A stretch of DNA of 64,000 nt from the human T2T-CHM13v2.0 reference genome, Homo sapiens: NCBI RefSeq assembly GCF_009914755.1, contig NC_060928.1, one strand, 5' to 3'. The notes under the pieces are model-generated. The model was not told the origin of the DNA, searched no databases, and saw only the letters and a program-made list of their open reading frames with translations. Made by a program: the position numbers and the translations under genes. Shown here one piece after another: positions 1 to 64,000 of this stretch; within the stretch, counting starts at the first letter, position 1; each line of letters starts with the position of its first letter.

Positions 1-502
1 TTAATTTGCTATTTAGATTGATATGCATTTTTTCTTAAAATTGTCTCATTTAAATTTAAATCAATATTTTCATAATAGAAACATTATATATGCATTACCA
101 AAAACACATTAGTTTGCCTGGAGATATATTTTTTCTAATAAATCATGATGAGTAAAATGAAGTTTGTCAATGCAATGCCTAAATTATTATAATAGTGTGT
201 TTATTCATTTATTAGACAAACATGTATTGGAGAAGACTATCTTAGACTCGAGGCATACTCTGAATACAGCAGGCAAAATCCTCCTCTCATTTTTCTCACA
301 TTCCAATTTACCACTGCTTGTATATTTATTACTAAATGGGAAAGTCTAATATAATTTATACAAAACTTATATAATGAAAATGAATCTATTGTCATGATTC
401 TCTTTATGGGAAAGAAAATTTTCCCTTTATGTTCTGGATAAAATACTTTATAAACAAAGCTGTGGAGAAAATAAGTCTGATTATTTTTCTTCTGTATTTA
501 AG

Positions 503-529
503 GAAACCACAAAAAACATGAATGAAATG
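503..529 (+). pseudogene. CSN1S2BP: CSN1S2BP 27-nt exon ETTKNMNEM
   Basis: tttaag|GAA...ATG|gtgaga; equivalent to bovine EVVRNANEE and paralogous to exon 9184-9210. Confidence 0.8.
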
Positions 530-964
530 GTGAGAAATTTTTATTTTCTTAAACAATTTTTGTTCACATTCTTAACATGTAATATTACAATATCAATGGC
601 ATGTGGAAATATCTGTAAATTTCCTCTCTTAGTAAACTAAAAAGAGATGTATAAATTTATTTAAAATAACAATTTCTCCCTTCCCACTTTAATAGTATTC
701 ACCTAAATTGCTCTATATTCTCTTGAGACATTTCCATTCAAGGATAAGGTGATTTTTATCTCTTTTGCTTGTTTTCCAAAGGTAATCAATGATGAACAGT
801 TGAGAAACCTATTGTGTTGTTTTTATTTCAATACTTTTAATCTACCGTACTAATGATTACGTAGGTAATTTGAGGCCTATCTAAAACAACCTCTATCATT
901 AAAGAAATAATGCTGGGGATTTCTTATGGTCACTAAATTTTTATTATTATTATTATTTCTCAAG

Positions 965-991
965 CAATCTTCTAGCAGCTCTTCTAGTGAG
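965..991 (+). pseudogene. CSN1S2BP: CSN1S2BP 27-nt phosphoserine-cluster exon QSSSSSSSE
   Basis: tctcaag|CAA TCT TCT AGC AGC TCT TCT AGT GAG|gtaaga; equivalent to bovine EYSIGSSSE. Confidence 0.88.
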
Positions 992-1991
992 GTAAGAGCT
1001 ATTTTCTTTTAACATCAAAAAGCAGGTTCACCAAGACGTGGCAGATTTTTAGCAATTAGATTGTTCATCAAATTGTAACCCAAACTCAATGGTATTTGAG
1101 GGAGATTGAAACTGACTATCCGAACATTGGTTTCCCGTTTTGTGCTTTTTGACAGTGTGTATCAAACATCTGATTTCAGAGAAAATTGCATTTTAAAGGA
1201 AGCCAGGGTTAAATCAAGAGGCTGCCATTTGCCTTCAGCATAGTTTTATCCTGAAAAACCTCTCAATATCTCTTAGAGCGGTGGTTCTGAAAGTGTTGCC
1301 CCTCAGCTAGCAGCAACAACATTATATTCTGGTGCACTTTAAAATTTGAGATTCTTTTGTTTTTAAAAATAAGAGGCTGAATAAGGGATTCGATTATGAG
1401 TTGTGTATATCACTGACACAAGAACACCTGCCATGGTAGAAATACCCAAACAATAAACATGATGGGAAAAAGTATCTGGGAAAGGAAGAAGCATGGTGGC
1501 ACCACAAACCTTGTGGCCTTAGGTGAAGCCTACACTCTTCCTAGTCAGGGACTAGGAAACATGCTTTACTCTTCTTCCAAGCTTCAAGTATCATCTTCAA
1601 TTGGAGAGTTAACAGTCGCTTAAAGATAACATTTGTGTCCTCTAGAAAGGGTATGTGGGACTTGGTTTGCCACATACCTCACCAGGCCTGTGTCATAATA
1701 TTTTGTGTCACTTGTCACCTTCTGTAGGCATTTGATATTGTATGAATAATAAAAAATTTATGAAAATTTAAAATAAAACATTTTTATTCATGTGCTATTT
1801 TGATAATGATGACTCTGATTATAAATGTTTTAATTTTTTAATTAATTTATTAAATTCCTAATAAATGACATAATTTTTGAGTAGTAGTGGCTTGGGCCCT
1901 GAGTATTTAATTAATTACCCCTAATATTCTAGCATGACTCCGAAGCTTAATCATGCAAGTAATGTTAATTCTTCTTTTCTTCCCCTAAAAG

Positions 1992-2015
1992 GAATCTGCA
2001 GAAGTTTCCACAGAG
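1992..2015 (+). pseudogene. CSN1S2BP: CSN1S2BP 24-nt exon ESAEVSTE
   Basis: aag|GAA TCT GCA GAA GTT TCC ACA GAG|gtaat; bovine ESAEVATE. Confidence 0.92.
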
Positions 2016-2107
2016 GTAATTTTCATTCAAATAAAATAAAATTAATACCACTTAGTAGTGTTTTATTTTTGTATATTTGTATACAAATTAATTTTTTTTC
2101 TTACCAG

Positions 2108-2152
2108 GAAGTTAAGCACACTGTGGATCAAAAGCACTACGTAAAACAACTG
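2108..2152 (+). pseudogene. CSN1S2BP: CSN1S2BP 45-nt exon EVKHTVDQKHYVKQL
   Basis: accag|...CTG|gtaaat; bovine EVKITVDDKHYQKAL. Confidence 0.93.
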
Positions 2153-2257
2153 GTAAATTTCTCATATAAATTATGATTTCAAGTAAAACATCTTATTTTG
2201 GCTGTTTCTTCTCTCAAATATTCACACAATTCATTATATCCCATTAAGAAATTTATC

Positions 2258-2574
<317 letters not shown>

Positions 2575-2870
2575 TTATCCCCAATTTGTAGGAGCCTATT
2601 TTTGCTATTTTTGTTGCTTTGATTTCTGGCTATTATTTTTGTCAAATCAGTCTGGATTTATATTTTAAGAAAAATGAGTATTGAGAAATTATCCACTGAT
2701 TTTGGAGGAGTTACAAATTTCAGAAAGTTTGTTGCAAGTTTAAATTACCTGTTAGATACCAATGCAGTTAAAGTATCACATTATTACGCACTCAACTTCT
2801 CTTTGACGACGGGATCTTAGATGATTATCTGAAGTGTAAACATTCTCAGGCTACGGGAGGTCATATAATC

Positions 2871-3204
2871 TAGGGGGTCCCCAAACCACAGGGGGTACCG
2901 GTACCGGTCCTTGGCCTGTTAGGAACCACGCAGGACAGCAGGAGGTGAGCTGCAAGCAAGCTAGCACTAGCCTGAGCTCCGCCTCTGTCAGATCAGCGGT
3001 GGCGTTAGATTCTCAGGAGAGCGAACTGTATTGTGAACTGCGCATGTGAGGGATCTGGGTTGTGTGCTCCTTATGAGAATCTTTCTAATGCCTGATGATC
3101 TGAGGTAGAACAGTTTTATCCCGAAACCATACCCCCGCCCTCATCCGTGGAAAAATTGTCTTCCACAAAACCAGTCCTTGATGTCAAAAAGTTGGGGACT
3201 CCTG
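2871..3204 (+). mobile_element. MER1B hAT-Charlie DNA transposon
   Basis: Matches the MER1B consensus, with terminal inverted repeats (ggggtcccca...ttggggac) and an 8-bp TSD atataatc/atgtaatc. Confidence 0.88.
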
Positions 3205-4316
3205 ATGTAATCCATCGTCTGCGGATTAGAGAAGTTTGCTTCGTGTGTAGGGAAAGCGCATGGATTTTGGTGTCAGGCAACTTGTATTCCAACTCCAGCT
3301 ACACGAGTTACTACTTAACCTCTCCAAGCTCCAGTTTCCTTAACTGAAAATACGGAGAGCTGCATTAACCCTGCAAGATTGTATTAGATGATATACATTT
3401 AATTTATACAAAAATTGCTTGGAACACAGTAAATTCATCTAAAAATTTGGCAATTATCTTATTTCAACACAGAGCAGACATGCTTTCTAAAACCTTTATA
3501 ATAGAAACATCTGTTTTGAACACTTAAAAATGGAATGCTCCAAATAAAACCTGTCTTTTTAGGAATTTAGATCGTTACTAACTTCCACGTTGCTATAAAT
3601 ATCTTTCTTACATTTTGTCAAAATACTTCCAGCAACATTCTCATTTTGTACCTCTCTTAACGTAACCATGGATTCATCCAACAATTCTAAAGACCCGTTG
3701 ACTTTCTACACACACTTATTTTTCACTCTCTATTAAATGAAAATTCTCCTGAGGAAAAAATGCTTTGTGGTTTTATATTTAATCCCTAAAAATAATCTTT
3801 GCAAAATCAGTTCAAAGACGCCGGAGCTTACTAGAATACTTAGTTACTAGGCAAACTTCTCTTTATAGTTTAACAGATATAATCCCACATGATAAGTAAT
3901 GCTCAAACAGTTTAAGCAATTTAATCAGGGTCGTGGATTCCAGTGCCCTGGGTAAAGAGAATGAAAGTTCATTTCTGACTCCAAAGACAAGACTAACTTC
4001 CAACACACATGGAAAAGGAATAAGTTGAGACATGTACCTTGTGATTGTTTTCTTTTCTTTTTCTTTCTTAAACATACTTTTCTTCCCCACATAGATAATT
4101 TTCTCCCGTGGTCTTACTTAATTTGATAATTTTTAAATTCTGCAACAGTTAAGGTAATTTTTATGTATGTAAACTATTCTTTTTCTAAGCAAATTTGCCA
4201 CCAATTATAAATTTTCTAATTAAAGTTCTAATTCATTCAGTTTTGCTAACATTTGCTTTGACTCATGAAGGATATAAAATGTTGGAATAAATATTCATAA
4301 TTTCCTTTCTCTCTAG

Positions 4317-4444
4317 AACAAAATCAACCCATTTTATCAGAAGTGGAACTTCCTCCCATTTCTTCAGGTTCCTTATCAACATCAGATTTTTATAAACCCA
4401 GGAGATCAGCATAAGACAAGTGTCTACCCCTTTGTTCCCACTTA
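4317..4444 (+). pseudogene. CSN1S2BP: CSN1S2BP first large exon NKINPFYQKWNFLPFLQVPYQHQIFINPGDQHKTSVYPFVPT, 128 nt (disrupted end)
   Basis: ctctag acceptor; 42 open codons, then TA|gtaagt. The length is not a multiple of 3 and an in-frame TAG lies at 4443-4445. Confidence 0.9.
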
Positions 4445-4497
4445 GTAAGTTTTGCATTTTTAAGAGGCGAGGGGTACAGGATAAAAATATATACAGT

Positions 4498-4786
4498 GGC
4501 CAGGCTCAGTGGCTCAGGCCTGTAATCCCAGCACTTTGGGAGGCCAAGGCAGGAGGATCACCTGAGGATGGGAGTTCGGGACCATCCTGGCCAACATGGT
4601 GAAACCCTGTCTCTACTAAAAATATAAAGATTAGCTGAGGGTGGTGGTGCGTGCCTGTAATCCCAGCCACTTGGAAGACTAAGCCAGGAGAATCACCTGA
4701 ACCAGGGGGTTGGAGGTTGCAGTGAGCCAAGATCTGCCACTGCACTCCAGCCTGGCAACAGAGCGAGACTCCCTCTCAAAAAAAAA
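4498..4786 (+). mobile_element. Alu (AluS)
   Basis: Full dimer; TSD ATACAGT. Confidence 0.93.
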
Positions 4787-5332
4787 ATACAGTAACTCGA
4801 GGCAAAATACACCCAAAAGTTCTAACTTTAAAATAGGGCAGTCCAAATACAATAACAAATAACAATAGTAGCAATAGTGACAAATAAGTACTAATTTAAT
4901 TTAAATTTAACATACATGTCCTAAGTGTTTGCTCATATATCATTTCACTTGGTCCTTCAAATAATTCTTTCATGTAGGGGGGAGGATAGAAATCAGTACC
5001 TTCATTTAACAAAGGAAATGTAATATGGGGAAATGTAAGGAAGTACTTGCTCAAACGCCAAGTAACCATTTCCATTTTGTTTCATAAAATGAATTTGTTT
5101 TAGGGAACTTTTTCTAATATGAGCAATAAATAACACAAGTTCTCCTCAGCCTTTTGATCAAATCATAAAATTAAAGGTTTTTTGTCTTGTTACAGGACCA
5201 GTAAATATAGCCACCCAATAAAAAGCCTAGTTTGATTTCCCTTATTTCATCTCCGGGAATAATTAAAAGTCCAAAGAAAGGGAAAAATAAAAATTTTATA
5301 AGTAATTAAACATACTATTTATATTTTTTAAG

Positions 5333-5357
5333 GAAATCTGCCGGCATCTCTCAGAAA
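5333..5357 (+). pseudogene. CSN1S2BP: casein 'ESIISQE'-type small exon, 25 nt (one extra base; ESAGISQK-like)
   Basis: tttttaag|gaaatctgccggcatctctcagaaa|gtaagt; resembles the alpha-s2 exon GAATCT...ATCTCCCAGGAA. Confidence 0.7.
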
Positions 5358-5459
5358 GTAAGTACAAACCACTTATATTAAATATATTTAAAGAACTACT
5401 TTTTATTTATCTATTATGACTTGCTTTTTATTTATAACAATGTATTATTTATTTTGTGG

Positions 5460-5501
5460 AAATATAAGGAGAAAAAGGATGTAGTTATACATACCAGTCA
5501 G
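5460..5501 (+). pseudogene. CSN1S2BP: 42-nt pseudo-exon KYKEKKDVVIHTSQ with dead acceptor
   Basis: Matches the bovine TYKQEKNMAINPSK exon in length and motif. Acceptor reads ttttgtGG (AG>GG at 5458-5459); donor gtaaaa is intact. Confidence 0.75.
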
Positions 5502-8500
5502 GTAAAATGTATTTATGTATTTACTGGTTCATTGATGAAATATATCTTAGATGCATGTGCATTATTTTTTTACCAATCTTATTCCTTATAAGTATCTTTT
5601 TAAATAAGTATGAAAGAGGTAATGAATGGATGTCAAGAGGGTCCCAAGAAAATATACTTGTGTGCCATTTGTGAAGCACATTGTCAAAGTTAGATATTCT
5701 TGAAAAGATTTCTTGTTAGTTTTCCATCACCTTTCTATCACCAATTGGTTGCAAGTTTGTCATCAAATGCTGGACTGGCACTATATTCTTCTTGAATCAG
5801 TAGATACATTTTTTTTTTATTTCTTTCCAAGAATAAAGCCCCTCACTCCAAACCTATGAGGACCCTCACTCCAAAACCTAAAAGATGAAACAATTTAATG
5901 ACACTGTATTTGAGAAAACCAATAGTCAAGCACATTTGGAAACAGTATATAATATCAACTCATATAATAAATAACATGATTTTCTGTATTCTTTAAATTT
6001 ATTTACTATATTAACTTAAATTTGTCACTGCTAATATAGATTATTATTTCATTGTTAGAATATAAATTAAAAATATTCTGTATATAAAAAATATGACAGT
6101 TTTAGTTTGGCATAAAGATTCTGCTATTTACATAGGGAAGCCCTGCAGAGTTAATTGGTTAACAGACCTGGGACAGTGTTCCTATACCAATGAACAGACA
6201 CCAAACGTGCTATCATCTTTCTCTACCTCCCTTCCTTTTTGCCCCATTGATATAGGAAAGCTAGTTTCCGTTTTCATATTAGCCTGTAATTTCTAAGGGA
6301 AAGTAGTAGATCTTAATTTGATGCTAATGGAGAGTTTGATAAATAGGAAATAGGAAAATTTCACTGTTTTGTAAACATCTGCATTTTTCTTAAAGAAAGA
6401 ATTATTGAATTTATCTAAGTTTTATAGGGATGTTTGAACACATAAAAATTTAAAAACACTTACTGAGATATATCCTCACTATCAGAATTAAGATATTTTA
6501 CACTTTTGCCAATAATATGGAAGCATAGCAGATGATGTGTATGTGAGAGTATATGCATCTATATGCATAAGTACATTTATATATCTTTCTTAGAATACTT
6601 ATTTTACACTGACTTTTCCCTTATGCTACAGTACTGATGATCACCAAAAAATTGAAAACATAGGAAACCGGTGATAATGAAAGCAAACAACTACTTTTGT
6701 CATAATTTTATGAATAATCAAGTAAAGGAGGTTTAAACTTGCATGAATCAACTAACCAAACTAAATTTGCCAGTTCCCATGAGAAATGGAAGCTTAATCA
6801 GTTAGTGGTTTTCATTCTTTCTTAAAATTTTTTCAGTTAATTCCACTGTATACATCTTCATTGATACATCTTCATAGTTTCCTATTGATAAATGTTGTTT
6901 CTATTTTTTAAATTATAAAAATAACATACTAATATTCTTATAATAACTTATTTTATACATATATGAATATATTAATAGGAAAAATTCCTAAAAGTGAAAT
7001 TTTTTAGTTAGAGGATATGTACATGAAATTTTTATAATATTTTTATCACAAACTTTAATACCATAAATTAATATGTAACACATATGTAACTACAAATTAT
7101 GAGTATCATAATTAATACTTATAGTTCTATATTTTATAACAGTTTTATTTCATACATATATGATCCTAAACACTATTTAATTTTGTGTGTGTTTATTTCT
7201 CTTTAGAACATTCATTTTAGACAATAACATTACTTTTAATAAGGTTAATATATTAAGTAATAAATTGCTTTTACCACACAGTAAGTTCTCATAGTTAATG
7301 TTAGACTCTGAATATGACAAGATGATATCGGAAAGATCCTAAGGGACTTATTTCCTATTGAAAATCTCCTTCAAGTAACTCATATTAGCATTTAGATTGG
7401 GCTTCATTTCTTTTAAAAAGCATACAAACCCTGAATTTCAAAGTAGTTTCTCTATGTAGTTTGGTTTGTTTTTAAGATTTACAAGGACTAGCATACTTTA
7501 TGTAGCCTCTTTGGTGTTGCATTTTTCACTCAACAGATTTCTAGCACATTTATCCATATTGTCACTTTATCCATATTGTTACAGCAGGTATAATCTACCT
7601 ATTTACACTGCTAATGATATTCCACAATTCAGTCTTCTATTGCCCTATACTTAGAAGGCATTTGGGTTGTTTAGGTTTAGTATATTTATTTTTAGTTTTG
7701 GTAGGTATTTTCAAACTATTTTTCTTTGAGGTGAAATAAAATTTTTTTCCAACCACTAATAAATGGGAATTTACAGTAGCTTTTTGCCCGAGTGGTTGGC
7801 ATTTCTGATGCAACACTCTACATCTCGAAGCAGTTTTAGAAACTCATTCATGGGCATTATGCAAGAGTGACCAGAAGGAGACCTCTGCTCCAGGCAGGCC
7901 TCAATGGGAGCAGTGACAACCCAAGACCACCCCATCAGACAATGCCAATCTGGGAAGTTTATAGATAGCTGATAGATTTATTTTATAACCTGGCAAGATC
8001 TCCACAGCGTGATTTTTCATCTTGGATAGTTTTCTGAGTTTGTTACAGGGGCAGTTGAAGAGATGTTTCTGCCTCTGAAGGTATTCATTGTGACACAGAG
8101 AAAAAAAATAAAGTCAGACTTGACACTGAGGTTAAGAAGCAAGGAGGAGGTCAGGTCCTAAAAGGAAATCTTGCCTGTGATCAGCAAAGAGGCAGCAAGG
8201 TATCTGAGACAGCCCTCGCCCTACCCTTGGACAGAGAGGGAATTTCACGTAGGAGGGGAGGAAAAGAGAGATCGGAGTCCAGATATGTTGTTAATGATCC
8301 TCCAAAGGGCATTGCTTCTCTGAATCCAGATCCTCTCTGGGAAGGGAATCTTCTAAATTAGTTTTTTGCTTTCCTGCAAGTTTTCATTCTTGTAAACTTT
8401 TAAACTTTTCTTCCCCTTACCTGTTCTCCATCCAAGCTATTATTTATATAATATTTTTCCTGAAATTATGCTTTTTAAAAACTTGTTATTGCTAATAATA

Positions 8501-8510
8501 AGAAATGTTA

Positions 8511-8812
<302 letters not shown>

Positions 8813-9183
8813 AAGGAATGTTATATATACTTCACTCAACTCACAAGTTTGATTATATATATATATATGTTTTAAATAAACATGCAATTATTAAAATTAT
8901 TTAAATGAGTTGCCTAAAAGCATGTGCTTTCTCAATTACTCTTGTGAAATATTCATTCGTTCAATTATTTATTTAAGAAATATTGTATTTAGCAAATACT
9001 ATGTCCCTTACATGTTTCCACATCTTAGAGATAAAAAAGTGATTAAAAGAAGCATTACAGATAAATTTATTTTTATTCTTCTTCTTTATAAAACAGTAGT
9101 TTTTCTCTATACATCTAAGAGGCAATTGTGTATAATCAATACACTGAGAACAATGTGTCTAATTCTTGTTTTATTCCTTTAAG

Positions 9184-9210
9184 GAAACACCAAAAAAGAC
9201 TGTTGATATG
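9184..9210 (+). pseudogene. CSN1S2BP: CSN1S2BP 27-nt exon ETPKKTVDM
   Basis: tttaag|...ATG|gtaaag; bovine ENSKKTVDM. Confidence 0.92.
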
Positions 9211-9650
9211 GTAAAGTATTGTTTCTATATGAAGCTGTATTTGACTCAAATTTCTAAAAACTAAACATTAAAATATTAATATTCCTGAAATTCTCTTTTA
9301 GTAAAATTGAATGATATTTTAGTTTACTTAAAAATCCTCTTTACTCCTTAACTGTGATTTTCTCAATTGACCTTAATTTTTTTCAGTCAAGACCTTCCAG
9401 GTTAGCAAGATCTCTCCACATAGCCTAAGTATTCTATGTTTTTTGCTGCTTCTTTCTTTTTTTAAAAAACAGATTTCTACCATTTTTTGAACTGAGAATT
9501 TTATTGCAATAAATCTTTTTCACCTGTCATAATAATACCTTTGTTGTAATATAAAAAAGATCTTTTGTCCACAAATATTAAGAATATACTGCTAAGTATT
9601 CAATTGCCCTGATTCTAAAATTTTGATTATTATACTTTTTATTTCTCAAA

Positions 9651-9679
9651 TAATGTTCTAGTAAGTTATCTCTGGTGAG
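9651..9679 (+). pseudogene. CSN1S2BP: fossil duplicate of the phosphoserine exon (both splice sites dead)
   Basis: atttctcaaA|taatgttctagtaagttatctctggtgag|gAaaat aligns with atttctcaag|caatcttctagcagctcttctagtgag|gtaaga (965-991), with matching spacing to the neighbouring exons. Confidence 0.7.
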
Positions 9680-10666
9680 GAAAATGATAATTTTAAAATC
9701 AAACAATTAATGAATTCATTGAGAAATACTCTGTTTCTTGCTGTTGACTAATTATTTTAAGTAAATTAGGTGTTATGCTATTGACATATCGAATGGAAAT
9801 AAAGGAAAACCCTTGTAAAAAATACACAGTCTCAAAGTCATTTTAGAGGTCTGGAATGAACCATCTACATGGTCAAGAAGTAGCTGTTCTATCACACACT
9901 TTCGGATAATATATGTCTGAACTCTGTTACATTGGAAAAATGAATTTTTAAAATAAGCCAGCCAAATCAGGATTCTGTCAGTTGCCTTCACTGTAGTTTA
10001 ATATCGTTTAGGAGTTGAATACTGGACTGGGTTATAAGTTATGTAAATCACAGGTTCAGGGAACACCCACTGTGGGAGAAAGTGCCAAGTGGGAGAGCAC
10101 AATTGGAAAGGGTCTTCAGAATATGAAGTATAAATTGTGGCACAGGATCTTGTGGCCTGGGGCCCAAAGCAAGCAAGATCTTCCTTCTTAGTGCCTTGAG
10201 AAGCATGTTTTACCCTTTCTCTCCACCTCAAACTGTGGGCCTATGGACACTAATATAAAAAACATTGGTCCTCCAAGAAAGAACATGCAGACTTTGCCAC
10301 ACACCTCAGTAGGCTTAATTATTTTTCCTCTCTCTCTCTCTGTCTCTCTCTCTCTCTCTTTTGCATCTGCCCATATTACACAGAAATTTGACATTATATG
10401 AACATGTAGGTAAATGGAAAATATGAAATAAAATGTATTTTCAGTCAGGTACCATTATGTTGACACAGGACATGTCCTTTTAATGAATACTTACATTCAT
10501 TTAATTCAGAATAGATTTCTATAAAGTAGGACTTTGTTTCTTGGTAGTAACAGCTTGGCCCTGAATTATTAAAATAATTAGCCTTAATTCTATATTATTA
10601 TGATATGGACAAAAATTACTATTGGGTTATCCAAGTGAGGTTATTTTTTCATTTTCTTTCCCTAAG

Positions 10667-10690
10667 GAATCAACTGAAGTATTCACCAAG
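10667..10690 (+). pseudogene. CSN1S2BP: CSN1S2BP 24-nt exon ESTEVFTK
   Basis: cctaag|...AAG|gtaagt; same peptide as bovine ESTEVFTK. Confidence 0.95.
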
Positions 10691-10782
10691 GTAAGTAAGT
10701 TTTGTTCAAACAAAATTAATAAAATATAATCTCAAAACATTTTCTTCTGTATTTTATGACCATTTATTTTTGTTATTAACAG

Positions 10783-10827
10783 AAAACTGAGCTGACTGAA
10801 GAAGAAAAGAATGACCAAAAACATCTG
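10783..10827 (+). pseudogene. CSN1S2BP: CSN1S2BP 45-nt exon KTELTEEEKNDQKHL
   Basis: aacag|...CTG|gtaaat; bovine KTKLTEEEKNRLNFL. Confidence 0.94.
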
Positions 10828-11702
10828 GTAAATTTTCCATACAAACATAGCACAATTAGACTTTACTTGGAAACTGCCTAGTTGCAATCCTCTTGACAAA
10901 AAAAAAAAAATACTATGTTTACCAAGTTCTAATTTTTATAAAAGCCTTCCTTATAGTTTTAAAAATGGTTACAGAATGATTCCCCAACTGTACCACTTAT
11001 ATTATTGCTAAGTATCCACCCAACAATTATTCCATGGCAATTGTAAAATTCCATTGATTTTCCACTTTGTAAAAATGAGAACTTAGCTTAAAAGAAGATG
11101 CCACTGTATTTAATTCCAATTTAAATCCCTACAATAATCTGTGGCTAAATCTATATAGATAAATAGAACATAGAAGAGGGGCATATGTACTCATAATAAA
11201 GTATATGGGATGCATTATGCAAATAAAGTGCTCTTTCCATATTAATTCATTTACTTCTACAAGATAAATAACACTCAGAGAGATTAACTGGCTCAGTGTC
11301 ATAGATTCCACTAAGTTAAATCACATATTCTATATGACTCTGAGGACCAGCGTTTTCCTACCAGAAACAGAAAATAAACCACAACTGGGGACACTTATCT
11401 TAGTCAAGAAATTATCTTCTTGCCTTCTTACATGTATTTTTAATTTTATTTTTCCTTGTTTTTGATTTATTTCACACAAGCACTGTGGCTTTGGGGTCTG
11501 AATTAACCAAATAATTTTCTTACTTCTACAGTTAATTCTGTAAATGTAAGCATAGAGTTAATTTTGTATGAATAAATTTTCCTTTAATTAAGTTCATTTG
11601 GTAAAATGTAGAATTTATCCAAATAGAGTTTTGATTTATTTGGTTATGTTCAGGTCTCTCTGATTCTGGGATATTGAGATAATTCTTTATATATTTTTCT
11701 AG

Positions 11703-11828
11703 AACAAAATCAACCAGTATTATCAGTTCACCTTGCCCCAATATGTAAAAGCTGTTTATCAATATCACAAAATTATGAAACCATGGAAAAACATGAAGAC
11801 AAATGCTTACCAAGTTATCCCCACTCTG
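11703..11828 (+). pseudogene. CSN1S2BP: CSN1S2BP second large exon (126 nt) NKINQYYQFTLPQYVKAVYQYHKIMKPWKNMKTNAYQVIPTL
   Basis: ttctag|...CTG|gtgagt; 42 open codons homologous to the alpha-s2-casein C-terminal region. Confidence 0.95.
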
Positions 11829-12439
11829 GTGAGTGCTCTCTTTTTATTTGCAACTTAAAAATAGTTATCTTTTGTGCTAAAAGTAAGCTAGGGGGATGAA
11901 ACTGACATAATCCCAATAAACTCAAGTAGAAGCTGAAACAAATAAAAATGCCTAAGCTAAAAATTAAATAATAAATCATATGCAAATACAGCATAATAAA
12001 TAAAAATAATAATGTTACAAAAGTAGATGAAATTGTAAAAAGTAGCTGGACCAAGTTCTAGTTAACATTTATCCTTTATCTTATTTAAAAAAAAAAAAAA
12101 GAGATTTGACCTAGGGAACATTTCTTCTAACATGAAGAATGAATGAGAGAACAGGACATTGAACCCACAGAACTAAAATGTATTATAAACAACATGGGTT
12201 TTGGAATCAGAAGACCTAATATAAATAGGCTTTTGAACATAGGCAAGTCACATCATTTCTCTGGAATTTTTTAATATGATTTAGTTTTTTAGATATGCAT
12301 GTAGCATTTAAAAGTGTCTTCCATATAATTTTAGAAAAATCAGAATTTAGTACCTCTGATTTGCATATGAGATGGAGATTTGTTCCTATACATTTTTTAA
12401 ATAAAATTATTCATTTTTTTCTCTTTTCTCTTCAAACAG

Positions 12440-12482
12440 GGATCTTTAAGATTCTTGAATTAACTGCTCCTACTTTACTTTG
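12440..12482 (+). pseudogene. CSN1S2BP: CSN1S2BP stop-codon exon (GSLRFLN*, TAA at 12461-12463)
   Basis: aacag|GGATCTTTAAGATTCTTGAATTAACTGCT...TG|gtaagt; resembles the bovine penultimate exon. Confidence 0.88.
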
Positions 12483-13320
12483 GTAAGTGCCTTTCCCCCT
12501 AGAATTTAAGCAATAACTTTTATGTGAAGAAAGTGATATTAAATAATATTATTAAGTAATATACTTCCAACTTTAATTAAATCATATTTTCGTTTATAAA
12601 GTGTTTTAAATTTTGCTTTCATCTTTTTGACTCACAAATGTAAGTTGTCTGTGTAATTTGCATGCATATTTCATAAATATTTTAAATATAAATTATAGTA
12701 CATTTCCTCCAAAGCTAATGATACATTCAAGCCAGAAGGAATGACTCTGAGTGAAAATTGTCACAGGCATAGTGTTCACACAGGTGATTTCCTGTCATCT
12801 TTGAGTTGTGCCAAGAAATTCAGACCTGGCTCTTTGGTTTGAGAAAAGATATATAATATCAAGAGAGTTTCATACACAATTCAAGCCATTTAAGACAAAT
12901 TTCCTGCATCATTTTCTCTGGAAAAATTAATGTTTTCTACAAAAAAAAATTGCTTATTTTTTAAATTTCTCTCTTTGACAATTTATTCAATGGATTCAGA
13001 ACCATGGTGGCAACTCAAGAAAATTGTAATGCCCTTTGTGTAGTCATGTTTTATTTTTCTTATTTTGCTCTTACAGCATTCAGGTTTATCTCCTATCCTA
13101 GAATTCTGTCTCATTTAATTCAAACGTTTTGCTCTTTTTATATGTCCCAAACGCAAATTTCTAACATGACAAAGTAGGTTTCAAAACAATGAATAATAAT
13201 AGTAATAATAATTTATCAAGAGCATATAGTGCACCAATTACAATTCTAAGCCCTTGCCTGTATTGACTAATTTAATGTTCACAAAAAACCTATGAAGTAG
13301 TTAATACTATCAGCTGATTT

Positions 13321-14594
13321 TTTTTCCATAAGTTATTGGGGTACAGGTGGTATTTGGTTACACGAGTAAGTTCTTCAGTGGTGATTTGTGAGATCCTGCT
13401 GCACCCATCACCCGAGCAGTATAGACTGCACTGTATTTGTTGTCTTTTATGCATCCCCGCCTCACTCTTCCCCTCAAGTTCCCAAAGTCCATTATATCAT
13501 TCTTATGGCTTTGCATCCTCATAGATTAGCTCCCACATATCAGTGAGAACATACGATGTTTGGTTTTCCATTCCTGAGTTACTTCACATAGAATAATAGT
13601 CCCCAATCTCATCCACATTCTTGCAAATGCAGTTAATTCATTCTTTTTGTGGCTGAGTAGTATTCCATCAGATATACATATCACAGTTTCTTTATCCACT
13701 CGTTGATTGATGGGCATTTGGGTTGGTTCCACGATTTTGCAATTGTGAATTGTGCTGCTATAAACATGCGTATGCAAGTATCTTTTTCAAATAATGACTT
13801 CTTTTCCTCTGGATAGATGCCCAGTAGTGGGATTGCTGGATCAAATGGTAGCTCTACTTTTAGTTCTTTAAGGAATCTCCACACTGTTTTCCATAGTGGC
13901 TGTTCTAGTTTACATTCCCACCAGCGGTGTAGAATTGTTCCCTGATCACCGCATCTATGCCAACATCTACTGTTTTGATTCTTTGATTAGCAAATAAAAA
14001 CATAAAGTGGGGAAAGGACATGCTTTTCAACAAAGGACATGCTGGTACAATTGGCTGGCCACATGTAGGAGAATGAAATTGGATCCTCATCTCTCACCCT
14101 ACACAAAAATCAAATCAAGATGGGGACTTAAACCAAAGACCTGAAACTATAAAAATTCTGGAAGATTGGAAAAACCCTTCTAGACATTGGCTTAGCCAAG
14201 GATTTCACGACAAAAAACCCAAAAGCAAATGCAATAAAAACAAAGATAAGTAGCTGGGACCTAATTAAACTAAAGAGCTTTTGCATGGCAATAGGAACAG
14301 TCAGCGGAGTAAACAGACAACCCACAGAGTGGGAGAAAATCTTCACAATCTATACATCCAACAAAAGACTAATATCCAGAACCTACGACGAAGTCAAACA
14401 AACCAGTAAGAACAAAACAAACAATCCCATCAAAAAGTGGGCTAAGGCCATGAATAGACAATTCTCAAAAGAAGATAAACAAATGGTCAACAAACATATG
14501 AAAAAATGCTCAACATCACTAATGATCAAGGAAATGCAAATCAAAATCACAATGCCATGCCACCTTATTCCTGCAAGAATGGCCATAATCAAAG
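13321..14594 (-). mobile_element. 5'-truncated, 5'-inverted L1 (L1PB-like) inserted into a MIR
   Basis: L1 3' end on the minus strand (13321-~13989) and an ORF2 segment on the plus strand (~13990-14594); TSD tatcagctgattt/tatcagttgattt. Confidence 0.88.
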
Positions 14595-14993
14595 TATCAG
14601 TTGATTTGAGATGAAGAACCTGAGGTGGAATGGAGGTTAAATAAATTGCTCATGATAATCCTGAGAAAATAAAAAAGCCAAAAAAAAATCGAATACAGAT
14701 TTCCAGCCCAAGGGCTCAAACGCTCTTCCACCAATGCCGAACTGCACCCGAAAGGCCACGTTAAGGTTTTTTTGAGAGGATATTTTCTGACTTTGAGTAC
14801 ATTGTTACAAACTTGATTTTCTTTATTATGTTATTTTGGCCTTCCTAATAATGAAAAAGGGTCAGGCAACTTCACAAAGTAATCTCATGTGACAAAAATA
14901 ATACCATAATTGTTATGGATAAGAGCTAAAAATACAGTTGTGTTTTATAAATAGTAACCTTTTTTACTGTCATTATTCACATATTTATTCCAC

Positions 14994-15306
<313 letters not shown>

Positions 15307-16147
15307 TTTATTCTACATTTTTTAAAAAGCTTATCATATGACCCGTAATGCCAGAGACCTGAGAGATACAGAATTATGATACTACATTTACCTTCATTAA
15401 GTCCTTTTCTGACAAAGACACAGAAATGACAATATAATGTGCTAACTGCTAATTAGAGATAGAAGGATATAATAATACAACAAGGTCAAGTGATGAATCA
15501 GAGATAAAATATAAGGCAGAAGGTATTGAATTGACAGAAAAATTACAAAAGAAACAGAGAAGCCAAAAAATGTACAGTGCAATTTGAAGAATTTAATTTT
15601 AAAATGATTTATTGAAATATAAGACCCCAAAGTCATTGTACATAAAACATTATTTTACCGAAATCTACATTCCAATTAGATCAAAAGGCTTAAATTATAG
15701 GAAGCAGTAATATCTTATATGCCTAATAAGCAACTTAGAAAATAATAATATAATAATATAAAAATAATAATAAAGTGTTCCTTCAAAATTGGCTGAAAAT
15801 ATACATATGTACCATTAATAAATAAAAATGCTATTTTTGTATGCTAGATTGAATAAGCTTGCTATTAACTCTCATTCACTAAACTGTTTATCTTATCAGG
15901 AAACAATTTCTCCTTCTACCTCATAGACTGTATTGACTCCATCAAGCATGAACACAGATAGTTATTAAAAATCTTATTATGTGCCATGAATTATCTTAAG
16001 CATGAGAAAATATTAACTCATAATAGTTATAAATAACATTCTGCCAGACTAAGATGGACAAGTGTGTGTGTTCTGTACATAAACCAAAACTATCTTCTGT
16101 AATATATAAGTCCAGTATTGCTTTTTTTTTTTGCTTTTTTTTTTTAG

Positions 16148-16445
16148 ATTTACCTGGGAAATCTACCTTTTTTTTAAGGTTTGCCTGGAAAATCTACCAT
16201 ATTACTTCATACTACCAGCATGTTTGGACAGGCTTATGGTGAAGGCGGGAATACTGAGTCAAAGAAGACTGCAGAATATTTCCTGAATTGTGTATACCCT
16301 TCCCAAGAGTTAATGTTGAATATGTTGGGTTTGCATTGTGGTTTCATTAGGTTGATGATTACTTAAGATGTTTTTACCACTGTTTCTGAGTTACAAAAAC
16401 ACATTTCTTTTCCCCTCAAAATAAAATTTCAAGTGATTCATTGGT
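16148..16445 (+). pseudogene. CSN1S2BP: CSN1S2BP terminal 3'UTR exon (alternative acceptor at 16179), AATAAA at 16420-16425
   Basis: Similar to the bovine CSN1S2 3'UTR (ctggaaaatcta, tacttcat.ctacc.gcatgttt, gaagact..gcagaatattt, acatttctttt...aaataaa). The 3' end is approximate. Confidence 0.8.
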
Positions 16446-18815
16446 GTATAATCAGCATTTTTATTGTTCATATTGACCACCGAGGCTACTGATGCTAATA
16501 TAAGTAGTTATTTAACAATTAATTTTAAACTAGCTTATCTACTACCAAAATGCTTTATATACACTTTCTGGACACTTCAATTTTACTTATCATAACCAAT
16601 AATCTAGAACACTACAAGTTTTATATTCTCCCACCACAGCTTGGCTCACAGAACTACTTAGCCATGCTTCTACCATCTTTCTGATTTATTCATGCTTATA
16701 ATTTGCCACAATTTTAATCTCAAACCTTCACCAGAGCCCTCAGTCCTCCTCTCTCAGTCCACCTTGTCAGACTAAAGTATGGAGTCAGCCACTAAGACCA
16801 TAAACCTTTCAAGATTCCTCATTAATGGTGTAACCAAATGAAGAAAGAGCAAAAGCAAACACATGGGTGCATACGTGGGCTCTAAGGCATACTTGGGCTG
16901 CAAGGGAGTCAGCACGTCCTGAGAAGATGGAGGGATGGGGAAAGCTATAAGGAAAGCAGATCAGGAAGGAGGGGATAGGGATGAAAGTTATTTGTTAAGC
17001 ATTTGGTTGTAATGGGAAGACATTACAGGAGTTTCCATTGGGGAGTAACATTATATGATATATGTCATCGATGAGTGAAAAACTTCAAATTTTGAAGACT
17101 TTATCTTTGACTCCATAGAATACGTCAATCCTTTATAATTCCCATTGTATTCCATTCTATCCAATTCCTCTTAGCGCTACTTCTTTTCTTATTCAGACTG
17201 AACATTTAAGGGATTTTCAGAAGCTGACATATGACATATATTTTGAAAAGGTAGAATAAGCAGAAGCCAAGAGAATTTTTATTTTTCCTCATAGAATCCA
17301 TTCACCCCACTCCCATCCACTAAAATTCTGATTACATTTCATTCTTTCTACTCTCTATTGGACTCACTTCCTTTCTTACACAGCCCAGACTTCATGCTTC
17401 ATTATTTTAAATATTATCTTGATAGCTCATATAATTTTTCTGCCCCCCTACACTTAGCCAACCTTACCTGGAAAACACGCAACCACGTAAAACTCTGAAT
17501 TTGATTTCTACTGCCATTCCACCAAAACAGATGAATTTTAAGTAAGTTTATGTTTTTTAAACTGTGTTGGTAACCAAAGACATCTTATCAAACTCTTTTT
17601 CTTGTTGACATTAGTGTTAACTGCCTTTAACTCTCCTTAAACTTCAAACTTATCTCACCAGAAAACAATTTTCCTTTCTACTTCATAGACAATACTGAGT
17701 CCATTGAGCATAAATACTATCCACTTCTTAGTAGGACACATCAATAATTTTATCTAAATCTGAGCACAATTTTAGTTCTCTCAAGTTTTAAAGGATATAT
17801 GACCTTCTTTCAGTTCAAAGCTAATAGCTCTTTTGACTTTTTAAAAAGTTCCTCTGTAATCTATCCTTTTGATAATGTTCATTGTAGCAAAAGTAATCGT
17901 GATAGTTTTAATGCCTAAAATTGAATGAGCAGCTATGTGCAGGGTAATTTATATCTTTGTCTCAATTAGCCTTACTATTAAATTTGCTATATTATCAATG
18001 TAACTATTATTATTATATTATTAAATATAATACATATTATTTTATTATTACATTATTATTTTTAATAAATGTGAGCATTGTTTCCACTTTGAATATCCAG
18101 TACTCAAAACATTATCGGATATTCAGATGAATTATGAGGTTATTCCATATATTTTAGGCCTAATAGTTTGTTTTCATAAATTAAACTAGAACATAACATT
18201 TAGTATAGCTCCTTTTTGCCATTAGAACACAAACATTCACAATTTGCCAAAGACGCTCCAGATTCAAGTTTATCACACTGGTATAGATATATGACTAAAT
18301 ATTTTCCCTGTAATTGAAGGAGATTAGGAAAATATTAAAACACAAACATTATAAAAATCTGCCAATTAGTTGCATACTTATGGCAACATATTTAGTAACA
18401 TATCTTTGCAGAATGTTTCTCTTGTAAATTAAATCCCTTGACATTTTCAAGAGCATAGCTGTCCATCACGGATGAAAAGGCACCTTATTTCCATGACTAC
18501 AAATAGCAGGACATGTTCTGTTCCATCGGTCTTCTAAAATCACTGTTTGTGGATTGAGAGATTGTGTCTAACAAAAGAAGTTACTCATATGCTTATCGTC
18601 TGTTCTTTTTTCAACTGTCAGACACAAACTACTGATTCCCTATCTTGTTAATCACAAAATAATGAGCTTAACAATACCTATTTTTTAGTATTTCATTCTC
18701 AAATAAGGGATCAATTAAGTTTAAACAAAGCTTTTCAACTTCTTCATTTACAAAACCCTAGTGCCTTTGGAGCTTTACATTACAAATGCCTTATATTAAT
18801 GATGTCCTTATATGA

Positions 18816-18860
18816 TTACTTTTAATGGCAAAAACTGCAATTACTTTTGCACCAACCTAA
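18816..18860. mobile_element. MADE1 (mariner-derived) half element
   Basis: ttaatggcaaaaactgcaattacttttgcaccaacctaa matches the MADE1 terminal inverted repeat. Confidence 0.75.
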
Positions 18861-19029
18861 TACTTTTTATCTACTGGGTTGCATTTCTCATATATTTCTG
18901 GGCCTATAACAATACTCACAAACTATCGTTTAAATGACTGAAAGAAGAAAACAAGAAAGAAAGTAAAGAAGGGAGGGAGGAAAAAAAGAAAAAAAAAATG
19001 AAGAAAGGAATGAATATAAGGGGAAAATA

Positions 19030-20700
19030 GAAAAAAAGGCAAAACTATGGGAATGAAAAACTACTAAGTGGTTGCTAGAGTTGAGGGAAAGGAAAGACAT
19101 TGTTAGTTTTTTTTGTTTTTTTTACTACAGAGGGGCCACACATGGGAAATGTTAGCATGATGGAACCCTTACATATGATAAAGTAGTGGTGAATATACAA
19201 CCACATACATTTGCCAAAACATATAGAAGGCTTAAGGTTTAAGAGTGAATATTGCTAATTGCAAATTAAAAATAGAAGTAAACCAAGATGTTGCAGCAAC
19301 CTAAGACAGAATGCAGCCTGTGACAAATAAATCCAACAGTATATATAAATATATGGCATAGCCTCACCAATGCGGGTAGGAGTAAAGGAGTAAGCTAGGA
19401 AACTTCAGGAAACATCATCTTGACTGGATGTTGTAACAACAAAAAAAATAATATTTGCTAATTTCATTGAGACATTCTCTTTGACTTATAGGCTATCTAA
19501 AAGCATGATGCTTCGTTTCCTCATTTTTGGTAATTTTTAAGATATATTTCTGTTATTGACACATAGCTTAATTACATTGGACTGACAAAATACTTCTTAT
19601 TATTTCTATTTTTAAAAATGTATTCAGGTGTGTTTTATGGCCCTAAATATGGTCTATCTTGGCATATGTTCCATGTGACTTTCAGAAGAATGTGTATTCT
19701 ATTGTTGTTCAGTGGAGTGATCTATGAATGTCAATTAGAGCAAATTGGTTGATAGTGTTGTTCAAATCATTTTTTTTCTCTTACTGGTTTACTCCCTCAG
19801 TTTTTGTCTGAGAAAATATTTCTCCTTCACTTTTGAGGAATATATTTCCTGGACCTAGAATTATGTGTTGACAGTATTATTTCATTACATTTAAGATTTT
19901 ACTATTTTCTTCTTTCTTGCATGGTTTCTGACATGCAAATTACATGCCGTAATTCTTAACCTTATTTTTCTGTAGATAATCAGTCTTTTTTTTTCTGTTG
20001 CTGTCTTCAAGATTTCTCTTTGTCTTTGGTTCCCAGCAGTTTCAATACAATATGCTGTATATGTGTGTGTATGTGTGTGTGTGTGTAGAATTTATTCCTA
20101 ATGTTCTCAGGGTATCTTGCATTGGTGCTTTTAGTTTCTGCCCATAATTTTGGAAAGTTTTTGACCACTATTTCTTTAAACGTGTTCTGCTTTGCTCTTT
20201 TTTCTCCTAGGATTACAAATGTTAGAGAATTTGCTATTTTTCAATTTGTGTTTCAATTTGGTGATTTCTACGACATATCCTCAGGGTCTCTAATCCTTTC
20301 CTAGGTTGTGTCAAGTCTATCGATTAGCCAGTCAAATGAATTCTTTTTCTCTGTTAGTAAATTTTTATTTATAGCATTTCTAGTTATTGTTACAGTTTCC
20401 TTCTCTGTGCTGAAATTATCTATGTGATCTTGAATCTCATCTATCTTTTTCTTCAGAATATTTAGTATAATAATCAGTTATGTTAAATTCCCTGCTCGAG
20501 AGTTTCAACATCTGTGTAACAACTGACTCTTGTTCTGATTATTGCTTTTTTAAAAATCTTCAGACCTTGCTTATACCTTTCTGTGTGTCTTGTGATTTTT
20601 TTATTGAATGCCTGATTTATGGTATAGTCATTAGATAAACATGAGCCCACTTTCTTTCTACGAGGGCCTTAGTATAGGGGGGTTGTGTTAATCTAGTCCA
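19030..20700. mobile_element. old L1M fragments in mixed orientation
   Basis: L1M-type 3'UTR and ORF2-like sequence (e.g. gtgtattctattgttg, ggacctagaattatgtgttgacag); boundaries approximate. Confidence 0.55.
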
Positions 20701-21331
20701 CAAGAGAGGAAATTAAATACTTAGACAAAAGGATTTTGTCACTCCTGACAAACAACACTGAACCTAGTATATGACCTAAGAAGGTATCCAGCTAAATTAC
20801 TTCACGTTACTCTGATGTATGACGTGTGCACTGACAACCATTAGTATGCCTCAATTATTCTTTGATATAACATATTACTAGTGTTGTTAGGTTGTCAGTA
20901 ATAAATTCACAGGATAGAAGGGTTCTTTCAGCTTCTAATATTTGTTTCCATTAGCTAATTCATGTTTATAATGCTAATACAGGAAGAGAAACCACACCAT
21001 TGTTTAAAAATATATTTATGTTATTCTATTACATGCTTAACATAAAATGAAGTAATGCATAACCTTTCTTCATCATAATTTCCAATTGATGTCAAAACAA
21101 AGTCAAGTAATGAATATTTGCAAAGTCAATTTAGGAATTAAGCTTAATGTAGTTCCTAAATTTGTCTTTATTGTCATTTTATGGGAATAATTTCCCTATT
21201 TTTATGGTTCTCTGAAATGAAGGAAGTAATTCACAGCCAAATCAGTCAAATTCATAGGTTTTTAAATTATTTTTCTCAGAGTCAATGCTAATTTGTTTCA
21301 AAATGAAAGAGTAAACATTAAGTTAGGGACT

Positions 21332-21339
21332 TATAAATA
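21332..21339 (+). promoter_or_regulatory. PRR27: TATA box (TATAAATA) of the putative PRR27 promoter
   Basis: About 30 nt upstream of a short exon ending in AAG|gtatgc; GAS motif TTCTCTGAA at 21208-21216. Confidence 0.6.
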
Positions 21340-21362
21340 TCCCTGGAAAGAAAGGGAGTGAG

Positions 21363-21421
21363 GCACATTGTCCACGTCAAGACCAAGAGCTGCATCCACT
21401 AGTTTGCACCCTGGAAACAAG
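21363..21421 (+). other. PRR27: putative non-coding exon 1 of PRR27
   Basis: SCPP genes typically have a wholly non-coding exon 1. This one ends ...CCCTGGAAACAAG|gtatgc, like casein first exons. The ATG exon has a bona fide acceptor (catag) at 23640. Start is approximate. Confidence 0.6.
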
Positions 21422-21469
21422 GTATGCTTTTTTTTATGTTAAGATGTTCCCATTTTAAAAATTTCTCTA

Positions 21470-21622
21470 GTGGGTGCAGCGCACCAGCATGGCACATGTA
21501 TACATATGTAACTAACCTGCACAATGTGCACATGTACCCTAAAACTTAAATAAAATAAATAAATAAATAAATAAATAAATAAAAAGAAAATGCACAAACC
21601 ATAACAAAAATAAAATAAAAAT
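21470..21622 (+). mobile_element. very short young L1PA/L1HS 3' end with A-rich tail
   Basis: gtgggtgcagcgcaccagcatggcacatg...aaaacttaaa; TSD aaaaatttctcta/aaaaatttttcta. Confidence 0.88.
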
Positions 21623-21826
21623 AAAAATTTTTCTACCAGATTTCAGTCAGATGGACTTTAATAGCATACTTGTAAATGCATGGCATATTTATATTATTTC
21701 ATAGTTTCCAGAGATTGATGACACAATCTAGTCTGTATAAATCTAGTCCACCTCACACCTGAGTTCTCACTTTAACACTGTATGAGGCAAGACTTAGCAA
21801 AGAAATTTTTTTTTCCCTACATTCAG

Positions 21827-21921
21827 ACTGGACTCAAGAATTCACATAAACCCTAGAAAAAACAGATCAGTTCTGTTCATAAAGCCTCATGTGCTTCTGA
21901 AGAACTGAAAAATAGGGTCAG
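21827..21921 (+). other. candidate 95-nt 5'UTR cassette exon
   Basis: Long T/C tract with attcag acceptor and a consensus CAG|GTAAGT donor. Confidence 0.35.
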
Positions 21922-22509
21922 GTAAGTCTGTCTCATTTAACATGCTATTTCAAGAAAAAAATAAAGAAGGAAAAGGATAATGAAACACTTTTTATTAAAT
22001 TGTGTGTCAGTGAAAACCTGATGTACAATATCAAAGATCACTAAAGCAAAGGTCACTCAGTATGTGGTCAAAGCCATGTTGAACAGGTAAGCAGCTTAGC
22101 CAAGATTAAAAATATGTTTCGAGGAATATGATGATTTTTTTCCAGCCTAGATTTTGTAAGGATTAGGTAGGAAAGAATCCACAATCTTATCAAAAAAAAC
22201 TTGGAAGTTCATTATATTACTAGAATATACATAGTATATAAGCAATACATTCTCACTTCACAAAAAATAGACTACAGAAAATGAAAGAAAAATATACAAA
22301 TAATTATAAAAACAAATTGATCTTCTAATTCATAACTCATTAAATATTTTACCAATACTCATGTTCTTATCTACTACTTTTTTATTTTAAATTAGTTTCC
22401 TGTCATATATAAAGTTGGTGCTCTTTTTATAGTGCTACAAGTCTCTAGAGTAGGAATATTATTCTTGTTTCTATTTGCTGTTTTAGTTATTTATTTGTAT
22501 TTATTTACT

Positions 22510-22870
22510 TATTTTATAATTTTAACTTCTATTTTAGATTCAGGGGCTACATGTGCAGGTTTGTTACATGGGTATATTGCATGATGCTGAGGTTTGGGGT
22601 ATGGATGGATCCCTTCACCCAGGTATTGAGCATAGTACCTAATAGGTAGTTTTTCAGCCCACTTCCTCTCCTTCCTCCCTCCACTAGTATTCCCCAGTGT
22701 CTCATATTGCCATCTTTATGTCCACATGTACTTAATGTTTAGCTCCCAGTTATAAGGGAGAACACGAATATTTGGTTTTCTGTTCCTGCATTATTAATTT
22801 ACTTATGACAATGGCCTCCAACTGTATTCATGTTACTGAAAAGGACATGATTTTATTCTCTTTATGGCTT
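22510..22870 (-). mobile_element. older L1PA 3'UTR fragment
   Basis: acatgtgcaggtttgttacatgggtatattgcatgatgctgaggtttgggg motif. Confidence 0.8.
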
Positions 22871-23651
22871 ATCTTTGCAATATTTAATATTTAAATATTC
22901 ATTTAGCAATATATTATGAACCTAATATGATTATTCTTAACAAAACTTTTTGTTGGGATTTAATATTTTTCACATTATGAGATTCTAAATAATGCTATAA
23001 GTGTCCTTGTATATGCAATTTTTCGGTACAAGTGGAGATATTTTGGCTTTGAAGAAATAAGAAGCCATACACTTTAATAATCAATCAGTTGGAGAATGGT
23101 TTTAGGTTCTCTGAAGAAAACTGAGCCTAATCAAGACACACACCTGAGAATATGCCTTCTCCACTATTCTTCAGAAATAGAGAAAAAAAATTACGATCAA
23201 GTTTAAGATTAGAAATTTTTCTAAGTAGGTGATACCAATCTCCCACTGAATTCATAAAAACAAAACATTAAGAAGCACCCATAGAATGGTGACATTTAAG
23301 CAATTTTATTTCCTGGTAAGACCTCCAAAATAAATTAATTGCAAAATATGTCCCTGGGGAGCTAAATGAGTTGACATCTACTTTTAGACATTTCAGTTGG
23401 AAGTCAATTAACTGTTGAACGGTATCTGCTAATATATATTTATATTGGCTTTAGTGACATTCCTGTTAAGGTATACAGACAGTAGTTAAATAGCAGGGCC
23501 AACTATTCTGTTAAGGGTCTTCCTAGACAGACTAAAAAAGCCATGTATTCTTTCGTTTCTCTCTAAAAGAAGAAAAATATAATTTAAAAATACATTGCGT
23601 ATTTTCTAAAACAATAAATTTATAGTGTTAATATTCATAGGGTCAATCAAA

Positions 23652-30898
<7,247 letters not shown>

Positions 30899-31996
30899 AA
30901 TTCTCTAGAAGAGTACCATGGGTTCATTTCTGTAAGTCATATGTGATAATATAATTTAGAAATTATAGATAAAGAGGTTAAATCTCATAATCTGAAGCTA
31001 CCTTGGAATGTATTATATTTTTTACTACATGAAAATGAGAAAGTGGAGCTTAGAGAAGCACTGGTAGTTTGTGCCTCAGAACCTTTCAAACTATTAACTC
31101 ATGTCTTGCGTAAGGAACTCAGGCTACTTTTGAACAAATAGCGAGTTCCTCCTTAAATTGATCCAAATTGATTATGACTTGAAGATTTTAAATTAACAGT
31201 AGTTAATATAGGTAAAAACCTTTAACGTGGGAAAAGAGGGTTGGACTATACATAGAAAGAGGCATTGTTTAAGTTCTTACAGATTATTCTGTATGCTATC
31301 CCTTCAGCCACCATCCTACCCCATATTAAGAACTACTGTTTTAGAAAACAAACAATTTAGACCTGAAGTCTCCCTGTCCCTACATTGTACCACCCAAAGG
31401 CACAAACAAACAGCTCAACTGGACTCACTGTGTCTTAGTCATCTGATCAGGGGATAAGCAAGAAACTTGGCCATCTTAATTTCAGGTTCTTCTCCTTCAT
31501 CCCTTCTCAAAGATGTTCCAATTTTAATGTTTACCAGACAGGTAAATGACAAGGCTTTGACTGTCAGCCAAATCAAAGTTATTTCTGAGGTGACATCACT
31601 AGCTAAAGTAGAATTGAAAAGCAAATGTGATGGTATTTATTATTGTTGGTGATACCTCTTTACAGCAGCCATTGCCAAAGAAACTAAAAGATATCCATTT
31701 TTAGTTAAACCTTGACTATTGCTATATTCTTTGGTTTTCATTTATTTTACTTTTATGTTAAATGAACAATTGGCTAGTGAATTAGTTCAAGATATTAGAT
31801 ACACATAATAGTTTCATATATTCTGTAGTCATTTGTATTTAGTATTTTGCCAAATAGCATGAATTTGTAGATAACCATTCATTATGGTCTTTTTGAAATA
31901 ACATTAAAATCATAAATCAAGAAAAATAATTTTGCTTTAAGTGTGAGTCATTTGGTCATTTTATTATACTGAACCAATGTTATTTTCTTCTTTCAG

Positions 31997-32180
31997 ATAC
32001 TGATGCAGAAATAAGTGAAATCTACAAAAGTTTTCTTTCTTTTCCAAAGACTATTTCATTCTGTTGTATTCAGAGTATTCATCTCACTACATTGATTTGT
32101 TTGTGGTAGTTTTTCCTTGGACTTAATTTATATTGAAAAAACATTGATAATTAAATAAATAAAATAGATAATTTAGACCA
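31997..32180 (+). other. PRR27: PRR27 terminal 3'UTR exon with overlapping AATAAA at 32154-32159 and 32158-32163
   Basis: ttcttctttcag acceptor. The 3' end is approximate and longer UTR isoforms are not excluded. Confidence 0.75.
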
Positions 32181-32615
32181 ATGGTGATAAGGTCTGGATG
32201 AAAACTACGCTATGGAGGACTGAAATGGCAATCATTCAGCCTAGCCTGGAGTCTGATTATACAGCTACTATAGGATGATGTTAGTATTGGTTTTGAGTGC
32301 AATAGGTTTTTTCCTAAACAAACATATTTTGTAGTCAATGAACTTTTTGTCACAAAACAGTAAAACATCTGTGTTTAACCTATGGTAAACAACATGTTAA
32401 TGAACTATGCTATCCATGACTTAATGGACAGTTCAAATGTGACATCTACAGTTTTTCATTTCTCTTTTATGCCAGCACACAATCAATTCATCACCAATTG
32501 TCATTTGATTTACTTCAAAAAATATACCCCCAAATCCTAATACTTCTAACCTTCTCCACTGCATCTAGCCAACTCTAGCTATTGTCATCCCTAACAGAAA
32601 TGGAGGAATAGCCTC

Positions 32616-32911
32616 TTTTTTTTTTTTTTTTTGAGACGAAGTCTCACACTGTTGCACGGCTGTAGTGCAATGGTGCCAACTCAGCTCACTGCAACTTCCA
32701 CCTCCCGGGTTCAAGTGATTCTCCTGCCTCAGCCTCCTGAGTAGCCGGGATTACAGGTGTGTGCCACCACGCCTGGCTAATTTTTTGTAATTTAGTACAG
32801 ACAGGGGTTCCCTATGTTGGCCAGGATGGTCTTGATCTCCTGACCTCATGATCTGTCCGCCTCGGCCTCCCAAAGTGCTGGGAATACAGGCGTGAGCCAC
32901 CGTGCCCTGCC
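32616..32911 (-). mobile_element. Alu (AluS) inserted in an L2-like region
   Basis: Reverse dimer; TSD gaatagcct. Confidence 0.93.
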
Positions 32912-35900
32912 AGAATAGCCTATTAACCAGTCTACCTGCTTCCACTTTTCCTCCACCCTGATCACATACACACATGCATTATCCACTGAGCAGTCACAAT
33001 CAGATGTTAAACCAAACATTATTCAGATAAGATCTCTGAAAAGCCTCTGATACTTTCTCTTTTAAAATGGAATATATTCTAAACACCTCTCCAAGGACAC
33101 AAGACTTACCTTGTCTAACTAATGACTTTTCTAACTTCATTCCCTATCATTCTCCATCTTGCCCCATGCTCCTCATGCAGCAGCTTTTTTTTTTTTTCCT
33201 TTTTCAAATATGTTGGTTTTGATCTTATCCAAGAACCTTTGCCCTGATGTATGAATGACTAACTGCTTTTCTACTTCGGGGGTCTCATATAGAAATCCTG
33301 CTTCAGAATACTCTTCCCTGAGCACTCTATCTAAATAAATCCCTCTTCTGCAACCCAGTGCTTTTTGTTCTATTACTGACTTCTTTTCCTTGTAGAAGTT
33401 ACTATTACTGCTTTTTACCTTTTTATTTATTTGTGTATTGTCTTTGTTGTTGCCCTCATCTTATCTCCACAAAAATATATGCTCCATAAAAACAGGCATT
33501 TCTGTGTCTTATTCAGCACTTTATCAGGGCCTATAACAATGCCTGGGACATATTCAGTGACCAGTGAATATTTTTGGAAGGAAAGAAAAGAGGAAAGAAT
33601 GAAGTAACAAACAAAGAATGAAGGAAGAAAAAATTTTTACAAACATTCAACATATTTTTATTTTGAAATAATTTTGTATTTTTCCCTATATCCTACATTG
33701 GATCAGAATATTACTGTTATGTATAGCCATGAGGACATGGTCTCAAAAAATGAGAAACTTTCTTAGACAGTAAAATTGTTAACTTGAGATGTTTGCTTCC
33801 ATCTTCTAGAGCCAAGTAGGATCTAACTTTAATTTGACTTAGCCAATAATCTGAAACTATTATAGTATCTGTCTTTCACAGATACATGCAATATTCACTT
33901 CTAAATATTTAATGATAAATTTGTAATCATACATGATAGTCAATTTTAATGATTATGTTGTCAAAATTCAGGCTTTTTGTGTGAATTGAAGACTTAAAGA
34001 AGAATTTGTAAATATGACTGTATAAGAAACAACAGAAAGATGAAGATGAACCGAAATAGAAATATCAAGAGGCTACAAAGTCTTAGCAAATTATAATTGC
34101 TAATGGTACATTATGTGGTGTTTAGTATCACATTTAGAATGTAGTCATTTGTTAAGTTTTTCATGGGGTAAAAGAAAGAATTTATTCCAAGAAAATTTTG
34201 GAATTTTAAAAATAAACATGACATCTTATCATGAGAAACATTTACAGTTTTTGCTTTTACTACAAGATACTGTGAAATGTTCTGCTCTGTCAGTTGTGAA
34301 AGTATGAAATTTAAGTCTATCACTACAATAATATTTTGTTTTTAGTGTTCATTTTTTTCCTCCTGACTACATTGAGATGAGTTAGATTGAGTGAAAGGTA
34401 AACACTAACATTTGAATTGAGGTAATTTCCACTGTGGAAAACAAACTGTTGTTAGTAAACAGGCATCAGCTTTGAGACACAGAAAAGTCATCCAAACCAG
34501 AAGATTGGGAACTTCCTCAATTACTTTGTCTTCCATTTATTGCATTCAATTAGTCAAAAATGTTGTTAATTATACATTTTAAAGACTATTTTTGGTAAGG
34601 TCTATGACACATTCAAAATACTACATATAAGTTTGTATTATCATAAATAATCCAAAAGAAAACATACATGTAACCACCACCATCTGGAAATTTCACACTA
34701 AATTATAAAACATTTCCATCACTGCATGTATTGTTTAATGTCGCTTTATGAATCCACCTTCTTCCTTATCTGTAGAGTTAAAAACTACTTAGTGGATTAG
34801 GGTAATTCATTCTACTTTTAAAAATGATTTTTCCACCTCTAATGTATTCTATAAAATAATATTGTTCACTTTTGCCTATTTTTGAGCTTTTTATAGAAAA
34901 ATGCTACTGCGAAATTATTTTGAGTCATATCTTTTGATCGATATTAAGATACATTTGCAGAGTTTTGTATGTGTGTTTATATCCATCTTACATAATTCTT
35001 TACTGTATAGCGTTCCCTTTAGCCACTGGAAAATGATATAATGTCATTGCTTACAGAAGGTGACTGATTCTTATTCAGTGCTACTTTCTACAGACAGGTA
35101 ACTATTCGCATTTACGATTAAGAAATGTTCACACCTTCACACTGGTATCAACTGCAACAACCACTATACTTCTCCAGTGATTGCCAGATGGCCCACTATA
35201 CATCCTTTCTTCTATTTCTTTCTTTTGTGGCCAGAAAGTCAGGACCTCAAAGAGGTATAAGTTTGTGTGTATAATTCCCTGGCTTTTTTCTAAAATTTTA
35301 GTATGCATTTATGTGGCACTTAATATATAAAAGAGTTTTATGAGTTTTAAAAATGTATATAAACAAGACATATAATAAATGGTATGTCATTTCACAATTT
35401 ACTATTTTTACTCAACATTTATATTTCTGAGACTTTTCACATTTTTGAATGTATTCATAGTTTCACTTTAATTGATGTTTGCCATGAAAGATCAAATATA
35501 TCACATTTTATTTGACTAAAAAGTAAACTATATTTCCTACATTATGCTATAGAACTTATAGACTAATTTAAGTTAATTATAGGCCTTATCTCAGACCTTT
35601 GCAAGTAGCCTGAATAAAACTTTTCATTATTTATATTATCACATGCATATATGTGTGTATGTATATATGTGTGCATGTGCATGCATAGTAAAAATCTTAA
35701 CCCAAAACTGAAATAAAAAATTATAAGAGAAAATACTATTTTCCACCAATATCACAATGGATAATCTTTTTTAAATGACTACATATGTCGATAAGTTACA
35801 AAATCCATATATGAGTATGACACCAATAAGAACATTTTCTCTAACCATTTTGAATACGAATAACCATGGATTCTAATAGCAAACATTATTAAAATATTAT

Positions 35901-36801
35901 TGAAATAACTAACTGAAGTAAGTCACTTTTTTTCTTGTTTTTAGTGGGGAGATGTTTGATGCAACTGTGATTCATTCAGTGAAGAGGTAGCACCATAACA
36001 TTCTTACATTTAAGTATGTTTTAATGCTTTATGTTTTTTAATTCCACATGTGTGTATCCCAATTCTTAACTCTCAAAAATTATTTTATGAAAATTGGTGT
36101 AATAATTATGGTCACTATCAAAAAATTTAAGGTAATATTAACAGTATCTTCATTAACTTTAAAATTTTTAATATAAAGTAAGAAAATAGCGTCCTCCATT
36201 TCTTATTAAGCTGTATCTAGAGAAAATACAATAAGTAAATTCCTGTAACTTAAGGGCTGGAATTTAAATCAGAGTGTGTAAAAGGGCAACATGAATGCTA
36301 AATCCTACCTTCATGTTTTGATGCTTTTCCTTGATTGAAATGTTAATTTACTTATTTTTATTATATAACCAGATAATGGACCAATGGTACATACAGTGTA
36401 GAAATACACCAGTGATATTTTAAAGTACCAAACTTCTCCACTTTTGCTGTGGCAATCCAGTGAGAAGACATCTTCTGTCATGTAATCTTTGTACAGATCT
36501 GCACAAGGAAATATATTCCTCTACAAGAATTATTTAGCCTAAAATGAATCTATGAAGTTATTATAAAATACAATAAGAAGTATAAAACAATACAGACATC
36601 CTTTCCAAAGCAAGTGCATGGATATCCTACATTTTAGTTACAGGGATAATTAGTGACTTTCCTCATTTAAAAAAGAAATTTCTATTCCAAGGATGTTTCT
36701 GCAATTATACCATTATTATATATTACCTAGTGCCATGAAACATTCTGAGAGGTATCAGAGGAGTTGAGAGATTCTTCAGTAGGGATAGGAGATACTGTTT
36801 C

Positions 36802-37640
36802 ATGCAGCCAAAAAACACATGAAAAAATGCTCACCATCACTGGCCATCAGAGAAATGCAAATCAAAACCACAATGAGATACTATCTCGCACCAGTTAGAA
36901 TGGCAATCATTAAAAAGTCAGGAAACAACAGGTGCTGGAGAGGATGTGGAGAAATAGGAACACTACTACACTGTTGGTGGGACTGTAAACTAGTTCAAAC
37001 ATTGTGGAAGTCAGTGTGGCGATTCCTCAGGGATCTAGAACTAGAAATACCATTTGACCCAGCCATCTCATTACTGGGTATATACCCAAAAGACTATAAA
37101 TCATGCTGCTATAAAGACACATGCACACGTATGTTTATTGCGGCATTATTCACAATAGCAAAGACTTGGAACCAACCCAAATGTCCAACAATGATAGACT
37201 GGATTAAGAAAATGTGGCACGTATACACCATGGAATACTAATGCAGCCATAAAAAATGATGAGTTCATGTCCTTTGTAGGGACATGGATGAAATTGGAAA
37301 TCATCATTCTCAGTAAACTATCGCAAGAACAAAAAACCAAACACCGCATATTCTCACTCATAGGTGGGAATTGAACAATGAGAACACACAGACACAGGAA
37401 CGGGAACATCACACTCTGGGGACTGTTGTGGGGTGGGGGGAGGGGGGAGGGATAGCATCAGGAGATATACCTAGTACTAGATGACGAGTTAGTGGGTACA
37501 GCGCACCAGCATGGCACATGTATACATATGTAACTAACCTGCACAATGTGCACATGTACCCTAAAACCTAAAGTATAATAATAATAAAAAAAGAAAAAAT
37601 AAATAAATAAAATTTAGTGTTAATACTGTTAAAAAAAAAG
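36802..37640 (+). mobile_element. 5'-truncated L1PA (ORF2 C-terminus + 3'UTR + A tail)
   Basis: ORF 36819..37241 is the L1 ORF2 C-terminus ([26 protein letters not shown]), followed by the canonical 3'UTR. Confidence 0.95.
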
Positions 37641-40201
37641 AATTTCTTCATCCACAGTCTTCATCACTTACCAATTTCTGGAAAAGTCAGGGTGGGAGTT
37701 TTTATCCTGCTTACCCACTGCCTATAGAACATATAAAGGGATCTGAGTAAAGCAAGGAAGGTTATATGAAAAACTTAGCACGTCTTCATGTAAAAAAGAA
37801 CTGGTAGCAAATCCTGGTGAGCATTGAAAGAATATATTCAAAACATTCTTCCAGAACTGAAATCAGCAAGGCAGGAGTCAGAATGCCATTCTCATCATCA
37901 ACACAGGCATTTTGTTTCTCATTTGCCTATTTTATCCTTAGAACTTAAGTGACCTTGATTTAAGTGATGATCATTTTGAACACCTACCTTCAGAAGAAAA
38001 TTCACTGAATCCTCTGGCATACAACAGATCTTCATTTTTTAATCATCTTTTTAATAAATACAAGGTAACTTAAAATTTACCTGTGAATGTGATGGATCAC
38101 TCTGGAATAATTTTCTGATAAATACAGTATTAAATTCAGACAAAATAATTGTGGTAGGCAATAGAATTTTGTGGATACAAAATACCAGATGCCGCAGTCA
38201 GATCAAGTGGGCCCATACCCCAGGATCAACACTTAGTAGCAAAGGTCATCCAAGGAAATTGCTGACTTTCCATATGCCTTCATTTTCTCATCTGTAAAGT
38301 GGAGATAACACTAGTATAGACCAATAGAATTTTAAGTATCATATGAAATTAAGTAAAACAGTAAGCATGTGATAAATATAATTATTATTGTTCCAAGATT
38401 TAAAAAAAAATCAGCAGTTTCTCTTCTAATAAAACTCTTTATTACATAAATAAAACCATAAAAAAGATAATTAAGAATGAAAGAATAGTCATTTTTATCC
38501 TAGCTCTTTAATCTAACACATAAATAAAAATGAAATTCCAGATTCAGCATGCTTTCAGATACATATTAGCATCAACTTTCCCTTCTACCGATCGGCAGAA
38601 ATAAACTCTCAAAAGCAAATATTAATTTTCTACTGTTTTCTAGGCATTCTTATCTGAACTAACACATATAATTTTTACAAGAGTCATTAGTATTGTCCAT
38701 CTCATTTTATTTATGAGATGCAAAGGGCTAATTTGCCTGAAATCACGTTGTTAGCAGGTGACAGAAACTGCTAAATGCTTGCAGTAGCTGATGTCGTTGA
38801 GGTACCCAAATTTTCTCTTTGTGTTACTAGATTATGGAGTAATAAGTGAGATAATATATTTGCAACAAATAAACAAGTAAATGTCTAGTTCATGAAAGTG
38901 ACCTGGTATTATAAAATTGCATATCAGCATTATGCTTTCCAGGGGTAACACGCTTATTTTTCTTAGTATCTCATTTTAAGAATTCTGTGTACATGCATTT
39001 GTCAAATGTACCATTATTCAGACATAAATCAATAATCACTGTATTATTTGTATAGATTCCTCATGCTATGGTAATAGATAGTTCTCAAAATATTGTGTCA
39101 TATATGATATAAGATTATTTCTTCTTCACATCACTTCATATTCTAATGCAGGTATAATGTATGAATTTCATGTGCTACCTCTTGAACACATCACCTCCAA
39201 AGTTCCATATCAGAGTAAGAGAGAGATAGGGGAAAATACCAATTCTTATTGAATTGCTGTATTCAATGGCAATTGAATGGCACACACAACTTATCACAGC
39301 CCATTGGCCAGAACTAGACATATGCCTTCACACTACCTGCCAGGAAGTCTGGGAAATACAAAGGAGAAAGTGTAGCACTTACTCTCTCTACAATAGTATT
39401 GTGTCTATTAGTAATAGTGTGGGTGTGTGGGGAGGAGGGTGGAGATAATTTGGAGGGCAATCAAATCAAATTAATGAAACTTTTACTTTAAATTTTGAGT
39501 CATTATATATCGTATATATTCAAATTTTTGAATCCTGAAACATCTCCCTACAAAATACTGACTTGTATACTTCTAACAAATCAAAATCTTACTCAATACT
39601 CCTTACTCAGAAGTTTGGTCCTACTATGATAGCATCTGTGGATTACATCATGTACACTAACAGAAATGAATAACAAATGACTTTGGGATGTTAACTGCTT
39701 TGCTTTTACTAACAAATCTCTCTTGCAAGCATATAATTTATTGCTACCTTTTATTTCATTTTTCTAAGACTCACCTATAACAGTCAAGGTTATTATTTTT
39801 CCTTTGACTTGGCTAACTGTTAAGTCTCTGTTTTTACCAAATGTGTGTTACCAATGGTATCACACCCCTTACCACTCATCAAAAAATAACTAATTTATCC
39901 TGCAAAATAAAAGACTCAAAATCAAAAATCATAGACTTAAGTAATATATATAAAGGAATCAGACCTCACCGTGCTATTCCTTGAGCTCTGCTCCAAAGAT
40001 ATTCTTTCAGCAAAGAGCTTTTTCATTTCCCCTGTGCCAAGAGCTTTTCTACATACTGGGAACTTAAGCACAGACAATAGCAAGGAGCCTACTCCCACTG
40101 AAATTACATGAAGATGGCATTAAGCAGAAAATAAGTAAATTTAAAAATTCAAAATTAAGATAAAACAGGTGCTTAAAAAATACTCCTAAAACATAGTGCT
40201 A

Positions 40202-40530
<329 letters not shown>

Positions 40531-40591
40531 AAAATAGTTCAAGGGGATTTCAACATACTTTAACACAAAATTTCAGTGTCAGCTAATAATA

Positions 40592-41170
40592 TATAGCAAG
40601 TCCTCACTTAATGTCTTGATTATATTCTTGGAAACTGACTTTGAGCAAGAGGACGTATAACAAAACCAATTTTACCATAGGCTAATTGATAGAAGAAAAA
40701 AAGTGTAAAGTTCCCATGGCATATTTCTGGTCACGAAAACATTGAAATAAATGTAAGCTATACATAAATTTAAGAAAGATTAATAAAAACAAATAAGAAA
40801 ATCATTTACCCAATTTTTGGTGAGTCAATGAGCAATGGCAGTCATGGTGGTGGTAGGTTAGATCAAAATGTAAATGTCTGCAAAACAAAAATTGTAAGGA
40901 GCACCTCCGACCTACCACCATGCAGTTCAAAAACAAACAATAATTAATGTGATGGTCTTGCTGAGCTCTTTTGGACCACACTGTCTGTTGTTGTGCATTT
41001 ATATGATCTTTTACCATTTTTATTTTATATCCTTTACAATTTTTATTTTTCAATAATTTGTCTTCATTCATTCATTCATTTTCCAACTTGTTTATTTCAG
41101 TTTCAATGGTGAGAGACTATCCTAGCAGCTTAGGGCACAAGGTGGGAACAGCCCTGTACAGGATGATGTC
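40592..41170 (-). mobile_element. MER6-family (TcMar-Tigger) DNA transposon
   Basis: aagtcctcacttaa...ttcttggaaactg...accaattttaccataggctaattg is the reverse complement of the end of the 46440 copy. Confidence 0.65.
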
Positions 41171-41199
41171 CTGACAAATGTGTTACTTCTACACATTTG

Positions 41200-43060
41200 T
41201 CACAATGGCAAAAACTAATGGCACCATATGTTGATAAAATTTTGAACTAACTGGAACTAAAACCAGTAGATGCGTAGATGACACAATCACTTTAGAAAAC
41301 TGACGGTGATCTTGGGGAAAGGAATTGGTTTATATCTTGGACCTAAGCAAATACATGGATTTATAAAAATGTAATATTTTAATGAGCTGTACACTGATAT
41401 TGTATATGTTTTACAGTATGTAAATTTTACCTAAATTTGTAAGTGTTCCAAAATAACATTTTTTATGTTCCTTTTCATCAAACATTATCAAGAATCTAGG
41501 GGTGGGGGATCCAACAAAAGAAGGGCATGACTTCTGTGGGAAAGTTTATAAAACTTTGGTAAAGTAGACATCAAAAAAATGCAGATCCTATGTTCATGGA
41601 TTGGGAACTTTGATAATGTAGATACAATAATATGTTTCAGAAATTCAAACCAGTATTCGAAAATTGACAATATGATTTCTACATTGTCAGATAAAATCAA
41701 AGAACCTGGAAAAATCAATAAACTTAAACAAATGCATGTTTGAAGGGCCTATTCTAGAAGATAACAAGAGTTATTATAAATCTATAACTAATTAAAACTC
41801 TGGTATTGAAAAGACAAACAAAAAAACAATGGCACAGAAAAACAAACATAAAAACAGTCTCATGCATAGGGACACAATTTATGAAAGGGTTAGTGCTGCA
41901 GTTTTTTTCATGGTAATACCATAACCAATTAGTTATAAATATGGAAAAAAATTAAATTGGATTTCTACTCAATATCAGGTCAAAATTCAACTCTACGGTT
42001 GTTATGGACCCAAATGTGAAAGAGAAAACTAAAGTCTTTCAGAATATGACATTGCAGAATATCTTCATGACATTTAAGTAGAGGAAGAGTTCTAACCTGA
42101 AGTAAACTAGTGATGATTTTGACTGTGTTGAAATTAAGAATATCTGTTCATCAGCGTATTCTGTAAAGATAGCAAAAAGACAAGCCACAAATAAGCAATA
42201 AAATACTCACACCTTGAACATATATACATCTGAACATTGGATTAGAATGGAGAGTCTAGAAATGAGCCTTTACGCTTACAGTCAACTGAATTTCAGTAAG
42301 AATGCAAAGAAATTCAATGGGGAAAGAATTTTTTTTCAAAAAATAGTACTGGGACAATTGGACATCTACATGCAAAATAATTAAGTTGAAACCCTACCTA
42401 TCAATCATTAATAAAAATGGATTATAGACCTAAATGTAAGAGTGAAAATTATAAAATTATAAAAATTATTTTAAAAAATATAAAAATTATAAAAACTTTT
42501 GGTTTAAAGCACAAGATTAAATCTTCACAACCATGAATTACACAGGGTTTTCAGATATTACACCAAAAACACAAATGGCAAAATAAAAAATAGATAAATT
42601 GGAACTCAATACATATTTCAAACTTTTGTGCATCAAAAAAGCACCATCAAGAAAATGCAAAGACAATCCACATATAATGAAAGAAAATATTTACAAATCA
42701 TATATCAAATAAAGGACTTGTATTCAGAATATAAAGAATTCTTACAAATAACACCATTTAAAAATGGGCAAAAGATTTCAACAGACATTTCTCATGACAA
42801 GATATACAAATCGTCAATAAGCACAAAAAGATGCTCGACATCATTAGTCATCAGGGAAATGCAAATAGAAATCACAGTGAGATATCACTTCACACACCTA
42901 CAAACACGGTTAGAATAAAATAGTCAGAAAACAAGTGTTGATGAGGATCTGAAGATATCAGAACCCTCATACATTGCTAGTGAGAATATACAATAGTATA
43001 GCTGCTTTGCTGCTTTGAAAAACAATTTGTCAATTTGTCAAAACATTAAACATGGAATCA
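41200..43060 (+). mobile_element. old L1M ORF2 fragments
   Basis: ORF 42628..42918 is decayed L1 ORF2 (KRCSTSLVIREMQI); boundaries approximate. Confidence 0.75.
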
Positions 43061-43334
43061 TTACTATATTTACACCTTTTTACTTAGCCGTCCAGTAAAC
43101 AACTTAAATATAACGCTTGTCTAATACTCCACTACTGATTACCTCCCCATAGGATCTCTCCCTACTGCTATCTTCCTCCTCTTAGTAACTCAAAACTTGA
43201 GTCCTTCAGTTGTGCAAGCAAAACACTTAAAAGTCTTTCTTGATTATACTCTTTTTCTAAACTCCAATAGCTGACATGACAAAGTATTTTGGAAATGCCA
43301 ACTTCAACATACATCTAGAATCCAAACATTTCTT

Positions 43335-43560
43335 TGTTTTAATTTTTGTGGATACATAGTAGATGTATATATTATGGGGTACGTGAGATGTTTTGATACA
43401 GGCATGCAATGTGAAATAAGCACATCATGGAGAATAGAGTATGCATTCCCTCAAGCATTTACCTTTTGAATTACAAATAATCCAATTACATTCTTTAAGT
43501 TATTTTAAAATATACAATTAAGTTATTACTGACTATTGTGCTATCAAGTAGGTCTTATTC
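43335..43560 (-). mobile_element. L1MA 3' end
   Basis: tttttgtggatacatagtagatgtatat...gatacaggcatgcaatgtgaaataagcacatc. Confidence 0.75.
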
Positions 43561-46439
43561 ATTTTTTGCCACCTCTCCCTATCACTATCATATACAAACC
43601 ACCATAATCTCTCACTGATTATCACAATCACCTTCACCTCCTAACCTCTCCTTTCTTATGTCTTCCACATCCTCCTAATGTGTTTTCTACACAGCAGTAA
43701 AAGGGATCATGTCATAGTCATCTCTGTCCTCCTGAAATTCTGCAAGTGAATCACTGTGTCTCATGCACAAGTTTAACGAGGAGAATAAAGTATTTAAATA
43801 AGTGAATCATATATTTAAGATTTATTTTTCCAATAAAAGTACAAAAGCAATTCTACTATTCTACAAAGGAAACGTTCACTGTATTTATATTGACAAACAT
43901 TGCTTTTTAGCAGTCTGGAATATCTCTTTTTTAAATTAAAGAGATAAAGAAGACATCTACAAAGAATACTGCAAATCTCTCATGCTGTGATCCCTTTTTT
44001 ATAATAGAGGAGATTAAAAACTTCTCGAAATGATAAAGGATATGAAAGCCATTAATTCTTTGAGTAACCATATAAATTACTAGTGGTGCTGAGATGAAAA
44101 GACTGGTTTGTTTAAAGATAACAGGCCCTGAGTTTTTTAAAGAGTTTATATAGCTGTAAATCTAGGCATTAGATCCTTTCAGAAGAATTATTTGCTTATC
44201 ATTAATCTTGGAAATAAGGTAATTTTGTTAGCAACAACTTTATTCCCTCTGTTCTCTTTATATATGTGCCAGAGGAGAAGTTATTCAAAGAATGGCAGTA
44301 AAGTTTCTTGTGGAAAGCTATACTGATTGTATCTTAAATAAACCATTGATTAATTAAAATTCAATGATTTGTGAAGGGGAAAGTAGGTTAAGGAGTTATA
44401 AAAATAATACACAGCATAAGCACTGTGCATGACGATGCTAATATTAAATATTATCTAAGATTTACTTATCATACTACTAAGAAAAATGTGAAGTTCAAAA
44501 GCCCAAAAGAAGTATCAATAGTACATTGTCAATATATATGTCTGTGTAGGGTTGGGTCATATATCTCATTGCTTTGAAATGTATTTCTTTTTTCCAAAAC
44601 ATTTCATTATTTTTTCCCCTTCCTGTTCATTGCTTGCCATGTGAAATAAAACTTCTCTATACATCTCAATCACAAAACAATGCAGCTTCTTTTCTTAGGG
44701 GTGTTTATCTCTTTCACTGTGTGAAAGTACAGCATTGCTTTCATTACTTGGACAATAAATATATTCTCACTAAAATCAAAATTACATCCTGCCACTCTCT
44801 TCCTGTGCTTTTCTTTTTACACATTTCTTTTGTTTCAATGCAAAATCTGATGTAATATTTTACAGGACATTAAAATGTGAATTTAATAAAAAATTCACTA
44901 TTTTTAAAACTTAATCTAAACACAGTAAGGAGACATCTATTATTAGATAGATCGTGAGTTGAGGATATTTAAATATGAAAAACATGCACCTAAGGATCAA
45001 AGAAATCCAGCAACTTTGAGCCGATCATAAAAGATAATAAAATGGTAAATCAAAGATTATACATGGAGATGTCAGAGGAATTATTAATGATTTAAAATGA
45101 TTTAAACTTTTCTTGCCTACAGCATGAATAACTAAAGTATGATTTCATAAATTATTTTAGATATATGAAAACAGTGACATATAATTCATGAGAAATTAAC
45201 CTCCATCTACATAGGGAGGGAGAGTAGAATTAGTCTCAATCCAAATAGAAGGACCAAATAAATATGCAATATGGAGGTTATGGGTTGCTCTTCATATGGG
45301 TCTTAATCCCAAATTTCCCACATCCTAAAACTCCGCCTAACTCCTTTAAGCCTCAGATTTCCTCATCTTCAAAAAAAAGAAGGTAATGACTTAGAATCTT
45401 ACAAATTCATATATAGAATTGATGAAAGAATATTGTAAAGAATTTGGCATAGCTTAATCACTCAAAAATCTTTCTTCATGTTAACATTATTATTAAGTCA
45501 TTTAACAGGAAATAAGCCACCACTTCTAAATAAATTGAAACAGAGGGTCGTTTTCAAGCAAGTAGCCTTTATATATACAATTTAATGCTTCCCACTCAGT
45601 TTCAACACTTTCACACGAATTATTTTATGCATACATGACACATTCAAAACCCTGAAATAATAATAGAAAGTTTTTGGGAAAATAATAAAAATAAAATGGT
45701 AATTAATTAATTAGTGAGAAAATTAATTACATTATTTGAATAATAAAATAGTATTATTGTCATATCCAAGTATCTAACTCTTTTGACTATGAGAAAGTGG
45801 AAGTATTTCTCTTGGAATAGTTCTATCAACATTTCATTAGCATTCAATTAGCATTCAACGTTGAATTTAATATTTTATAAATGTATTGGCTAGTTTTACT
45901 TATAATGTTTTACTGTGGTTTCTATTTCAAAATATAATTGGATTCTCATTTATTTTAACTAGCAAAAAAACTTTTATGAAAAGTTTTTATTATTAACCAA
46001 AAATATTTATTAATTGAAACTGTGTTTTTCTATTTTTCCTTAGCATTTAAATGACCATGAATATGATCAAAACAACGTTCATATTAAACACCTAACTATA
46101 GAATAGACTCCCTGGTTTTCTGGTGATCAATATACCTGTTTTGTGTACACCATTCATGGATACAGGTAACTTATGATTTACCCTGGATGTAACAAATGAG
46201 CTCTAAATTGTTTTGTTATAAAATATTCCATAAACTCAGACAAAAATATGCGTAATAGATAGTAGAGTATATTGGTTTAGTGGTTAAATAATATGGATCT
46301 GGAATCAGATAAAATAGAATTAATGCTAGAATAAGCTACAATAGGTTAAAAATTTCAGGTTCATTAATTAAAAAGAATGTAGCTCAAGGCAAATTGTTTC
46401 TCTGGTGTTTTCTCAAACAGCACTGGGAAAATGCTAGTA

Positions 46440-46905
46440 CAGCAGGTGTTCACATAACATCATTTAGTTAAACGTCGTTTTGTTACAACGTTGATGAGAA
46501 AAATGTATACCGAATCCAGCTGGAGCCACTGTCTATGGAATATGCACATTCTCCCCCTTGACTTCATGCATTTCTCCAGATACTCCAGTTTCCTCTCACA
46601 TTCCAGAGATGTGCATGTTCTGGCCACCTGCAGCCCTGAACTGGAATCGTTGGGTAATCAATTGTCTTACTTGTTTTTATTAACCTTCTTAAATGTATGT
46701 ATGACTCACATTTATTTCAGTGTTTAATATTAGAAGTGTTTTGGTCTTTATTTAGAAGTTTGGTGATGGTTTTATGAGCAGAAATATACCATAAGAATTT
46801 AACTCTTGTTTATATCCATTAGCTATTGGTTTCCTTAGACATCATTTCACTTAAAGTCACAGTTTCCAAGAACCTATCAACAATGTTAAATGAGGGCTTA
46901 GCATA
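46440..46905 (+). mobile_element. MER6A-like DNA transposon
   Basis: ta cagcaggt...aacgtcgttttgttacaacgttgatgagaaaaa...gcacattctcccc...agtttccaagaacctatc. Confidence 0.7.
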
Positions 46906-47579
46906 CTGAACTAATAATTTTTAGTAGCATATGAGATTATGTAATATGTCTATAATATAGTAAGCACTCACTAAATTCTGTTATTGCCGTATCCTTTTAC
47001 ATATCAATGGGATTTTTCCTTCAGAAAAAAATTCCTTTCTGTGCAAATAAAATCAGTCAAGTACTGGCAAGTACAATTATTTCTCACCTAGCCTCCTGAC
47101 TTATCTAAAATATAAAAGTGAACATTTCCAGAAATAGTCTAAATCCAATTAGCTTTCCACCTTTTCATAGGAGTAAAGTCTTGAGTACATTTTACTAAAA
47201 TAAAGGAGGCAAACAGGATGTGGAGGAAGTAAGTTGTAGAAAACAAGTGATTATCTGGTTTCTTCATGAATACTCCAGAAAATGTGAATTTAATACTACT
47301 GGAAAGAACCAGCCCACTTTTAGAAAATTAAAGTTAATTAAATTGACCCCAAAATGATCAATATAATATTTTACAATATTACTACTAAAGTTGAGAGAAG
47401 AATAACCATATTGGAGTTAGGATGGTTGGTACAGACATATCATTTGTAAAAACCCAACCCTCATACTTGCCCCTGTCTTCGAACCACAATTTTAGAATAT
47501 ATGTTAAAATAACATAATCTTAAAACATCCACAAGCCCTCCTTCTTCCCTTCTCCTCACTCCACATCCCTCTGCAATTC

Positions 47580-47790
47580 CTTACCCTATCTCATTCCTCC
47601 ACTCTTTCCCCCTCCGTTCCTCTACTCATCCCTATCTCCTCTCCTCTCCTCCCCTCCCCTCCCCTCCTCTCCTCTCCTCCCCTTCCCTCCCCTCCATTCT
47701 CCTCTCCTCCCTTTCTGTCTCTCTCCTTCCCTCTTCCTCCTTCCCCACCTCTCTCATTTTTCTCTCTCCTCCCCTCCCCTTTCTCTCCAG
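47580..47790. repeat. CT-rich polypyrimidine low-complexity tract
   Basis: cctct/cccct repeats; accounts for ORFs 47591..47818 and 47632..47814. Confidence 0.92.
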
Positions 47791-47794
47791 TGCT

Positions 47795-47945
47795 CTGATT
47801 GGCAGGAAAATCACCCAAGGATTTTTCTGGCCTGCAGATTCAATTCAGCGGGTCCGCAGTGGAGACTGAAATTCTGCATTTCCAACAGATTCCAGGTGAT
47901 GCCGATGCTGCTGGGCTAGAAGCCACAGTTGTGCAACAAGGCAAT
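47795..47945. mobile_element. MER5-family hAT fragment
   Basis: tctgcatttccaacagattccaggtgatgccgatgctgctgg. Confidence 0.7.
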
Positions 47946-50294
47946 CCAGGGATACAAGAAATCAACACCATAATTCGATGTTCTTATTTTTTTTCCTTCC
48001 AAAATCAGTCTAAATTTTAATTATATACTATGCATTGCAAGAAAATAGCAAAGCTTGTTTTACTTTTTTGGCAAATCTATATGTCTACTGAGTAGGAATC
48101 AGTAACTGTGCATAATTTAAACTCACAATTAAAGCAGTGATAACAATTCCTCTAAGTACATACCTGGCTCCAATAATTTAAAAGCCTGATGTTCATTAAG
48201 TCATGATATCTGCTGTCTTATTTTTTATTGTCCTCACTATCCAAAAATGTATTATTAAACATTTTAAGACAGAATTCATATTTAGTTTATGAATGTAATT
48301 ATTAGCTATTTGTTTACTCCAAATTTTCCAAAAAGCCTCTCAAGAAAGATCTTTCAACATAAAGCAGAGGAAGACCACCAAGTAAAAATTTTCAGTGACA
48401 GTGCCAGTAGATAATATTGATCAGACAATCAGAATCCCCACAGATGGCATACACATATATAAATGATAAAGTACAAAAGAAAGACCCTGAATTATTTCCA
48501 ATGCCTACGCCTATTATAAATCTGTTATTTAAAAAAGGTTATTGACTGCCAAAGACTTATTTTAAGAAATACTAAGTTGCAGCAAAAAGAAAATGTTGAA
48601 ATTACAAAGCCAGAGAAACTTCAATTTTGCTTTTATGAGCCTTTATACATTTTATAAATACCAACTTAATATTACTGTTATTTTAATATTATTGTTCTTT
48701 TTACAGATGAAGAAATCAGTGAAATCTATATTAAATGCCTTTCCCCTCTTTAAAATTTTACTTCTGATTATGCATTAAAATATATTTTTGTTTTGCATCG
48801 TGTTCTTTAGTCAGCTTAATTACAGAAGTAATGATTATGTGGATTGTCTTTCATTCTCTTTTAAGAAAAAAATGTGTTCTATAGCTGTAAAAGATTATTG
48901 TTAGAATTTAAAATATGCAATGGCAATAAACATTCTTGACAATGTATGTACTTCATAAACAGACTATTTAAATTGTTTTTATTTATTTAATTTTGTTTTT
49001 TTATTTCCTAAACCTTCTTCCTGAGAGACTGCAGGAAGTAGCAGGAAGGGAAGAAGCTATTGATCACCGTTGACCTCTCGCAACTCTCCACTATGCCCAA
49101 TCTGCATTTCCCATCTCAGGGAAGGACAGGACTGTCTTGGAGGTGTCCCAGTGCAAGATAGGGGGACATCACTTTTCCTTCCTCCTTTATCGCAGTAGGG
49201 ACCAAGTCTTGTCTATTTCTCTGGTTCCAACTTTCCTGTGCATTTCTACCACTTCATCCTATTCATGATGCCTCTGTCCCTCTCAATTAGGTGGCATGCT
49301 TCCCATTTCTCCCCACATCCCAGCTGTTCTTAATCTAGTCTTGAGATTAACATAAACTCAGTGGGAATTGCATTCAGTTTCGTTGGCAAATTTACAAGCA
49401 CTCATATTTAATTGTTAGATATTTAATAAGATCTCAGATCTTATTTGTAGGCCTTATACATTTTAACATGTTCATTCTTGGGTTTTCTTTCATGCTATTT
49501 TGTTTCTGTTGACTTATTTTTATTTTGTTTATTTATTTTTAAATATTTTATGAAGTTGTCACATGCATATCAAAAGTATATAACTTATAATTTTGCAGCT
49601 CAATGAATTATTACAAAGAAATTATATTATTCTTGAAATAAAATCTGAACTGTTCTCCTCTGGTCTAATAGACACACAAAGCCTCTCTATACACTCTCTT
49701 CTATATATAACTAAATAAGACAAAATTATTCTAGTTGTTCAGAACAAAAACACTGATGTTATCCTTTGTTCCTTTGTCATATGCCACATAGGAAATCATT
49801 AATCAGTCATAATAACACTATCTTTAAAAATATCCAGAATCTAGCAACTTGTCATCATCTGGACTACAAGTACCTTATTCACAACCACTATCATTTCTCA
49901 TGTGAGTAGCATAGTAGCCTCCAAACTGGGCATCTTGCTTCCATTCTTCTCATTTTGAGTCTATTCTCAAAATCAACATCATTACAAGAGCGATCATTTC
50001 AGAATATCAGCCATGTTTTTTCACTCTTCTGCTCAAAGCCTTCCGTGAGATTCCTATGTCATAATAAAAGTAAGAATACCTTTAAATGTTGGCTCTCATC
50101 TCTTTGACTATGCCTCCTAATGTTCTTCCTTCTACTATAACACTCCTACTATAATACTGGCCTCCTGGCCAACCTTTGAAAACACTGGATATATTCCTAA
50201 CTCAAGGCCTTCGCATCTGCTGTTTCCTTTGCCGAGAATGCTCATTTTCTACGTGATTTGCATCCTCACCTCCTCTGGGTGTTTGGTCATATGT

Positions 50295-50453
50295 AAGGTT
50301 TCCAGAATTAGCATGAATAAAGGGTAAGATACCAAGTTAAATTTTAATTTTGAATAAACAATGAATCTTTTTAGGATAAGTATATCCTATGCAATATTTG
50401 GGACATACTTATGCTAAAAAATGTTTTTCTATCTGAAATTGGCTAAAATCCTT
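50295..50453. mobile_element. MER53 palindromic hAT element
   Basis: ataagtatatcctatgcaatatttgggacatacttat central inverted repeat. Confidence 0.75.
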
Positions 50454-50674
50454 AGGAAAGAAGGAAGAAAAACTAACCTCCTTGTTATATTGTTTCTAGT
50501 TAACATAATCCATTAATTACTTAAACAGAATACACACAATTTAAGTAGCATCACTGTCCTCATCCCTGGATCCAGGTAAGGCAGAATTGCTTACAGAATG
50601 ATGTTTGGACAAGGCCTATTTGTATTTGATTTTGCTATCACCCTTGTTTTTAGTCTTTCTCTCTCGCTTCCCCC

Positions 50675-50721
50675 CACACAAACACAAACACACACGCACA
50701 CACACACACACACACACACAC
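50675..50721. repeat. (CA)n microsatellite
   Basis: Directly visible; further (CA)n tracts at 24959-24993 and 53590-53628. Confidence 0.95.
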
Positions 50722-53124
50722 CTCTACATTTACTTCAACCAGTATCTCTCTTCTTTGAACTATTGTAGTTGTCGATTATACAACTTCCTCCAACGGAGAA
50801 TCAGAGAATGGAAATAATTTTGCCAATATGAAAAGAATTAATGTCTAAAATTATTGTGAAAGACAGTAGTTTCCTGTAAAAAATTGATCATAATAAATTT
50901 TTAAATTGCAATACAATTATCGAACTCAGTGTTTCTGCAAAGAAATTAGTGGTACCTGGATGCAAAGCACAAAAGAGAGACTGATTAACAGGTCTCAATT
51001 GTGATTAAAATCATCAAGTAATTATGGAAAGGAGAGGCTGATCCACTTCAACAATGGAATGGAAAAGCAGAATAATTCACATTAAGAAAGACATTCAAAT
51101 ATGATATCTGAAAAATCCCTTCACTTCTCTCCAATTGTGTCACCAACGATTCATGGATACAAAGGAATTTTCATATAAAAATTTATAAAAAATACTTATT
51201 ATATTGTCGAATTTCAATCCCTGCAGCCTCTTTGTCAGCTCTATTTCTATCAGTTCCTCCTGAAGAAAGAGCAAACCCTCCAGTGATGGCTCCAGAAAGA
51301 TCTCAACAGCAGCTTTCATCCTCCAGCACTGGAAGGAGGGTGATGTGGGGAAGAGAGCAAGCTGCTACTGTAACTTTCTGCAGTATAAATTTTAAATACA
51401 TGTAGCACTTGGAAGTCCTATTTTATGGGCCAAAAGATCTCAGTTCCTTAGCCTATATGCATGCATCTGTTTCCCAGACATTTAATTGTCTTAATTATCT
51501 CCCTGAGATTTTCTATAAATCCTCCACACACTTCAAACTACACATCTAGACACAGTAATCTAAATACCTGGCATTTACTTAGAATAAAAGTTCCCTTATT
51601 TCAGGAGAGTTGTTCTTTAACTCCAACAACTCAACAGGTCAGGAAAATGACAATACACAAAAGACAAATTTCAGTGATACCAGCTCCGGGAATAATTATA
51701 AAATGGTTAAAAGCTGTCTGTAGTGGTCTCGGGTTTATAAACCTGTTCCCATCTACCACAAAATCTTCTCACTGTCTTCCTATTCTATTCCTATCTATAC
51801 CTGGTCCCTCAAAGGTACCTTAACAATATGAATGACCTTTTACAAAGCACTTCTTTCTAGGGCAGCCTGCACTTTCATCTTCAACCTTTTGAAATTTTAA
51901 GTCTTTGGCACTTATTCATTTAAGTAAATGTTTAAGCATTTCTTTTCAAGAAAAGGCAGCACATTATCAGAGCTCAAAGCCCTAACATAAAACGACTGTG
52001 TTTGAACAGAGATCAAAAGCTCTCATGAAAATGAAATCACTCTTTTCTGGGGAAAATCTTGGCATCACTGAGCAAGTGATAAGCAGAACACATGGATGAA
52101 AAAAAATTTGGCCTTTGAAATTACCAAACTACGTAAACAATTGGCAAAAATACAGTTCAATCATGCCTTTGGGGATGTACACATTTGGCTGGCCTCTGGT
52201 CTGTCCTTTTAAGCCCTAGTGCACCAATAATAGCATTGTCCCTGAGGTACCTTGAGATGAATTTAATTCTGACTTTTCCTCCTGTCTTTGTTTCCTGTGA
52301 CTTTTCTCTGGTTGGCAAACAAAGTGTCTCTGTTCTTGTTTGTGAATGTCTGTATTGATTTCTGTCATCATACTTATTTTCCTTGTACTAAACATTAATC
52401 CCTGGTACATACCTTGAGTGAACTTGTCCTTTGTGGTCATAAATGACCTGTTAGTCTATGCCCTTCTTAGTGGAATTCGCACGGAAGCTGGATACACCTC
52501 CTAATGTTGTCATGAGGGTTTGGGGAATCATTTTGTAAGTTTCTGAGTTGGCACTAAATTTCTATTGGTATTTAACATTAAAAAACCTGTACATTAAAAA
52601 AATGCCTAGATTTTAATTGATTCCCACTATGGATTCCACTTATATTTCATAATGTATAGGCATTACTTAATAAACAGTAACAGTCAGACAAATAGCACCC
52701 ATCCATCACATATTAGATTTAATAATTGAATTTCAATAGATAACAGAGCTCTTCCGGAAGAAGTAGTTTGAATATTCTCTCATTTTTACACTTCCAAACT
52801 TTACTTACAGAGAAACTATTTGAGATACATACACATTTGTGAATCCCAATAGACACCATAAGTACAAATCTACCCAGCATAATTTCTCCCTTAGCAATAG
52901 GATCTGAAGCCTTTCAGATTTTTTCACCAAATCCAATTAGCTAAGATTAAGTTTGTGTTATCTACAGTATTTGGAGATGTATTTTCTATGGTATGAATCT
53001 AGGACTTCTGTAAAATTTAGGATGCTGCATGATAAATACGCGGTTTTGTTTTTTTTTTAATTAGAAAAAAAGAATAACACTGAAGGGGAAAAAAACACTG
53101 AATATATGTATAGCTGATGGAAAG

Positions 53125-53139
53125 AGCGCCCTCATGTGG
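53125..53139 (-). promoter_or_regulatory. candidate CTCF binding motif
   Basis: Minus strand CCACATGAGGGCGCT, 13/15 match to CCASYAGRKGGCRSY, with a retained CpG in CpG-poor DNA. Confidence 0.5.
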
Positions 53140-54874
53140 TAATGCACAAGCAGAGCTGGATTGCATTGACAGAAGTTGTTGAAAGTTTTACCAAGTCATG
53201 GGGCCCCCCTTGTGCCCATTTCAGCCATTAACATGGTTTAGCCTTGAAAATCCAACACACCACAACATTCTAAGTAGCTACATACCATCAGTTATGACAG
53301 GCACTTAAGATAAAACTTTAGTTCCTTTAATTAGCCGCAGAAACATTTAGGGAAAATATTCAGAAGTAATCAGATTCAACTGTAACTTGTAAGATTTTTT
53401 CAAGTTTCTGATTTCATATTTCATTGTTTTTTCTTTAAATGTTAATGTTTCTATGTGAAAGACTTCATTGTCCAAAAACAGGCAGGTAAAATGAAAAACT
53501 TAATTCTGCAACAGTAGCACATCACCAACCATATATAACCCCTTTCTTGCTCTCTCTCTCTCATTCACACACACCCATAGAGAGACAGGCACACACACAA
53601 GCACACACACACACACACACACACACACGGGTATCCTTTCATTTAGGGACTTTCTTGTCCTATTATCTGTAGTTCATTCTTACCAAAACCATGTAATATT
53701 TATTCTACCATCACCCCATCAAGTACCTATATACAAATGAAGCCACACAATTTGTAAACTTGACTGGCTCTATATGTTGTTCATGGAACAGAGGATTTTG
53801 CATCCTAAAGTAAAATTAGTGACAAAATATATATAGCCTATATTCATTAATAGAAACCCTCAAGTAGCTGTTACAAGAGTGAAATTGTAATTAAAAATCA
53901 TAAAGTTTTGACAGTACTGCAACTACCATTAAATTAGCATGGCTCATGTAAGTGCTGAGATATCAACAACCTTACGTCTCAGGTTATTGAGATTATTACC
54001 TAATCAGAGTTATAAAACCTGAAGTTCAAAGAATGACTGGGACTGGTCGCTGATTGATAGTTCCAGAAATTAAGCCCCTTGCATTACGAAGCACTGAGAG
54101 TTGAGAGGTTGAGATGAATGAAGTGGGCATATTAGCAATATTAAAAATAATGATAGATATAGCTACTATTTAATGAGTACCCACTATATGCCAGACAGTA
54201 TACAAAGTACTTCTTATAATGTGTTTTAATTCTCACAATGGTCTCACAAGGCACATGTTAGTCTAATTTTACAGATCAGAACATTAGGACATGGAAAGGT
54301 TAGGTAGCTCTCTTGAAGTACTACAGGTAATATATTACAGAGATAGAATAATCTGATGCCAACATAATATACTGCTTCCCACTGGAAAGTAAGATGGAAT
54401 GAAAAATCCTAGGAAAAAGCTTTGGTAGGATTAAGGGAGAAAAATAATTTGGGTGGAGTAGAAGGAAGGGTTGTGGCAACGGAAAAGGTGAAAGTAAAAA
54501 TCAGTAAACTTACTGAGATCTCTGATTCCATTTTTTTAAATTCTATATAGTCAGAATATATTTATTCTAGTTGTCCATAAATTCTAGTTTCTAATCTGTA
54601 TAATTGAATGTCAGAATTGGAAAAGTCAATCAATAAATCCCTCTTCTATGAAATCAATAATTTCCTCAAAGATGTCAATTGACTTCTAGATCTTACCGTT
54701 AGTAAATGGCAAAGTCAGGATGGGAACATGGTTGGGCCCTGTGCTCCTGCCACAGCACCAACTCAGTGGCCCATTGCATTGGTACCCTGCCTTCACATTT
54801 GCCTTAAGTCTGTCCATGGCACTGCTGCCAGAGTGATTTTGCAAAAATACCATTCTGACAGTGTAATAATAAAG

Positions 54875-55260
54875 ACAAGCTAAACCATGCTTCAGTGACA
54901 AACAACCCCAAAATATCAGTGGCTTGAAACTATGAGATTTATTTCTCCCTTGCACTATATTTTCCCTGGCTCAGTTCAAAGTTCTGCTTTACACTGTTCC
55001 TACTCAGGGATCCCAATTGTAGAAACTCAAGTTGATGGAAAAGCTACCACCTGGAACATTGCTAGTGGCCACAGCTAGTGGCCACAGCAAACAGAGACAG
55101 TGCTGAATAATCTTAAAATTTCCAGCCAGAAGTGACATGTGCTATTTCTTGTTCATACTTAATTTGTCAAAGTAAGTTACTAAATTCAAGGGCTGGAAAC
55201 TGGTACATTACATGTCCCCAGAAGGAGGAATGGAAATATTTGTTAGGCATTACTAATGAG
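54875..55260. mobile_element. MLT1-type (MaLR) LTR remnant
   Basis: gtgacaaacaaccccaaaatatcagtggctt...gaagtgacatgt; boundaries approximate. Confidence 0.55.
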
Positions 55261-57403
55261 TAACAGCAAAGATTCCCTTGCTTAATTGATGTCAGCTGCT
55301 GACAGGATAAAATCCAGACACATTTATTTGTCTTAGAAAACTCACTGTGATGTGACCTCTAACTGCAGGCCATACCTCATTTCCCACAGGTATCCTATGT
55401 ACCAATTATCTTGAATTTGTTATTTTCCCACAAAATATCAAACTATGTCATGCCTCATGCATTTGCCTCCATGTCTTCCTGGTGAAATCCTAGTTTTCCT
55501 TCAGGGCTCAACTCGGGGATTTTCTGCTCTGTACTTTTATCAGATCACTCCATCCCCAATCCAAACACAACATGCCCTTACCTATTTTTTATCTTCATCA
55601 AAGAGTGCCACACTCATTTGTTCATATGTAATTCTCATTTATTATACTGTACGTGCCCTGAATGCAATATCTCTGGGTTATTGCTAGTGCTCAATAAATA
55701 ATGTCTGGTTGAAGAAATGAAGTCATCAGCATTCTAATAGGAGATACCAAGGTTTAGCAAAATTAATATCTACAGTAAACCAAGGGAGTTTTGAATAAAA
55801 AAGTGAGACAACAGATGGATAGGCACATAGGTACCTTGGGATTGTGCATTACCCTTTACTGATAAAGTTAACTTTTTGTAATGTAAGCTGGTGATTTTCA
55901 TTTAAAATGGAAAGTCACATATATGTGAATCTGTTTTGGAGGCTTTTTCAGACTTCTTCTATCTCTTAGAGACTTCTCCCTAAAGGATCAAGATGTGTCA
56001 AATTTCCCCTAGAATGTTTTATTCAGAAATATTACCACGCTGAGCAAATACATTTTCTCATTTAATGGCACATAAAATGAGCCACAGGTATTCTGTGGAT
56101 ACCCTGAAGATAAGTACACGTTTGCATCATTTTACAAGGAAGGGAACAGGTTCAGAGAAAATAATAAACTTGCCCAAAGTTACATGGCTAATAAGAACCT
56201 GAAGTGAGATTTCAAATCTAAGACTTTTTGATGGTGAAGCCATGCTATCAACATGCCATCTACACAATAAATGCAGGTAGTTGCAGAAAACTGTTTAGGT
56301 GAAAATTTATTATATTCACACATTAATGGGAGTTGTTGTTCTGATGAATCACTCTGCCCTCTGTTTCATCAGGGCTCCTCGCCTGACAATACTTTTATCG
56401 AAAGAGCATTGATAAGTTACAAACTTCAGGCTTTATCAGTTATGTAGGCAATAGAGTAACTCACAAATTTTACTGAAATCATATTTCATGAGCAGCTGCT
56501 ATTTTTGCCAGTCTCGGGTTTATGCTGGGCCTGGTGCTGTGTGGTGGTTATTCACCCAGAAACCTCATGACTTACGTACCTACCCAAACCCACATGCATC
56601 ATTGGGTAGAATGTGTCCTTGAATTCTTTGATGTTTTTGACATTTGAAGGAAAAGAGCAATGCATTTGTTTTCTAGGAACTTCCACCAAGTATTTCCTAA
56701 TATCACCATGGAACTGCCAGAGGTTTCTAAAACACATTCTCCTAAATTCTCACAATAAGCCCCAGGGCAGATCTTCACAATCATTCCTTTGTGGACTCAA
56801 TCTGTATCTCACTATGCCAAAAGCATTTCTATCTTAAAGCTCATCTAATCTTTGAATCTAAAAGTCAGTTCTCTGAAGTACTTATGAAATATACAACTAG
56901 GAACTTTATTCTTATAATGCAAGGTAAAGTGATTTTAAACTCCTTTATGGACATATTTTATACAAAAGTAATAAAACTGTCTTTAAAAATTCTACTTAGA
57001 GAGTTTACTTGTTTATTCCAAATTTGTCATATCCTGGGCTTAGAATGTGTGTGAAGGACCCAAGCAAATGTAAATTGCTTATTTCAACAATAAGAAAACC
57101 CAATGAGCATGCTTCACCAGAACAAATAATTAACATGACTACCCATTAAATTGTGTGTTCCAGAGGAATCAGATGAGTAATTACTGAAGAAAGAGTGCCC
57201 AAGTAGTTAAGCTGTTTCTGCTGTCCTTGCAATCCAACAGACCATGCTGTCTCAAAATCGTTTCCCACAAAATGTCTCATTCACCTTGGGTTTTAAGAGA
57301 ATTATTTCAACCTAACACTTATTCAAAGTCTGAGCTTAGACAGATAATCCATTCTTAGACATCTTGAAAATCATTACATAATGTTTATTCATGGATGATT
57401 TGA

Positions 57404-57768
<365 letters not shown>

Positions 57769-59170
57769 TTACCAATCTTTCTTGGTAATTTTTTACATCC
57801 ATTCACACTTTCTGAGTTACTATTTTGTAGCACTTTTAATTGATTTGTCTCCAAGACACCATTTTTTTCATCTTTGCCTGATGAATAAAGACATAAGAAA
57901 ATATTTTCCAGGATATTGAAAAGTAGGCATGACAGAGATATTTTAATAATAAATTATTAATAAAGATTAAATTAATTCAAGTCTTATACATACATAGGAT
58001 ACAAGAGAAGAAAAATACTTTTATACAAACGTAGGTCCACATCCACCATGCTAGAGCACCATTTGACCAAGTAAATTTTTTTTAAAGTGACACTTTTTTT
58101 CAATGTAAACATGAAGGTTATGAAGTAGGTCTTTTAAAATTATGTGTTTCAGCATAATATGATTGTCAAGTAGAAGATTTCAGAGTTAAACACATCTCAG
58201 TTCCGATCTTGATCCTGGAACTCATTAACCACGTAACTTTGGGGAGAGTTTCTGATCTTAATGAGCCATATGTTCCTCACCTGTAAAATGAAAATATCAG
58301 TATCATATCTAAACCTCAAGACTGTGGTGAGGATTAATACAGTTGAGTTGATTTATGTAAATAAAGCACTTAGAAGAATACCTGATACAATCTACATGTT
58401 AGATAAACAATACGTTATTTCTATTCTAATTAACATCCTCATTCAGAAAAAGGTGCTGAATATGTTTCTTTATATATATCTATACATGGAAAATGAGAGA
58501 ATGTGAGAGCAAGAATATGCTCTGCAATAGTACCTACATTTAAAAATTTGATGAGGCCTCCAATGTACTCATGAACTTAATTTCAAAAAAAGTAGAATCC
58601 TTTCCAAGTAATATTACCATTTATCAGAAATCACAGAAAATTCTAACTTGATAAAAACATAAATTGACTGGTAATTTTAAAATGAATTCTAATTACTTAT
58701 TCTAAAATATCCAATGAAACAGATACTTGATTAAAATACAATATGGTATTTTCACAGTTTTCCTACATTTCTGAAAGCAGTCATGATGAGGAAAGTTGTC
58801 TGTGGCGTTGGTTTGTAAGTTCTTGGCTTTTGTAGTTTAAAATGATTGTTTTTGTAAGTAGAAAAGTTTCTCGGAAAAGGAATAGAGAAAACAAAACTTC
58901 TTTCATTGAAATGTGACCTGAACAATAAGCACTATTCTTAGGTGAACTTCATGGTTGATAATCTCAGCTTAGAGCACTTAACCTGCAGATTGGAACAATA
59001 CTGGATATATTTCCTCATATCAGAATGAGTTTCTTAAGGCTTTTGGAGGAACAGAAATAGTGTAGCTCAGTACTTCTGTCTTTAAAAAGTCCTAACAATC
59101 CAAGACAAACCTCAGAAAATCCAGAAATTGGGAGGTCCTGATTATTACAGAATGTATGTCAGGGATTATA

Positions 59171-59216
59171 GTAGGTTGGTACAAAAGTAATTGCAGTTAT
59201 TGCAATTGAAAGTAAT
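59171..59216. mobile_element. MADE1 half element
   Basis: taggttggtacaaaagtaattgcagtt. Confidence 0.7.
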
Positions 59217-60122
59217 ATTCAAGAAACCTGGGGAATCTTCAACAAATGATGAGAAAGAATGTTTAATCAAGAGAGTCATAAAGTTTATTTAATATATCCT
59301 AAAAGTGCATGGAAAAAAATTATCCAATGTCTTGGTTATGTGAAAACCTACAGAGTATGGTGTTGAAACAGATATTTTCTTTGGAAACAGACCTGTGTTC
59401 AAATCTGAGTTCTATTACTAGAGAACTGTGCTACCTCAGGAAAATAACCTCTCTGAGTCTCAGTTTCCTCAATGTATGCTGACAATGATATTTTGCATAT
59501 GCTTAGGATCAATTCAGAAAATGTATATAGAAAAGATAGCCAAGAATCTGATGTATGGCACTAAACATGTGCTAGATTCACATATCTCTAAATATTTACA
59601 CCCCCTACCCCACCAGATAAATTACGGTTTTAGTACCATTACATTACATAAGAAAGATCATGTGGCCCTGGTGGGAGTATTCACGCTATAAAAACTGGGA
59701 GATGGTATAAATCGAGGCCCCCTTTTTCGGCAGAGATCTGTTTTATCACACTCCACTGCCTAAAGGATAGAATTTGAGAATAGAGGCATTGGTGAAAGCA
59801 AGGGGATTCTCCTGAACAACATTTTGAAGTTAATAGTTTAGATTTTTTCAAGAATATTTTATAATTAAAATTTCAAAAAGAAAACGAATATATCAGTATG
59901 AAATGGTGACACATGCTTTGCAGAGAACTTAAACAGGGTAGTATGATAGAAGCAGCTGCCCTAGATTGAGTAATCTGGGAACATTCTTCTGTGGAGTGAT
60001 ACCTAAAATGAGATATAAATTATAAGAATCCACCAGCCCCTCACTAATTGGAGGCAGCGCATTCCAGGCATAGGGAACAGCAGGTGAAAAGGCCTTAAAG
60101 AGCAATGCATTTAACATATTCA

Positions 60123-60740
<618 letters not shown>

Positions 60741-63477
60741 TCACCAGACAAGATAGCAATTTTTTTGTTTTTTGTTTGTTTGTTTTTGGTTTTTTTATAG
60801 CAAATTTTTTGAAGAGTAGAATAAAATACATTGCTATCAGAAAGCATAACATCTTATCAAGGAGATAAACTTTTAATGCAACAAAATGGAAAAAGATTAT
60901 CACCAGAAGTCTGAGGGAGAACTAAGGCAGACTGGGCAATGTATTACTCCCCTTGACTAGGACATTCATAAGAGAGTCCCCTCACCACACCACAGGCTTT
61001 GCTAAATGTTTGGGAAGGAGGAGAAAGCCTGATATTGGCCAAACATTGTGGACTTCCTCCCTCATGACATCAATCATAGGCAAGTTACCAGAACCATAAA
61101 ATTTTGTTTAAAATTGAGTTGTTTAATGACGTGTTTTGTTTCTCCAAAAAGTTGTAGTACAAAAACTGGGTTAAGGCCAAACTGATTGCAGGCCCCAAAC
61201 AAAGAAACAGATGCAGGAGTCATTAAAATGGTAAGGATGGAATTCACAAAGCAAAAGGCAAAATAAATACTATAGAGGTTTAGTACAGAAAGAAACTCTT
61301 TCAGGTCAAGGGACAAAAGAAATTACTTTCAGAGAAAGTGGATGTTGATTTACACCCAGGCTAGAACAAGCTGTATTTGAGAGACATGTCTCCCATTGCA
61401 TACTTGACTTGCCACACTTCAGGGAATCGCTGAAAGTTGACCATTTCTAGCCCAAACTTAGCTGTGTGCTGGCCTCTCTCAACTACTCTGAAACTTATGA
61501 ATTCCTTCTTATGAAAGGAAGAGGTATATTCTTTTATTTTTCTTAACACCTTTATATCTAAGCCAACACTCCTGGAAATTATAGCCATAATTCACATACA
61601 CATACCTACAAATCTTAAATATAATAAAATAGACTCACCTCATCAAGCTAGAGTTACTAAGCTAGGACATACTGTCATAGTGGACATGGGATGATTAGTA
61701 TCCAATAATGTACAATATCAAATAGAAGGGATTACTTTAGTAAAGTCTCATGGTAGTTAACAGAAAACACCCAATGTAATAGAAGAGATTTAGTTGACAG
61801 CTTGCTGATTCTCTGTATTTACTGCTCGAGTTATAATTTTTTTGTTAATTGTCTTTATTATGGTACTATGTCTTTCTCCTCTCTAGTTAGGCATCTGGGT
61901 GCTTTGAGATAGAACTACATAATTGAGAATCAAAAGACCTGAATTCTAGCCACAAGTCTGGTACCTTCTGAAAGTGTGAAAAAAACTGTAATGTCCATGA
62001 AGGTAAAAACTATTTGTATTAACATTAGCACTAAGTTCTGAATGCCTAGCAAGGATATGGACTATAGAAGTTGTGCAACAACTATTTCTTGTATAAATAA
62101 ACTAATTCATTAATGAATGAAGTCACTGAACCTTCTGTACTTCAGTTTTCTCGTTGAAGCATGAGGGTGATATATACATATCTTGCCTACCTTGATATAT
62201 CATTAGAAGTCCCTGGGAAATTACAGCTCAGGTGGAAGAAAATTATTTTAAGAAGCGATAAAATTTAAATTCAGTTGTCATGATCCACAGAACATTGCTC
62301 TGCTTTACAATGGCACTCTGTTAAGCCTTGATTGATTTTTCAGGATAGTTGAAGGAAAAGAAAGCAGGGATAACATTTTGAAAGCACTAATTTACAAACC
62401 ACTGTTGTTTACTTTTCATCATCTATGTTACTGGAACAGAACAAAGATATAGATGGTACATAATTCAACAGTCATGTGTACTTGGCATTAGAATATGTTT
62501 TTGTACTTTTATTTGAATGGAGGGTTGTCTGGTGTTCTGGTAATTGAACTAAACCAAAATAATGAAGTTATAATGATGACATCAGGTTCCGAATTTCCTC
62601 ATCTTAGGTCCCTGCAACTTAATCCATACAGACTCACATTGCTCTGGAATTAGACCACCTTTTTTTCTTCCCTGAATGAAGAAACCATTTATTTAACAAA
62701 ACTTAGGGGAATACCTATTTTGTGACTGACACAGGAATAGATAATGAGTATATTCAACCTAGTTGAATGGAAGAAACAGACATATACAATATCCACACTA
62801 CAACGTGATGAAAACTAGAGTCCCTTGCTACTTCCCCTCCTAGCTAGAGATAACTTTGCCTCCAATGACACAGGTTCTTGAAAGCTATCAGATAATAAAG
62901 CATAGCCTGTTCTTTTTCACTTCAACTGCTGAATAACTGGAGAGTTTCAATTGCTTTTCTTTAAATACTCAGGTAATGAAAAATAAAAACAAAAAGAACG
63001 CAATGACGGAAGTCTTCCAATTGTCTCCAGAGTTGAGGAATATAGTTAGATAAACAATTCACCATCAGAATAATTTTTAAATTGACTGTGTTTTTCACTC
63101 TATAATCCAGTTGCTGACCTTTCCAGTGCTTGGTCTTGACAATTTTCTGGCTCAGTAGTGGGGTTAGCTGGCTAAGACCCTGCAGCCTGCAATAGAAAAT
63201 AGTCTCTCAAGAGAATGAGAGCTTATGGCGTATTTAATTTGACAATATTCAGAATAGACCAAAGTCATTAATTGTAAATATATATCATCATGCAATACAG
63301 AACCTTCCTCCTAGTTCACTCATTCAACAAATCTACTGCATTTTCCAGGCAACAATTGGTTACATTAACGACCTTTATGTTTAAGCTTTAGTTAAATCTG
63401 CCATTAACATCTAGGGTTGTCTAATTTTTTAGTTAATCTAAGAAGACCACTATCACAAATCTCAGGAAAGTTACTTT

Positions 63478-63882
63478 TGCTAAAAGAAAAACTTTCAGCA
63501 AATTAAATTTAACAGAATTTAATTGAGTAAAGAATGATTTGCAAATCAGGCAGCCTGGAATAAAAATACATTCAGAGTGACTCCGGAGCTGCCACGTGGT
63601 CAAATAACATTTATGGACAGAAAAGGAAAACGGTGTACAGAAAATGGAAATGAATTACAGAAACAGTGAGTTGGTACCCGCTGCAGCTCTGCAATTGCCT
63701 TATTTGAACACATTTGAACAGTTGGCTGCTTGTGATTGGCTGTCACTCAGCTTCTTGTTAAAACAGTAGGTTACAGTTTGTTTAACATCATTAGGTTACA
63801 GTTCACTATTATAAGAAATCTTTAGGTCAAACTTAAAATATGTATGGAGGCAGCTTTAGGCTAAACGTAATTCAATTTAATA
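63478..63882 (-). mobile_element. MER57-family ERV1 solo LTR
   Basis: Reverse complement begins ..ttaaatt...gtttagcctaaagctgcctcc..catattttaagtt (MER57 5' end); 4-bp TSD CTTT on both sides. Confidence 0.82.
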
Positions 63883-64000
63883 CTTTCTAATAGATATAAA
63901 GTCCTACTGGTGGGTTTTCTTCTTTAGTAAAGAAAAATGTCTTTTTATTCTAACTAATGATTTATGTACTTGGATTTTTTGACCAGATAAATAACAAGTA

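What the first reader, a model, noticed from the sequence alone, without database searches (positions are those of the whole stretch)
46044..46165. 122-nt exon with strong splice sites encoding a decayed PRR27-exon-4-like peptide
Seen: tgtttttctatttttccttag|CAT TTA AAT GAC CAT...GGA TAC AG|gtaact translates as HLNDHEYDQNNVHIKHLTIE*TPWFSGDQYTCFVYTIHGY. Three blocks line up in order with PRR27 exon 4: HLNDHEY/DDNDDGH at the exon start, [20 protein letters not shown], and [16 protein letters not shown]. One TAG and a length not divisible by 3 indicate pseudogenisation. The His/Tyr-rich composition is reminiscent of histatin/statherin-type SCPPs. Homology is an inference from alignment by eye.
Basis: partly seen in the sequence, partly recalled or inferred. 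Interest (0 to 1): 0.72.

Follow-up and report, generated by a model that had tools for sequence, protein, structure and literature searches.

The report
Decayed twin exon downstream of PRR27
The segment is a real exon-like relic: a broken tandem copy of an intact, unannotated exon 8 kb upstream, joined to PRR27 by splicing in a marmoset gene model, and not a copy of PRR27's own large exon.

Summary

The claimed homology to the large PRR27 exon is not above chance:
- BLASTP gave 6/18 identities.
- A PRR27 profile HMM scored -1.1 bits, and 55 of 1000 shuffles did as well.
- In a Smith-Waterman test, 154 of 2000 shuffles did as well.

What is there instead is a pair of old tandem copies. 46025-46275 matches 37922-38174 at 64.5% over 262 columns (E 9e-16; z = 20). 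The upstream copy holds an exon at 37942-38064, which is 123 nt, open only in phase 0, and carries an S-E-E motif. The splice sites are the best-kept parts of the pair.

Compared with that twin, the candidate has a TAG where the twin has GAA, plus a net loss of 7 nt.

The real link to PRR27 is by splicing. NCBI's marmoset PRR27 model joins the large exon directly to the orthologue of this exon and ends at the same codon.

The most likely reading is a decayed duplicate exon that survives as a cryptic or alternative 3' exon of PRR27. Interest is moderate to low.

The parts
46044..46165 (+). Candidate exon, 122 nt. Frame 1 is open for 20 codons, then TAG, and the 3' half is frame-shifted relative to its paralogue.
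   Evidence: It is the orthologue of the last 20 codons of the marmoset PRR27 model P0017 (16/20 identical, E 6e-10; tblastn to 46035-46103, E 1e-7).
46104..46106 (+). TAG stop. It aligns with the second GAA of the S-E-E motif in the paralogue, and it is the same codon at which the marmoset model ends.
46023..46043 (+). Pyrimidine tract and AG acceptor.
   Evidence: Acceptor count 18/21. 17/20 identical to the paralogue's acceptor flank.
46166..46275 (+). Donor gtaact plus about 110 nt of intron that is still alignable with the paralogue.
   Evidence: Donor 8/9. The best 19-nt window of the whole alignment is the donor, at 17/19. The intron part is 69/111 identical.
37942..38064 (+). Intact paralogous exon, 123 nt, open only in phase 0: NLSDLDLSDDHFEHLPSEENSLNPLAYNRSSFFNHLFNKYK. 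It carries an S-E-E (S-x-E) motif and is not annotated in the hub's RefSeq table.
   Evidence: It is one of two open phase-0 exon candidates on the + strand of 35.9-64 kb; the other adjoins a CT-rich masked repeat. Acceptor 17/21, donor 8/9.
37922..38174 (+). Paralogous block that matches 46025-46275.
   Evidence: 64.5% over 262 columns, E 9e-16, and reciprocal best hit in the window. Local score 48 against 12.4 +/- 1.8 in shuffles, 0 of 300 as high.
38328..38542 (+). Second collinear block of the same old duplication. It matches 46916-47132 and has no exon features.
   Evidence: 59.7% over 231 columns, E 3e-4. Local score 25 against 13.0 +/- 1.9, 0 of 300 shuffles as high.
46916..47132 (+). 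Partner of the second collinear block.
27610..28182 (+). PRR27 large exon (RefSeq exon 3). In the marmoset model its phase-0 donor is joined to the orthologue of the candidate exon.

Best explanation
The segment is one of two diverged tandem copies of an old exon lying downstream of PRR27, on the same strand. The upstream copy (37942-38064) is still an open, symmetrical phase-0 exon with an S-x-E motif. The candidate copy (46044-46165) is broken: it has a TAG at codon 21 and a net loss of 7 nt in its 3' half. It has nevertheless kept a strong acceptor and donor. Because PRR27's large exon ends in phase 0, read-through PRR27 transcripts can splice onto it. The reading frame then runs 20 codons (HLNDHEYDQNNVHIKHLTIE) and stops, replacing the usual three-residue tail (ANQ). 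NCBI's marmoset PRR27 model does exactly this. In humans it is most likely a rarely used cryptic or alternative 3' exon with no protein function of its own. It is not a decayed copy of PRR27's large exon. Shown: the paralogy, the decay relative to the twin, the better conservation of the splice sites, and the marmoset junction. Inferred: that the pair once coded, that the exon is used in human transcripts, and that the duplication is roughly as old as the eutherian radiation. The age estimate uses about 0.5 substitutions per site (from 63% identity) and mutation rates recalled from memory.
For: Paralogy: z = 20, with 0 of 300 shuffles as high; E 9e-16 and reciprocal best hit; a second collinear block. 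The splice sites are the best-kept parts: acceptor flank 17/20 and donor window 17/19, against exon 39/63 and 29/66 and intron 69/111. Both copies have a donor score of 8/9 and acceptor scores of 17-18/21, as good as or better than most of the 9 annotated internal exons scored. Decay: TAG replaces GAA; the distance from the shared CACCTA anchor to the donor is 84 nt in the twin and 77 nt in the candidate; and the ancestral register in the candidate's 3' half is its frame 2. Link to PRR27: P0017 (NCBI 'proline-rich protein 27 [Callithrix jacchus]') ends ...PSPSFDQ|HLNDHKYDQDNVHIKHLNME, with the junction exactly at the predicted acceptor and the end at the same codon as the human TAG. No second signal-peptide exon exists in the window besides PRR27's at 23652. 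Not a repeat family: the donor block occurs 3 times in the 3.1-Gb genome, two of which are this pair (control 1). The third occurrence has no wider similarity. No third copy was found in 274 kb of the cluster.
Against: Only 1 of the 36 PRR27-family proteins compared carries this exon, and none carries the twin. The marmoset model also has an odd N-terminus without a signal peptide. It could be a computational extension rather than a transcript-backed one, and I could not see its evidence. Human RefSeq has no such isoform (hub table). Human and marmoset differ at 4 of 20 residues. That is about what neutral drift would give, using a divergence figure recalled from memory, so nothing shows constraint on the tail. 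Differences between the two copies fall 8/5/4 on codon positions 1/2/3 in 18 codons, so there is no sign of protein-level purifying selection. The exon lies about 10 kb beyond PRR27's annotated 3' end.
Confidence: 0.58

Rival explanations
1. Both exons are the last remains of a separate SCPP gene between PRR27 and ODAM that died and lost its 5' exons. The marmoset junction would then be read-through splicing onto a dead neighbour's exon.
For: The exons lie 2 kb and 10 kb beyond PRR27's annotated end (hub table). They are absent from 35 of 36 PRR27-family proteins, including those of rodents, horse, rhinoceros, tenrec, colugo and alpaca. The twin has the phase-0 symmetry and S-x-E motif typical of SCPP exons.
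Against: No signal-peptide exon exists in 36-64 kb. Apart from the twin, the only open phase-0 exon candidate there adjoins a CT-rich repeat. No detectable relative was found in the 200 kb upstream, in the ODAM 10 kb, or elsewhere in the genome. No annotated protein holds the twin exon.
Confidence: 0.2
2. The pair is a non-coding segmental duplication. The splice-like sites and the open frame of the twin are chance, and the marmoset model is an ab initio artefact.
For: Exon identity (39/63 and 29/66) is no higher than intron identity (69/111). There is no third-position excess (8/5/4). A 123-nt stretch is open in a given frame in 4.4% of shuffles and 7.8% of real windows.
Against: After about 37% divergence, both copies keep acceptor and donor at the same positions. 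These are the best-conserved windows of the alignment (17/20 and 17/19). Site pairs this strong are rare: 3 on the + strand and 0 on the - strand in 64 kb. The twin is one of only two open phase-0 candidates in 28 kb.
Confidence: 0.14
3. One reading: the exon is a pseudogenised paralogue of PRR27's large exon.
For: There is one weak ungapped match, PWFSGDQYTCFVYTIHGY against [18 protein letters not shown], with 6/18 identities and E 0.037 in a single comparison. It recurs in other primates' PRR27 at E 1.6-6.6.
Against: The HMM scores -1.1 bits and 55 of 1000 shuffles match it. 154 of 2000 shuffles match the Smith-Waterman score. DNA comparison to the PRR27 exon gives z = 2.1. The matched part is read out of the ancestral frame, and the intact twin shows nothing (330 of 1000 and 746 of 2000 shuffles as high). 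The lengths are 122 nt against 573 nt, and the candidate has 1 proline in 40 residues against 44 in 191.
Confidence: 0.05

Closest known systems
Terminal coding exon of the NCBI marmoset PRR27 model (P0017, 'proline-rich protein 27 [Callithrix jacchus]')
   Same: Orthologous sequence (16/20 residues), the same acceptor position, the same stop position, and joined to the donor of the large PRR27 exon.
   Different: Human RefSeq does not annotate it. The canonical PRR27 of most of the 36 family proteins compared ends in a three-residue tail (ANQ, VKK, VQK, VKE and the like) from a different exon.
Unannotated exon at 37942-38064 of this window (the twin)
   Same: Tandem paralogue: the same splice-site positions and 63-64.5% DNA identity across exon and flanks.
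   Different: The twin is open, 123 nt, and keeps S-E-E. The candidate has a TAG, a 6-nt in-frame insertion and a net -7 nt.
Large exon of PRR27 (window 27610-28182)
   Same: Same strand, same gene neighbourhood, and phase-0 boundaries that allow in-frame joining.
   Different: No significant sequence similarity at the protein or DNA level, a very different length, and a very different proline content.
SCPP-family exons in general (caseins, statherin/histatins, ODAM). Their features are recalled from the literature, not tested against a library.
   Same: Location in the SCPP cluster, phase-0 symmetry and an S-x-E motif in the twin.
   Different: No detectable similarity to CSN1S2BP exons, to the 200 kb upstream that holds CSN1S2AP, HTN1 and HTN3, or to the ODAM region. 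No Pfam family matched.

Membership tests
   The HMM of 14 sequences (marmoset left out) scores -1.1 bits, and 55 of 1000 shuffles are as high. BLASTP gives E 0.037 for a single comparison and E 1.6 against 36 proteins. 154 of 2000 shuffles reach the Smith-Waterman score.
Judged against the intact twin, the candidate's 3' half is shifted.
   1 proline in 40 residues, against 44 in 191.
Exon of PRR27 transcripts (alternative 3' exon) | Joined to a PRR27 exon in a transcript or gene model | tested here: met
   Met for the marmoset model P0017 only. The evidence behind that model was not visible to me.
Exon of PRR27 transcripts (alternative 3' exon) | Spliced in human RNA | not testable with these tools
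   No transcript or read data are on hand. The RefSeq table from the hub has no such exon.
SCPP-gene exon | Phase-0 symmetrical exon with an S-x-E motif, inside the SCPP cluster (criteria recalled from the SCPP literature) | tested here: inconclusive
   The twin meets it: 123 nt, open only in frame 1, with S-E-E. The candidate does not: 122 nt, and I-E-stop in place of S-E-E.
SCPP-gene exon | Belongs to a gene with its own signal-peptide exon | tested here: not met
   The only signal-peptide-like exon with a donor in the window is PRR27's at 23652.
Histatin/statherin-type peptide | Sequence similarity to the HTN/STATH loci | tested here: not met
   The 200 kb upstream includes HTN1 and HTN3 by the hub's coordinates. 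The best tblastn hit is E 0.19 and the best blastn hit is E 0.008, and both are short. nhmmer gives E >= 1.6.
Interspersed repeat (transposon) copies | Many copies in the genome | tested here: not met
   A genome-wide protein search finds only the exon itself. The donor block occurs 3 times in the genome, against 1 for the control. No copy was found in 274 kb by nhmmer or blastn. The DNA search of the genome was too insensitive to count, because it missed the known twin.
Leucine-rich repeat | Match to Pfam LRR models | tested here: not met
   0 Pfam families at E <= 10. There are only weak LRR hits: one plant protein at E 6e-4 and two PDB chains at E 0.57 and 0.97.

The most novel reading that the evidence does not exclude
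The intact twin at 37942-38064 is a live or recently live coding exon carrying a phosphorylatable S-x-E motif. Together with the decayed copy, it is the remnant of an unrecognised C-terminal module of ancestral PRR27, or of a lost SCPP gene between PRR27 and ODAM. That would add a missing piece to the history of the casein/saliva/enamel gene cluster.
Probability: 0.15. Interest if true: 0.55.

Novelty: new member of a known kind. Interest (0 to 1): 0.3.

Why it matters
PRR27 is a poorly understood secreted protein of saliva and tears, encoded in the SCPP cluster. If the pair is confirmed, it has two consequences. First, PRR27's transcription unit can reach at least 10 kb beyond its annotated end in primates. 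Second, the PRR27-ODAM interval holds an old duplicated exon module, one copy of which is still open. That would be useful for annotation and for reconstructing how SCPP genes gain and lose exons. It does not change any established picture, and nothing here shows a function.

Tried and rejected
1. SCPPPQ1. I recalled that it might lie between PRR27 and ODAM. A motif of human SCPPPQ1 quoted in PMC8660882 is absent from all six frames of the window. A passage of PMC4174742 places SCPPPQ1 after AMTN. Rejected.

2. CSN1S2-type exon. There is no DNA similarity to any of the 8 CSN1S2BP exons (z <= 1.4), and nothing in the upstream 200 kb that holds CSN1S2AP.

3. Larger gene duplication. A sensitive self-comparison of 36-64 kb against the window gave only interspersed repeats plus this pair.

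4. Homologue searches for the twin. There were 0 hits among longer proteins in the 5.8-billion-protein set. The single representative hit is a plant LRR protein. There were 0 Pfam families, only weak PDB hits, and only itself in the human genome.

5. Third copy. The chr18 match to the donor block does not extend beyond the block.

6. Ab initio hunt for companion exons in 35.9-64 kb. This yielded only the twin and one repeat-adjacent candidate at 47791-47895.

Only the ODAM 10 kb was examined, so FDCSP, CSN3 and beyond were not compared.

Full report
**Observation.** The window reads tgtttttctatttttccttag|CATTTAAATGACC...GGATACAG|gtaact at 46044-46165. Frame 1 gives HLNDHEYDQNNVHIKHLTIE*TPWFSGDQYTCFVYTIHGY. 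The TAG is at 46104-46106 and the length is 122 nt. Its translation holds the three cited strings.

I scored splice sites with a simple count: pyrimidines in a 21-nt acceptor window, and matches to the donor consensus MAG|GTRAGT, which I recalled from memory. The candidate scores 18/21 and 8/9. The 9 annotated internal exons I scored range from 14 to 19 and from 6 to 9. Only 3 acceptor-donor pairs this strong and 60-250 nt apart exist on the + strand of the window, and none on the - strand. The splice-like sites are therefore unusual, not routine.

**The claimed PRR27 homology.**
- I collected PRR27 proteins from primates and a rhinoceros and aligned 15 of them.
- I built a profile from 14, leaving the marmoset out. 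The candidate scores -1.1 bits, and 55 of 1000 shuffled peptides score as high.
- A BLOSUM62 Smith-Waterman test gives 30 against 22.8 +/- 4.5, with 154 of 2000 shuffles as high.
- At the DNA level the best local score against the PRR27 exon has z = 2.1.
- The candidate has 1 proline in 40 residues, against 44 in 191 for the PRR27 exon.

The orthologue condition could not be tested.

**What the segment resembles instead.** A blastn of the candidate with 300-nt flanks against the window gave two collinear hits near 37.9-38.1 kb. Aligned properly, 46025-46275 matches 37922-38174 at 64.5% over 262 columns. E is 9e-16 and the two are reciprocal best hits. The local score is 48 against 12.4 +/- 1.8 in shuffles, and 0 of 300 shuffles are as high. 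A second collinear block, 38328-38542 against 46916-47132, is weaker but real: score 25 against 13.0 +/- 1.9, with 0 of 300 as high. This is an old tandem duplication of a genomic segment.

The upstream copy contains ccttag|AAC...AAG|gtaact at 37942-38064. It is 123 nt and open only in frame 1, reading NLSDLDLSDDHFEHLPSEENSLNPLAYNRSSFFNHLFNKYK with an S-E-E motif. The other two frames have 3 and 7 stops. An open frame of that length arises by chance in 4.4% of shuffles and 7.8% of real 123-nt windows, so the open frame alone is weak evidence.

Among all acceptor-donor pairs of moderate strength in 35.9-64 kb on the + strand, only two form an open phase-0 exon. One is this exon. The other sits beside a CT-rich masked repeat.

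**Pattern of conservation between the copies.**

| Part | Identity |
|---|---|
| Acceptor flank | 17/20 |
| First half of exon | 39/63 |
| Second half of exon | 29/66 |
| Intron | 69/111 |
| Best 19-nt window (the donor, AGGTAACTTANNATTTACC) | 17/19 |

The splice signals are the best-kept parts, which argues that both copies were spliced for a long time. In contrast, differences in 18 in-frame codon pairs fall 8/5/4 on codon positions 1/2/3. There is therefore no sign of protein-level constraint.

**Decay of the candidate relative to its twin.**
- The TAG aligns with the second GAA of S-E-E.
- The candidate has a 6-nt in-frame insertion near the start.
- From the shared CACCTA anchor to the donor, the twin has 84 nt and the candidate 77 nt.
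- The ancestral register in the candidate's 3' half is its frame 2 (..NRLPGFLVINIP..), not frame 1.

**The real link to PRR27.** In the PRR27 alignment, the NCBI model 'proline-rich protein 27 [Callithrix jacchus]' (P0017, 167 aa) ends ...PSPSFDQ|HLNDHKYDQDNVHIKHLNME.
- The last 20 residues match the candidate at 16/20 (E 6e-10 against 36 proteins). tblastn maps them to 46035-46103 (E 1e-7).
- The junction is exactly at the predicted acceptor, and the model ends at the codon where human has TAG.
- The stop therefore predates the split of New World monkeys from catarrhines. In that model it is the normal end of the reading frame.

A wider search brought in 19 further PRR27-family proteins, from rodents, horse, tenrec, colugo and alpaca plus four unnamed entries. 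Of the 36 family proteins compared in all, only the marmoset model has this exon, and none has the twin.

There are caveats. The marmoset model starts with a non-signal N-terminus that maps to 27088-27168. I could not see what evidence supports the model. Four changes in 20 residues between human and marmoset is about the neutral expectation, using a divergence figure recalled from memory.

**Search for relatives of the pair.**
- Pfam: 0 families for the twin at E <= 10.
- The 5.8-billion-protein set: 0 hits among longer proteins. That set does hold mammalian proteomes, as one search shows.
- Representatives: 1 hit at E 6e-4, a plant leucine-rich-repeat protein matched in 5 stretches.
- PDB: two LRR chains at E 0.57 and 0.97.
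- Human genome, six frames: only itself, plus one hit at E 2.76.
- The 200 kb upstream (CSN1S2AP, HTN1 and HTN3 by the hub's coordinates), the window itself and the ODAM 10 kb: no third copy by blastn, nhmmer or tblastn.

The pair is not a repeat family. The donor block occurs 3 times in the genome against 1 for the control, and the chr18 match does not extend beyond the block. No second signal-peptide exon exists in the window.

**Literature.** Three searches were run:
- 90 papers, 25 listed;
- 1 paper;
- 26 papers, 25 listed.

None of the listed titles or abstract openings concerns these exons or the exon structure of PRR27. I read passages only, not whole texts, of three papers:
- PMC4174742 gives the position of SCPPPQ1 and notes that mouse 4930432K09Rik is longer than human C4orf40.
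- PMC8660882 supplied the human SCPPPQ1 motif.
- PMC12457735 has a gene table and nothing on this interval.

No supplements were consulted. Kawasaki et al. 2011 is recalled only. My recollection that SCPPPQ1 lies in this interval was wrong.

**Verdict.** The segment is a decayed tandem twin of an intact unannotated exon. It has kept its splice signals, and at least one primate gene model uses it as an alternative last coding exon of PRR27. It is not a paralogue of PRR27's large exon. Three things remain open:
- whether the pair began as part of PRR27 or as part of a lost neighbouring gene;
- whether the intact twin still codes;
- whether human transcripts use either exon.

These tools hold no non-human genomes and no transcript data, so none of these could be settled.

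Noticed in passing
window 37942-38064: The first 25-28 residues of the intact twin (LSDLDLSDDHFEHLPSEENSLNPL) fit a leucine-rich-repeat spacing. The only weak hits anywhere are LRR proteins: a plant protein at E 6e-4 and two PDB chains at E 0.57 and 0.97. Pfam LRR models do not match. This is probably chance.
   Followed up: partly
window 30290-30340 and 35943-35987: The alternative C-terminal tail of an orangutan PRR27 model (P0008) maps to two unannotated human segments at 16/17 and 15/15 identity. One lies just beyond the annotated 3' end of PRR27. This is further sign that PRR27 transcripts or models use varied downstream exons in primates.
   Followed up: no
window 27088-27168: The non-signal N-terminus of the marmoset PRR27 model maps here (19/27 identical, E 4e-6), inside PRR27 intron 2 and next to a masked repeat. 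It is a likely alternative first exon.
   Followed up: no
PRR27 proteins P0018, P0023, P0026, P0029-P0031, P0036, P0039: Rhinoceros, horse, rodent and alpaca PRR27, and two unnamed entries, carry a short S-x-E cluster (SSSEE, SPSSTEE and similar) just before the conserved DY.. start of the large exon. The primate proteins lack it, so primates seem to have lost an SCPP-type phospho-serine exon.
   Followed up: no
window 40598-40813 vs 46650-46899: An inverted pair of similar segments (84% over 77 nt and 68% over 148 nt). One arm overlaps the first listed exon of the minus-strand lncRNA LOC105377270, and the other lies 500 nt downstream of the candidate exon. They are probably two copies of an interspersed repeat.
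   Followed up: no
window 47791-47895: A 105-nt open phase-0 exon-like interval (acceptor 21/21, donor 7/9). Its acceptor is the end of a CT-rich masked simple repeat, so it is likely spurious.
   Followed up: no
window 46231-46249 and 38131-38148: An intronic block, TAAAYTCAGAC(A)AAAATA, about 66-84 nt past the donor is kept at 16/19 between the two copies. That is as well conserved as the exon core. It could be a splicing control element.
   Followed up: no
protein P0025: A Scotinomys 'hypothetical protein' fuses a PRR27-like N-terminal part to an unrelated C-terminal domain (PF13815). It looks like a gene-model fusion artefact.
   Followed up: no
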